Shown: piece after piece, positions 1 through 64,000 of the stretch
Layout of the letters: each line of letters starts with the position of its first letter
Numbering within the stretch: position 1 is the stretch's first letter
DNA from: an uncultured beta proteobacterium
GTDB taxonomy: Bacteria > Pseudomonadota > Gammaproteobacteria > Burkholderiales > Gallionellaceae
Direction of reading: 5' to 3'
NCBI GenBank assembly: GCA_963723415.1
Contig: CAVRQB010000005.1
Location: 117,633 to 181,632, forward strand
DNA length: 64,000 nucleotides
The notes under the pieces: generated by a model
The model's database searches: none
Told to the model about the DNA's origin: nothing
The model's input: only the letters and a program-made list of their open reading frames with translations
Made by a program: the position numbers and the translations under genes

Positions 1-891
1 CATGTCGGCCTGGCTGGAGGCAACAGCGAGAGCGGTGGATTCGCAGATGCCCTGGATCGCGCCGGCGTGCTCCCGCATGCGCTCCAGTTCCGCCAGAAAC
101 ACGCGCAGGGTTTTGGCCCGGGACGGAACATGCGCACCGCAGATCGTTTCAACCGCCTGGCAGTAGGCCAGCCCGTGGGCAAAAGCCGTCGTCGCGGCGA
201 AGCGCTCGGCGAGCAGCAAAACCTCGTCCGTGGTTTTTCCTTCGGCGAGCTTCTCGATGGCCCGCCATTTATAGAACAGGCGCGAGGACGAGCGGATGAC
301 ATCTTCGCCGACGGTTTCGAGCAGAAAGTGCACCGACTCGCTGACGCCGGAGTATTTGGGACCGATCGGCATCACGAACGCGCCCGGTGCGTGAAGAATG
401 CGACGCGGGCGCCAGTTTGCGTCGGGTTTGCGATGGCGCATGGCTGTTTGCGCATCGAAATGCCGGCGCATCGGTTCGACATTTTCCTGCCACACATCAT
501 CGTGCAGGATGAAATCACCGAGGCGCGGATGACCCGCAAAGATCAACCCATACAAATCCTCGGCTTCGCGTTCGTGCCAGTCGGCAGCGTGCACGTATTT
601 CACGATGCTCGGGAAGTTCTTGTCGGCGATAGGCGCGGTGACCCGCACCTGGACCCAGCCGGCATCGCGTTCGCCGTAAAAGGTGTAACGCAACTGCCAT
701 TCGCTCCCGCCCTCCTCGACGATCAGACCGGCAAACCCGAAATTCCATTCGAGGAAAAGGTAGCCGCACAATTCCGGCAATGCAGCACGGGCGCAGACGA
801 TTTCGCCGATGGTGTCCGGGTTGTCGAACCGGCATTGCGCCAGCTCAGGCCATCGTTGATCAATTTCAGTCTTCAGTTCGTCGCGGTTCAT
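1..891 (-). CDS. NuoC/NuoD-fusion, HyfG/HycE-like large subunit of a group-4-hydrogenase-related (Ehr-type) membrane complex. Only the 5' part is present; the C-terminus lies left of the window.
   Basis: This gene is absent from the ORF track because it runs off the left edge. I hand-translated the minus strand from the ATG at 891. It reads MNRDELKTEIDQRWPELAQ...DWHEREAEDLYGLIFAGHPRLGDFILHDD (NuoC-like), then MPIGPKYSGVSESVHFLLETVGEDVIRSSSRLFYKWRAIEKLAEGKT..LAERFAATTAFAHGLAYCQAVE (NuoD/HycE-like). The + ORF 67..1110 is its antisense shadow. Confidence 0.8.
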   Translation of the reverse strand, partial: MNRDELKTEIDQRWPELAQCRFDNPDTIGEIVCARAALPELCGYLFLEWNFGFAGLIVEEGGSEWQLRYTFYGERDAGWVQVRVTAPIADKNFPSIVKYVHAADWHEREAEDLYGLIFAGHPRLGDFILHDDVWQENVEPMRRHFDAQTAMRHRKPDANWRPRRILHAPGAFVMPIGPKYSGVSESVHFLLETVGEDVIRSSSRLFYKWRAIEKLAEGKTTDEVLLLAERFAATTAFAHGLAYCQAVETICGAHVPSRAKTLRVFLAELERMREHAGAIQGICESTALAVASSQADM

Positions 892-901
892 GGACTTTTC
901 C

Positions 902-2395
902 TTATCTCGTCAGAGCGGCTGCGGCCTGCGTCAGCAAATCGTTCAGCGGCCGTGGAATGTAAAAGCCAAGCACGAGCACCGGCACGGCAGCCAGTATCAG
1001 CGCCAGCCGGCAGCTTAACGGCAGGGGAGCATGCCCGGCGGTTTCCGGTACGGAAGGACTTGGTTCAACCGGGCCGTTATTTTCGGGCTCACCAAAAACC
1101 ATCCGGTTGACGTGCAGCATGATTCCGAAAAAGGCGATGACGATGAAAATGGCCAGCAGGCCAGTTGCCATATATTCCTTTTGAATAAAACCGGACCTGA
1201 GAATTGAGAATTCGCTCAGGAATACCGCCATCGGGGGCGCGCCGGCGATGGCAAGTCCGCCGAAGGCGAGCGCGGCACCCGCAACAGGCGACTGGCGGAT
1301 CAGGCCGCGCACGGCGGCAATTTCACGTGTTCCAACCGCCATCAATACGGCCCCGGCCGCGAAGAAACAGAATGACTTTGTCACGCAATGGGTGACGATC
1401 TGTTGCATTGCACCGTAACCTGTCACCGATGAACCCAGGCCGACGGCCGCCAGAATAATCCCCATGTGTTCGACCGTGGAGAACGCGAACATGCGCTTGT
1501 AGTCGCGAACCTGGAGCAGCAAAAACGCGGCGGTGCCGACCGAGATCAGGCCGAGAACCAGCGCCCAGGTGTCGGCGTGGGAATCGGGCGAGGCATGCAT
1601 CACCGGAAACAATCGCAATATGACATAAAGTATCGCCGAGGTCTCGATGCCGGAAAGCAGCGCGCATACCGGAGAGGGCGCCTGGCTGTGCGCGTCCGGC
1701 AGCCAGGTGTGCATCGGGACCAGGCCGACCTTGGTTCCGAGCCCGATCAGGATCAACAGGAACGCCATCTGCAACAGAACCGGCGGCATTGTCGGTGCCG
1801 CGGCAACCAGTCCGGTCCAGGTGTAAGCCGCGTCGCTGCCCGACGCCTGCATTGCGGCAAACAGAACCAGAAAGCCAAACAGCGCCATGCCCGCACCCAT
1901 CAGCGAAAGAACCACATATTTCCAGGCCGCCTCCAGCGCCTCGCGGGTATTCTCAAACGAGACGAGCAAAGCAGAGCACAGTGTCGTCAATTCGACCACG
2001 ATCCATACCAGTGTCGGTTCGGCGAGAACCGGAATGGCCAGCATGGAAAAAACGAACAGGTTGTAATTGGCATAATAGATCCGCAGCTTCCACGGCTTCA
2101 GGTTCTGCTGCGCCATATAACCGACCGAGTAGGTCGCCGCTGTTGTTGCGACAAACGCGATCAGCAGCAAAATCAGCGCGCTCAGGCCGTCGACTGAAAT
2201 CCATTTCAAACTGCCCGCGTCCAGCGCAGCGATGACCGGCTTCCCCGCTGAAGCCTGCAACGCGATTTCCATGGACAAAATCAAAACGGCTGTGCTGGAC
2301 ACAACGGTTACGCCTGCAGCCCAATGCTTTTTGAACGGAATGCAAACGAGCAGGGTCGCAATCAGGGGCAGCAGCAAAATGATGATGACGTTCAT
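902..2395 (-). CDS. NuoM/NuoN-type antiporter-like membrane subunit (HyfF/HyfB-like)
   Basis: This is the internal start MNVIIILLLPLIATLL of track ORF 902..2935. The ATG at 2395 overlaps the upstream stop as ATGA. It is polytopic, with the motif MHTWLPDAHSQAPSPVCALLSG typical of complex I antiporter-like subunits. Confidence 0.8.
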   Translation of the reverse strand: MNVIIILLLPLIATLLVCIPFKKHWAAGVTVVSSTAVLILSMEIALQASAGKPVIAALDAGSLKWISVDGLSALILLLIAFVATTAATYSVGYMAQQNLKPWKLRIYYANYNLFVFSMLAIPVLAEPTLVWIVVELTTLCSALLVSFENTREALEAAWKYVVLSLMGAGMALFGFLVLFAAMQASGSDAAYTWTGLVAAAPTMPPVLLQMAFLLILIGLGTKVGLVPMHTWLPDAHSQAPSPVCALLSGIETSAILYVILRLFPVMHASPDSHADTWALVLGLISVGTAAFLLLQVRDYKRMFAFSTVEHMGIILAAVGLGSSVTGYGAMQQIVTHCVTKSFCFFAAGAVLMAVGTREIAAVRGLIRQSPVAGAALAFGGLAIAGAPPMAVFLSEFSILRSGFIQKEYMATGLLAIFIVIAFFGIMLHVNRMVFGEPENNGPVEPSPSVPETAGHAPLPLSCRLALILAAVPVLVLGFYIPRPLNDLLTQAAAALTR

Positions 2396-3102
2396 TTTGC
2401 CAGCTCCTTCGCCGGCGGCTCGTCGCCCGATTCCTTCAGGCTGGAGAGTTTGCCCACCGCCGTTGTGCCGACATGTTTCTGTACTGCGCGTATCAGCACC
2501 CCGCTGATGAATACGATGATCAGGCCGTCCGTCGCAATCGCCAGCTCGACGAGCAACGGCAGGTTGCGCGAAATCGAAATGCCCGCCAGGAACGCGCCGT
2601 TTTCCATGACCAGCAACGCGATCAGCAACGGCAACGCTTCGCGGCGCACGGTGAGCGTGAAGGCGCCCAGCAACAGGCCGGCGATGCCGATCGGCACATT
2701 GGCGCCGCGAAATTCGGGTGCGACGGCATTCAACAATGGCTGGGCTAGAAAGTAAGCCAGAATCGTCAACCCCAAAGCGATGAGCAATGCGGTCGGAATA
2801 TTCAGCACCTGGCTGATTTCCCGGCGGCTGTAGATTTCTTTCGGGGTGGTCTTGCGCAACAGCCATGGAACAATGATCGGCTTGCTGATCAGATTCACCA
2901 GCGCGACGCCGTAAAGATGTCCGGAATGATGCCAAAGTCCCAGCAACGCCGCGGATGCGGCAAGCATAAGCGATTGCAGGATAAACAGATTCAATACACC
3001 GCGCACCTGCCGCATCGCGACAATGCCGAAAGCCGTCAGCAAAAAAACCCCGACGGCCAGCGCATTCATGTTGTCCAGCAATTGATTGGCCGTATCATTC
3101 AT
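2392..3102 (-). CDS. HyfE-like small membrane subunit (NuoK-related) of a hydrogenase-4-like complex
   Basis: The 236-aa hydrophobic ORF lies between the HyfC-like and HyfF-like genes, and its start ATG is at 3102. Confidence 0.7.
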   Translation of the reverse strand: MNDTANQLLDNMNALAVGVFLLTAFGIVAMRQVRGVLNLFILQSLMLAASAALLGLWHHSGHLYGVALVNLISKPIIVPWLLRKTTPKEIYSRREISQVLNIPTALLIALGLTILAYFLAQPLLNAVAPEFRGANVPIGIAGLLLGAFTLTVRREALPLLIALLVMENGAFLAGISISRNLPLLVELAIATDGLIIVFISGVLIRAVQKHVGTTAVGKLSSLKESGDEPPAKELAK

Positions 3103-3138
3103 TTACATTTACGCATGTTGGCATTTACGCATTTTGGT

Positions 3139-4089
3139 TCACAGGAAAAATATTTGTGCAATCATGGCCGCCACGGAAGTGATGAACGCGGTGCCCAGGA
3201 ATTCAGAGATCCGAAACAGGCGCAGCTTCGAGAGCGACGATTCGATCACAACCAGCACCAGCAAAAAGCAGAAGATCTTGAACAGCACCAGCGGTACGGC
3301 CAGCAACACCCCGCCGAGGGTATTCCCGATTGCCAACCCCCACGGCGTGACCAGCACATTGAGAAAGATGCACATCAGAACGAACAGTTTCATCTGTCCG
3401 CCCCATTTCATCAGCGCGAATCCGCGACCCGAGTATTCGAGCGATTTTGATTCGTCTATCATCGCCAGCTCGAAATGGCCGGCCGGGTTATCCACCGGAA
3501 TGCGTCCGCCTTCGGCCAGGATCAGCATCAGAAACGCCAATACCAGCAACAGGTGTGACGGCATGAAAAAATTTGCCAGCGGCGTCACCCATTTTTCCTG
3601 CACGATGTAAGGGATCGTTGATCCGGCGACAAACGAGACCGTGAAAAAGACAATCATGAACACCGGTTCAGCCAGAAATCCCACCATGCGCGTCCGGCTG
3701 GCACCCATCGGACCGTAAGGATTCGCCGTGTCTATCGCCGCAAGCGTGGCGAAAAAGCCGCCCAGCGCCAGAATGAATCCGCCGGCAATCATGTCGCCCA
3801 TGAAAGCGAAAAAGAGCGGGTAATTCGTGAGTACCGGAATCAGCAGGGTGACAAAGACCGGCGTGACGAACACGATGTAAGGCGTGAACCGGAAAATCCA
3901 GGAACTGTCTTCAGAGACGATTTCGTCCTTGTGGAACAGTTTCCACAAATCACGATAGGGCTGAAAAATGCTCGGGCCGCGCTTGGACTGCACCATTTCC
4001 TTGAGCCGCGACAGCACGCCGGAAGCCAGCGGCGCGAAAGCCATGACAACCAGAACTTGAACAAGGTTAAATAATATGTGCTCTAGCAT
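3139..4089 (-). CDS. HyfC/HycD-like (NuoH-type) membrane subunit
   Basis: The 316-aa polytopic ORF reads MLEHILFNLVQVLVVMAFAPLASGVLSRLKEMVQSKRGPSIFQPYRDLWKLF, the pattern of formate hydrogenlyase subunit 4 / NuoH. Confidence 0.8.
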   Translation of the reverse strand: MLEHILFNLVQVLVVMAFAPLASGVLSRLKEMVQSKRGPSIFQPYRDLWKLFHKDEIVSEDSSWIFRFTPYIVFVTPVFVTLLIPVLTNYPLFFAFMGDMIAGGFILALGGFFATLAAIDTANPYGPMGASRTRMVGFLAEPVFMIVFFTVSFVAGSTIPYIVQEKWVTPLANFFMPSHLLLVLAFLMLILAEGGRIPVDNPAGHFELAMIDESKSLEYSGRGFALMKWGGQMKLFVLMCIFLNVLVTPWGLAIGNTLGGVLLAVPLVLFKIFCFLLVLVVIESSLSKLRLFRISEFLGTAFITSVAAMIAQIFFL

Positions 4090-4124
4090 GAATCAGTTCC
4101 CTAATTGTTATGCGCCATGGCGCG

Positions 4125-4490
4125 TCACGGCATCTCCTGCAAGTCGCCTGACAAGCCGGGGGTGTCCTCTTTGTCTGGATTGATCACGCCAAAGCGTGCC
4201 GGGATATAGGCATAGAAGATCCGGATTTTTTCCCGGCGAACCAGTTCCAGAATCTTGTTCGCCTCATCGCCGGTGACGATGAATTCCACCTCGATCGTGA
4301 GCGTTCCGGCCAATTCAAAAAAATGATCTTCGTGAAGATGATGGTGGCGTCCGAACCCGGCCATCGCCCGAAAGGCAGACCCGCCGCGGATTCCGACATG
4401 GCTGGCCTGTTCCAGCAGCCACTCCCAAGCCAGAATCCCATGGCACCGTTGGTTTTCATGAACATAAATCCTGAGAAATGTTCCTTCCAT
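4125..4490 (-). CDS. DUF190 (PII-like) protein, a family commonly linked to crcB
   Basis: This is the internal start MEGTFLRIYVHENQRCHGILAWEWLLEQA of track ORF 4125..4874 (ATG at 4490). It is 121 aa. Confidence 0.75.
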   Translation of the reverse strand: MEGTFLRIYVHENQRCHGILAWEWLLEQASHVGIRGGSAFRAMAGFGRHHHLHEDHFFELAGTLTIEVEFIVTGDEANKILELVRREKIRIFYAYIPARFGVINPDKEDTPGLSGDLQEMP

Positions 4491-4503
4491 CGCGGTCTCC
4501 TTT

Positions 4504-4884
4504 TCAGTAGTTTTGCTGCGCCGGAATGACGCCGCGCACCCCGCCGCGCGGGTTTTGCATATCGCCCTGGTAGCGGGGAATGAGGTGCAGGTGGACGTGC
4601 GGGATCGTTTGGCCGGCAACCTCGCCCACGTTGACGCCGACGTTGTAACCGGCGGGGGCATGTTTGCCGTCGAGGTAATGCTTGGCCTTGTCGAGCAGCG
4701 ACAACAGCGCGATTTTCTCCGCCTCGGTAGTGAGAAAAAAATCGGCGACATGGCGCCTGGGAATGACCAGCAAATGGCCGGGGTTGACCGGGTATTTGTC
4801 CGGTTTGACATAGGCCAGATCGTTCTCGAGCAGGACGCTGTCCGGATTGCAGAACGGACAAATCTGCGTGCCATCGTTCATCAT
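4504..4884 (-). CDS. HIT-family hydrolase
   Basis: The histidine triad HVHLHLIP is present in a 126-aa ORF. Its start overlaps the crcB stop as ATGA. Confidence 0.85.
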   Translation of the reverse strand: MMNDGTQICPFCNPDSVLLENDLAYVKPDKYPVNPGHLLVIPRRHVADFFLTTEAEKIALLSLLDKAKHYLDGKHAPAGYNVGVNVGEVAGQTIPHVHLHLIPRYQGDMQNPRGGVRGVIPAQQNY

Positions 4885-5276
4885 GCAGTTCCTTTTGCCT
4901 TGAACCGGTTGACCGTCAGTATACCCATAGCCGTCATGACCAGCGACCCGCCGAGATGAACGGCGGTGTCAGCCAGGGCCCAGCTGTATTCGCCTCTGGA
5001 AATAAGCGCGACCGCCTCGGCAGAAAAGCTGGAAAAGGTGGTGAGCCCGCCCATGAAACCGGTGATGACAAACAGCCGGGCTTCAGGCGGCAGACTGGAA
5101 TAGCGGGAAAAGAAAGCGATCGCCACGCCGATCAGGTATCCGCCGGTCAGATTGGCTGCCAGCGTACCAAGCGGTAGCGTGGGGAAGATGGGGTTGAGCA
5201 TGATACCGAGCCGTCAGCGCAACAATGCGCCAAAATCTGCGCCGAAGCCCACTGCAACAAAGCCATAGAAGTCCAT
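4881..5276 (-). pseudogene. crcB: crcB (Fluc fluoride channel) with an in-frame TGA at codon 21
   Basis: The track ORF 4881..5201 lacks TM1. Reading the same frame upstream gives ATG(5276) MDFYGFVAVGFGADFGALLR-TGA(5214..5216)-RLGIMLNPIFPTLPLGTLAANLTGGYLIG. The stop sits where E. coli CrcB has Trp (..SVARWLL..). Confidence 0.75.
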
Positions 5277-5322
5277 ACCACTCCCCCGCCCAGGTTGATT
5301 GATCGTTTTGACTGATGGGCGG

Positions 5323-5362
5323 AAAAAAAGCCTACCGCCCCGTTGCCGGGTCATCGGTAGGC
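5323..5362 (-). terminator. Intrinsic terminator that serves as the expression platform of the fluoride riboswitch
   Basis: The minus-strand RNA reads GCCUACCG-AUGACCCGGCAACGGGG-CGGUAGGC followed by U7. The 5' arm re-uses the GCCUAC 3' end of the aptamer. Confidence 0.75.
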
Positions 5363-5422
5363 ATCATCAGCCCGTGCGGGCGATTCGGAACAAAAACTCC
5401 GGGAGGCATGCCATCTCCAGAG
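5355..5422 (-). promoter_or_regulatory. Fluoride riboswitch (crcB motif) aptamer
   Basis: The minus-strand RNA reads GGAGAUGGCAUGCCUCC..(CGGAGUUUUUGUUCCG)..AAUCGCCCGCACGGGCUGAUGAUGCCUAC. This matches the conserved GAUGG / GGCUGAUGAUGCCUAC core and pseudoknot (AUGGCAU with AUGCC) of the crcB motif. It lies directly upstream of crcB. Confidence 0.85.
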
Positions 5423-5425
5423 CGG

Positions 5426-5454
5426 AAGATAACAAGTGCCGCCGGGAATGTAAA
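5426..5454 (-). promoter_or_regulatory. Putative sigma70 promoter for the riboswitch transcript
   Basis: On the minus strand there is TTTACA, a 17-nt spacer, then TATCTT, just upstream of the aptamer. Confidence 0.45.
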
Positions 5455-5678
5455 GCCGACTTAAAGCCGGGTGCCAACCCATGCGCTGCGTGTACGCAGT
5501 TTTGACGCGACCGTTAATTGTGGTCAGGATCGGGCGGTCTGCAGTTGCCGGGGTATTAGGTCAGACTTGTCGCGGAAAGCTGCGTTTTGCGTTTGTCCCC
5601 CGCCATTTTCAACATTTAGGGGATCAACACTCAGGGGGCGCCGTTCAAGGGACATGGTGCCGCCGGCCCGTTTCTGAT

Positions 5679-5941
5679 TCAGGATTTTTTGAATAGTTCG
5701 TCAAGCGGATTTTTGCCCGCGGGTGCGCTGGCGGAAACGCGCTTCGCGGCAAACTCTTCCTCGATGTTGTCGCGATAGAAACTCCATGCTGCGCCGGACC
5801 TGCTGAGGCGCCGCCAGGCATCCTCGCCGACGCCGCTGTATGCAGCGTGCTGCCGTCGTCTAGCTGCACCTGCAGCATCCGGGCGCGGCTGTCGTAGCCG
5901 ATCGCGCGCAGCCTGCCCGAATTGATCTTCTTCATTTCCAT
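5679..5941 (-). pseudogene. KTSC-domain protein gene with a 1-nt frameshift
   Basis: From the ATG at 5941 the frame reads MEMKKINSGRLRAIGYDSRARMLQVQLDDGSTLH. The family-typical continuation YSGVGEDAWRRLSRSGAAWSFYRDNIEEEFAAKRV..KKS-TGA(5679) is in the next frame. The span is 263 nt, which is not a multiple of 3. The break is at about 5840-5843. Confidence 0.7.
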
Positions 5942-5988
5942 CGTGGACTCCTCAAGCTGTTCAGGGCATGGCCGCTTTGGTTCAAGGC

Positions 5989-6648
5989 TCAGCGGCCCAG
6001 CACTTCCTTGTGACAATCCGGATGGTCCAAAAAGCGCCACAGATACCATGCAGCCACGGCCCGGTAGGGGCGCCATTTTTGCGAGGTGAGCTCAAGACTT
6101 TTTGAATTCGGGTAGAGCATGCTGTGGGCGCGTATCAGTCCGCCGTCACCCAGTGCGAGCGCATCCAGTCTTTTCAGTCCGTACATCATGAAAACCTCTG
6201 CCGTCCAGGCTCCAACGCCCCAATACGATGTCAGTTTCTCAAAAACCTCACGATCATCAAGCCGGTCAAAGACCTTGTGGGATATCTCTCCGGCGATGCA
6301 TGCTTCGGCGATGCCTGTGACGGCCTTTATCTTGCTGTTCGAGATTCCGCAGGCCCTGAGCTGATCGGTGCCGAGAGCAAGAAACCTGTCCGGTTTGAAA
6401 GGTCGCCTGCCGTGGATGGATTCTATCCTTTTGCTTATGCTGCCGGCCGCCGCGGTTGAAAGCTGCTGGCCGATAACCGCTCTGGCCAGCGCATCGAAAG
6501 GATCTCTTTTTTCCTGGCCGATATCGGCGCGACCGAAGAGGGCGATCAGCTTTGCCAGCTTCTTGTCCTGCTGCATCAGGAATGTCTCGGGACTTGAAGA
6601 TTTGGCAGCCATGCAATTTTTTGCAATGTTGCGTGCTCTTTTGTTCAA
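5989..6648 (-). CDS. HhH-GPD family DNA glycosylase (AlkA-like 3-methyladenine glycosylase II)
   Basis: The ORF contains ..AVIGQQLSTAAAGSISKRI.., CGISNSKIKAV and WGVGAWTAEVFMMYGLKRLDALALGDGGL, which are helix-hairpin-helix plus Asp motifs. Confidence 0.7.
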   Translation of the reverse strand: MNKRARNIAKNCMAAKSSSPETFLMQQDKKLAKLIALFGRADIGQEKRDPFDALARAVIGQQLSTAAAGSISKRIESIHGRRPFKPDRFLALGTDQLRACGISNSKIKAVTGIAEACIAGEISHKVFDRLDDREVFEKLTSYWGVGAWTAEVFMMYGLKRLDALALGDGGLIRAHSMLYPNSKSLELTSQKWRPYRAVAAWYLWRFLDHPDCHKEVLGR

Positions 6649-7007
6649 CTGTTGATCCAGCGCATCGCCTGGTCACGTTCAGTTGGCGGGAAGTTCCTAA
6701 TCTCGCCGCTCATTGCTAGGGCGCCTATCTTGAAACCCCACTCCACCCATTTTGGACCGCCGATCACGCCCATCTTTTCGAAATCGTTCCGGTGTGCGAG
6801 CCCGAAGCGGGCGTCATCCCACGCTGCCGCGGGCTCCCAGCCATGGAATTCATCCTCGATATCCAGCAGCAGCCGCGCCTTGCCGTGGGCCTGGATGATG
6901 GCTTCCAGGCGGGGGATGAGCACTTCCTTGTAATCCCTGTCGGTCAACTTTCCGGTGGCGCCGAGGACAAGAATGTTTCCCTTGCTTTGCGGCGATATCG
7001 TGATCAT
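6645..7007 (-). CDS. SpoIIAA/STAS-like small protein (DUF3478-like)
   Basis: The ORF is 120 aa. My recognition of its pattern (GKLTDRDYKEVLIPRLEAII..ARLLLD) is weak. Confidence 0.5.
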   Translation of the reverse strand: MITISPQSKGNILVLGATGKLTDRDYKEVLIPRLEAIIQAHGKARLLLDIEDEFHGWEPAAAWDDARFGLAHRNDFEKMGVIGGPKWVEWGFKIGALAMSGEIRNFPPTERDQAMRWINS

Positions 7008-7066
7008 CGGATGCTCCTTTCAGAATCGATGTGAACTGCGGGATCCGCTTCGTTTCGACACAAGGA

Positions 7067-7624
7067 TCATGGAATGTTGAATATGGAATTGTGATCCTCC
7101 TCCGCCTTTGCCTGTTGCGCAAGATCTGCGGCACGCTTTAATGCTTCCCCGGCACCTACCGTGTCTCCCTGCGCGACGCGTGCCTTGCCGATCACCTGCC
7201 AGTTCTCTGCCTGCACACGATGCAGGTGCCCGGCGAAACTGTTGGATTTGCCGGCCAGCGCGATCGCCTGCGCATACTGGCCCTGGGCCAGGCGCACTTG
7301 CGCAAGTGCCAGCCACAACCAGGGATTGCGCGGTTCGATGCGCAGCGCACGTTCCAGCGATGCCCCTGCCGCATCATGCTGTCCGGAATCGCTGTCGGTC
7401 TGCGCCCGGTCCAATAGCGCGATGACAGCCTTGTTGCCCGACATGGCCGAGCTTGGCACAGGTTTCAGCGGCGGCGGTGCAATGCCGGCTGCCTCACCCG
7501 GCTGCTGTGCCGCGGACGGAGCGGCCGGGGCAGCAGTCCTGGATGGCTGTGTTGCCACGCCTGCACATCCGGCCAGCAACAACAGCCCCGCCGAAACAAA
7601 ATACCAGCCGAATCTGTTCTTCAA
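7067..7624 (-). CDS. TPR-repeat outer-membrane lipoprotein, a candidate PBP1B partner (LpoP-like)
   Basis: It has a lipobox LLLAGC, a Pro/Ala-rich linker and then TPR-like helices (ALRIEPRNPWLWLALAQVRLAQGQYAQAIALA..). Its start overlaps the mrcB stop (7621-7624). Confidence 0.65.
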   Translation of the reverse strand: MKNRFGWYFVSAGLLLLAGCAGVATQPSRTAAPAAPSAAQQPGEAAGIAPPPLKPVPSSAMSGNKAVIALLDRAQTDSDSGQHDAAGASLERALRIEPRNPWLWLALAQVRLAQGQYAQAIALAGKSNSFAGHLHRVQAENWQVIGKARVAQGDTVGAGEALKRAADLAQQAKAEEDHNSIFNIP

Positions 7625-9996
7625 TCGAATAACCTCTGGAACCAGTTTTTCTTCCCCGCATCCTGATTGGCCCCCGACTTGGAGTCGACCTTGGCATCAG
7701 GGTTCGTTTCAGCCTTGGGGGCTGATGCGTCTCCGCAGGGCGATGTCTGTGCCGGTGCAGAACCCTTGATGAAGGGCAGCACGATGCCCGCCTTGCATCC
7801 CTCATCATAGCGCAGCCCGCTGACCGGATCGACGTTCACCATCTCGATGCTCTCCGGCATCACCGGCTCCAAGGGCTCCGGCTGGATGTTCTTCATCATT
7901 TCGCCCCACACGGTCATCGCGCCCGAGGAACCGGTCAATCCGGTAGATTGGTTGTCATCGCGGCCGACCCATACCACCGCCACGCGGTCGCCGGTGTATC
8001 CGGCGAACCAGCTGTCGCGCAGATCGTCGGTGGTGCCGGTCTTGCCTGCCACGTTCAGGCCGGCCGGAAGCCAATTGATCAACGATTGCGCAGTACCCTC
8101 GCGCACCACGCCCTGCAGGGCCGCTGTCAGCAGATACACCGGCGCCGGCGGTGCGACGGGTTCGACGTTCAGCGGGAAACGCTGCAGCGGCTTGCCCTCG
8201 GCGGTGACGATCACGCGGATCGCGCGCAACGGCGTGCGGTAACCCCCGTCGGCAAAGGTCTGGTAAAGCTGTGACACTTCTACCGGGGACAGTCCGAAGG
8301 CGCCGATCAGCGACGATGCAAACGGCGGCGGGCGGCGGTCGATGCCGAACAGCGGCAGCTTGCCGAGGATGTTGTCGACCCCGAGCGCGATACCGAGACG
8401 CGCGGTCGCGACGTTATAGGATTGCGCCAGCGCGATGCGCAACTGCACCTGCCCGTGGAACTCGCGGTCGTAGTTGTTCGGCTTCCAATCGGGGGTGCCC
8501 TGCTCGCTCCACACCAGCGGACTGTCGTCCAGCGGCGTGATCAGCGTGTAGCGCTGCGGATCTTCCAGCGCCGTCAGGTAGACGATGGGCTTCACCAGCG
8601 AGCCGATCGATCGCTGCGAATCGAGCGCGCGGTTGTATCCGGCAAATCGCGCATCGCGTCCGCCCACCATCGCCTGTATCTCTCCGGTCTGCGTGCTGCT
8701 CACCACCACCGCTCCCTCCAGCGTGTTGGCGGGGGTCCTGCCGGCCTTCTCGATCGCCGCAAGTCGCGACTGCAATGCCAGCTCGGCCTGGTGCTGCACG
8801 AACGGATCGAGCGTCGTGAAGATGCGCAGACCCTCGCTGCGCAGATCCTCCTCGCGATAGTCGCGCTCCAGCTGGCGCTGCACGAACTGCAGGAATGCAG
8901 GGTACGGCGACGTGCCGGCTGGCGCGCGTTGCACCACACCCAGCGGTTTCCTGCGCGCCGCAAGGAACTGCGCCTGCGTGATGACATGCTGGCCCGCCAT
9001 TTCCTGCAGCACCACGTTGCGCCGCTTCAGCGCCAGTTCCGGATGTTTGCGCGGGTCATACACACTCGGACCTTTGACCATGCCGACCAGCATCGCGATC
9101 TCCTGCGGCTCGAGCTGGCCGAGCGGCCGATCGAAATAGAAATAGCTGGCCAGGCCGAAGCCATGGATCGCGCGGCTCGCATCCTGCCCGAGAAAGATCT
9201 CGTTGAGATAGGTCTCGAGGATCTCATCCTTGCTGTAGTGCATCTCCAGCAGCAGCGCCATCAGCACTTCGTTCGCCTTGCGCGTCAGCGTGCGTTCCGA
9301 ACTCAGGAAAAAGTTCTTCACGAGTTGCTGGGTGAGCGTGCTGCCGCCCTCGATGCGCTGGCCGGTGACGGTCTTGTACAGCGCGCGCGCGATACCGCGC
9401 GGATCGATGCCCCAGTGCGTATAGAATTTCCGGTCTTCGGTCGCGATCAGCGCGGCGATCAGCAGCTTGGGGACCTGGTCCAGCCTGACCAGCTCGCGGT
9501 CCTCGTTGTGGCCGGGATAGATGCCGCCGATCAGCGGGGGCTCCATGCGCAGCAGGGGCAGATCGGTATCCGTGCTGCCGCGCACCTGCAGCAGCGACAC
9601 CTTGCCGTCGGCGAACTCGATGCGCAGATGCTGCGAGGGCTGTGTGCCGTCCCCGAAAACGAAGCTGCGCGTCGTGAACTCGAGGCCATTCAGGGTGTTC
9701 TTGTAGGTCGCCGCCGCGTCCGGCAGCTGGTTCTCGTGATACCCGATGGACTTGAACTCATCGACGAACTGCTCGCGCGTCAGCTTCAGCCCGGGATACA
9801 CCTCCAGCTCGCGGCCATAGACACGCGCGGGCAAGGCGAATTTGCGGCCTTCGAAAGCGTCGCGGATCGTGACGTCAAGATAGTAGATGTAGCCTGCGAG
9901 CCCCAGCAATAGCAACAACGCGAAAATGCGCACCGGCCTGGCGGGCATCCTGAAATTGAAGCGGATTTTCTTCCATGACGGGGATGAAATCTTCAT
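7621..9996 (-). CDS. mrcB: Penicillin-binding protein 1B (bifunctional glycosyltransferase/transpeptidase)
   Basis: It has the GT51 motif EDRKFYTHWGIDP, a UB2H-like segment after the TM helix, and the transpeptidase motifs SIGSLVKP, SYN and KTGTT. Confidence 0.85.
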   Translation of the reverse strand: MKISSPSWKKIRFNFRMPARPVRIFALLLLLGLAGYIYYLDVTIRDAFEGRKFALPARVYGRELEVYPGLKLTREQFVDEFKSIGYHENQLPDAAATYKNTLNGLEFTTRSFVFGDGTQPSQHLRIEFADGKVSLLQVRGSTDTDLPLLRMEPPLIGGIYPGHNEDRELVRLDQVPKLLIAALIATEDRKFYTHWGIDPRGIARALYKTVTGQRIEGGSTLTQQLVKNFFLSSERTLTRKANEVLMALLLEMHYSKDEILETYLNEIFLGQDASRAIHGFGLASYFYFDRPLGQLEPQEIAMLVGMVKGPSVYDPRKHPELALKRRNVVLQEMAGQHVITQAQFLAARRKPLGVVQRAPAGTSPYPAFLQFVQRQLERDYREEDLRSEGLRIFTTLDPFVQHQAELALQSRLAAIEKAGRTPANTLEGAVVVSSTQTGEIQAMVGGRDARFAGYNRALDSQRSIGSLVKPIVYLTALEDPQRYTLITPLDDSPLVWSEQGTPDWKPNNYDREFHGQVQLRIALAQSYNVATARLGIALGVDNILGKLPLFGIDRRPPPFASSLIGAFGLSPVEVSQLYQTFADGGYRTPLRAIRVIVTAEGKPLQRFPLNVEPVAPPAPVYLLTAALQGVVREGTAQSLINWLPAGLNVAGKTGTTDDLRDSWFAGYTGDRVAVVWVGRDDNQSTGLTGSSGAMTVWGEMMKNIQPEPLEPVMPESIEMVNVDPVSGLRYDEGCKAGIVLPFIKGSAPAQTSPCGDASAPKAETNPDAKVDSKSGANQDAGKKNWFQRLFD

Positions 9997-10113
9997 TGAC
10001 GATTACCTGCACGGTGCTGGCCGAACAAGTCGTGACCGATGGCGCGCAACCGTTCAAAATCGATCTTCTTCATGCCATCGCCGCATGCCGTGGGCTAACA
10101 CGGTCAACGTTGG

Positions 10114-10992
10114 TCAATTCGTTCCCGCCTGTTGCGGCTTGCACATCGCGTAAACGTCCTCGAACGCGTTCATCAGCTTTGCCGCCTCGTCCGATGTGTT
10201 GACAATGAGGAGTATCCTGATCTTGTCTGTTACCGCATCGCCCCATCCGTTATCCTTGACATATCCATACTCGTCTGCCATCCACAGATCGGCGCGAGGC
10301 GCATCCCAGAGTGCAGCGGTGCTATGCGACCTGTATTTCGCATAGCCATCGTTTCTTAAATGAAGCACGGATATGGAAATATTATTGCCGCTCCCGAGCT
10401 TGCGCTCCTCAAAGTAGACGGCCGCCCCGTTCAGATCGCCCTCTTTGGCGCTTATTTTTCCCAATATGCCGAATTCTTCCCGATTGATCTTCTGGAAATC
10501 GATGACAGAGTCGGTCTTGAAATCCATCGCCGCAGAAATGAGATTGCCGGATTCGATATGCAGATTCTCATCGACCATCAATTTGCATCCGTCAAACCTT
10601 GCAGTCCTTACTATGCCTTCGGGTTTTCGGCTAGACGAGCCCGTTTCCACAACCGGCTTGGCCAGCAAGCCGACTATCCAGTTCTGGGATTCTTCGAGCT
10701 TTGAAAGGGCCGCGCCGGGTGCCGGAACGCCGGATGCAGCGGGTTCAGGGGCGGCGGCCGATGCTGGAGCAACCGCTGCGTTGACCGGCGCTCCCCCTTC
10801 CATCCTGCAAGCCTCGGCAGGAAGTTGAACCATCGAACCGCCCCTGAGCTTGCAGTCGATCGGCATATCAGCGGCCTGGGCTGCGCCGTGCGTCGCGAGG
10901 GCAAGCAGCACCAGGACAGTAGGGCAAAACTTTTTCGTTAACACGTTTGATCTCCTTGAATTGGTTTGAGGCCGGCCCATTGACTCGTGCAA
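10114..10992 (-). CDS. Exported hypothetical protein
   Basis: It has a signal-like N-terminus (LVLLALATHGAAQA). I recognised no family, and the DNA is visibly AT-richer than its flanks. Confidence 0.45.
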   Translation of the reverse strand: MHESMGRPQTNSRRSNVLTKKFCPTVLVLLALATHGAAQAADMPIDCKLRGGSMVQLPAEACRMEGGAPVNAAVAPASAAAPEPAASGVPAPGAALSKLEESQNWIVGLLAKPVVETGSSSRKPEGIVRTARFDGCKLMVDENLHIESGNLISAAMDFKTDSVIDFQKINREEFGILGKISAKEGDLNGAAVYFEERKLGSGNNISISVLHLRNDGYAKYRSHSTAALWDAPRADLWMADEYGYVKDNGWGDAVTDKIRILLIVNTSDEAAKLMNAFEDVYAMCKPQQAGTN

Positions 10993-11010
10993 ATGGGAAA
11001 ATCTTGAATG

Positions 11011-11042
11011 TTCCGGATTATTGCGATTCCGGATTATTGCGA
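11011..11042. repeat. Perfect 16-bp tandem duplication (ttccggattattgcga x2) in a divergent promoter region
   Basis: I read this directly from the sequence. Confidence 0.9.
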
Positions 11043-11251
11043 TTCGATGGATATCTTAAACCAGGAACAAAATCCACCCTTGATTTATTTTGCATCGCCG
11101 GATTTCAAACCGCCACAGGCAAGCGACAGCATATCGCCAGATATCGATCAAAATCATTTTCCGAAAATGTGCTACATTTTCGGACGAAATGAACCGGATA
11201 GAAATATACTGGATATTTAAGAGTCATATTAAACTGCTAAGGTATTAATCA

Positions 11252-12304
11252 ATGATGAAAAGAACCCCGGCAAGATCTCCCCGCGCTGAGCAGGCCTACG
11301 CGCTGGTAACCGAGCTGCAGCAACGTTTTGTAAACAAGCTGAATGAGATCAGCAAGAAATTTGGCAACGGCAAACCCTACCAGCCGACCGAATGGTTCCG
11401 CGATGAAGGCAGGCATGGCGGCGGTGTCCGCTTCATGGCGACGGACGACAGGATTTTCAATCGCGCCTCGGTCAATACGTCGCAGGTTCAATATGACGAT
11501 GATGCGACGAAGCAACTGGCATCGGCAAATGCGATCTCGACGATCATCCATCCCAAAAACCCGCTGGCGCCGTCCGTGCACATCCATATCAGCTGGACGG
11601 AAATGAAGAACGGCAGCGGCTACTGGCGCGTGATGGCGGACCTCAATCCGGCGATTGAGAACAATGAAGACAAGATTCAGTTCGCGGACAAACTCAAGCA
11701 GGCCGCACCGCAGCAGTATGCCGAAGCTGCAGCGCAGGGCGACCGGTATTTCTACATTCCCGCGCTGGGGCGTCACCGCGGCATCACGCATTTCTACCTC
11801 GAAAATTTTTCCAGCGGAAATTTCGACACCGACCTGAAGATGGCCAGGACGGTGGGTGTAGCGGGGATCGATACCTACTGCGACATCCTGTCTTCTGCTT
11901 TGCAAAAGCGCACTGCGCCGTCAGAAGCAGATTTCAAGAAACAACTGGACTATCACACGCTGTACTTTTTCCAGGTTTTAACACTTGACCGCGGCACCAC
12001 ATCCGGCTTGCTGGTCCACGACCAGAACGACGTCGGCATCCTCGCCTCGCTGCCTTCGCACGTGAACCGGCCATTGCTGGCCTCATGGCAGCAGAAGATG
12101 CAGGCGCCCCAGGACCGGCTGTTGCAAAAGCTGGTCGACTGTCTGCCAAACAACGAGGTTGCACCCGTGGAAGACGACACCAAACAGGCACTGGCGAATT
12201 GCGTGCGCAAGCACTATCGGGCGCATCCCGAGGCGATCGACATGCAAGCCAGCGGCAACACCAAGCCGCCCACCGTTGATAATCATCTCAAGTCTGTCGC
12301 TTAG
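11252..12304 (+). CDS. Divergent coproporphyrinogen III oxidase (HemF) family protein
   Basis: It aligns by eye with E. coli HemF blocks: WFRDEGRHGGGVRF, IIHPKNPLAPSVHIHISW, YFYIPALGRHRGITHFYLENF and TLDRGTTSGLL. However, WWFGGGFDLTP is replaced by YWRVMADLNPA. Confidence 0.55.
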   Translation: MMKRTPARSPRAEQAYALVTELQQRFVNKLNEISKKFGNGKPYQPTEWFRDEGRHGGGVRFMATDDRIFNRASVNTSQVQYDDDATKQLASANAISTIIHPKNPLAPSVHIHISWTEMKNGSGYWRVMADLNPAIENNEDKIQFADKLKQAAPQQYAEAAAQGDRYFYIPALGRHRGITHFYLENFSSGNFDTDLKMARTVGVAGIDTYCDILSSALQKRTAPSEADFKKQLDYHTLYFFQVLTLDRGTTSGLLVHDQNDVGILASLPSHVNRPLLASWQQKMQAPQDRLLQKLVDCLPNNEVAPVEDDTKQALANCVRKHYRAHPEAIDMQASGNTKPPTVDNHLKSVA

Positions 12305-12307
12305 CGA

Positions 12308-13000
12308 TCAACCTTCGCTCCGCGCGGGCGCGCTGTGCCCGGCTGCAACAAAGTGGCGAATCATGTAGACGAGGTAGAGCGACAGCACGGCAGCGAAGAA
12401 GCACCACACAGAGACGTAGGCATAACCAAAGGCTTCCGATGCCAACACACTGGACAGGACAGCCAGCACCCCGAAGATCCTGATCAGCCTGCAGCTGGAG
12501 AAGAGCAGCGGCACCATGATGGTCAGCGCATACAGCGCAGCCGGCGTGATCGGCAGGTGTATCGGGCTGCGATAGGGAAATGAAAAGTCGTAGGCGATGG
12601 AGTTTTTCCTCACCGCAACCGACATCCACCCGGGATGGAACAGCATCACGGAATATACCAGCGTGCCCGCGAAGGCGCCGAACATTGCGCAGCCGCCGAT
12701 GACCCTCCTTCTGATTTTGCCTGGCTCGACCAGGTAGCTGGATAGCGGCAACCACCACAGCCATAGAAAATGCGAGAAGAAGTGGAACCCCAGCGCGAAG
12801 CGCACCGCTGTGCTGCCGTCCCCCGCATCGAGCTCCTGCCATACCCCGCCCTCGCATGCCTGCTGCAGACCAAACAATACAGGGACCAGCGCCCACATCA
12901 TGAATGCGCGGGGCAGCCGCCTGGCCTGCTGCACGGCATAGGCACCGGTGCCCGCCAGCACGGCAGCGGCACTATAGCTGACAGTTGCGGAAAAGCACAT
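12308..13000 (-). CDS. Multi-pass membrane protein, family not recognised
   Basis: The 230-aa ORF has about 6-7 hydrophobic segments. Confidence 0.5.
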   Translation of the reverse strand: MCFSATVSYSAAAVLAGTGAYAVQQARRLPRAFMMWALVPVLFGLQQACEGGVWQELDAGDGSTAVRFALGFHFFSHFLWLWWLPLSSYLVEPGKIRRRVIGGCAMFGAFAGTLVYSVMLFHPGWMSVAVRKNSIAYDFSFPYRSPIHLPITPAALYALTIMVPLLFSSCRLIRIFGVLAVLSSVLASEAFGYAYVSVWCFFAAVLSLYLVYMIRHFVAAGHSAPARSEG

Positions 13001-13331
13001 GGGATGGAAGTGTCACTTGTAGTTCCTGATTCACGTGGAATTCGCACCAGTCTGGCTTTTCTTTCCGGCTATTCTGTCCGATTGCTGGCCAGTCTGATTT
13101 CCGGGGCATGAACGATGGAAACAGTCGAAGAAGCAATGGTGATTGAAGGATTCTATTCGAATTCCTGCAGGATGAGTCCGGACATCCGGCTATTGACCAG
13201 TCTCCGCTCCCTGACTTAAATGACATAGCGCAGTCGCAGCATGATGCATCGCGCATTCAAGGCCCGGCCTTTCTGAAAGTCGGGCATATCCGCGGTCGAG
13301 TGAGCCGGCAGGCTCCTGTCCCTTTTAGAAT

Positions 13332-13532
13332 TCATTTCCTGAATATCCAGAACAGAAACGATATTGCCAGAGAAATAATGATGCTGGACGTGACGGGAAA
13401 GTAGAAGCTGAACCCTTTTCGCTCAATATAGATATCACCCGGAAGATGACCGATGCCCAGTTTGGACAACCAGGGCCAAGCCAATCCAACCAGAATGAAA
13501 ACGATGCCGATAATGACCAGCCACTTTGTCAT
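13332..13532 (-). CDS. DUF2905 small membrane protein
   Basis: The ORF MTKWLVIIGIVFILVGLAWPWLSKLGIGHLPGDIYIERKGFSFYFPVTSSIIISL matches the family pattern. Confidence 0.7.
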   Translation of the reverse strand: MTKWLVIIGIVFILVGLAWPWLSKLGIGHLPGDIYIERKGFSFYFPVTSSIIISLAISFLFWIFRK

Positions 13533-13559
13533 GGTGACTACCTCTTGAGCACCAAAGGA

Positions 13560-13811
13560 CTACTTGCATTCAATCAGCATGGTTGCGGTTGTATCGGCCT
13601 TGATTTCCAGCTTGCCGGCATCCCCCACCTTGGCCAGTTCATCGTAAAGATCTGAATTGCGATCGATCAAATTGTAGCCCTGCGGACAAAGCTCAGCCGC
13701 CTTCCCGGTGCACTTGCCCTTTGCGGCATTGCCGCACTGCACCAGATATGCGATTTCACCGTTGGGCCCTTTGACCTGTTTGACACTTGCACAGCCGGCC
13801 AATACGACCAC
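13560..13811 (-). CDS. Small Cys-containing lipoprotein-like protein with an unresolved start
   Basis: It has a lipobox VLAGC. In frame upstream the sequence reads ..KCLLLIFVVVLAGC with no ATG/GTG/TTG before a TAA. The nearby ATG (13828-13830) is one nt out of frame. Confidence 0.4.
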   Translation of the reverse strand: MVVLAGCASVKQVKGPNGEIAYLVQCGNAAKGKCTGKAAELCPQGYNLIDRNSDLYDELAKVGDAGKLEIKADTTATMLIECK

Positions 13812-13889
13812 GAATATCAGGAGCAGGCATTTCGTGTCTCTCCCCCTTCGTTAATGAACCGATCAAAGGAGCCAGAACGCCTTGATTTC

Positions 13890-14423
13890 CTACTTCGAGC
13901 TTTTCCTGGCTGCTGCCTGTTTGTTGGCTGCTGCCCTTAACTGGGCACCGGCCTTCTCGGCAACTTCCCTTATCTTGACCCCTGCTTTCCTGGCTGCCTC
14001 CTCCAACGAGGCTCCCGCCCTTTTTGCCGCTGCCTCGATCTGGTGCTCTGCCTTCAAGGCTACCGGTTTTATCTTCGCTCCGGCCCTTTTGGCCGCGGGC
14101 TTGATCTTGGCTGCTTCCTTCCTGGTTGCAGACATGATCTCCGACCCAACCTTCCTGGCGACCGGTTTCATCTCGGCACCCGCTTTTCTGGCCGATGCCA
14201 TGATCTCTGCTCCGGCCTTCTGTGCGACCGGCTTTAACTCTGCACCGGCCTTTTTGGCTGCTGCCATGATCTCGGCGACCGCCTTCCTGGCCGCTGACAT
14301 GATATCGGCTCCCGCTTTATTGGCTGCCGGTTTTCCGGATGCGGGTTTTCTGCCTGCCGGTTTTCTGGTGGCCGGTTTCTTTGCTGCCGGCTTTTTGGTT
14401 GTTGCCTTCTTGGCTGTTGCCAT
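13890..14423 (-). CDS. Lys/Ala-rich protein with a histone-H1/AlgP-like KPAA tail followed by twelve tandem 11-residue repeats
   Basis: This is the internal start MATAKKATTKKPAAKKPATRKPAGRKP of track ORF 13890..14522 (ATG at 14423). The repeats have the form AGAEIMxxARK x12. Confidence 0.6.
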   Translation of the reverse strand: MATAKKATTKKPAAKKPATRKPAGRKPASGKPAANKAGADIMSAARKAVAEIMAAAKKAGAELKPVAQKAGAEIMASARKAGAEMKPVARKVGSEIMSATRKEAAKIKPAAKRAGAKIKPVALKAEHQIEAAAKRAGASLEEAARKAGVKIREVAEKAGAQLRAAANKQAAARKSSK

Positions 14424-14458
14424 CTCTGTCTCCTCGATTAGATAGTGAATTTGCGATG

Positions 14459-14824
14459 CTATCCCAAGAATTTCTTGACAACATCGAGCAGCTGATGCGG
14501 GTCGAACGGCTTGACCAGCCACCCGGTAGCACCCGCCTCCCTTCCTTGCGTCTTCATTGCATCGGTATGTACAGTGGTCAATATCAGAATAGGAGTAGAA
14601 GCGAACTTCGGTAGGGCGCGCAGCGCTTTAACCAAAGTGACCCCATCCATGTTGGGCATGTTCTGGTCGGTCAGCACCAGATCGATATCATGCGCATTAG
14701 CCTTGGCCAACCCCTCTACGCCATCGGCCGCCTCGATCACGGTATAGCCATCCGTTTTGAGGGTGAAAGCCACCATTTGTCGGATGGAAGCAGAGTCATC
14801 AATAATCAAAATAGTTTTAGCCAT
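14459..14824 (-). CDS. Single-domain CheY-like response regulator
   Basis: The receiver signature is present: ILIIDDS, LVLTDQNMPNMDG and KP. Confidence 0.85.
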   Translation of the reverse strand: MAKTILIIDDSASIRQMVAFTLKTDGYTVIEAADGVEGLAKANAHDIDLVLTDQNMPNMDGVTLVKALRALPKFASTPILILTTVHTDAMKTQGREAGATGWLVKPFDPHQLLDVVKKFLG

Positions 14825-15127
14825 TTTTCCCGCTCCGTTCTAAAGGAAGACAGCATAGTCTCCATCTGTTCACGGATAAAGACAATGCCTGCGACGAAAT
14901 TATAGCCCGATTTATACATGCTTCCTGACTGCGTCAGCAATTTCTTTTGAATGGTCCGCAAATAATCATGTGCCGGCGTTCTTGGGGACGGAGCCGCGTT
15001 CGCTTCGGGAAATCAATTAAGTTCCGTCGCAAGTAACGCAGCCGCCCGAAACAAATGCGATGATCACCCGGCTTGCTTGCTGCCGTTTGCCTGTTGATTG
15101 CCGCGCCTATATGCGGATAATGGAGCC

Positions 15128-15739
15128 ATGATTTCAAAGGCCCGCCCCTACCTTGCTGTGCTGGCAATGTTGTTGTCGTGCTCCGGATGCGCGACTTATC
15201 AACCCCCGCGGACCGATGACATCTGTTCCATTTTCCGTGGTGACACCGACTGGTATGCGTCTGCCCGCGATGCGAACAAGCGCTGGGGAACGCCGGTGTG
15301 GGTGATGATGGCGATCATCGACCAGGAATCGCGTTTTGTCAGTGATGCAAAACCGGCACGAGACTGGTTCCTGTTTATCCCGCTGCCTCGCCAATCATCG
15401 GCTTATGGTTATGCCCAGGCGCAAGATCAGACGTGGGACAAATATATGAAGGAGACCGGCAACAGCGGCCACGACCGTGATGATTTTGCCGACGCGATCA
15501 ACTTTGTCGGCTGGTATACCAACACGACACAGCGCACCCTCGGCATCTCCAAGTGGGATGCCTACTATCAGTACCTCGCCTATCATGAGGGATATGATGC
15601 TTACAAGAGCGGTAGCTGGAAGAGCAAGGGGTGGTTGCAGCAGGCGGCAGCCAAGGTCAAGAACAAAGCTGCTGCCTATAATGCCCAGTTGAAGAAGTGC
15701 AAGCCGGAACTCGACGACAAGGTGGACAGCTGGTTTTAG
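15128..15739 (+). CDS. Lipoprotein with a lytic transglycosylase (SLT-like) domain
   Basis: It begins MISKARPYLAVLAMLLSCSGC (lipobox) and contains IIDQESRF and YGYAQAQ motifs. Confidence 0.65.
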   Translation: MISKARPYLAVLAMLLSCSGCATYQPPRTDDICSIFRGDTDWYASARDANKRWGTPVWVMMAIIDQESRFVSDAKPARDWFLFIPLPRQSSAYGYAQAQDQTWDKYMKETGNSGHDRDDFADAINFVGWYTNTTQRTLGISKWDAYYQYLAYHEGYDAYKSGSWKSKGWLQQAAAKVKNKAAAYNAQLKKCKPELDDKVDSWF

Positions 15740-15969
15740 AAAGTCACTTCAGCGAGCGCCCATCCGCTCCTGCCATTTTTTCCCCGTATTGCATCCATGA
15801 AGAATATATTCGACGCCCCCTTTAATTGCTTTCTCTTTAATTGCCTTACTTGCTCCATTTAATCGATGCTGAAATTATTTCGGCTGAAAATCATCTAGCC
15901 GGCCTCCCACCGCCGAGGCGGTGGGGTTAAAGTGAGTTTGCGAACTTGCGATAACCACAGGAGGCCGAC

Positions 15970-16983
15970 ATGAAGTATAGCGGAATTGATTTGCATTCGA
16001 ACAACAGCGTGGTGACGGTGACGGATGAAGAGGATCGCGTGATAGCCGAGAAACGATTGCCGAACGACTTGACGAGGATCGTTGGATTTCTGTTGCCATG
16101 GCGCGATGAATTGAAAGCGGTTGTGGTCGAATCCACCTACAACTGGTACTGGCTGGTTGATGGCTTGCAGGCGGCCGGATTTGTAGTGAAACTGGCCAAC
16201 ACCGGAGCCATCAAGAAATACGATGGACTCAAGCACAGCGGCGACGAGGCCGATGCCCGGCAACTGGCGCATCTGCTCCGCTTGGGCATCCTACCGACGG
16301 GCACCATCCTGCCACCAGAACAGCGGGCGATACGTGATCTGGCGAGGAAGCGCATGCAACTGGTGCGCAGCCGCACCAGTCACATCCTCGCCATCGAGAA
16401 CATCGCTGCCCGACAACGGGGCATGAAGATCAACAGCAACCAGGTCAAACGCCTGACTGCCGATGACGTGGATCAAATGAAATTCCCGGCGGACGTGGGG
16501 CTGGCGATCAAAAGCAACCTTGCGGTGGTCACCACCCTGGGCGAGCAAATCGACCGGCTGGAAAAGCGCCTGCAAGAAGTGATGGATGAGCGGCCTGAAT
16601 ACAGCTTGTTGACCAGCGTGCCGGGAATTGGTCGCATCCTTGCGGCGATTATCCTGCTGGAGACGGGCACGATTGACCGCTTTGCCTCCGTTGGCAACTT
16701 TGCTTCATATGCGCGTTGCGTCGATAGCCAGCACATGAGCAACGGCAAGAAGAAGGGGGAAGGCAACACCAGGAACGGCAACAAGTATCTGTCTTGGGCC
16801 TTTGTCGAAGCGGCCTACTACGCGCAGCGATTTTGCGCTGAGGCCAAACGGTTTTACGAACGCAAGAAAGCGAAGACGAACACGGCGGTAGCCACCAAGG
16901 CGTTAGCGCACAAGTTGGCAAGAGCGTGTTACCACATGTTGAAGGAGCAGAAGCCATTTGATGTGGCGCGCTGCTTCGCATGA
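15970..16983 (+). CDS. IS110-family (DEDD) transposase/recombinase
   Basis: It shows MKYSGIDLHSNN.., ESTYNWYWL, DEADARQLAHLLR and VPGIGRILAAIILLETGTIDRF, typical of DEDD_Tnp_IS110 plus Transposase_20. Confidence 0.9.
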   Translation: MKYSGIDLHSNNSVVTVTDEEDRVIAEKRLPNDLTRIVGFLLPWRDELKAVVVESTYNWYWLVDGLQAAGFVVKLANTGAIKKYDGLKHSGDEADARQLAHLLRLGILPTGTILPPEQRAIRDLARKRMQLVRSRTSHILAIENIAARQRGMKINSNQVKRLTADDVDQMKFPADVGLAIKSNLAVVTTLGEQIDRLEKRLQEVMDERPEYSLLTSVPGIGRILAAIILLETGTIDRFASVGNFASYARCVDSQHMSNGKKKGEGNTRNGNKYLSWAFVEAAYYAQRFCAEAKRFYERKKAKTNTAVATKALAHKLARACYHMLKEQKPFDVARCFA

Positions 16984-25996: not shown

Positions 25997-26124
25997 CGAT
26001 TGCCTTCGATTGCCTTCGATTGCCTTCGATTGCCTTCGATTGCCTTCGATTGCCTTCGATTGCCTTCGATTGCCCGATTGCCCGATTGCCCGATTGTCCG
26101 ATTGCCCGATTGCCCGATTGCCTT
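25997..26124. repeat. Compound tandem repeat: 10-mer cgattgcctt x7, then 8-mer cgattgcc x7 (one variant, cgattgtc)
   Basis: I read this directly. The array lies 30 bp from the vapC stop. Confidence 0.95.
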
Positions 26125-26153
26125 ATCACGGTACCGTTCATTGCCTTTGAGTC

Positions 26154-26540
26154 TTATATCTTCCGCACACCGTCGCCATATTTCGCCACGGCTTTATCCA
26201 CCGTCAGCAGCGTCAGTCCCTCGACGCGAGCTTGCGCCACGAGGATGCGGTCGAACGGGTCCTTATGCAAAGGCGGAAGATCGTTCACGGCGACAGCGTG
26301 TTCGCTGGTGACGGATAATTCGCGGTAGCCGTTGATCAGCAGCATGCGCCACAGGCGGCGCGGGTCAACATTGAAATCCGAACGCTCCAGCCCGTTCTTG
26401 ATGCTGATCTCCCACAGGCTGGCAGAACTGAATACGAGCTGGTTTTCTAAAGCGAGCAACAAGGCGCGCGCCTTGCTCGACAAGCGCTGCGGCTCGCTCG
26501 CCGCCCACAGCAACAAGTGGGTGTCTAGCAGCAGGTTCAA
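26154..26540 (-). CDS. vapC: Type II toxin, VapC family PIN-domain ribonuclease
   Basis: It begins MNLLLDTHLLLWAASEP.. and has conserved acidic residues. It overlaps the antitoxin gene by 4 nt. Confidence 0.85.
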   Translation of the reverse strand: MNLLLDTHLLLWAASEPQRLSSKARALLLALENQLVFSSASLWEISIKNGLERSDFNVDPRRLWRMLLINGYRELSVTSEHAVAVNDLPPLHKDPFDRILVAQARVEGLTLLTVDKAVAKYGDGVRKI

Positions 26541-26785
26541 GCCTTGCGCCCGGAAAACAGGCTTTCGATCTCCCCGCTACCCATCTGGTCGAAATCGTCC
26601 GGCACGGAAAACTCTCTCGCCATGAAGCCGAGACGTGCAGCCGTACCCGCTTCAGCCTTGCCCAACGGAACCACCTTCACCATCGGCTTGCCCGCCTTGG
26701 CGATGATGAATGCCTCGCCCTGCGCAGCCTGATCCACCAACTTGGAAAGCTGGGTTTTTGCTTCGTGGATATTGACAGTGAGCAT
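26537..26785 (-). CDS. Type II antitoxin (Phd/YefM-like)
   Basis: It begins MLTVNIHEAKTQLSKLVDQAAQGEAFIIAKAGKPMVKVVPL. Confidence 0.8.
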   Translation of the reverse strand: MLTVNIHEAKTQLSKLVDQAAQGEAFIIAKAGKPMVKVVPLGKAEAGTAARLGFMAREFSVPDDFDQMGSGEIESLFSGRKA

Positions 26786-26909
26786 GGCGACCTCAGAGTG
26801 AACTAACCTGGGTTAGTTTACAGCAAACCCAAAGGAAAGCAAGCCCTCCCGCCTTCAGAAATTCGACTCCGGTACCTTTAGTTCTGCTCTCCGTCCCCAT
26901 ATCATTCCA

Positions 26910-27717
26910 TTAGCATTCCGCCATGACAATGTGTGCCTGGATCTTGCCGGCAACTTGCCCGCGTCCAAACTGTCTGGCGATGGCGTTCTCGGCGATGTCG
27001 GTCGCTTCGCCTAGCCTGGACTTGTCCCGCTCCTCGATCTCGTTGCGCAGCGGTGTTCCCTGGCAGTACGCCATTGCGGGTATCTTGGCCGACCCGGCGG
27101 TGCTTCTCGCAGCCAGGGTATCCACGGATGGTATCGTGACAAAGCCGCCGCCCCGCAGATCTTGCTCTATGGTTGCGATGTCGTGGTAGCCGCGCCAGGA
27201 AGCGCGGGGGATCGTCGGGAAAGACCGACTCGAGCGCAGTCGTGATGACGTCGGCAAATTCGTTCTCCTCGATCCGGTCCCATACGTTGAACAGCAGCAC
27301 GCCACCAGAACTCAGGACACGGCGGGCCTCGGCGAACGCCTTGGCCTTGTCGGGAAAGAACATCACCCCAAACTGGCATACCACGGCGTCAAACGATCCA
27401 TCTTCGAAGGGCAGTTGCATTGCGTCTGCCTGCCGCCACTCGACACGGCGAGCTGTCCCCGCCTCGGAGGCCAGGTCCAGCATGGGTTGATTCAGGTCTG
27501 TGGCAACGATGGAAACGTCTTCCGGCAGCAGGGATGCAAGGCGACGGGTGACGACGCCAGTGCCGGCGGCAATCTCGAGTACCCGGGCAAGCCTGCGCGT
27601 AGCCAGACGCCTTGCAAGATCTTCAGCGTACGGCTCAAAGATCAGAGGAACAATATATTCCTCGTAAAACTTCGCAATTGAACCGCCGAAATTCTTGTCT
27701 GATTGGGGGCTGCTCAT
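26910..27717 (-). pseudogene. Class I SAM-dependent methyltransferase gene with a frameshift
   Basis: The N-part has VLEIAAGTGVVT and FDAVVCQFGVMFF. After ..DDPPRFLAR the family-like continuation GYHDIATIEQDLRGGGF..IVMAEC is in another frame (track ORF 26910..27305). The span is 808 nt. The break is at about 27190-27194. Confidence 0.75.
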
Positions 27718-27809
27718 TGCATGCTCCTTTCAGATTAAACAATTGCCAAGCTGGCTACATTATCTTCCTGGAACTATTCCGAGCCTGGCCCCTTTAATTC
27801 ATTTGCAAC

Positions 27810-28951
27810 CTACGCCAACACTTGTTTTACCCTTAGGCCAAAGCCGTTGACCGATAGCGATATTCGTAAGCGCTTCCCGTTAAAAAGTTTGGCGCCTCCA
27901 GTTAGGTTGCGTAAATCCAAATATGCCCCCATACCGTTTGGGTAGCCGTCGATCTGAACAAATCCCTTCCCGAGGCCGCTAGCCAAATATGTCCCTTCTA
28001 CTACCATCGGAGTCCCATTGGCCATGAGATCGTGTTCGGTTCTTATGCGCATGTTGTATCCAAGATCAGCCTTCTTGAGGTAATCAAGCTGTCGCTTTGC
28101 ATGCGCAATGTCTGTCGCCTCAACCAAACCTTTAATGAAATTGAGCCGTTCTTCAAAGTCTTCCTCGGCGACGTTTAGATATTTCCCAATAGCCAATTTA
28201 ATTTCATGCCATGGCCTACCAAGTTTCCGCAAACAATCCAGTTTAAGTCGCAGTAGACCATAACTATTTGGATCGTGCTCAAGTCCTGCATCTACTAATG
28301 CCAATGCTTCAGGCAATCTATTGCCATTGACATACATCCATGCGAGCAGCACGCGTGCACGTGTATTGGCGCCATCAAGCTTCACGCTGCGAAGAAGCAG
28401 GCTCTCGGCATTTGGTAATTGACATAATTCAATGTTGAGTTTGGCAGCAAGCGTCGTAATATCGCTACTATTTGGATAGTATTGCTTACCTCTTTATCAG
28501 GATTGCGTGCTTCCTTGTGATCTGACAAAACGACAACCTTTAAGTCTTGTGTTCGCTCTGTTGAATTTTCATATGCGCGCTCAATAGAGTCGTCAACATT
28601 TACGGTGTATATCGCCCGCCACCTTAGACGAGGTATATCCAATAATGCTTTCGATGGATTCACTGGTGTGAGTAGCTCTACTAACGCTTCTCGAAGTTTT
28701 TCCTTCCCCTTTGTATTTTGAATATTTGTACAAACACGCTTCAGTGAAACGTTAGTTGGCCCTTCTTCTTTGAAGAACAACTCCTGCAAACGATCTCTTA
28801 ATGCAACTCCTAAAAGAGGGGGACGATTGTCCTTTCCAATTGTGCTCCCGACGAGAGCTCCCGCCCCAAGAAAGAGTACCAACTCACCTTTGGTGGCATG
28901 CATTTTAAGGCGGTCTAGTCTTGCGTCAGTCATTGAAACCTCCTCGAACAA
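27810..28951 (-). pseudogene. Decayed SIR2_2-like (defence-type) gene: SIR2 N-half, frame break, then a TPR-like region and a cold-shock/OB-like C-terminus
   Basis: Track ORF 28382..28951 has LVLFLGAGALVG and WRAIYTVNVDDSIERA but no downstream KLHG-type motif. The second frame is open from 28493, right after a TAA, but has no start until a GTG at 28385. The segment is AT-rich. Confidence 0.55.
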
Positions 28952-29016
28952 GTATGGAATTGGAAATTGGTCGAATAGAACGTGCTGACCACATTACCAT
29001 TCCAGTTTGCCTATAC

Positions 29017-29248
<232 letters not shown>

Positions 29249-29281
29249 AGGGTCACTCCAAAATCGCTAAAGCCATGATTG

Positions 29282-29428
29282 TTACTTGGCAGTCGCGCGG
29301 GACTTGCGTACAACCAATTGCGTGCCGGTTTGTTCCGCCAGTTGACGCGCTTTTTCTGCGGCACGCAGCAAGGCTTGCGGCGCATATTTCAAACTCGAAT
29401 CTTTCAGGTGGGAAACGGGTGCCTTCAT
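29282..29428 (-). CDS. Small ORF (48 aa) downstream of the zeta-like ATPase gene, a possible antitoxin-like partner
   Basis: My hand translation is MKAPVSHLKDSSLKYAPQALLRAAEKARQLAEQTGTQLVVRKSRATAK. It is not in the ORF track because it is under 60 aa. Confidence 0.3.
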   Translation of the reverse strand: MKAPVSHLKDSSLKYAPQALLRAAEKARQLAEQTGTQLVVRKSRATAK

Positions 29429-29475
29429 TTATTTTGCCCTTCCTCTATCAGAACAGCGGGGATGCCGGAATTATC

Positions 29476-29955
29476 TTACAGTTGCCAGCTATCCACCAGT
29501 AGCTTGTAGCGCTCGAAATTTGCGATACCGTGCGCGAAACGGCGGCGGATGACACCTTCGGGAACATTGTGCCCGCCTTGTTTGACGCGGTTGGCTACAC
29601 GCTCTATCGCCATCTCGATATCCGGCAATGACAGGAAAGCCAGCTCCACCGCATAACCGGATGAACGCCAGGCGGGGATCATCTGAGCATAGGTCAATCC
29701 GAAAAGAGTCGTCTCGAATGCAAAACTTTCGCCGCGCTTTGCATGGCCCGCTATCTCTTCAAGCATCAACCTGCCCGCTTTGAAGGCGGCCAAATCGGGT
29801 TCGAAGGGTGATAGTCCGGCAGCGATCAGGTCGGCATTTACGAAGTTGGGGCAATGAGCCTCGTTGGGCAGGAACTCGCGCGCAAACGTGGTTTTCCCGG
29901 CGCCGTTCGGTCCGGCGATGATGACGATGCGTTTGCTTTGTGCTGCTTTGCTCAC
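29476..29955 (-). CDS. Zeta-toxin-family / AAA-type P-loop kinase-like ATPase
   Basis: The GTG start at 29955 gives VSKAAQSKRIVIIAGPNGAGKTT. The longer track ORF N-terminus is a translation of the REP-like repeat. Confidence 0.7.
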   Translation of the reverse strand: MSKAAQSKRIVIIAGPNGAGKTTFAREFLPNEAHCPNFVNADLIAAGLSPFEPDLAAFKAGRLMLEEIAGHAKRGESFAFETTLFGLTYAQMIPAWRSSGYAVELAFLSLPDIEMAIERVANRVKQGGHNVPEGVIRRRFAHGIANFERYKLLVDSWQL

Positions 29956-29956
29956 A

Positions 29957-30000
29957 TCCCCTCTCCCCCGACCCCTCCCCCGCGAGCGTGGGAGGGGAGC
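29957..30000. repeat. REP-like GC-rich hairpin element
   Basis: The sequence is cccctctcccccgacccctcccccgcgagcgtgggaggggag, with stem CCCCTCCC/GGGAGGGG. Confidence 0.8.
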
Positions 30001-30006
30001 CATAAA

Positions 30007-30045
30007 CTACCTGCTAATCGGCTTACACCGAATCCGCTTAGGCTT
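30007..30045 (-). repeat. ettA 3'-end fragment (copy 3, about 40 bp)
   Basis: ctacctgctaatcggcttacaccgaatccgcttaggctt aligns with tcacctgccgatcggcttgtaccggatccgcttcggctt at 31731-31769. Confidence 0.7.
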
Positions 30046-30128
30046 AGGGTGTGAAGCGCATCGTGTCCCGCCTCTTTCAGCGAACTGGCGAAGCGCCGGG
30101 GAAGTTGCGCATCGACCAGGAATTTCAT
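30045..30128 (-). pseudogene. Truncated DUF5615 (PIN-like, Mut7-C type) toxin gene; only the first 28 codons remain
   Basis: It reads MKFLVDAQLPRRFASSLKEAGHDALHTL and then runs into the ettA-like fragment. Its ATG overlaps the DUF433 stop as ATGA. Confidence 0.6.
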
Positions 30129-30349
30129 GCGGCCAGGTGTTCAAGCCATTTTACGTGAGTGAGCCGCGCAGCATAGGAAAGCGCAGCCAGGATGTCTTCG
30201 CGCTCCAGGTCTTCGTAGTCTTTCAGGATTTCTTCCGTGGTCATGCCGCTGGCCAGCCACTCCAGCACGTTTTCCACCCGGTAGCGCAGGCCGCGTATGC
30301 AGGGCTTGTCATGGCACACGGCGGGGTCTATGGTGATGCGGTCGTTCAT
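30125..30349 (-). CDS. DUF433 antitoxin-like protein
   Basis: MNDRITIDPAVCHDKPCIRGLRYRVENVLEWLASGMTTEEILKDYEDLEREDILAAL matches the family pattern. Confidence 0.8.
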   Translation of the reverse strand: MNDRITIDPAVCHDKPCIRGLRYRVENVLEWLASGMTTEEILKDYEDLEREDILAALSYAARLTHVKWLEHLAA

Positions 30350-30420
30350 TGCTGCCTCCTGCTCGAAAATTCACTGGGGGAATCTTACACCAGCTTGCAT
30401 TCGTAGTGCACGGCGCTTCC

Positions 30421-30466
30421 CCACCCCTCTCCCCCGACCCCTCCCCCGCAAGCGTGGGAGGGGAGA
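30421..30466. repeat. REP-like GC-rich hairpin element
   Basis: It is near-identical to 29957-30000. Confidence 0.8.
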
Positions 30467-30472
30467 ATTGCT

Positions 30473-30722
30473 TTACCGGCTGATCGGTTTATACAGCATC
30501 CGCACGGCTTCGCGCCTTCCTGATGGAACTACCGGTGAAACAACTGATATGACCACCAGCCATCTGACTAGGTTGTCCAACGACGACAACCTAGTCATTG
30601 GTTATAGCCATCCCGCTACGCAACCACAAAACAGTTGCCAAGTGGTTGCTCATTCACCCAGCCGCTTGCGCTTGTCCGCTTCGTATTCCTGATAGTTGCC
30701 GTCGAAGAACGTCCACCTCGAA
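30473..30722 (-). repeat. ettA 3'-end fragment (copy 2) interrupted by a 133-bp insert (30520-30652)
   Basis: Both halves align to copy 4 and to the intact ettA 3' end. The insert carries two perfect hairpins. Confidence 0.75.
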
Positions 30723-30762
30723 TCGGGCTGTGCGGTTACCATGAGGCGAGCGTCCTGCATTT

Positions 30763-31665
30763 TCATCGGCATTTGTATGCCGAGTAATCCAGAGGCGGGA
30801 CGTAGTTGGTTGATCCGTCGCCGGGACGATTAAGGCTATCCCAGGGAATGTCGTTTATCGAGGTATACATCTGCGATACGGGCAAATGATATTTCATCTT
30901 GAATCGCGCCCAATTCTCGTAGACCTTGCCCCATCTGGCATTCAGTTTCTTGATTCTGTTCTCCTCATCCAGATATTCAAAGTTTGACGCCTGGTTGTGG
31001 TAGGCAAAAGCGCCTTTGGCTACGAGCAACTTGTAGCCGGCCCTGTGTACCCTTATTCCAAAATCGTGGTCGGCGAAATATCCGTAAAATAAAGGGTCCA
31101 GGGTTCCTATCTTGTCGATCAACTCCCTTTTCACAAGAAATGCATCACCGGTCAAATAGTCTTCTTCAAAAGCATCGTCCTTGTTCAGCTCGTAAATCTT
31201 GCTTGCGATGGCGTGGACATCCCCGAGGTTATTTATGCTGCCGGGGAGATCAACACTGTGCTCCGGTTTCATGTTATCCACAAAATTGGATATGCCTCTT
31301 GCGATCCCGCAATCGGGATGTGAATCGGCTACGGCAATCAGGGCCTTCAGGTAATCCGGCGTTACATAGATATCGTTTGAAACAAAAACGATATATTTTC
31401 CTTTGGCATGGGACAGGATGCAATTCAGGCTCCCGCTGTATTCCAGATTCTCAGTGAAGGAGTAAACAACCGTATTTTCATGCCTCCCTTTGACAGACGA
31501 AAACAGATTCTTTATCTCCCCTTTGTCTGGTGAACAATCGTCAACCAGTACCAATTCAAAGTTGCCGTTGCACGACATGAACAGGCTTTCCAGGCAGGCC
31601 ATGGTGACCTCAAGATTGCCGTAGGCGGAAATTCCGATTGAAACCCTCTCATCCAGAGTAATCAT
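30763..31665 (-). CDS. Family 2 glycosyltransferase
   Basis: It has the GT2 signature ELVLVDDCSPD. The cassette is AT-rich and sits directly downstream of ettA. Confidence 0.8.
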   Translation of the reverse strand: MITLDERVSIGISAYGNLEVTMACLESLFMSCNGNFELVLVDDCSPDKGEIKNLFSSVKGRHENTVVYSFTENLEYSGSLNCILSHAKGKYIVFVSNDIYVTPDYLKALIAVADSHPDCGIARGISNFVDNMKPEHSVDLPGSINNLGDVHAIASKIYELNKDDAFEEDYLTGDAFLVKRELIDKIGTLDPLFYGYFADHDFGIRVHRAGYKLLVAKGAFAYHNQASNFEYLDEENRIKKLNARWGKVYENWARFKMKYHLPVSQMYTSINDIPWDSLNRPGDGSTNYVPPLDYSAYKCR

Positions 31666-31730
31666 GTTTCTCCATTGCTGATCAATTCATGCAATGCTGC
31701 GCCGGCTCAATGCCGGGCTGGCAACGCAGA

Positions 31731-33395
<1,665 letters not shown>

Positions 33396-33639
33396 TTGTT
33401 TCTTGTTATATGCAGTTAGAAAGCGCGTAGCTTACCGCAAAGGCCCAATAACTAAAAATGGCTAACTAGTATGGGGTAACCAAAAATGGCGAGCCGGAAT
33501 TGGGTCAATAAAATGGACGCCCGACCAACCGGCAGTTCGGTTAAAGTATCACGGCATTCGTTCCATTGATTCGGGCTGCCGATCGGGCGCGATCGGATAA
33601 CTATACAAAGCTCAATTGACAAACCAAAGGGGGCAGAGC

Positions 33640-35991
33640 ATGTATTCTCAAAAACAGGGAAAGTTTTGCAGGACTGCTCGCAGCATTGTCGCCCTGATCA
33701 CATATGCACTGCTGATATCCCCTTTGCCGGCAAGCGCGGAAGTGAATGCAGCTTTGAAAGCGGGGATTCCAATCGGGTACAAGCAATATCACGTGCATTA
33801 CGACGTGAACGCCGACGGGACTTATACTGAATCCGATGATTTGGCCGTGGTTATCCTTACGGATCAGGGTATTTTTGAGTCAAAGCATTGGCAGGTCGGC
33901 ATGCGCAATTCAGGCATCGGGATGACCAGGAATAGGGATGTACAGCTTCTGAATGCCTACACCCTGAAAAGAGATGGCGAACGTATTTACGTCATTCAAC
34001 CCGGTGATGGGAATTCCAGCGTTGCTGCGCCCATCGTTGCATTCCCTGATGTGGAGATAGGCGATACTTTGGTTTTTTCTTACAAAGTCACCCAGAAAGA
34101 GCCGGTCATTCCGAATCAGATCGTGTTGAAGCAATTCTTCCCGAAGTTCATCGCCTACGAGGATGCGATCATCAGCCTGACCGCTCCCGAATCTCTTCAT
34201 TTGCGGATCGATACCATTGGCGTCGCAAAGGCGAAGAAGAGCAGAAGTGGTCACATCCAAAGATTTGTTTGGAAATATCAAAACAGGAAGCCTGAAGCAG
34301 TTCAGGATGCAAGATCTCTACTGCGATCAGACTCTACCCCTCGCATCCATATCTCGACCTTTAAGGATGATGCAGCAGAAATGGAGGCTTTGAATCAGAG
34401 TCCGGTGATTTCGTCTCCCGCGCTTTTCCCGATGAAAGATAATGACTTGGCCATGAGCGTAGACGTGCCGAAACTATATCCACGTCCGGTTTCAGAATGG
34501 AGGGTCACCGAAAAATCAATTTACCAAAAGCTGTTGTCCGGTGAAAAATTCGATGTTCTGGTTGTCCCATTCCAAGTCCGGGAATACGCGCTTGACCGCC
34601 CGACCAGATCCCTGATGACGGCCGAGCTCGCGCTGGCTGTTTCGTCGGGGCTGAAAATGCGCATGCCCGACCCCTTCCTCGTCGAGCGTGCGTTGGGCGA
34701 AGGGGAACGCCGTCTTGATCAAAATGAAGTGTACGAGTTTGCCAACCAGCTCGGCGTAAAACGAATTGTCTGGGGATATGTCGGCCACGACCGCAATTAT
34801 CATATGTCGTTGAGGATTGTTTCACAGGAACGGGACGCAAAGGGCGTTCTGGACTTGCAGACGAAATCGACTGCAAAAACATTCGAGAATATCGCCTTTA
34901 CAGATGAGCGGCCGCCAATCGAAGTCTACCAGTCGATGTTGCCCGAAATTTTGACAGCGATCAGCGTCGACAGCTCTGTGCTGTCTTTGCCCAAAACACA
35001 AAGCCGGTTGGATGCTGTCAATTTGCCGGCCTCGCCACTGGCGATGGTGGCTGAAAAGGCAGACCCTGCGCGCGACGCCCTGTATTTCCAATTGCTGGCG
35101 GATCTGACACCAGGTGCTGCAGAAAGAACACAGGAACGTCTTGCGGAAAAGTCATATTTGGCGATACTTCGCATGTCGCCTGATTCACCGGATTACCGGG
35201 TTCTGAAAGCCAGGGCACTGATGTTGCTCGGTTTGCGGCCGGCTGCGCTTCAGGTGCTCGGAGATCCGAAAACAATAGAAGAGAAAGAGCTGTTCGCAAT
35301 GCTCAATGGCAACCTGCCTGATGTCGAGCAATACAGTTCCCAGATCGAACCGGGCGTCAAAGGGCTGATGGCAATTCGGGATGCCAATTATCTCGGTAAC
35401 CTGTATGGGGTGGCTGACAAGAACAAGTCTGCTGGTTTGGTGATGTCCTTGTACCTGCCGGGTAAGCCGTGGCCATTTTTGTTTGCGCGGGAATTTTCGG
35501 ATCTAGATTCCTGGGCGCAATTTGACAACATCGAACTTAAGCAACTGCTTGACGCCGATCTTCCAATCAAGGATTACACGGCGGAGGGGATGGTGCGCGG
35601 GGCCGCAGCTCTTGGCGATGCCGGTAAATTGCAGACTTTGGCAGATCTTTCGGTTGTTAACCATATCCGAAAGTTGTTCGAAATCGATGCCGCGAAATGG
35701 TGTTGTCAATCAATCATGGATCATCCCTCCGATCTGGATTATCTTGATCTGATCGAAGCCATCGGCGAAGACGATCTGATGCGTCGCGCATATTTTCTGA
35801 CCTATGTCCAAGGTGTCCCAAACAGGACGCTGGGGTATCTGAACCGGATCGAAAGCGTATACAAGGGGAATCCTCGATTCGTGCTATCACTTGGCATGGC
35901 ACAAATTCAAAGTGCAAAGTCAGCAGACGGTGCGGAAAAGGATGGGCTGCTGAAGTCAGCCTACAACAATCTCTTTAATGCGTTTTACTAG
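33640..35991 (+). CDS. Exported large protein, part 1 (possible DUF3857-like N-domain, TolB-N/LpoB-like middle, TPR-like C-part); ends at TAG
   Basis: The ATG at 33640 follows AAGGGGG. The signal peptide is ..LLISPLPASA. The locus is AT-rich. Confidence 0.6.
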   Translation: MYSQKQGKFCRTARSIVALITYALLISPLPASAEVNAALKAGIPIGYKQYHVHYDVNADGTYTESDDLAVVILTDQGIFESKHWQVGMRNSGIGMTRNRDVQLLNAYTLKRDGERIYVIQPGDGNSSVAAPIVAFPDVEIGDTLVFSYKVTQKEPVIPNQIVLKQFFPKFIAYEDAIISLTAPESLHLRIDTIGVAKAKKSRSGHIQRFVWKYQNRKPEAVQDARSLLRSDSTPRIHISTFKDDAAEMEALNQSPVISSPALFPMKDNDLAMSVDVPKLYPRPVSEWRVTEKSIYQKLLSGEKFDVLVVPFQVREYALDRPTRSLMTAELALAVSSGLKMRMPDPFLVERALGEGERRLDQNEVYEFANQLGVKRIVWGYVGHDRNYHMSLRIVSQERDAKGVLDLQTKSTAKTFENIAFTDERPPIEVYQSMLPEILTAISVDSSVLSLPKTQSRLDAVNLPASPLAMVAEKADPARDALYFQLLADLTPGAAERTQERLAEKSYLAILRMSPDSPDYRVLKARALMLLGLRPAALQVLGDPKTIEEKELFAMLNGNLPDVEQYSSQIEPGVKGLMAIRDANYLGNLYGVADKNKSAGLVMSLYLPGKPWPFLFAREFSDLDSWAQFDNIELKQLLDADLPIKDYTAEGMVRGAAALGDAGKLQTLADLSVVNHIRKLFEIDAAKWCCQSIMDHPSDLDYLDLIEAIGEDDLMRRAYFLTYVQGVPNRTLGYLNRIESVYKGNPRFVLSLGMAQIQSAKSADGAEKDGLLKSAYNNLFNAFY

Positions 35992-37824
35992 GCGCAGGGC
36001 CAAACATTCTATTCTGACCAGGCCTTTACATATTTAAGCAGCACCGGTCGAAACGATTATGGCTATTTTGACAATTTCTATGCGTCGGACTATCCATTCC
36101 GGCCTTACTACTCGGGTTGGGAACACGGCGGCAACCCGACCTGGACGATTCCCAATGCCGAGGCCGCATTGAGAAACTCGACTTCAACCCTTAAGCCGCT
36201 TGAAACCCTTGACCGGGATTTTACGGTGATATCCGACCAAGCCGACAAGCATGATGCCTTGCTCAAGTCGGTCGAAGGACGCTTTGCCGGGAACTCCGCG
36301 CTGTATCAACTTTTTGCCAAGGACAGCATAAAAAAGGGAGACGCTGAATCGGCAGCCAATTACTACCGTGAAAGCATCAAGTGGCAACCGAACGCATGGC
36401 AGGCATATATGGATCTTGGCACGCTGTTGATCGAGCAAGGCGAATTGGATAAGGCGGACAAGGTCTTCATGGATTACCCGGGGTTCAAGAAAAATTCCGA
36501 AGATAACCCCGTAGGGATTTCCGACTATGCATATCAGGCAGGCTCCAAGTTTTACTGGATGGGCGAGTTTTCCCTGGCAACGCCATTTTACGAGATAGCA
36601 TCCAGGCGAGAAACCGGTTCGGCTGCCGAAATGACCAGCCTGCTTCGCCTTGCTTTGTTAAATGGCGATTACAAAAAGGCGCTATTGGGTTCTTTGGAGC
36701 GCGCCCAGCGTTACAACGATACTCATGCATATCGGGATTATCTCGGGATGCTTTTCGCAATGGGTGCATCAAAGGAGGCATGGGACGCTTTTGATATCTT
36801 GGCCAATCAGACCAATGCTCCGTATATTTGGGAGTCGGTGCTAGTCGGTCATCACATGGAAGGCCTGTCCGAGAAAGAAATTGCGGCATGGGTCAAACAG
36901 GAAGTTGCTCACAACACAGGCAGCAATTCCAACCTTGCGGCCAAATATCTTTTGCGGGCCGGAATCACGGATCGCACTCCTTCCCCGGAGTTTGAAACCC
37001 AATTGATCGATGTCGCACAACCTGTGTGGAAAATCGATGATGCGAATGGGTCCGTCGTTCAACCTTCTGATGATGGAAAAGTTCAGACTATCTTGGGGCC
37101 ACAAACTCTAAAGAACTCCGTTCTCCCCAACGGGGTTTATGCCAGAGCCAAAAAGTCCCCGGTCAAATCCAGCCTCGTCTATTTTGCAGAATCCTATCGG
37201 GCGATCCGCTCGGGAGACTTTGCGTCGGCTCGAGGCTCTTTGCAAGAAGCATCAACCTATTATGACTTGTCCCTTAATGAATCCCGTTACCTGCTACCTT
37301 ATTACGCATTTGCCGCAGCTAAAGCTGGGGATGCGACCGTGGTAGAGAAACACATCGAGGATTTCAGCTTCGAAAAGAAAGGGTTTGATTACTTCCTTGC
37401 GAAAGCTGTGATCTCCGGGATCGGCGGGAAAACAGATGAGTCATTGCGATTTCTAAAGAATACACTTTATCGCCGCCCATTCACCGAAAGCAGACCCATA
37501 CAAACTGAATATGAATATGGGGAAATTTGCGAGTGGCTATATAAAGCTACCGGAAAATCGGAATATAAAAAATTGGCTCTTGACTGGGCCAAGACGAACC
37601 AAAAATTCCTTCCCTGGTTTTCCTGGGCTTACGCCATGGAGGCCGAACTCTCGGATGATCCGGCAGACCGCAAGCGTGCAATCGCCATGGCGGTATATCT
37701 TGATCCAAGATCAGAAATACTGGCAGGGATCCCGGAAAAGGAAAGGGATGCCGCCGTCGCGGAGTTCAAGGATAAAAATCCTTTCCTGATTAAGAACAAC
37801 GCATCGAAGCAAGTTCCGTTATGA
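35992..37824 (+). CDS. Same-frame continuation of the preceding ORF after a single TAG (TPR-repeat protein); the track lists it from a TTG at 36169
   Basis: 36169 minus 33616 is 2553, which is 851 x 3. The 59 codons between the TAG and 36169 contain no stop and read as protein-like sequence (YGYFDNFYASDYPFRPYYSGWEHGGNPTW). Confidence 0.55.
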   Translation, partial: AQGQTFYSDQAFTYLSSTGRNDYGYFDNFYASDYPFRPYYSGWEHGGNPTWTIPNAEAALRNSTSTLKPLETLDRDFTVISDQADKHDALLKSVEGRFAGNSALYQLFAKDSIKKGDAESAANYYRESIKWQPNAWQAYMDLGTLLIEQGELDKADKVFMDYPGFKKNSEDNPVGISDYAYQAGSKFYWMGEFSLATPFYEIASRRETGSAAEMTSLLRLALLNGDYKKALLGSLERAQRYNDTHAYRDYLGMLFAMGASKEAWDAFDILANQTNAPYIWESVLVGHHMEGLSEKEIAAWVKQEVAHNTGSNSNLAAKYLLRAGITDRTPSPEFETQLIDVAQPVWKIDDANGSVVQPSDDGKVQTILGPQTLKNSVLPNGVYARAKKSPVKSSLVYFAESYRAIRSGDFASARGSLQEASTYYDLSLNESRYLLPYYAFAAAKAGDATVVEKHIEDFSFEKKGFDYFLAKAVISGIGGKTDESLRFLKNTLYRRPFTESRPIQTEYEYGEICEWLYKATGKSEYKKLALDWAKTNQKFLPWFSWAYAMEAELSDDPADRKRAIAMAVYLDPRSEILAGIPEKERDAAVAEFKDKNPFLIKNNASKQVPL

Positions 37825-37950
37825 GTGCATTGACGACGATTGAACGTCTGCTTCGGGGCATGTCCGATTTGCTCGAATATCCACCCGCAAAGGATTTGCA
37901 TTTTATAGGTGCGACGCCAACCTCTTTGGTCTTACCGCCGAACTGACGAT

Positions 37951-38175
37951 ATGAAGATACATCCCGGACACGCCCATTGGTTGTTCTCGCTGATCATGTC
38001 GATGATTGTGACCTTCATCGTGACATGCGCGCTGACCGCATACAATCACGGCTTCGATGGGTTTATCCTGAACTGGATGCACAGTTTCCTGATAGCGTGG
38101 GCTGTCGCATTCCCTTGCGTATTGATAGCCGCTCCGCAAGTGCGCAAACTGGTGCAGTGGCTGATTCACCATTGA
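37951..38175 (+). CDS. DUF2798 small membrane protein
   Basis: It reads MKIHPGHAHWLFSLIMSMIVTFIVTCALTAYNHGFDGFILNWMHSFLIAWAVAFP. Confidence 0.7.
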   Translation: MKIHPGHAHWLFSLIMSMIVTFIVTCALTAYNHGFDGFILNWMHSFLIAWAVAFPCVLIAAPQVRKLVQWLIHH

Positions 38176-38216
38176 TGCGGCCCGGGAATACGGTGTGTTC
38201 TTCGTTTGTCAGCCAG

Positions 38217-38243
38217 AAAAAAACCGCGGGGAAGGCCTGCGGT
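38217..38243 (-). terminator. Probable intrinsic terminator after hemE
   Basis: The minus-strand RNA reads ACCGC-AGGCCUUCCCC-GCGGU followed by U7. Confidence 0.45.
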
Positions 38244-38268
38244 CCTTAATTCGAACGACGCGACTGGC

Positions 38269-39333
38269 TCAGTGGTACTTGCGACTCAGTTCGTGAACCG
38301 CCGCAACCAATGCCGCGACGTGCTCCGGGTCGGTGTGCTGCGAGATGCCGTGACCCAGATTGAACACATGTCCGCCGCCGAAGCCGTAGCTGCGCAGGAT
38401 GTGGTCCGCTTCCCTGCGGATCGCATCGGGCGAGGCGAACAGCACGGCCGGATCCATGTTGCCCTGCAGCGCGACCTTGTTGCCGACGCGCTGGCGCGCG
38501 ATGCCGATGTCTATCGTCCAGTCCAGGCCGACCGCATCGCAACCGGTGTTGGCGATGCTCTCCAGCCACAGGCCGCCTCCCTTGGTGAACACGATGGACG
38601 GGATCTTCACGCCGTCCTTTTCCTTGATCAGGCCGTCGACGATGCGGTGCGTGTACGCCAGCGAGAATTCGTGGAACGCCGCGTGGGACAGCACACCGCC
38701 CCATGAATCGAAGATCATCACGGCTTGCGCGCCGGCTTCGATCTGCGCATTCAGGTAGTTGATCACCGCCTGGGTGGTCACTTCGAGGACGTGGTGCATC
38801 AGCTTGGGCTCGTTGTACATCAGGGTCTTCACCCTGGCGTAGTCGTCGCTGCCGCCGCCTTCCACCATGTAGCATGAAAGCGTGAACGGGCTGCCGGAGA
38901 ACCCGATCAGCGGGATGCGGCCATCGATCGCCTTGCGTATCTGCGACACCGCATCGGTGACGTAGCGCAGGTCCTTGCCGATGTCCGGAACGTGCAATGC
39001 CTTGATCGCTGCCTCGTTACCCAGCGGGCGCTCGAACTTCGGGCCTTCTCCGTCGGAAAAATACAATCCCAGTCCCATCGCATCCGGCACGGTAAGGATA
39101 TCGGAGAACAGGATCGCGGCATCCAGCGGGTAGCGGTCTATCGGCTGCAGCGTGACTTCGGTGGCGAAATCCGGGTTCTTGCACAGGCCGAGGAAGCTGC
39201 CGGCGCGCTTGCGTGTCGCGCGGTATTCCGGCAGGAAACGTCCGGCCTGGCGCATCATCCACATCGGCGTGTATTCGGTAGGCTGACGCAACAGCGCGCG
39301 CAGGAAGGTGTCGTTCTTTAATTTGAAATTCAT
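38269..39333 (-). CDS. hemE: Uroporphyrinogen decarboxylase
   Basis: It begins [37 protein letters not shown] (ATG at 39333). Confidence 0.9.
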
Positions 39334-39380
39334 GTTTCTCCCTTTTTTAATTGATCTTGAAGCAGCTCGCGACTCAAACA

Positions 39381-39420
39381 CTCCCCTGCCCCTTGCGGGG
39401 TGAGACAGGGTGGGGAATGG
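39381..39420. repeat. REP-like GC-rich element (diverged copy) between gltD and hemE
   Basis: The sequence is ctcccctgccccttgcggggtgagacagggtgggga. Confidence 0.6.
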
Positions 39421-39423
39421 AGA

Positions 39424-40979
39424 TCAGCGAGGTAAAACGGAACTGCCCATCAAAAACTCGTCGACGGCGCGCGCGCACTGGCGGCCTTCGCGTATCGCCC
39501 ACACCACGAGCGATTGACCCCGGCGCATATCGCCCGCGGCGAACACCTTGTCCCTGCTGGTGCGGTAGCTCTCGGTATCGGCCTTGGTATTGCCGCGCGC
39601 GTCCTTCTCCACACCGAAGGCATCCAGCACTTTCTGCTCCGGGCTGACGAAGCCCATCGCCAGCAACACCAGATCGGCCTTGATCTCGAATTCGCTGCCG
39701 GCGATCTCGTGCATCTTGCCGTCCTTCCATTCCACGCGCACCGCGTGCAGCTTCTCGACCTTGCCGTTGCTGCCGGTGAATTTCTTGGTGACGACGGACC
39801 AGTCGCGATTCGCGCCTTCCTCATGCGAGCTGGAGGTGCGCAGCTTGATCGGCCAGTTGGGCCACACCAGAGACTTGTTTTCCTTTTCCGGCGGCCGCGG
39901 CATCACCTCGAACTGCGTGACGGACAGCGCGCCGTGGCGGTTCGAGGTGCCCACGCAATCGGAGCCGGTGTCGCCGCCGCCGATCACCACCACATGCTTG
40001 CCGGCGGCAGAGATCGGATTCCTGCCGTCGCCCGCCACATCCCGCGACACGTTACTGGCGGAGCCAGCCGATTGCGGGAGCGGGTGTGAGGAGGCCATTC
40101 CCGCCCCGGAAGCTTCGCTGCGCCGTCTCATGGCGTCCACTTCCTTGTTCTGCGGGATCAGGAATTCCAGCGCGAAATGCACGCCCTTCAATTCGCGTCC
40201 CGGGATAGTCAAGTCGCGCGCCGCTTCTGCGCCGCCGGACAGGATCACCGCATCGAATCTTTTCAGCAGTTCATCCGGGCTGACGGTCTTCTTCGCATCG
40301 TTGGCGACGTTCTTTGCCAGGGCATCCTTGCCGATGAAAGTGCCGGTCTGGAACTCCACGCCCTCGGCACTCATCTGCGCCATGCGCCAGTCGATCAGGC
40401 GCTTGTCGAGCTTGAAGTCGGGAATGCCGTAGCGCAACAATCCGCCGATGCGGCTGTTCTTCTCGAACACCGTCACACTGTGGCCTGCGCGCGCCAGCTG
40501 TTGCGCGGCCGCGAGTCCCGCGGGGCCGGAGCCGACGATCGCGACCTTCCTGCCGGTCTTCTTCTCCGGCGGTTGCGGCACGACCCAGCCGTTCTCGCCG
40601 CCCTTGTCGATGATCGCGTGCTCGATCGACTTGATGCCCACCGCGTTGTTGTTGATGTTCAGCGTGCAGGCCGCCTCGCACGGCGCGGGGCAGATGCGCC
40701 CGGTGAACTCCGGGAAGTTGTTGGTGGAATGCAGCACGTCCAGCGCTTCGCGCCAGTTGCCGCGATACACCAGGTCGTTCCAGTCCGGGATGATGTTGTT
40801 GACCGGACACCCGGTGGTGCAGAACGGGATGCCGCAATCCATGCAGCGCGCGCCCTGGATCTTGGCCTGCTCGTCGTTCAGGTGCAGCACGAATTCATGA
40901 TAGTTCCTGCGCCTGTCCGCAACGGGCAGGCTGGCTTCGCTGATGCGCATGAACTCCATGAAACCGGTAGGCTTGCCCA

Positions 40980-40980
<1 letters not shown>
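39424..40980 (-). CDS. gltD: Glutamate synthase small subunit
   Basis: It has the Fe-S Cys clusters ([18 protein letters not shown]) and two dinucleotide folds ([24 protein letters not shown]). It is 518 aa and carries an extra segment (see findings). Confidence 0.9.
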
Positions 40981-45806
<4,826 letters not shown>

Positions 45807-45943
45807 CTACATCCACCCGTCAAAATCAATAGAGCCAAAAAATGGCGACATACGCCGCCACATCAGAATTCAAAAGCGAAAGGGCGGAAATTCTACCTTG
45901 TCTGGGGATGATGGGCAACCGCACCGAACGCGTGGCTTTGGAT

Positions 45944-47071
45944 TCAAACCAGTATTTCTTCGACCGCAAAGATGCGGCGATGTTCACGAATGGCGTAGCG
46001 GTCGGTCATGCCGGCGATGTAATCGGCCACCGCGCGGGCCCGGTCCTGCTCGGCGGGAAGCTGGAATTGCGGCGGGAGCAGGCGGCTGTCTGCCATGAAT
46101 ATGCCGAACAGGTCGCCGATGATGCGCTGCGCCTTGGCGCTCATGCGCAGCACCCGGTAATGGCGGTACAGATGGATACGCAGGAAATTCTTCAGCGCGC
46201 GCTGCTGCTCGTTCATTTCCGGGCTGTAGGCGATCAATGCCGGGGCGCTGCGCACATCGTCCAGCCTGGCCGGTGACTGCACGGCTATATCGGACTCGCT
46301 CTGCCGGATCAGGTCGGTCACCAGCGTGTTGATCATGCGCCGCACCGTCTCATGCACCACGCGCCGCTCCGGAAGACCGGGATGGGCTTGGCGCACCTCG
46401 TTCAATAGTGCCGCGACCAGCGGCACCTCTTCGAGTTGTTCCAGCGTGATCAGACCGGAACGCAGGCCGTCATCGACATCATGATTGTTGTAGGCGATCT
46501 CGTCGGCGAGGTTGGCGATCTGCGCCTCCAGCGAGGGACGGCGATTGTTCAGGAAGCGCTCGCCGATGTCGCCCAGCTTTGCTGCGTTGTCTGCAGAGCA
46601 ATGCTTGAGGATGCCCTCGCGAGTCTCGAAACACAGGTTCAGCCCGTCGAATGCGGCATAGCGTTCTTCCAGTTTGTCGACGACGCGCAGCGATTGCAGG
46701 TTGTGCTCGAATCCGCCGTAGGTTTTCATGCAGCCGTTCAGCGCATCCTGGCCGGCATGGCCGAACGGCGTGTGGCCGAGGTCGTGCGCCAGCGAGATCG
46801 CTTCGGCAAGGTCTTCGTTCAGGCGCAGGCGCCGCGCGATTGATCGCGTGATCTGCGCGACTTCGATGCTGTGGGTCAGGCGGGTGCGGAACAGGTCGCC
46901 TTCGTGGTTCACGAATACCTGGGTCTTGTATTCGAGGCGGCGGAACGCGCCAGAATGGATGATGCGGTCGCGGTCGCGCTGGAATTCGCTGCGGCCCTGC
47001 GGTGCATCCTCGGCGACTCTTCTGCCGCGCGAATTGCTTTCGGTGACGGCGTAAGGTGCAAGGTCAGCCAT
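45944..47071 (-). CDS. dgt: dGTP triphosphohydrolase-like HD-domain protein
   Basis: It has [13 protein letters not shown] and the HD motif [11 protein letters not shown]. The start is MADLAPYAV at 47071. Confidence 0.85.
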
Positions 47072-48149
47072 GCGTGCACGCCTCCAGCGTTTGCTGCAGC
47101 AGCGCGGGCGGCACATCGCCATACACCACGGCCTGGCCGACTTGCTTGAGCAGCACGAAACGCATCTTGCCGCCCTCGACCTTCTTGTCCAGGCCCATCA
47201 GCTCGAGATATTTGTCCGAGCCCAGGTCGGGCGCGACCACCGGCAATCCTGCGCGCGAGAGCAGTTTGCGGATACGCGCCACATCCTGCGCGCTGATCCA
47301 GCCGAGGCGCTGCGACAAGTCTGCCGCCATCACGGTGCCAGCCGCGACGCCTTGGCCATGCAGCCAGTTGCCGTAGCCCATGCCAGATTCGATCGCATGA
47401 CCGAACGTGTGGCCCAGATTCAGCAGCGCGCGCTCGCCGCTCTCGCGCTCATCCGCCGCGACGACCTCGGCCTTGTTCTGGCAGCTGCGCGCGATCGCGT
47501 ATTGCAGCGCGGCGGTGTCGCGCGCCAGCAGCTTGTCGATGTTCTGTTCCAGCCATGCCAGAAAAGGCAGGTCGCGGATCAGTCCGTACTTGATGACTTC
47601 GGCAAGTCCTGCCGACAATTGTTTAGCCGGCAATGTGTTCAGCGTGTCGGTATCCGCCAGCACCAGTTGCGGCTGGTAGAACGCGCCTATCATGTTCTTG
47701 CCGAGCGGATGGTTGATCCCGGTTTTGCCGCCCACCGATGAATCCACCTGCGCGAGCAGCGTGGTCGGGATCTGGATGAACGGCACGCCGCGCAGATAGG
47801 TCGCGGCCGCATAGCCGGTGATGTCGCCGATCACGCCGCCGCCAAGCGCGATCAGCGGTGTGCTGCGCTCGCAGCGGTTCTTCAGCAGCGCATCGTAGAC
47901 CAGGTTCAGCGTTGCGGAGTCCTTGAATTCTTCACCGTCCGGCAGGATAACTGTCACGCTGCCGATACCGATGCCCTGCAGGGTATGCTGCAATTTCTCA
48001 AGATACAGCGGGGCGATCGTGGTGTTGGAAACGATCGCGACCCGCTTGCGCGGCACATGAGATTGCAGCAGCTCCGCGCGCCCGAGCAGGCAGCTGCCGA
48101 TATGTATCGGATAACTGCGCTCGCCCAAACCAACTGTGAGTGTCTGCAT
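47064..48149 (-). CDS. aroB: 3-dehydroquinate synthase
   Basis: It contains [45 protein letters not shown]. Confidence 0.9.
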
Positions 48150-48159
48150 ATATTTCCGG

Positions 48160-48783
48160 TCAATGCTGAAGACTGCTTCTTCTGTATGCATCTATCTTTT
48201 CGATCAAATGCAGCATCAGCGCGTGCACGCTCTGCTTGCCGCTCTGAACCACGATGTCCGATATCTGCTGGTAAAGCGGGTCGCGCTGTTGGAACAATTC
48301 CGTCAGCCTGCCATGGGGATCCCTGGTCTGCAGCAGGGGACGGTTGCGGTCATGCCGGGTGCGTTGCCACAGATCATGCACGCTGGCCTTGAGGTAGATG
48401 ACGATCCCGCTGTGCTGCAACGCCGAGCGGTTCTCCTCGGTCAGCACCGCGCCGCCGCCAGTCGCCAGAACCAGGTTGTTGCGCGCGGTGAGGTCCTTGA
48501 TTGCCGCGGATTCGCGCAAGCGGAATCCGGCTTCGCCCTCGATATCGAAGATGTGCGGCACCGTCACACCGGTGCGCTTGATGATCTCCTCATCGCTGTC
48601 GACGAAGGTCTTGCCGAATTGCCTGGCCAACGCCTTGCCCATCGTGGTTTTGCCTGAGCCCATCATGCCCACCAGGATCAGGTTGCCGGACTGTAATTTT
48701 CGATAGGCGTCTGTGGGGCTGCTTTCCGGCCCGCCATGGTCGGGACGTTGATCGACGCTATCGCTCGCTTGATTGGTCTGCAT
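48160..48783 (-). CDS. aroK: Shikimate kinase (with an N-terminal extension)
   Basis: It has the P-loop [11 protein letters not shown] and the aroK-aroB order. Confidence 0.85.
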
Positions 48784-48859
48784 GCCGCATATTGTAAACG
48801 ATAAAAGGCAAAAGCCCGGACCAGCCGGGCTTTACTCTGCATCGAGTCAGATCAAGTAT

Positions 48860-50923
48860 CTAAAATATGAATGGCGATGGCGGCAAATAGCAAACGGTAG
48901 GTGTAGCATCTGCCTCGGAAGCTTCCAAGCGCCAATCCAGCTGGCCTTTTGAAGGCGTGCCCTGTACCACCGCTGAGGCGCTTATCCTGTCAACGATCCA
49001 GAACGCGCTGGCCTTGGTATATGTCAGGGTGAAAGTGGCCAGACCGGTCGCATCGGTGGTCGCCGTCCCCGGCAAGTCGTTTGGATTGGTCGAGACCACG
49101 GTTCCGCCATATGAATTCGGCGGAGTCAGCTTGCCATCCTTGGTCCCTCCTGATACCGTTAAACCGCTGTAGTAATACCTTCTGTAACCGTCTTCCCCCG
49201 GGTCCAAAACCAGATTCTGATTGAGGTCCTCGTTATAGAAGGTTCCGGTTGTTGCAGTATCAGGATCTACCGTACATGGCGCGCCGGTACTCCAGGCTAT
49301 CGGCCAAGTGCTAATGTTGACAACAGTGCCGGCCGGGGCAGGGCTGCCGTTGGAATCGGCAACCAGCACCGAAAACGGGAATTGATAGATTGTACTGGTA
49401 CTGCCTGCATCGATGATCTTGGAAGCAAGGCCGAACGCCACCGAGCCTGCCGTGCCGCCGACAGTAATGGCGGCATCATAACTTGACGACGTGGTATTCA
49501 CTGCGGGAACGCCACTTGCAGCGTATAAAGGTTGGGTAGAGATCAGGGGCGAACTGCCTAACACGGTAGCACGAATCTGGACCCCAGCGCCGCCGGAAGA
49601 GAGCGAACCGGAAGTGAATGTCGTGATAGCAGTGCCCAAAGCCTGGCCGCCCGCCGTCGTAGAAGCAGAACCCACCACAACCGGCGAGACAATCTCGCCC
49701 GAGTTTGTGCCGGTATTTGGCACTATCGAGAAAGAGACCGGCGCACCGCCGACCGGAGCGCCGGTCGAGTCAAGCACCAAAGCGGTCAGATTGGAATTGC
49801 CCACAATACTTCCCACGCTTTTGGGTACCACTGTAGGCGAGGCCTGCAGTTGTATGCTGGCAGCTAACGACGCCGTGATCCCCACCGTCATAGAGTCGCT
49901 AGGCGACAGCGAGGGATCATCAAGCACCTCGACATTAGCAAGGCCGGCAACTGTTGAGGATAAGGTCGCGGTCGCAATGCCTCCACTGACCGGGGCTATC
50001 ACCCAGGTTTGACCGGGTACTCCGTTCCAATAACCTATCGTTGTGGAGAATGCCACGTTTGTGGACGTGGGCGCAGCGACCTGCACCGCCAGCGTGTCGC
50101 CGATATGCATCGCGGTAGTTTTTGGGCTGACCGGGACAACTCCTGTTCCCCCGTTCAGCGTCAGCAGACTTATGCCGAAATTGGAGGCAGCCGCCCCAAC
50201 AGTAATGCTGGAAGTAGTAGTTGCACCTGCTGCAGCTGCACTGACTGTCACTGTACCTACGGCCGCCCCTGCGATCGTGACTACCAGTGCGCCGCTCGCA
50301 TTTGTGGTACCTGTAGCCGGGGTGAGTGTCACCGATCCACCATCGGTGCTCGACTGGGTCAGCGTCACCGCGGTACCGGAAATCGGATTGCCACCCTTAT
50401 CCTTGGCGGTGATGGTCAAAGTTCCGGTCGGTGTCCCGCTGGAAGATAACGAAGAAGGGGACGCCAACAAGGCAAGCGTGGTACCGGTGATCTGTATTGG
50501 ATACGTGGCTGTGGCCGTGCCTGATGTCGCTGTGATGGTCGCGGTGCGGTTCGCCTGATTTGCGAATCCCAAACCCGAGGAAAAGGTTGCCGTTGCCTTG
50601 CCTGTGGTATCGGTAGTGAGTGTCGAAGAACTGAGCTGGCCCGTAGTGGTGCTCAGGACTATCGTCGCACCGGATACTGATGCATTGCTGGCATCGGTCG
50701 CATTCACGGTGATCGTTGAGAAGTTTGAGTTGTCGGTAAAGATCGTTGACGGTGTGCCCGACATCTGTATCGTCGCGACCGGAGCCGTTCCGGTTGCTGG
50801 TGGAGTAGTCGTGTTGCTGCCTGTGTTGACGCCACTGCAACCCGCAAGGACCAAAAGCACAGATGCCGCCAGGAATGGCATCGAGATTCTGGCAAACTTT
50901 TGACTTAAAAATAATCCCTGCAT
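48860..50923 (-). CDS. Lipoprotein with tandem bacterial Ig-like (Big_1/invasin-type) repeats and an unrecognised C-terminal domain
   Basis: It has a lipobox VLAGCSG and Thr/Ser/Gly-rich repeats of roughly 90-100 aa (..ATITATSGTATATYPIQITG.., ..LTITAKDKGGNPISGTAVTLTQ..). Confidence 0.6.
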   Translation of the reverse strand: MQGLFLSQKFARISMPFLAASVLLVLAGCSGVNTGSNTTTPPATGTAPVATIQMSGTPSTIFTDNSNFSTITVNATDASNASVSGATIVLSTTTGQLSSSTLTTDTTGKATATFSSGLGFANQANRTATITATSGTATATYPIQITGTTLALLASPSSLSSSGTPTGTLTITAKDKGGNPISGTAVTLTQSSTDGGSVTLTPATGTTNASGALVVTIAGAAVGTVTVSAAAAGATTTSSITVGAAASNFGISLLTLNGGTGVVPVSPKTTAMHIGDTLAVQVAAPTSTNVAFSTTIGYWNGVPGQTWVIAPVSGGIATATLSSTVAGLANVEVLDDPSLSPSDSMTVGITASLAASIQLQASPTVVPKSVGSIVGNSNLTALVLDSTGAPVGGAPVSFSIVPNTGTNSGEIVSPVVVGSASTTAGGQALGTAITTFTSGSLSSGGAGVQIRATVLGSSPLISTQPLYAASGVPAVNTTSSSYDAAITVGGTAGSVAFGLASKIIDAGSTSTIYQFPFSVLVADSNGSPAPAGTVVNISTWPIAWSTGAPCTVDPDTATTGTFYNEDLNQNLVLDPGEDGYRRYYYSGLTVSGGTKDGKLTPPNSYGGTVVSTNPNDLPGTATTDATGLATFTLTYTKASAFWIVDRISASAVVQGTPSKGQLDWRLEASEADATPTVCYLPPSPFIF

Positions 50924-51173
50924 ATTTCTTCTCCCGTCACGTTCTCTGCGCAAGACTCATTGCCGCAATTTCTATCTCTTCGCACATATATATCTGCTCA
51001 TGGGCGGACACATTGGCGCACCTGCTGTACCTTAACAAGACATTCCCGATAAGCGGGCAAACCAGCGGTACAGATGGCTGCAAACAAAATTCACCCACCT
51101 TTCCGATCCCTTGCCATCACCGAAATCACATCGTGCGATTCGGAACCCGCCTTGATATTTGTCAATGCCTGGA

Positions 51174-53252
51174 TCAACGCAGGCTCAATGCATCCTTGAT
51201 GATCTTGGGCGTGATAAAGACCAGCAGTTCGCTCTTGTCATCGATCACCGAGGTGCTCCTGAAAAGATAACCCAACACTGGGATATCCCCCAGCCAGGGC
51301 ACTTGGTTGACGCCGCTGCTTTGCTGCCGGATATACACGCCGCCGATCACCACCGTGCCGCCGTTATCCACCAGCACCTGCGTGGTTACTGTGTTGTTAT
51401 TGATGCTGGGTACGCCCGCATACAACGTGCCGACCGAGTCCTTGTTCACCTTGATGTCCATGATGATATTGTCATCGGGAGTGATCTGCGGCTTGACTGA
51501 CAGACTCAAGTCCGCGTCCACGAACGATATGCTGGTTGCCCCGCTGCTGGTGGCCGCCTGATAGGGAATCTGCGTGCCGGTCGCGATCTTGGCTTCAGTC
51601 TGGTCGGCCGTCACGACACGAGGGCTGGATATGACCTTGCCCTTGCTGTCGGTCTCCAATGCAGTAAGTTCCACCGATAATAGTTTGCTCACCGATTGGT
51701 TGAATAACAGCATCGAGAATGTGCCGGCGGTACCCGCAGAGGGCAGGTTGACGTTGGGTGTGGCGGCAGGCATCGTGACACCCGCCAATGGTCCGCTAGT
51801 GACCGAATTCGCGCCGACGTTGCCGTAGAGGTTGGTGCCGTTTACCTGGAAGGCATCGTTCGAGACATAGCCCAGCCTGACGCCCAGATCCTTCTCGAAA
51901 TTATCCGTCGCCTCCACCACGCGCGCCTCGATCATCACCTGGCGCACAGGCACGTCGACCTGCTTGATCAATTTGCGCGCCGCATCCAGATAAAAGGAGG
52001 TATCCTGGACAAACACCGTGTTGGTGCGCTTGTCCACGACCGCGCTGCCGCGCTTGGAAAGCATGCGCTGCTTGTCATTGGTCAACAGCGCAACGATCGC
52101 ATCGGCTTTTTGGTAGCTGATCGGGAAACTCTCGGTGCGCAGCTCTTCAAGGTCGGCTATTTCCTGATGCGAGGTCAAGTCGATCTTTTCCTTGGCTGCG
52201 ATCTCTTCGCGCGGCGCAACCTGGATCACGTTGCCGTTCTTGCGCGAATCCAAGCCGCGGCTTTGCATGATGATATCGAACGCCTGATCCCACGGCACAT
52301 CTTTCAAGCGCAGCGTAATGTCGCCCTTTACCGTGTCGCTAATGACGATGTTCATCCCGGTGAAATCGGCTATCACGTTCAATGCCTCGCGCACATCAAT
52401 CTTCTGGAAATTCAGCGTCAGCTTTTCGCCGGTGTAGCCGGGTTTTTTATCCTTGGCCTCCTTATCCTGGACGATCGGCTTCACTTCGACGATGAATTTG
52501 TTGTCCGTCTGATAGGCGGCGTATTCCCACTGCCCATGCGGTTCGATCTCCATGCGCACATTGTCGCCTTGCACAAAGGTATCCACATCCTGAACCGGCG
52601 TGGCGAAATCGCCCACATCAAGCTTGCGCTGCAAATTGTGCGGCATGCTGGTCTTGAGGAAATCCACTATCAGCAGGGTGCCTTGCTGCTTTATATCGAT
52701 TCCGACGCCGGGATCGGATAATTCAACCTGAACACGCCCCTCGCCATTCAAGCCCCGATGGAAGTCGATGTCACGCAGCTCGAATTTCTGCACGCCCAGT
52801 CTTGGCTCGGCAAAGCGGGAAGTTGCGGCCAAGTTTTCTGCGGGCCTGTCGTGCAAGACAATCATCAGGGTGTTGCCGTCGATCTTGGTGTCATAGGCCA
52901 ATATCTGATTAAGGTTGACCACCACACGGGTGCGATTGCCGGCCTGAACGACATTGGCGCTGCGCAGTTCCCCTTCATTGAATTCCTGGCTGGATTTACC
53001 CAGGCCGTTTGTCGTATTGGGGAAATCGAACGCGAGGCGCGGAGGAGCATTGACGGCAAACCCGTTCGGAAGACTTTCCAGCGGTTGTTCGAACTGAACC
53101 TTGAGGACTGTCACTCCATTGCCTGAACTGACGCTCAGCGCGGTGATATTGTTCTGCGTATCAGCCTGTGCCTGGCTGCCGAAAAGGCCGAGCAGGATAA
53201 ACATCCCCAACCACCGAACCGATCTACCTACCATGATATTAAGATGTCTCAT
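51174..53252 (-). CDS. pilQ: Type IV pilus secretin
   Basis: The C-terminus has the secretin signature ..VVIGGVYIRQQSSGVNQVPWLGDIPVLGYLFR... It follows pilP. Confidence 0.9.
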   Translation of the reverse strand: MRHLNIMVGRSVRWLGMFILLGLFGSQAQADTQNNITALSVSSGNGVTVLKVQFEQPLESLPNGFAVNAPPRLAFDFPNTTNGLGKSSQEFNEGELRSANVVQAGNRTRVVVNLNQILAYDTKIDGNTLMIVLHDRPAENLAATSRFAEPRLGVQKFELRDIDFHRGLNGEGRVQVELSDPGVGIDIKQQGTLLIVDFLKTSMPHNLQRKLDVGDFATPVQDVDTFVQGDNVRMEIEPHGQWEYAAYQTDNKFIVEVKPIVQDKEAKDKKPGYTGEKLTLNFQKIDVREALNVIADFTGMNIVISDTVKGDITLRLKDVPWDQAFDIIMQSRGLDSRKNGNVIQVAPREEIAAKEKIDLTSHQEIADLEELRTESFPISYQKADAIVALLTNDKQRMLSKRGSAVVDKRTNTVFVQDTSFYLDAARKLIKQVDVPVRQVMIEARVVEATDNFEKDLGVRLGYVSNDAFQVNGTNLYGNVGANSVTSGPLAGVTMPAATPNVNLPSAGTAGTFSMLLFNQSVSKLLSVELTALETDSKGKVISSPRVVTADQTEAKIATGTQIPYQAATSSGATSISFVDADLSLSVKPQITPDDNIIMDIKVNKDSVGTLYAGVPSINNNTVTTQVLVDNGGTVVIGGVYIRQQSSGVNQVPWLGDIPVLGYLFRSTSVIDDKSELLVFITPKIIKDALSLR

Positions 53253-53265
53253 TGTGTACTCCTGA

Positions 53266-53775
53266 TCATTGTATTAATTGCAGGCTACTATCGCGTTCGG
53301 ACCAGTCTCCGCTGCTGTCTTGCACCAGTTCTTTGATGATCACCGACGTCTCGGTCACTTCCTTGATCAGGCCAAAATTCAAACCGAGGTGGTTGCCGGC
53401 CTTGACCCGGTAAAGCTTGTTATCCGTAGCGCGTATGATCGCCCAGCCCACATTGTTCTGGTACAGATAGCCGACCATTTTGAGGCTCTCAAGAGGAAAT
53501 TCTTCCAGGGCCTCTTTGGGCCGGTCCAGATCCGGCTGATTTATTCCTCCTCCGCCACCGCCGCGCAAATCCTGCTTGCGCGGCTTGAACGGGTTGGGCA
53601 GATTCTTCTCGTTGTTGTACGCAAAGTACTCATAGGGTTTGACCTCGGGCGGAGGTTCGATCTTGCCGCGCATATCCGCACCCGAATTTTTCACGAAATC
53701 GCGCAGGTCCTGATACTCTTCGCCGCCGCATCCCGCCAGCATTAGAGCAGCGAGCACAAGATAGATGAGTCTCAT
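53266..53775 (-). CDS. pilP: Type IV pilus lipoprotein PilP
   Basis: It has a lipobox MLAGC and sits between pilO and pilQ. Confidence 0.8.
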   Translation of the reverse strand: MRLIYLVLAALMLAGCGGEEYQDLRDFVKNSGADMRGKIEPPPEVKPYEYFAYNNEKNLPNPFKPRKQDLRGGGGGGINQPDLDRPKEALEEFPLESLKMVGYLYQNNVGWAIIRATDNKLYRVKAGNHLGLNFGLIKEVTETSVIIKELVQDSSGDWSERDSSLQLIQ

Positions 53776-54392
53776 TTCTTGGCTCCCGCCGGTTTCTTCT
53801 GTGCGGCCATTTCGCTTTCGTCCAGATAGCGGAAGGTCTTCGCTGTTGCCTCCATGGTAAGCAAACCCGCACTGCCCAGAGGGGCTATCGATATATCGTT
53901 CAGCGTCACGATGCGCGGCAGCATCGCGATGTCACTGGAGAATTTGCCTATGTCATCATAATTCCCGGTCACCTTGATCGTGATCGGCTGCACTGCAAAA
54001 GATCCGTTCACCGATTCATTGCCGGGCCTGAAAAGTTCGAATTGAAGCCCGCGCCCCAAACCCGCCTGATTGATATCGGTCAACAATGCATCCATTTCTG
54101 ACTTGTTCGGCAACTGCTTGAGCAATGCCCCAAAGGATTCCTGAGTTTCGGTAAGCTGCTTTTTGATCAGGTCAAGATTGATCGCTTGCCGCTTCTTGGC
54201 CAGGAAATCCTCCTTCAGCTGTGCTTCTTCCGCCCTGCTTTTGTTCAAATCGTCCCATTGACCCTGCCAGACCAACGTTGCACCCGCCACGACCACGCAG
54301 ATGAACATCGCGACAAAGGCGATTATCTTTGCCGGCCAGGGCCAGGCTCCGGGCTTTTTGGGATTTAGATTTTTCAGATCAGCTAATTTCAT
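53772..54392 (-). CDS. pilO: Type IV pilus assembly protein PilO
   Basis: Called from its position and N-terminal pattern MKLADLKNLNPKKPGAWPWPAKII. Confidence 0.8.
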   Translation of the reverse strand: MKLADLKNLNPKKPGAWPWPAKIIAFVAMFICVVVAGATLVWQGQWDDLNKSRAEEAQLKEDFLAKKRQAINLDLIKKQLTETQESFGALLKQLPNKSEMDALLTDINQAGLGRGLQFELFRPGNESVNGSFAVQPITIKVTGNYDDIGKFSSDIAMLPRIVTLNDISIAPLGSAGLLTMEATAKTFRYLDESEMAAQKKPAGAKK

Positions 54393-54400
54393 CTGGGCCC

Positions 54401-55009
54401 CTAATTCTGTGCGCCGGCCGCTTTGCCTTGCGGTTTCGCCGGCGGCGCGCTGGCCGTGGCCGCCGCCTGCGGCTTGGTCAAATTGAAATTCAGTGTGAAC
54501 TGGCTCACCCGGGCTGCACCGGTGCCTGTAGCGTGGATTTCAACCAAAGAAGGGGAATCCAGCCAGGGCGAATCCTCTATCGCCCTCATCAAAGTCGACA
54601 CCCGGGCATTTGACTGGGCATAGCCGACCAGGTTGATCCTGTTACCTGTCTGTTTTAGCGAGTTGAGGTACACGCCATCCGGCAGGATGCGCAACATCTG
54701 ATCCAACAGGTGGACCACATCTGAGCGAGTACTTTGCAAAGTCTCTACAACATTCTTGCGCGCGAGCAATGATTGGGTCTGCTCGCGCAGCTTTTTGATC
54801 TCATCGATCTGCTTGTCCAGAATCGCTGTCTCTTGTTTCAGGTATGCGTTGCGCCTTTCCTGATAGGAAATCTGTGTGTCGATCGCGGCACTCACTATTC
54901 CCACCACCATCGCCCCGCACAACAGGGAGATCACGCTGAGTGCGATAAACTGGATTTGGCGGGCCTTGCGCCTTTCTGCACGATGCGGCAGCAGGTTTAT
55001 GCGTATCAT
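54401..55009 (-). CDS. pilN: Type IV pilus assembly protein PilN
   Basis: The start MIRINLLPHR at 55009 overlaps the pilM stop as ATGA. Confidence 0.8.
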   Translation of the reverse strand: MIRINLLPHRAERRKARQIQFIALSVISLLCGAMVVGIVSAAIDTQISYQERRNAYLKQETAILDKQIDEIKKLREQTQSLLARKNVVETLQSTRSDVVHLLDQMLRILPDGVYLNSLKQTGNRINLVGYAQSNARVSTLMRAIEDSPWLDSPSLVEIHATGTGAARVSQFTLNFNLTKPQAAATASAPPAKPQGKAAGAQN

Positions 55010-56106
55010 GATGGATCGAATCTCCGCATTGCCAATCCGCAAGCGATGATCAATGATGGCGCATCGACTTGCAATTGCCGCGGTTTGATACGGCTCGCCA
55101 AAGTCATCAGGGCGAACGGATTTGCCACCATGGTGCTGACCTGGGTTTTGGTGGCTACCGCATCATCCAGTCCGGGCAGCGCTGCACACCCGCCAGAAAG
55201 CACGATGTAATCGACCTCATGATATTGCGTGGAAGTGAAAAAGAACTGCAGGGCGCGGGCGATTTCCGTAACCACATTCTCCCGGAACGGTGACAGCACG
55301 TCGCTTTCATAATTGTCCGGCAATCCGCCATTGCGCTTGGCCGATTCTGCCTCTTCGGCGGTCAGGCCGAATACGCTCTGTATCTGCTGAGTCAACTGAT
55401 TCCCGCCGACTTGCTGATCCCTTGAATATACCGACTCGCCATTGCGCAACACATTGACGTTCATCACGCCTGCGCCTATATCTATCAGCGCCACGCATTT
55501 GTCCAGAGCGCCTTCCGGCAGCTGAAGACGAATCTGCTCAAAAGCCGTTTCCGCTGCATAGGGTTCGACATCCATCACCACGGTCTTCAGTCCGGCTGAC
55601 TGCGCCGCCGCAACACGATCCTCGACGTTCGCTTTGCGGGAGGCCGCCAACAACACTTCCAATTCCTCGGTGTTGCTTGGCGCCGGTCCGATCACCTGGA
55701 AATCAAGATTGACCTCATCCAGGGCGAACGGTATATACTGGTTAGCCTCAGACTCGACTTGATATTCCAGGTCTTCGTCGCTCAGGCCGGCAGGCAAAAG
55801 TATCTTCTTCGTGATCACCGCTGCCGCGGGCAATGCCATACCCACGTTCTTGATGCGAGTACCCATGCGCTTCCAAGCACGCTGTATGCATTCCGAGACA
55901 ACATCAAGATTATTGATGTTTCCGTCGGTAATCGCATCTTTGGGCAGCAATTCGATTGCATAGCGCTCAATGGTTAATGCGCCTTTCTTATTTGACTGAC
56001 TCAACTCGACCATCTTGATTGATGATGAGCTGATATCCACGCCTATCAGGGGTGGTGATCTTGCCCACAAAAAATCCAGCGGGATGTCAAAATTTACTTT
56101 CGCCAT
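55006..56106 (-). CDS. pilM: Type IV pilus assembly ATPase-like protein PilM
   Basis: It has the actin-like fold pattern (..IGVDISSSSIKMVEL.., ..IDIGAGVMNVNVL..). Confidence 0.9.
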   Translation of the reverse strand: MAKVNFDIPLDFLWARSPPLIGVDISSSSIKMVELSQSNKKGALTIERYAIELLPKDAITDGNINNLDVVSECIQRAWKRMGTRIKNVGMALPAAAVITKKILLPAGLSDEDLEYQVESEANQYIPFALDEVNLDFQVIGPAPSNTEELEVLLAASRKANVEDRVAAAQSAGLKTVVMDVEPYAAETAFEQIRLQLPEGALDKCVALIDIGAGVMNVNVLRNGESVYSRDQQVGGNQLTQQIQSVFGLTAEEAESAKRNGGLPDNYESDVLSPFRENVVTEIARALQFFFTSTQYHEVDYIVLSGGCAALPGLDDAVATKTQVSTMVANPFALMTLASRIKPRQLQVDAPSLIIACGLAMRRFDPS

Positions 56107-56257
56107 TGACTGGTTAGCACTCTATTTGTACAAAGTGGTTTAAATCCTAGCAATAACTATAAATTCTGTAAAGCTATTTTTGGGGGTTATTAAAATCCCC
56201 AGAGACGATATAATTTCGTACACAATACCATTGATATTTATTTCCGGACAACCGCAC

Positions 56258-58570
56258 ATGTTTCCCCGCCGCTGGTTTTACCCTGTTCTTGTTGCATTAT
56301 CCCTGCTTTTGCTTCCAGCGATATTGCTTGGCCTGGCTGCGATAGTGGCTTATCCGAACCTGCCTTCGCTGGAGGTGCTTACCGACTATCGCCCCAAAAT
56401 CCCTCTGCGCATTTACAGCGCTGAAGGCACACTGATCGGCGAATTCGGGGAGGAACGCCGTGCATTGATCCAAATCGCCGATGTACCGGAGGTCATGAAG
56501 CAGGCCATACTTGCCGCCGAAGACGACAGGTTCTATGAACATGGCGGCGTGGATTACATGGGGGTCTTGCGCGCGGCGCTGTCCAACTTTACGTCCGGCA
56601 CGGTAAAGCAGGGGGCCAGTACGATCACTATGCAAGTGGCACGAAATTTCTTCCTGACCAAGGAAAAGACCTATTCGCGCAAATTCAATGAGGTGTTGCT
56701 TACCTTCAAGATCGAACACAGCATGAGCAAAGATGAAATCCTGCAGCTTTACATCAACCAGATCTATCTGGGTCAACGTGCATATGGTTTTGCGGCCGCC
56801 TCGCAGGTGTATTTTGGCAAGCCCCTTAGTCAAGTCACTATAGCCGAAGCTGCCATGCTGGCCGGATTACCCAAAGCCCCTTCATCCTATAACCCGGTCG
56901 TCAATCCGAAGCGCGCCAAGCTGCGGCAACTCTACGTTCTGCGCCGCATGCGCGATCTGAATTATATAAACGATGAACAATTGCAGCAGGCTCAGCAACA
57001 GCCCATTGTCGCGTTGCGCGGCAATCAGGAATTCGCTGTCAAGGCAGACTATCTCGCGGAAATGGTCAGGCAATCAGTATTCGATAAATACCAGGACGAT
57101 GCCTATACACAAGGTTTCAAGGTCTACACCACCATCCGGCAAAACGATCAGACCGCGGCCTATCAGGCCGTTCGTACAGGGGTGCTCGATTATGATCGCC
57201 GGCACGGTTACCGCGGCCCGGAAGGCTTTATCGACATACACAACGATCCCGGCAACACCGAAGCGCTCGATGAAGCGCTGCAGGATGTTGATGACAGCGA
57301 TGATTTGATACCGGCCGTGGTTCTGGCAGCTTCACCCAAACTGATTCGTGCATATTGCAAGGGTGGAGAAACTGTGGAGATCAGCGGCGATGCTTTGGCT
57401 TTCGCTCAGCCCGCGCTGACAAAGAAACTCCCCCTGAACCAGCGTATCAATGTCGGCTCTTTGATCCGCGTGCAAAAGGACGAAAAGGGTGTCTGGCAGT
57501 TAAGCCAGCTCCCTCAGGTCGAAGCCGCCTTTGTTTCCGGCAATCCGCGTGACGGTGCCATCTACTCGCTGGTCGGCGGCTTCGATTTCGATCGAAACCA
57601 ATTCAACCATATCACACAGGCATGGCGACAGCCCGGATCAAGTTTCAAGCCCTTTGTTTATTCCGCCGCATTGGAAAAGGGTTTTACACCCGCGACGGTG
57701 ATCAATGATGCGCCGCTTGTCTTTGACGCAGAGCAGACCGGGAATGAGCCCTGGGAACCCAAGAACTATGATGGAAAATTTGAAGGGCCGATGCGCATGC
57801 GACAGGCTTTGATGAAATCAAAGAATCTGGTTTCGATCCGTATCCTTCAATCCATTACCCCGGAATATGCGCGCGACTACATCACCAAGTTCGGCTTCGA
57901 TCCGACCAAGTACCCGCCATACCTTACCATGGCCCTGGGTGCCGGATCGGTCACGCCCATGCAAATGCTGGCGGCCTATTCGGTATTCGCCAATGGCGGT
58001 TATTCAGTCCAACCGTACTTCATCAATCGTATCGAAGACGCACGCGGCACTGTCCTTTACAAAGCGACCCCTGATGTCGCCGGAAATGGCGCAAAGCAGA
58101 TCATCGATGTGCGTAACGCCTACACCATGGTCAGCATGATGCAAGATGTCGTGAAGCACGGCACGGGCATTCGTGCCATGCAGCTCGGCCGCGATGATCT
58201 GGCCGGCAAGACCGGCACCACGAATGATTCGATCGATGCATGGTTTTGCGGCTTCCAGCCGACCCTGGTTGGCATTGCATGGATGGGCTATGACCAACCG
58301 CGCAGCTTGGGCGATAGGGAAACCGGCGGGGGAGCAGCTTTGCCGATCTGGATGAGTTATATGGGTAAGGTGCTCAAGGATGTGCCGGAAGCCACATACA
58401 ACATGCCGCCGAATATGGTTGCCGTACATATCAATGACGAAGGATATCGCGATGACAACAGCCCCCTGATCGAATATTTTTACCAGGAAAACGTTCCTCC
58501 CGAGCGTCCCACGCCATCACCCAATGAAGAAGTAAAGCCTGCGGACACCATCAAGGATCAGTTGCTCTGA
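56258..58570 (+). CDS. mrcA: Penicillin-binding protein 1A
   Basis: It has GT51 EDDRFYEHGGVD and the transpeptidase motifs SSFKP and KTGTT. It is divergent from pilM, as is usual. Confidence 0.9.
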   Translation: MFPRRWFYPVLVALSLLLLPAILLGLAAIVAYPNLPSLEVLTDYRPKIPLRIYSAEGTLIGEFGEERRALIQIADVPEVMKQAILAAEDDRFYEHGGVDYMGVLRAALSNFTSGTVKQGASTITMQVARNFFLTKEKTYSRKFNEVLLTFKIEHSMSKDEILQLYINQIYLGQRAYGFAAASQVYFGKPLSQVTIAEAAMLAGLPKAPSSYNPVVNPKRAKLRQLYVLRRMRDLNYINDEQLQQAQQQPIVALRGNQEFAVKADYLAEMVRQSVFDKYQDDAYTQGFKVYTTIRQNDQTAAYQAVRTGVLDYDRRHGYRGPEGFIDIHNDPGNTEALDEALQDVDDSDDLIPAVVLAASPKLIRAYCKGGETVEISGDALAFAQPALTKKLPLNQRINVGSLIRVQKDEKGVWQLSQLPQVEAAFVSGNPRDGAIYSLVGGFDFDRNQFNHITQAWRQPGSSFKPFVYSAALEKGFTPATVINDAPLVFDAEQTGNEPWEPKNYDGKFEGPMRMRQALMKSKNLVSIRILQSITPEYARDYITKFGFDPTKYPPYLTMALGAGSVTPMQMLAAYSVFANGGYSVQPYFINRIEDARGTVLYKATPDVAGNGAKQIIDVRNAYTMVSMMQDVVKHGTGIRAMQLGRDDLAGKTGTTNDSIDAWFCGFQPTLVGIAWMGYDQPRSLGDRETGGGAALPIWMSYMGKVLKDVPEATYNMPPNMVAVHINDEGYRDDNSPLIEYFYQENVPPERPTPSPNEEVKPADTIKDQLL

Positions 58571-58578
58571 CGATACGC

Positions 58579-59187
58579 ATGGCCAAAGAACGCACAACCA
58601 GAGATTATGCGAACAGGCGCGACCTGATGCGCGAACAACTGGCTCATCATGCCGCCAAGCTGATGGCCGAAGATGGCATCACTGACCATGCCTTTGCCAA
58701 GCGCAAGGCGGCCAGGCAGCTCGGTGCGGCGGACACGCAACATCTGCCCAGCAACCAGGAGGTGGATGACGCGCTGCACAGTTACCGGGCACTTTACCAA
58801 CAAGACAGTCATCCCGGCGTCCTGCGCCAATTGCGCGAGGAGGCGCTGCAAACCATGCGCCTTATGCAGGAGTTCCATCCCTATCTGACGGGTTCGGTTT
58901 TAAGCGGGACGGCAGGCAAACAGTCGGACATCAATCTGATGCTATTCAGCGACGACGCAAAAGCCGTGTTGCTTTTCCTGCTCAAATGCAGGCTTGATTT
59001 TGAAGATGGCGCATGGAAATTGCGCGTGGGCGGGCGTGAAGAGGCCGTGCCCAGCTTTACGCTGACCGGAGAATACGGCACACAGATACACATCATCGTG
59101 CTTCCCGAAAACGCCCGCTACAGCGGCAGCCGCAAGCCTGAGACCCATGCAGATATCGAGGCAGTAGCCAAGATGATAGAGGGGTGA
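58579..59187 (+). CDS. Conserved hypothetical protein with a nucleotidyltransferase-fold-like motif
   Basis: TGSVLSGTAGKQSDINLMLF resembles the hG[GS]x9-13Dh[DE]h motif, but the second acidic residue is Asn. The gene starts 8 nt after mrcA. Confidence 0.45.
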   Translation: MAKERTTRDYANRRDLMREQLAHHAAKLMAEDGITDHAFAKRKAARQLGAADTQHLPSNQEVDDALHSYRALYQQDSHPGVLRQLREEALQTMRLMQEFHPYLTGSVLSGTAGKQSDINLMLFSDDAKAVLLFLLKCRLDFEDGAWKLRVGGREEAVPSFTLTGEYGTQIHIIVLPENARYSGSRKPETHADIEAVAKMIEG

Positions 59188-59249
59188 GGAAAGCAGGGCT
59201 GAGGACAGAGTGAACAACAACGCGCCGGGTCTTCCTCAGTCCCAAGTCC

Positions 59250-60290
<1,041 letters not shown>

Positions 60291-60391
60291 TTAAGAAATT
60301 GCTTATCTGATGGTGTGAATGATGCGAATCATTCCACGTTTCTCCTCCCTGAGCGTGCGTCTTGACTCTATGTTGAGACTTTGCCCCTGGC

Positions 60392-61036
60392 CTACCTCCC
60401 CTTGGCTGGGGGCATTTTTTTGCCTGCCCTGTCTTCAAACCAAGCCGCCATGACCGCTTCGGCCTCGTCCACACCCGTTTTCTTCAAGCTGGAAAACAAT
60501 TGTACTGAACACTGCGGGAAATGCTCGGCAAGGTGCGATTTTACACGAGTCAACGTCAATGTTGCCTGTTGCCTGCTGAGCTTGTCGGACTTGGTGAGCA
60601 GGATATGCACCGGCTTGCCGGTAGGCGCGAACCAGTCCAGCAAGTTTTCGTCCAGTTCGGTCAACGGGTGCCGCGCATCCATGATAACCACCAGGCCTAT
60701 CAGCTCACCGCGCGTTTGAAGATACTCGCTGAGCAATGCTTCCCAATGGCGTTTGCTTTCAGGCGGGACTTTGGCGTAGCCGTAACCGGGCAAATCCACC
60801 AGAAAATTATTGTTGCCCCCCTCATTGTTCCCCAGGGAAAAATAATTCAGGTGCTGGGTGCGCCCCGGCGTCTTGCTGGTGTATGCCAGACGCACATGAT
60901 TCGCCAGCGTATTGATCGCACTCGATTTCCCCGCATTGGAACGCCCGACGAACGCCACCTCCCTGCCGCCATGCTGCGGCAGATCCTTGATGTGGTTTAC
61001 CGTGGTATAGAACGCCGCCTGTGAAAACAGCCCCAT
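60392..61036 (-). CDS. engB: Ribosome-biogenesis GTPase EngB/YihA
   Basis: It contains [26 protein letters not shown] and TKSDK. Confidence 0.85.
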
Positions 61037-62319
61037 TACTTCCAGGCCGCAAAAATCTTGTCCGCAGCCGCTATCGTCGCGGCGATATCCGCCTCGGTGT
61101 GTGCCGCGGAAACAAAGCCCGCCTCGAATGCCGAAGGCGCGAGATAAACGCCCTCGTCCAGCATCGCGTGGAAGAAACGGTTGAAGGCGGCCTTGTCGCT
61201 GGCCATGACCTCGGCATATGACGTCGGCACCGTGCTGCTGAAATAGATTCCGAACATGCTACCTATCGATTGCGCGCTGAACGGGATGTCGTGCTTTTTC
61301 GCGCTGGCCGCAAGACCTTCTGTCATCTGTTTGGCCAATCTGGAAAGGTTTTCGTAAAACCCATTTGCCTGGATTAGCTTGAGCGTGGCCATCCCTGCGG
61401 CCACCGCCACCGGATTGCCGGACAGCGTACCGGCCTGATACACCGGACCCAATGGAGCGAGGCACTGCATGATGTCGCGCCTTCCGCCGAAGGCCGCGGC
61501 GGGCAGGCCCCCGCCCATCACCTTGCCGAGCGTGATCAGATCCGGTTTGATGCCATAGCGGCCATGCGCGCCTTGCAAGCCGACGCGAAAACCGGACATC
61601 ACCTCGTCAAGAATCAGTACTGCGCCATGCTTGGTGCACAGGTTGCGCATCGCATCGAGGAACTCGTGCTTGGGCAGGATTAGATTCATGTTGCCGGCCA
61701 CCGGCTCGACGATCACCGCGGCGATCTCGTTGCCCATCCCCGAGAATGTCTTCTCCAGCCCGGCAACATCATTGTAGTCCAGCACTGTGGTCAGCGCAGC
61801 GATCTCGGCAGGCACGCCCAAGGAACTCGGCTGGCCGAACGTCAGTGCGCCGGAACCGGCCTTGACCAGCAGGCCATCGGAGTGGCCGTGATAACAGCCC
61901 TCGAACTTGATGATGCGCGAGCGCCCGGTGAAACCGCGCGCCAACCTGATTGCGGTCATCGTCGCCTCAGTGCCCGAGCTGACCAGGCGCACCATTTCCA
62001 GGCTGGGCAATATCCTGCACAGCAACTCGGCGATCTCCAGCTCGGCGGCAGTAGGCGCGCCGAAACCCAGGCCTTCCGCTGCCGCGGCTTGCACAGCCTT
62101 TACCACCTCGGGATGACAGTGCCCGACGATCATCGGCCCCCATGAGTTGACATAATCGATGTAGCGCTTGTCGTCCGCATCCCACACATATGCGCCCTTG
62201 CCGCGCTTGAAGAACAGCGGCGTGCCGCCCACCGACTTGAATGCGCGCACCGGCGAATTCACCCCGCCCGGAATGATCTTTTGGGATTGTTCGAATAGCT
62301 GCTCATTGCGCGAAGTCAT
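61036..62319 (-). CDS. hemL: Glutamate-1-semialdehyde 2,1-aminomutase
   Basis: It has [23 protein letters not shown].. and the PLP-Lys region ..[14 protein letters not shown].. Confidence 0.9.
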
Positions 62320-62344
62320 GATGTTTCTTTCTATCGTAGTGATT

Positions 62345-62995
62345 TTAGGAATAATTCAATTTTGCAAACTGTCGTGCTGCATCCCGGATATCCGCGGCGC
62401 CAAAAACCGCCGAAATCACCGCCAGCGCATCGGCGCCCGCTTCCAGCAACTGTGAGCCGTTGCCCGCCGTGATGCCGCCTATCGCCACCAGCGGAACCGC
62501 GACCTCGCGGCGCGCCTGCCGCAATAATTCAGGCGAGGCTGCCACTGCATCAGGTTTTACCGCCGAGGCAAAGAAGCTGCCGAACGCGACATAATCCGCG
62601 CCTTGGCGGACAGCTTCAAGCGCCAATTCCTTGCGATTATAGCAAGATACGCCTACGAGTCTGGCGCTGCCCAGCAACGCGCGCGCCGCTGCCACACCGC
62701 CATCTTCGCCGCCCAGATGCACGCCGTCCGCACCTACACGTTGGGCCAGCATCGTGTCGTCGTTGATGATCAGCGGCACCGAAAATTCATGCGTCAATTC
62801 GCGCAGTGCCGCGGCTTGTTCCAGACGCAAAGCCATATCCGCGGCTTTGTTGCGGTACTGCAAGACCCGAGCACCGCCCTGCAAAGCCAGGCGCACTTTG
62901 CGCAGCAACTCCGCTGTGTCTGGTTCGTCCGGCGTGATTGCGTACAAGCCGCTAACTGCTTGTTGAGCAACGAGCCCAGATTTGATCTCTATCAC
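62345..62995 (-). CDS. thiE: Thiamine-phosphate synthase (GTG start)
   Basis: It contains LYAITPD, LQYRNK and IAIGGI. Confidence 0.85.
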
Positions 62996-62999
62996 CCGT

Positions 63000-63040
63000 C
63001 ACCCTCTCCTCAATCCTCCCCTGCCAGCGGGGGAGGAAGC
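63000..63040. repeat. REP-like GC-rich hairpin element between thiD and thiE
   Basis: The sequence is caccctctcctcaatcctcccctgccagcgggggaggaagc, with stem CCTCCCC/GGGGAGG. It is close to the copy inside gltB. Confidence 0.8.
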
Positions 63041-63087
63041 AATAATCCGCCCCAATCAAATCGGCGCGGGATCATCTGATCCGTCCC

Positions 63088-63930
63088 TTAATTGGGACGT
63101 CCCGCCTGTGGTTCGTCATCCTCTTCACCGCGCGCCCAGAACAAACGGTCCGGGATATGCTGTCCCATGCCGGGACGGAAGCCGGCATTCAGGGTTTGCC
63201 AGGTGTATTCCTGCGCCTCCTTCACGGCTTCCGGCACGTCCACGCCCCGCGCCAGCAGCGCAGCGATCGCCGCGGCCAGGGTGCAACCCGACCCGTGATA
63301 GATCCCGGGCAGGCGCGCCCAGCTGTCGCTGCTGATCACGCCGCGCTCGCTATACAGGGTATTGATGACCTTGGGTGTCTGCTCATGCGTGCCGGTGATC
63401 AGCACATACTCGCAACCCATGCTCAATATGCGCTTGGCACATTCTTCCAGTGTGGGGTCATCCTCCTCATCGTCTTCATTCATCGCCAGGCGGCGCGCCT
63501 CCATGCTGTTCGGCGTGAGAATGGTAGTCTGGGGGATCAGCAGCTCGCGCATGGCGTCCAGCATGTCGTCATTGGCCAATTCGTCACCGCGTCCGGAAGC
63601 CAGCACGGGATCCAGCACCAGCGGGATATCGGGATAATCAGCCAGCACCTCGGCGATGGCCGCGATATTTTCCACGCTGCCCAGCAAACCGATCTTGAAT
63701 GCTGCCACCGGCACATCTTCCAGCATCGCGCGCGCCTGGTCTGCGACCCACTCCGGGTCTATCGGCAAAACATCATCCACCCCGCTGGTGTCCTGCACGG
63801 TGACGGCGGTCACTACCGACAGCGGATGGCACCCCATGCTGGCAATGGTCAACAGGTCGGCCTGCAGACCGGCACCGCCGCTGGGATCGGTTGCGGCAAA
63901 GGTCATCACTAAAGGGAGGGATTCGGTCAT
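63088..63930 (-). CDS. thiD: Hydroxymethylpyrimidine/phosphomethylpyrimidine kinase
   Basis: It contains TFAATDPSGGAGLQADL and ..GSGCTLAAAIAA.. Confidence 0.85.
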   Translation of the reverse strand: MTESLPLVMTFAATDPSGGAGLQADLLTIASMGCHPLSVVTAVTVQDTSGVDDVLPIDPEWVADQARAMLEDVPVAAFKIGLLGSVENIAAIAEVLADYPDIPLVLDPVLASGRGDELANDDMLDAMRELLIPQTTILTPNSMEARRLAMNEDDEEDDPTLEECAKRILSMGCEYVLITGTHEQTPKVINTLYSERGVISSDSWARLPGIYHGSGCTLAAAIAALLARGVDVPEAVKEAQEYTWQTLNAGFRPGMGQHIPDRLFWARGEEDDEPQAGRPN

Positions 63931-64000
63931 GGCGTGGGCAATGGTAATATGCGCGGAGAACCGGTATTTTACCCTATGTAGCCCGGCCTATCGACCATAA

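Follow-up and report, generated by a model that had tools for sequence, protein, structure and literature searches.

Genes annotated as 'formate hydrogen lyase' were listed among the targets of the crcB-motif riboswitch by Weinberg 2010 (PMC2864571), and a 2024 review, in the part that cites Baker 2012, places them among the commonest riboswitch-associated enzymes (PMC11139923). The pairing was published in 2010 and 2012, and the coupling as such is therefore not new. The same review reads these genes as a formate hydrogenlyase that serves fermentation, ranks Na+/H+ antiporters second in frequency to exporters among the riboswitch-associated classes, and ties fluoride stress to pH homeostasis (PMC11139923). 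Ehr complexes are defined as group 4 hydrogenase homologues without Ni/Fe-coordinating residues (PMC6349859, crediting its refs 16 and 26). Our search of the published literature did not find a link between Ehr complexes and fluoride.

We analysed a gene string at the start of a 64,000-nucleotide stretch of Gallionella sp. DNA (the window). We think it somewhat probable that this is a fluoride ON-switch operon for an Ehr-type complex, presumably a fluoride-induced pump. Its features are as follows.

5426..5454, minus strand, promoter-like site TTTACA-17-TATCTT with an extended -10 (TG-n-TATCTT), 9/12 matches
5351..5427, minus strand, fluoride riboswitch aptamer (crcB motif, RF01734; Rfam, 44.2 bits)
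5323..5362, minus strand, intrinsic terminator, the ON-switch expression platform, overlapping the aptamer 3' end
4881..5276, minus strand, crcB (Fluc fluoride channel gene; Pfam CRCB), interrupted
4504..4884, minus strand, HIT-family hydrolase gene (Pfam HIT, 79 bits), ATGA overlap onto crcB
4125..4490, minus strand, DUF190 gene (COG1993; PII-like according to its annotators; 66.3 bits)
4090..4124, minus strand, DUF190/hyfC junction of 35 nt, without aptamer, terminator or promoter
3139..4089, minus strand, HyfC/NuoH-like membrane subunit (Pfam NADHdh, 113 bits)
2392..3102, minus strand, HyfE-like membrane subunit with a NuoK-like C-terminal part (NCBIfam, 76 bits)
902..2395, minus strand, HyfF/NuoM-N-like antiporter-type subunit (Pfam, HyfF/NuoN-like, 159 bits)
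1..891, minus strand, HyfG-like NuoC-NuoD fusion, first 297 codons (NuoC-type 30 kDa, 66 bits)

A reading made from the letters of the window (the sequence-only reading) had proposed a crcB-motif aptamer with an overlapping terminator, and both are borne out. The Rfam covariance model RF01734 matches over its full length (model positions 1-64, E 5.4e-9, against a gathering score of 34), and a pseudoknot can form between the P1 loop GGCAU and the complementary 3' tail AUGCC. The terminator stem GCCUACCG...CGGUAGGC lies at 5362-5330 and is followed by U7 at 5329-5323, with GCCUAC of the aptamer tail forming part of its 5' arm. Aptamer and terminator-overlap ON design are the same as in the known fluoride riboswitch regulon. 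The promoter proposed at 5426-5454 fares less well. It carries an extended -10 element and is the sole minus-strand promoter-like site in positions 1-6000, but our scan returned 3 sites where 2.2 are expected by chance, so the site is plausible and by itself not significant.

The first gene of the string is crcB by Pfam, at the coordinates proposed, but its reading frame is broken, a point that the sequence-only reading had missed. The PF02537 domain is full-length (90.6 bits, profile positions 2-103) if an in-frame TGA at 5216-5214, codon 21, is read as Trp, the residue found at this position in 14/14 closest homologues. We found no intact frame that would cover all four transmembrane helices; the longest intact ORF, of 106 aa, starts from the following in-frame ATG, at 5201. 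The TGA recurs in 5 assemblies from different samples. On this evidence the crcB product in the Gallionella operon appears disabled or leaky. Hence, the earlier proposal that fluoride induces the downstream genes along with the channel may not apply to this genome. The HIT gene was found in just one of 80 genome-set relatives (L025), at another position, and is a lineage-specific insertion. Among relatives, the gene most often met between aptamer and hyfC is DUF190.

From the aptamer and terminator to the HyfG-like gene all elements are on the minus strand, and the genes are separated by 0-36 nt. The spacings given in the sequence-only reading are all as described (ATGA overlap of crcB and HIT, then 13, 35 and 36 nt, ATGA overlap of the HyfE- and HyfF-like genes, and 10 nt), and so is the lack of internal terminators or promoters: our scan of the intergenic gaps from crcB to the HyfG-like gene found neither. 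The 35-nt DUF190/hyfC gap, in which that reading had seen just a short palindrome, indeed has no U tract, and its folding is no stronger than that of shuffled sequence (z -0.95). We infer that the window's string from riboswitch to hyf genes is co-transcribed. Could the Hyf-like genes instead be a separate, fluoride-insensitive transcription unit that merely happens to lie next to crcB? Many proteobacterial relatives do have the start of a new unit at the DUF190/hyfC junction, marked by a separate aptamer and terminator. Moreover, horizontal transfer appears to have brought in the hyf module of the window, which is nearer to verrucomicrobial versions, unlike the crcB, DUF190 and aptamer, which are of proteobacterial type. 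However, the junction here has no promoter-like or terminator-like site, 14 loci with the window's layout of riboswitch, crcB, DUF190 and hyfC (e.g. L008, L010, L011, L068) have a single aptamer and gaps of a few nt, and by one route or another predicted fluoride control of hyfC is kept in every relative. We regard a separate unit as very improbable.

The sequence-only reading would have failed had the linkage been peculiar to one genome, and it is not. Upstream of hyfC, and on its strand, a fluoride aptamer is present at 80/80 related genome loci from many phyla (21 of these loci re-checked with Rfam) and at 40/41 testable loci of a more divergent metagenome set. The aptamer is within 250 nt of hyfC at 55 loci, so the complex itself is a predicted direct riboswitch target, and 53/80 hyfC-proximal aptamers of relatives have an overlapping terminator. 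Many proteobacterial relatives have a second fluoride aptamer at the DUF190/hyfC junction, in the order riboswitch, crcB, DUF190, riboswitch, hyfC at L047, L048, L052 and L062. In several lineages crcB is deleted, DUF190 is kept or lost, and the aptamer is fused upstream of the complex. A conjugative plasmid of B. cenocepacia (NZ_CP073671.1) carries a 42%-identical cluster with its own aptamer. The cluster is part of an island where, within 19 kb, five fluoride aptamers stand in front of genes of the MutS, dynamin-family and HAD/pyrophosphatase types, the hyf-like cluster and a hypothetical gene. An Ehr-type cluster of Cupriavidus necator (40.5% HyfC identity) yielded no aptamer within 9 kb; the fluoride link is thus confined to particular clades and does not extend to all Ehr complexes. 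Within the present clade the switch is near-universal, and this linkage for the whole clade is an addition to the published association. It supports the core of the sequence-only reading, predicted riboswitch control of an ion-translocating module of the NuoH/K/N/CD type.

The gene identities proposed for the string were confirmed by Pfam for HIT, DUF190 and the HyfC-, HyfF- and HyfG-like genes. For the HyfE-like gene the Pfam match (Oxidored_q2, 21.8 bits) is below the cutoff, and the identity comes from the NCBIfam model 'hydrogenase 4 membrane subunit'. The HyfG-like gene is cut by the window edge, and we took the full 526-aa protein from an identical contig (L001). Past the edge follow a Fer4-NuoB-like subunit and two HyfB-like subunits, which gives a seven-gene module in the order HyfC-E-F-G-[Fer4]HyfI-HyfB-HyfB. 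Three of its products, HyfF-like and the two HyfB-like, are Mrp antiporter-like membrane subunits.

Best matches of the HyfB-, C-, E-, F-, G- and I-like subunits are to E. coli hydrogenase-4 (HyfABCDEFGHIJ) or FHL-1 (7Z0S), and the C-E-F-G-I gene order is shared. Unlike these enzymes, the complex has no NiFe Cys, HyfA, HyfD, HyfJ or FdhF; all that remains of HyfH is a one-cluster domain, carried by HyfI as a fusion, and the HyfB-like genes stand at the 3' end of the module. It resembles the Q and P modules of complex I (Nuo/Nqo) in having NuoH-, NuoK-, NuoL/M/N-, NuoB-, NuoC- and NuoD-like subunits and in retaining the conserved Glu and Lys of the antiporter subunits, but at all loci inspected the operon lacks the NADH-oxidising NuoE/F/G module. 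In an alignment of the HyfF-like subunit with MbhH (6cfw_H), the TM5 Glu, TM7 Lys and TM12 Glu are retained.

Loss of the NiFe site is complete. The HyfG-like protein has E. coli FHL HycE as its closest match (E 3.9e-58), yet HycE CGIC is replaced by AATT and DPCYSC by DLSVAE. Neither NiFe Cys pair was found in any of 68 large-subunit homologues, and the replacement motifs are conserved in 68/68. We take His38 and Tyr87 of T. thermophilus Nqo4 to be the quinone head-group ligands of complex I; when the HyfG-like protein is aligned with 2fug_4, these positions are Ser/Thr and Ala, respectively. The site that in hydrogenases holds NiFe and in complex I quinone thus has neither ligand set, an observation that runs against a redox-pump reading. 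The iron-sulfur ligands are largely kept. The Fer4-type CP...CxxCxxC pattern is present in 65-67 of 67 homologues, and three Cys of the proximal [4Fe-4S] cluster in 67/67 small-subunit homologues. The fourth proximal position (the GCPP Cys) is Asn in 45, His in 10, Cys in 5 and Gln in 4; a nearby alternative Cys, in 58/67, may or may not replace it. Because NiFe and quinone ligands are lost while Fe-S ligands and antiporter charges are kept, the complex is, as judged from these residues, an Ehr-type, energy-converting-hydrogenase-related complex and not a hydrogenase. This clade differs from other Ehr complexes by a NuoB-like subunit with a fused Fer4 domain and by a pair of HyfB-like subunits.

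The same residues bear on the published view that fluoride induces a genuine formate hydrogenlyase or hydrogenase-4 and so shifts metabolism towards fermentation. The subunits are nearest to Hyf and FHL subunits, the public annotation reads 'formate hydrogenlyase subunit 4', and the view is stated in a review (PMC11139923). However, the four NiFe-ligating Cys are missing from every large-subunit homologue, no fdhF, hyfA or hyp gene turned up within 10 kb at the loci that we examined, and no subunit of the module reaches an NCBIfam equivalog cutoff. Lacking NiFe ligands and FdhF, the 'FHL' genes cannot be a hydrogenlyase, an identity that the sequence already contradicts, and we consider this view extremely improbable. 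In the classes found nearby (crcB, MutS, enolase, pyrophosphatase, HAD, Na+/H+ antiporter, Usp, 'FHL') the loci resemble the described fluoride riboswitch regulon; they depart from its published description in that the 'FHL' genes are non-hydrogenlyase and that the window's crcB is interrupted.

In the operation that we favour, fluoride would bind the aptamer and block the overlapping terminator, which would allow read-through into crcB, HIT, DUF190 and the seven-gene module. The product would have a membrane arm as in hydrogenase-4 and complex I (NuoH-like, HyfE and three antiporter-like subunits) and a peripheral arm made of a NuoB/C/D-like module with its iron-sulfur ligands retained. Less securely, we infer that the complex acts as a fluoride-induced pump, probably redox-driven, that would expel protons or cations. 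Homology and gene neighbours are what suggest this role. HF is expected to enter the cell by diffusion and dissociate, and the membrane potential would drive F- out through Fluc; with HF in and F- out, each cycle would import one proton and drain the proton-motive force. An extra pump, independent of fluoride-sensitive ATP-linked steps, could offset the HF-driven acidification. At other loci the complex shares its riboswitch-headed string with a Na+/H+ exchanger and Usp (L131, L076), with Usp (L050), or with genes for a cyclopropane-fatty-acid synthase and a dynamin-like GTPase (L151). These co-string genes are pH, ion or membrane-stress genes and support the pump role.

A redox-independent alternative is a Mrp-like secondary cation/proton antiporter in which the NuoB/C/D-like module is a structural or regulatory cap. 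The three antiporter-like subunits keep their conserved charged residues, Mrp subunit A chains (6z16_A, 7qru_A) are among the antiporter-type matches, the catalytic pocket has neither NiFe nor quinone ligands, and single-gene Na+/H+ exchangers occur within the same riboswitch-headed strings. The presumed physiological theme, pH and ion balance in the presence of fluoride, would be common to Mrp, these exchangers and the complex. Mrp, however, has no counterpart of the NuoB/C/D-like peripheral module, whose Fe-S ligands are conserved in the complex. The Fer4-type ligands and three proximal Cys are near-invariant across phyla, which is hard to explain without electron transfer, and the motifs that replace the 'active site' (ERFAATTAFAH, DLSVAENDR) are strongly conserved. 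This makes the antiporter alternative rather unlikely.

The loss of crcB invites another alternative: that the complex acts on fluoride directly, by energised F-/HF extrusion or by gating or energising export with DUF190, and could therefore replace CrcB. In-operon crcB has been lost repeatedly while riboswitch, complex and often DUF190 are retained, and the stop codon of the window's crcB, present in all five assemblies, is fixed in the population. The HyfC-like subunit is also unusually conserved, with 80-93% identity across phyla, 12-33 points above HyfG-like in every comparison. On the other side, no homologue in the superfamily is known as an anion mover, crcB or CLC-F copies elsewhere in the genomes could account for the losses, and crcB is retained beside the complex at many loci. 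We judge direct action on fluoride to be very unlikely. A broader conjecture, also unlikely, is that the complex, possibly with DUF190, is itself a primary fluoride-resistance machine, an energised device that would clear the proton load, or even the fluoride, brought by HF entry and could substitute for CrcB. If true, this would explain why crcB is deleted or stopped while riboswitch and complex persist, and fluoride resistance would be the first physiological function for an Ehr complex.

The frequency of 'formate hydrogen lyase' genes among fluoride-riboswitch targets has been on record since 2010-2012 without ever being explained, and the same locus bears on the role of the Ehr-type, nickel-free relatives of hydrogenases. 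The fluoride switch is almost obligate for this clade across many phyla and is retained despite loss of the channel gene, and the B. cenocepacia conjugative plasmid is a cultivable carrier of the system. Overall, we suggest that the riboswitch-linked 'formate hydrogen lyase' genes encode an Ehr-type complex, which would give this enzyme family a defined inducing signal.

The operon opens with a fluoride riboswitch and continues through crcB, which encodes the Fluc fluoride channel, into the Hyf-like membrane-complex genes:

5454..5426, minus strand: promoter-like TTTACA-17-TATCTT with TG upstream (promoter scan)
5427..5351, minus strand: complete fluoride aptamer (RF01734; Rfam 44.2 bits versus a gathering score of 34, E 5.4e-9)
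5362-5330, minus strand: terminator hairpin GCCUACCG...CGGUAGGC, a strong stem followed by seven U at 5329-5323
gene string, minus strand, with the overlap or gap before each gene: crcB, HIT (ATGA overlap), DUF190 (13 nt), HyfC/NuoH-like (35 nt), HyfE-like (36 nt), HyfF-like (ATGA overlap), HyfG-like (10 nt)

The hairpin begins with GCCUAC, the 3' tail of the aptamer, and such an overlap of aptamer and terminator is the customary ON-switch layout. With high confidence, fluoride binding to the aptamer is predicted to block the terminator and so allow transcription of the entire string. A sequence-only reading had proposed this aptamer with its overlapping terminator, the downstream genes with their spacings, and a lack of internal signals. 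All three are borne out by the Rfam match, the hairpin with its U7, the recovered gene order, and a window scan with no promoter-like or terminator-like sites in the intergenic gaps of the string; the DUF190/hyfC gap lacks a U tract, and its predicted folding is no stronger than that of shuffled sequence. The promoter it proposed is present as a site, but since the scan yields roughly a chance number of sites, only its position makes it plausible. The HIT-family hydrolase gene (4504-4884) lies between crcB and DUF190 in the Gallionella lineage of the window only; some HIT enzymes act on nucleoside phosphorofluoridates. On the plus strand, an anti-hemB sRNA (RF02837, Burkholderia RNA 7) matches at 60333-60421 (Rfam 53.1 bits versus a gathering score of 49.5), in keeping with DNA of betaproteobacterial origin.

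The HyfG-like gene is incomplete in the window and extends past its edge. Proteins identical to those encoded here are listed at NCBI under a 'Gallionella sp.' MAG. A contig identical to that of the window (L001) carries the operon further and longer relatives supply the remainder, so that the complete module comprises HyfC, HyfE, HyfF, a HyfG-like large subunit (526 aa), a NuoB-like subunit with an N-terminal Fer4-type motif, and two HyfB-like antiporter-type subunits. None of the subunits reached NCBIfam equivalog cutoffs, and no formate dehydrogenase, HyfA or hyp genes were found near the operon in the loci examined. The best match of the large-subunit homologue is HycE of the E. coli formate hydrogen lyase (FHL; 7z0s_E, E 3.9e-58). 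The CGIC of HycE aligns with AATT (inside ERFAATTAFAH) and its DPCYSC with DLSVAE, and both NiFe cysteine pairs are absent in 68/68 large-subunit homologues. The replacement motifs are highly conserved in their turn, and the protein is a distinct one under constraint, not a hydrogenase in decay. The positions of His38 and Tyr87 of T. thermophilus Nqo4, the quinone ligands of complex I, align with Ser/Thr and Ala, and the canonical quinone site is therefore also absent. The NuoB-like CP...CxxCxxC motif is kept in 65-67 of 67 homologues. Three of the four proximal-cluster cysteines are found in 67/67; the fourth (GCPP) is mostly Asn or His, with a Cys near this position in 58/67. The Glu residues of TM5 and TM12 and the Lys of TM7 that mark antiporter-type subunits are retained in the HyfF-like subunit. 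Energy-converting-hydrogenase-related (Ehr) complexes have been defined as group 4 hydrogenase relatives without Ni/Fe ligands and with Mrp-like subunits (PMC6349859); judged by its sequence features, the complex is of Ehr type under this definition. The HyfC-like protein is 60-93% identical to that of the window across phyla (loci L006-L170 from other genomes and contigs) and exceeds the conservation of the HyfG-like protein by 12-33 points in every locus; one subunit, the NuoH-like HyfC, is under unusually strong constraint.

The proposed coupling of fluoride control to the Hyf-like genes was tested by synteny in relatives. The HyfC-like protein was scanned against one genome per GTDB species, yielding 453 relatives, the best 80 of which were analysed. 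These are 80-93% identical to the protein of the window, come from Verrucomicrobiota, Acidobacteriota, Nitrospirota, Beta- and Gammaproteobacteria, Planctomycetota, Actinomycetota, Desulfobacterota and others, and in many cases sit on long-read contigs that range in size from hundreds of kilobases up to megabases. Among these best 80, the gene module is kept in 80/80, and a descriptor search places a same-strand fluoride aptamer upstream of hyfC in 80/80; Rfam at gathering threshold finds it in 21/21 loci checked from this set. The aptamer ends at most 250 nt from hyfC in 55/80 loci, 251-700 nt away in 11/80 (several with one DUF190 gene in between), and more than 700 nt away in 14/80, where, as in the window, crcB and DUF190 intervene in most (by aptamer search, L008, L010, L011, L027, L034, L038, L068 and L082). 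An overlapping terminator is found at 53/80 hyfC-proximal aptamers. Four proteobacterial loci (L047, L048, L052 and L062, at about 8800-9900 in each) carry two aptamers in the order riboswitch-crcB-DUF190-riboswitch-hyfC. A third aptamer, divergently oriented and heading an AAA-ATPase-like gene, occurs in both L048 and L057. In a divergent set of metagenome contigs (HyfC 60-84% identical to that of the window), the aptamer is present in 40/41 testable loci, and in the sole exception (L167) a co-directional crcB-DUF190 lies immediately upstream. The coupling thus holds in both sets, and riboswitch linkage is near-obligate for this complex across phyla.

A strict regular expression for the aptamer caught only 28/85 loci, a looser descriptor gave numerous false positives, and a refined one overlooked verrucomicrobial variants and was then widened and checked against Rfam. 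The verrucomicrobial-type aptamers have GCUAAUGA or GCUAAUAA instead of the customary GCUGAUGA and score 45-55 bits with Rfam (L008, L010, L011, L013, L014, L016, L023 and other loci of this type). A MAFFT alignment of the aptamers misplaced P2. Genes behind each aptamer were called with a crude ORF caller, noisy in high-GC DNA, and only Pfam-confirmed clusters were used. A descriptor match also marks a candidate aptamer-like sequence within the module of one locus (L006, 14836-14893), immediately 5' of the second HyfB-like gene.

The sequence-only reading had treated crcB as intact. However, its codon 21 is an in-frame TGA (5216-5214, minus strand). In the related-loci alignment this position is Trp, within an 'RW' motif, in 14/14 of the closest CrcB homologues (55-61% identical), and Tyr or Phe in farther ones. 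An assembly error is ruled out, since the same TGA occurs in contigs of five assemblies from different samples, two of which differ from the window by indels; the TGG-to-TGA change is therefore real and fixed. Selenocysteine and a reassigned TGA are ruled out by the Trp in homologues and by the TGA codons that terminate crcB and hyfE at the ATGA overlaps of the same operon. Given this use of TGA as an ordinary stop, crcB would be either a recent pseudogene or reliant on near-cognate read-through, which would bring back the ancestral Trp. A stop codon followed by C is a leaky context; the base after the crcB TGA is C, from which we infer that this stop may be leaky. The next in-frame ATG, at 5201, has no obvious ribosome-binding site, and no second crcB was found within the 64-kb window.

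What separates aptamer and hyfC in verrucomicrobial-type loci derives from riboswitch-crcB-DUF190 by deletion. Some 80-100 nt of 5' crcB sequence run into an intact DUF190 in L007, L012, L013 and L014, a CrcB N-terminal stub is fused to the final ~30 DUF190 residues in L006 and L017, and only remnants are left in L009, L022 and L026. Thus crcB, and sometimes most of DUF190 too, has been removed by independent deletions while the riboswitch, with a stub of the crcB 5' end, stays joined ahead of the Hyf-like genes, and the riboswitch-complex linkage outlives crcB. These deletions and the stop codon in the window show that selection in this operon keeps fluoride control of the complex and not the channel gene. 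Of the original interpretation, the fluoride-controlled module is supported, but the channel gene that accompanies it is interrupted.

The operon also looks mosaic, as horizontal transfer would leave it. Identity to verrucomicrobial and acidobacterial versions is 92-93% for HyfC of the window and 74-88% for the other subunits (versus 84-88% and 66-80% for other proteobacterial versions). In turn, crcB, DUF190 and the aptamer are of proteobacterial type: CrcB shares 55-61% identity with proteobacterial and 35% with verrucomicrobial homologues, and the aptamer is GGAGAUGGCAU-type, not GGCAAUGGAGU-type. The combination of a verrucomicrobial-like hyf module with proteobacterial-like crcB, DUF190 and aptamer makes the operon look chimeric. 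Its junction seems to lie near the 35-nt gap, which may explain the absence of the second aptamer that proteobacterial relatives carry.

A plasmid source for the cluster in the window was considered and rejected, since no plasmid gave a close match (best 42.6%). A distant cluster on a Burkholderia cenocepacia conjugative plasmid (HyfC 42% identical) carries an aptamer of its own, placed between DUF190 and the NuoH-like gene, and is part of a larger locus:

NZ_CP073671.1, 96756-115682: fluoride island of 19 kb with five aptamers on a B. cenocepacia plasmid (L171)

The other aptamers of L171 head MutS, a hypothetical gene with a dynamin-family gene, HAD with inorganic diphosphatase, and a hypothetical gene. 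This fluoride island is thus mobile, and its host can be cultivated. In contrast, a comparably distant cluster on a Cupriavidus necator plasmid (L172; NZ_CP068436.1, 495213-514145), also without NiFe cysteines and with GDST for CGIC, lacks any fluoride aptamer out to 9 kb, so the fluoride link is specific to certain clades, and L172 lies beyond one of their limits. In the divergent set, L151 has a tight string of riboswitch, cyclopropane-fatty-acid synthase, dynamin-like GTPase, two small ORFs and hyfC. Dynamin-family GTPase genes recur right after fluoride aptamers (L028, L075, L076, L078, L151 and L171), a class not encountered among riboswitch-associated genes in the portions of the literature compared. 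In L076 (6906-8186), a DUF190 domain fused to four CBS domains and then a Na+/H+ exchanger lie between aptamer and hyfC.

The association of the riboswitch with 'FHL' genes is already known, and the window locus is not its first case. Weinberg et al. (2010) placed formate hydrogen lyase genes among crcB-motif targets (PMC2864571), and a 2021 paper restates this (PMC8004769). A 2024 review, citing Baker et al., reads the riboswitch-linked genes as true FHL (PMC11139923); for this clade, that reading is contradicted by the sequence evidence. The literature searched contained no functional study that connects hydrogenase, hydrogenlyase or NADH genes to the fluoride riboswitch, and no paper tying Ehr complexes to fluoride. 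In the role that seems most likely, HF would enter the cell and dissociate, and the membrane potential would drive F- out through Fluc, each HF/F- cycle bringing one proton in and draining the proton-motive force. Against this, a pump induced by fluoride and probably powered via its Fe-S chain would move protons or cations out of the cell, and we suggest with moderate confidence that the complex offsets the HF-borne proton load in this way. Such a role fits the cargo of riboswitch strings (Na+/H+ exchangers, Usp, cyclopropane-fatty-acid synthase, dynamin-like GTPase), as well as the rank of Na+/H+ antiporters, in PMC11139923, as the riboswitch-associated class next in frequency after exporters. 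Overall, the genes described as 'FHL' encode an Ehr-type complex whose riboswitch linkage is near-obligate across phyla and outlives crcB, and the plasmid-borne example in the cultivable B. cenocepacia provides a system for functional study.

Follow-up and report, generated by a model that had tools for sequence, protein, structure and literature searches.

An Ehr-type membrane complex without NiFe ligands, encoded behind a fluoride riboswitch in a Gallionellaceae genome

Judged from its sequence, EhrL, the protein encoded at the left end of the 64,000-nucleotide stretch of Gallionellaceae DNA analysed here (the window), is the large subunit of a six-subunit Ehr-type membrane complex descended from group-4 [NiFe] hydrogenases. 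The operon encoding this complex is headed by a fluoride riboswitch. Because such a riboswitch heads this operon and nearly all of its counterparts in related genomes, these orphan Ehr complexes probably serve fluoride survival rather than hydrogen production. Ehr complexes (ehrABCDLS) go back to Coppi 2005 and Marreiros et al. 2013, both cited here through PMC6688271, PMC6349859 and PMC10284858. Their defining trait is a large subunit that is homologous to that of group-4 hydrogenases and lacks the NiFe-binding cysteines (Coppi 2005; Marreiros 2013).

The first 297 codons of ehrL occupy positions 1..891 on the minus strand and encode a fused NuoC and HycE-like large subunit without NiFe ligands. 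The gene extends left past the window edge, and full-length EhrL has 526 residues (genome coordinates C5:116943-118523). The peptide translated by hand in the first-pass annotation is the exact translation of the minus-strand reading frame 1..891. That annotation had claimed that both N-terminal NiFe cysteines are replaced, by Ala and Thr, and the claim holds both in a phmmer comparison with HycE and in a MAFFT alignment, where RxCGxCxxxH has become RFAATTAFAH. The C-terminal DPCxxC motif, to which it had also pointed, has lost its Cys pair by the same two methods and reads DLSVAE. In the phmmer search, the best PDB match of EhrL is E. coli HycE (7Z0S_E, E = 3.9e-58), with 'drvcgicgfah' opposite 'erfaattafah' and 'dpcy' opposite 'dlsv'. 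The MAFFT alignment sets EhrL and ten orthologues against HycE, HyfG and NuoCD of E. coli and the NuoD of the same genome. It places RFAATTAFAH on the RVCGICGFAH of HycE and HyfG and DLSVAENDR on DPCYSCTDR, so that Cys1 is replaced by Ala, Cys2 by Thr, Cys3 by Ser and Cys4 by Glu. EhrL contains nine cysteines, and a CxxC pair occurs nowhere in the whole protein. In the same alignment, EhrL terminates in ...ENDR, at the Arg of the HycE (HycI) cleavage site, and the C-terminal extension is absent. Having lost every one of its Cys ligands as well as the tail removed in maturation, EhrL cannot bind a NiFe centre. A pseudogene or a sequencing error as the source of the missing cysteines was ruled out: the replacement motif hardly varies among more than 100 homologues and is therefore no local error. 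In homologues of 72-87% identity, RFAATTAFAH and DLSVAENDR are both nearly invariant. EhrL as a whole is 52-80% conserved. The residues that bind quinone in NuoD, the Tyr of the DY motif and the His of the β1-β2 loop, are also absent from EhrL, which has Ala opposite the Tyr and Ser opposite the His.

A tree built from 116 sequences gives a support of 100 to a 48-row Cys-less clade and also to the inner 22-row clade that contains EhrL; these values come from a FastTree run, not from bootstrapped maximum likelihood. The Cys-less clade stands apart from the four-Cys hydrogenases and from NuoD in this tree. Both the loss of the two Cys pairs and the position among Cys-less relatives bear out the central proposal of the first-pass annotation, namely that the protein is of the Ehr type and not a hydrogenase. 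Hydrogenase maturation genes, which could have spoken for a functional NiFe site, lead elsewhere: hypD is present on another contig (C3), next to the gene for a true NiFe large subunit (PF00374, 782 bits).

The ehr genes form the distal part of one packed string that runs from a promoter and the fluoride riboswitch through crcB, a HIT-family gene and a DUF190 gene to ehrB-C-D-L-S-A. The string is uninterrupted and co-directional, and gaps between its genes range from overlaps to 36 nt. The HIT-family hydrolase gene (4504..4884, minus strand; Pfam PF01230, E = 4.5e-22) overlaps the crcB stop with its start. Next to it lies the DUF190 (PII-like) gene (4125..4511, minus strand; Pfam PF02641, E = 3.5e-18), a frequent neighbour of crcB and of the Ehr complex that recurs in 22 of 80 related loci. 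All six Ehr subunit types are present and contiguous: NuoL-like A, NuoH-like B, HyfE-like C, NuoN/M-like D, L and S. Their reading frames are intact and of full length compared with orthologues. The ehr string opens with the NuoH-like gene, as had been remarked from the sequence; the HyfB/NuoL-like gene comes only after that for the small subunit. EhrB, the NuoH/HyfC/HycD-like membrane anchor (316 aa; 3139..4089, minus strand; Pfam PF00146, E = 2.3e-32), is 75-93% identical across phyla (median 87%); 177 of its 316 positions are at least 95% conserved, and the acidic TM5-6 coupling loop is kept. It is followed by the HyfE-like small membrane subunit EhrC (236 aa; 2392..3102, minus strand), which matches NCBIfam NF008556 (hydrogenase 4 membrane subunit) with E = 3.4e-21, below the curated cut-off. 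The HyfF/NuoN-like antiporter-type subunit EhrD (499 aa; 902..2401, minus strand; Pfam PF00361, E = 2.2e-46) precedes EhrL. Left of the window, ehrL is followed by the small subunit gene ehrS (248 aa; C5:116162-116908) and then by the HyfB-like ehrA (719 aa; C5:114002-116161). Both antiporter-like subunits, EhrD and EhrA, have the TM5 Glu, TM7 Lys and TM12 Glu; by alignment, their TM8 Lys is replaced by Ser or Asn, likewise in E. coli HyfF. The 200-aa Zn-ribbon/HEAT reading frame after ehrA was dropped as a system member, its counterpart being absent from 80 related loci. The operon contains no NuoEFG, NuoI, NuoA or NuoJ genes, and a redox-partner gene recurring near the operon was not found among the related loci.

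At the head of the string, a consensus scan gives a promoter-like site at 5426..5454 on the minus strand (-35 TTTACA, 17-nt spacer, TG-extended -10 TATCTT), a pattern match only. The fluoride riboswitch aptamer (crcB motif, RF01734) was identified by Rfam cmscan at 5351..5427, minus strand. With 44.2 bits (gathering score 34; E = 5.4e-9), the match covers the full model (1-64). It lies upstream of the genes on the same strand, and the 3.27-Mb genome contains no other RF01734 match. An intrinsic terminator, GCCUACCG...CGGUAGGC followed by U7, lies at 5323..5362 on the minus strand (RNAfold -21.3 kcal/mol). Its 5′ arm overlaps the 3′ pseudoknot strand of the aptamer, and GCCUAC is common to both. 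As read from the sequence, this overlap makes the terminator the expression platform of an ON switch, in which fluoride bound by the aptamer would keep the hairpin from forming and turn the operon on. A scan for internal terminators within the gene string found no excess. The first gene behind the switch, crcB (Fluc fluoride channel; 4881..5276, minus strand), has an in-frame TGA at 5214-5216 in place of a conserved Trp codon, where orthologues read LRW in the alignment. In addition, a nearby enolase copy just downstream is 5′-truncated. Part of the fluoride island may thus be decaying in this genome.

The linkage of riboswitch and complex recurs widely. A same-strand fluoride riboswitch lies upstream in 73 of 74 assessable related loci from about a dozen phyla. 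A regular-expression scan gave 46 aptamers and missed the longer Verrucomicrobia-type ones; a covariance model of our own (R1) was used instead and checked with Rfam. The model was positive at 66 of 73 loci. At the Rfam gathering threshold, 24 of 25 retested loci were confirmed, and six of seven apparent negatives, together with locus L043, were rescued. Even relatives with 49%, 43% and 39% identity (L096-L098) are riboswitch-led. Virtually every relative examined shares the gene order and the ferredoxin-NuoB fusion, again behind a fluoride riboswitch, and the recurrent neighbours crcB, enolase, MutS_V and DUF190 are classic fluoride-regulon genes. At some loci, riboswitch and complex are both present with crcB absent from the ~9-kb flanks. 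No orthologues were found in 24 same-genus and 16 same-order genomes, which suggests that the operon was acquired by transfer. Metagenomes of bog, palsa, peat and soil are the source of many carrier genomes. With the riboswitch almost universal over this Ehr clade, 'substrate unknown' gives way to a connection with fluoride stress that can be tested.

The small subunit carries the remaining iron-sulfur sites. A NuoB/HyfI-like subunit does follow EhrL, a point the first-pass annotation had marked for checking, and it has only three of the four proximal-cluster cysteines: in EhrS, CxxC and GxC are kept and PGCPP reads PGNPP, with Asn216 in place of the Cys. EhrS is a ferredoxin-NuoB fusion whose ferredoxin-like N-domain holds one cluster, and it reads CGAC where NuoB has the tandem CC. 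Of 72 orthologues (52-81% identity), 69-72 retain Cys50/69/72/75 and Cys119/122/186. At the position of the PGCPP Cys, these 72 have Asn in 54, His in eight, Gln in three, Asp and Thr in one each and Cys in five. In relatives at 39-43% identity, the N-domain holds two clusters and the proximal site four cysteines; the clade of EhrL has one N-domain cluster and three proximal cysteines plus Asn, so the Fe-S chain shrinks along the lineage. This pattern could mean that the redox function is being lost. An AlphaFold2 model of EhrS built with 46 orthologues reached a mean pLDDT of 64, too weak for a fold search, and has no cluster geometry.

Like classic Ehr, the complex has the same six subunit types, and EhrL falls within the Cys-less radiation of the tree. 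Unlike classic Ehr, the genes run B-C-D-L-S-A instead of ABCDLS with the HyfB-like gene last, EhrS has an N-terminal ferredoxin-like domain and a proximal cluster of three Cys and Asn, and the pocket reads AATT / SVAE rather than SGDS / SYAG. The same genome holds a second copy in the classic ehrABCDLS order (C4:260921-268291); a fluoride riboswitch was looked for at this copy and is absent, and the riboswitch-led operon differs in this respect. The closest structural-sequence relatives are E. coli Hyd-3 (HycBCDEFG, PDB 7Z0S) and Hyd-4 (Hyf), with HycE as above and HycG at E = 1.7e-27. Common to them and the Ehr complex are the fused NuoC-NuoD-type large subunit, the hydrogenase-type CxxC in the small subunit and the conserved HycD-type acidic loop. 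In contrast to Hyd-3 and Hyd-4, the Ehr complex has no NiFe ligands, C-terminal extension or protease, no separate 2x[4Fe-4S] HycF or HycB and no FdhF partner, and the fourth proximal Cys of its small subunit is replaced.

Like MBS, the sulfane-sulfur reductase, the complex is hydrogenase-derived, has lost the NiFe chemistry and holds its proximal [4Fe-4S] on three cysteines with one iron coordinated by a non-Cys ligand. The routes differ: in MBS the three-Cys cluster arises through a shortened CxxC loop and the unused Cys, the first of the CxxC pair, is still present, whereas here the PGCPP Cys has become Asn (His, Gln or Asp in orthologues). MbsL retains two of the four NiFe cysteines and EhrL none. 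MBS also comprises a complete Mrp module and carries its ferredoxin as a subunit of its own, MbsN, while MrpB/C/G-like genes are absent from the ehr operon, and the similarity of Ehr to MBS sequences is weaker than that to HycE or MbhJ. An MBS-like sulfur reductase, suggested by the three-Cys cluster and the sulfur-oxidiser context, is unsupported because a different ligand is missing and the operon stands under a fluoride riboswitch. The complex I Q-module (NuoB/NuoCD/NuoH) shares homologous subunits, the L-shaped design and a C-terminus in ...DR as in NuoD; the quinone Tyr/His of NuoD and the tandem CC of NuoB set it apart.

We infer, with somewhat more confidence than doubt, that the complex is an ion pump induced by fluoride, which counteracts the acidification caused by HF and keeps fluoride export going. 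HF is a weak acid whose build-up acidifies the cytoplasm and drains the proton-motive force, and Na+/H+ antiporters are the second commonest riboswitch-linked gene class (both reviewed in PMC11139923). The Ehr complex would act as an electrogenic proton (or cation) pump, as suggested by the Glu/Lys transport residues kept in both antiporter-like subunits and by the acidic NuoH-type coupling loop. Electrons would run along a short wire consisting of one [4Fe-4S] in the EhrS N-domain and the proximal cluster on three Cys and Asn towards an acceptor in the remodelled pocket, and the donor would probably be a housekeeping ferredoxin-type carrier. By ejecting the protons brought in by HF and holding the membrane potential, the pump would lessen acidification and help drive F- out through Fluc.

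The conserved Mrp-type subunits and coupling loop would also suit a redox-independent, Mrp-like secondary cation/proton antiporter, driven by the proton-motive force or an ion gradient, with the peripheral arm as a structural plug. The frequency of Na+/H+ antiporters among fluoride-riboswitch genes (PMC11139923), the stepwise loss of Fe-S ligands along the lineage and the lack of a redox partner encoded nearby are in line with it. We nevertheless consider such an antiporter unlikely: the seven Fe-S cysteines of EhrS persist in 69-72 of 72 orthologues, the fourth-ligand position is not random but polar and potentially ligating (N, H, Q, D), and the 52-80% conservation of EhrL seems to exceed what a plug needs.

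A more direct part in fluoride handling can also be imagined. In a fluoride-specific machine, the rebuilt pocket (Ala, Thr, Ser, Glu) or the non-Cys proximal iron would sense or bind F-, HF or a metal-fluoride, or the complex would export fluoride or HF actively; if true, this would be a new primary fluoride transporter class beside Fluc and CLC-F. The near-universal linkage (73/74 loci), the loci with riboswitch and complex but without crcB within ~9-kb flanks, the extreme conservation of the NuoH-like subunit (median 87% identity across phyla), the nearly invariant RFAATTAFAH pocket motif and the precedent of MBS for a catalytic three-Cys cluster (PMC7684303) all fit. However, an anion-pathway signature was not found in the sequences. 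In addition, the deeper riboswitch-linked relatives have four proximal cysteines and another pocket (RxSGTS...), so neither the three-Cys cluster nor the AATT pocket is necessary for the fluoride link. We therefore hold this explanation to be improbable.

There is little to recommend a complex-I-like ferredoxin:quinone (or other acceptor) oxidoreductase serving as a fluoride-tolerant stand-in respiratory enzyme, in parallel with extra enolase and pyrophosphatase copies. Its architecture resembles NDH-1 minus the NADH module, and enzyme replacement is known for enolase in the fluoride regulon (PMC11139923), but the NuoD quinone ligands (Tyr, His) are missing, EhrS has the hydrogenase-type CxxC instead of the NuoB tandem CC, and the genome retains a normal nuo operon. 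The in-frame TGA in crcB, the 5′-truncated enolase fragment just downstream and the transfer implied by the lack of orthologues in the 24 same-genus and 16 same-order genomes could be taken to mean that the island is a decaying, recently acquired relic whose complex is no longer used here; with six intact, full-length ehr frames and an intact riboswitch, terminator and promoter, this is very unlikely. That the complex is a real group-4 hydrogenase or formate hydrogenlyase that evolves H2, the label given by auto-annotation and the riboswitch literature, is scarcely credible and is already contradicted by the sequence: HycE is the top PDB match, homologues are annotated 'formate hydrogenlyase subunit 5' or 'Ni,Fe-hydrogenase III large subunit' and the genome has hypD, yet the four NiFe cysteines are missing in EhrL and across its family, the C-terminal processing tail is absent, the operon is without formate dehydrogenase, HycB or HycF genes, and the hyp genes are linked to a different hydrogenase.

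This last point bears on the fluoride literature. Passages of Weinberg 2010 (PMC2864571) and of Baker 2012 (via PMC11139923) count Hyf/Hyc-like 'formate hydrogen lyase' operons among the commonest RF01734-associated genes, and PMC11139923 takes the riboswitch-linked genes as a real formate hydrogenlyase that 'oxidizes formic acid' in a shift to fermentation. The genes of the present operon are of the same kind, and their sequences lack the NiFe site, formate dehydrogenase and HycB/F and belong to a specific Ehr clade. Among the papers open to our literature search, none was found to equate the riboswitch-linked 'formate hydrogen lyase' with Ehr.

Ehr complexes span many bacterial and archaeal phyla and have been without an assigned function for about two decades. 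In fluoride biology, an unexplained "formate hydrogen lyase" has been among the commonest riboswitch-controlled gene sets since 2010-2012. On the evidence of the sequences, the fluoride-regulated "FHL" is an Ehr clade unable to make hydrogen, and the two puzzles are one. The orphan Ehr family thereby gains a probable inducer (fluoride), a testable phenotype (fluoride tolerance and pH/membrane-potential homeostasis at low pH) and residues to mutate. It also offers a natural series of complex-I relatives that progressively shed redox cofactors, which informs how electron transfer is coupled to ion pumping. Since HF influx should peak in acidic habitats, the complex may bear on how well microbes fare in acidic soils.

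Window positions 1..891 hold, on the minus strand, the beginning of ehrL, whose reading frame opens at 891 and is cut by the left window edge. The complete gene lies at C5:116943-118523, on the contig from which the window (C5:117633-181632) is taken, and encodes 526 aa. Pfam places a NuoC-type 30-kDa domain at residues 33-148, and a NiFe-hydrogenase large-subunit domain begins after it. Therefore, by its predicted domains, EhrL is a fused NuoC/NuoD-type, HycE-like subunit. E. coli HycE is its closest solved relative (7Z0S_E, E = 3.9e-58), with 'drvcgicgfah' and 'dpcy' of HycE opposite 'erfaattafah' and 'dlsv' of EhrL. The first-pass annotation had quoted a peptide that is found exactly in the translation of this stretch, and proposed that Ala and Thr replace the N-terminal NiFe cysteines. 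Our alignment with E. coli HycE, HyfG and NuoCD, the NuoD of the same genome, a second Ehr paralogue and ten orthologues bears this out. The four NiFe cysteine positions carry Ala, Thr, Ser and Glu, the last two being the equivalents of the DPCxxC cysteines that it had suggested checking. The same alignment places Ala and Ser at the quinone-headgroup Tyr and His of NuoD. EhrL contains nine Cys and no CxxC pair anywhere in the protein, so the proposal is not undone by a pair located elsewhere. Because the protein ends in ...ENDR, with Arg at the HycE cleavage point, it has no maturation tail.

A C-terminal Cys pair together with hyp maturation genes had been named as the pattern that would speak for a functional NiFe site. 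The pair is absent, and the hypD gene, found on contig C3, adjoins the gene of another large subunit, a true NiFe one (PF00374, 782 bits); hence its presence leaves the Ehr assignment unrefuted. Judging from these motifs, the EhrL complex is almost certainly of the Ehr type and not a hydrogenase. Besides a normal nuoD, the genome encodes a second Cys-less complex, at C4:260921-268291, with the classic ehrABCDLS order, the large-subunit motifs RVSGDSTVAY and NLSYSGQDL, and four Cys in its small subunit. No fluoride riboswitch precedes this complex, which adjoins soxB and a YeeE/YedE-type gene.

The other subunits are all encoded on the minus strand. As the first reading had it, a NuoH-like gene, ehrB (window 4089..3139), opens the string, followed by HyfE-like ehrC (3102..2392), HyfF-like ehrD (2401..902) and ehrL; ehrS (C5:116162-116908, 248 aa) comes next, and HyfB-like ehrA (C5:114002-116161, 719 aa) is last. 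None of the six products reaches a curated NCBIfam cut-off. The small subunit EhrS fuses an N-terminal ferredoxin-like domain to a NuoB-like domain, whose presence after EhrL the first reading had suggested checking and which aligns with MbhJ (E = 1e-28) and HycG (E = 2e-27). This NuoB-like domain retains the hydrogenase-type CxxC and GxC cysteines, with Asn in place of the PGCPP cysteine. The N-terminal motif CP...CxxCxxC forms one complete [4Fe-4S] site, in a fold that ordinarily holds two clusters. The seven cluster cysteines are each kept in 69-72 of 72 orthologues; at the fourth-ligand position, 54 of the 72 have N, 8 H, 5 C, 3 Q, 1 D and 1 T. MBS, a hydrogenase-derived complex, likewise has a three-Cys proximal cluster, but the ligand it leaves unused is a different one (PMC7684303). 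In the membrane arm, both antiporter-like subunits share TM5 Glu, TM7 Lys and TM12 Glu with NuoM/HyfB-type subunits. EhrB retains the acidic TM5-6 loop (E..D..HxE..DE..EYSG), through which active site and membrane arm are coupled in FHL and complex I; across phyla, 177 of the 316 EhrB positions show conservation of at least 95%. The alignments thus show conservation of the predicted ion-translocation residues, coupling loop and two-cluster wire. In one relative (L088:10564-13479), EhrS reads into EhrA with no stop codon between them. An ORF overlapping the end of ehrA (C5:113562-114164; L092:5562-6164) has a zinc-ribbon-like start (CxxC...CxxC) and HEAT repeats (PF13646), with no counterpart in 80 related loci.

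Upstream of the operon, on the same strand, lies a fluoride riboswitch (RF01734, window 5427..5351; 44.2 bits, gathering score 34), and the 3.27-Mb genome contains no other match to this family. A promoter-like pattern match (5454..5426) comes before it, and a terminator hairpin with U7 (5362..5323, -21.3 kcal/mol) after it. In this hairpin, the 5' arm is the 3' strand of the aptamer itself, and such sharing is the usual layout of a fluoride ON switch. The genes then follow in the order crcB, genes for a HIT and a DUF190 protein, and the six ehr genes, with junctions ranging from overlap to 36 nt and no excess of terminator-like sites within the string relative to shuffled sequence. The ehr operon is very probably regulated by fluoride.

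Codon 21 of the crcB next to the riboswitch is an in-frame TGA (window 5214-5216, minus strand), exactly where orthologues carry a conserved Trp (LRW); an intact paralogue with no riboswitch lies at C1:305762-306100. Extra enolase copies are typical of fluoride regulons. About 0.7 kb downstream of ehrA, a 5'-truncated second copy (C5:112601-113329; L092:4601-5329) aligns only with residues 170-427 of a related-locus enolase and looks like a remnant; the full housekeeping gene is at C4:1012607-1013812. Elsewhere in the window, Rfam gives a match to the Burkholderia anti-hemB sRNA (60333-60421, plus strand; RF02837, 53.1 bits, gathering score 49.5).

EhrL has many homologues, and they resemble one another to an unusual degree: the best 120 clusters are 72-87% identical, with Gallionella, Verrucomicrobiota, Baltobacteraceae and Sulfopaludibacter among the named members. 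We surveyed 80 related loci, every one from MAGs, many with bog, palsa, peat or soil in the source name. They span Verrucomicrobiota, Acidobacteriota, Eremiobacterota, Gamma/Betaproteobacteria, Alphaproteobacteria, Nitrospirota, Actinomycetes, Planctomycetota, Chlamydiota, Desulfobacterota, Binatota and Spirochaetota. The B-C-D-L-S-A order is found in all 80, often followed by a second ehrA, and EhrB has a median identity of 87% to the protein described here, the other subunits 70-77%. A regex scan of these loci found 46 aptamers, and a covariance model trained on 34 of them gave 111 matches. Upstream sequence of 400 nt or more was available for 73 loci; in 66 of them a match on the same strand lay no more than 2.3 kb from ehrB, and in 52 of the 66 no more than 400 nt away. 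The Rfam gathering threshold upheld 24 of 25 retested loci and recovered six of seven apparent negatives, plus one further locus (L043). In total, 73 of 74 assessable loci are positive; the one negative (L079) has a frameshifted operon. At the sequence level, linkage to a predicted fluoride riboswitch is therefore shown both in this genome and across the clade.

Recurrent neighbours in the 80 loci are DUF190 (22), enolase (16), a dynamin-like GTPase (15) and MutS domain-V proteins (14), as well as CrcB, AAA ATPases and a metallophosphoesterase. Examples of the GTPase, MutS domain-V and AAA ATPase neighbours include L010:17573-19303 and L025:16803-18323; the MutS domain-V proteins are paired and the AAA ATPases small. 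Four loci (L024, L036, L045 and L097) look like dense fluoride islands, with three to five fluoride riboswitches within 20 kb heading separate units for the dynamin-like GTPase, ehr, the metallophosphoesterase and an H+-pyrophosphatase. CrcB and DUF190 are fused in one ORF at L031:4905-5660, which suggests that DUF190 may work with the fluoride channel.

A protein search of 1.84 billion representatives returned 582 at E <= 1e-30. The nearest full-length relatives (57-38% identity) are Cys-less without exception (RxSGTSAFAH...GLSVAExDR); classic Ehr types (RISGDS...NLSYAGNDL) come next, then 4-Cys hydrogenases at about 33-36% identity, and then HycE types. In a FastTree of 116 sequences, EhrL falls inside a 22-row clade (support 100) nested in a Cys-less clade of 48 rows (support 100); this larger clade groups with the classic-Ehr clade containing the C4 paralogue (support 90). 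The 4-Cys hydrogenases and NuoD lie outside, and the Ehr-type reading of the first-pass annotation is upheld by this placement of a Cys-less protein among Cys-less neighbours. Contigs of relatives at 49%, 43% and 39% identity have the same gene order and ferredoxin-NuoB fusion, each with an RF01734 match just upstream of ehrB. The relatives at 39% and 43% have two N-domain cluster motifs and the one at 49% has one, all three keeping the PGCPP Cys; the crown clade, including this gene, has one motif and Asn (PGNPP). Therefore, the iron-sulfur chain seems to have been trimmed stepwise while fluoride control was kept. No ehr orthologue was found in 24 same-genus or 16 same-order genomes (best matches at most 34% identical), pointing to horizontal acquisition. 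Verrucomicrobiota and Acidobacteriota proteins are 75-80% identical, and the operon appears to move between phyla.

Fluoride would switch the operon on, and the Ehr complex might act as an electrogenic proton or cation pump. Such a pump would expel protons imported with HF and sustain the membrane potential that pushes F- out through Fluc. We give this pump role about an even chance; it fits published reasoning in which fluoride stress makes the cytoplasm acidic and depletes the proton-motive force (PMC11139923). The same 2024 review still counts formate hydrogen lyase among the enzymes most often associated with the riboswitch, and interprets it as a metabolic shift; our literature search found no paper linking these genes to Ehr complexes. 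Ehr complexes are described as group-4-hydrogenase relatives that lack the NiFe ligands and whose function is unknown (PMC6349859, PMC10284858, PMC6688271). Alone, EhrL would be another member of this orphan class. In its context, the complex is a distinct variant of the class, predicted to be under fluoride-riboswitch control, and its recognition corrects a long-standing annotation and opens its function to experiment.
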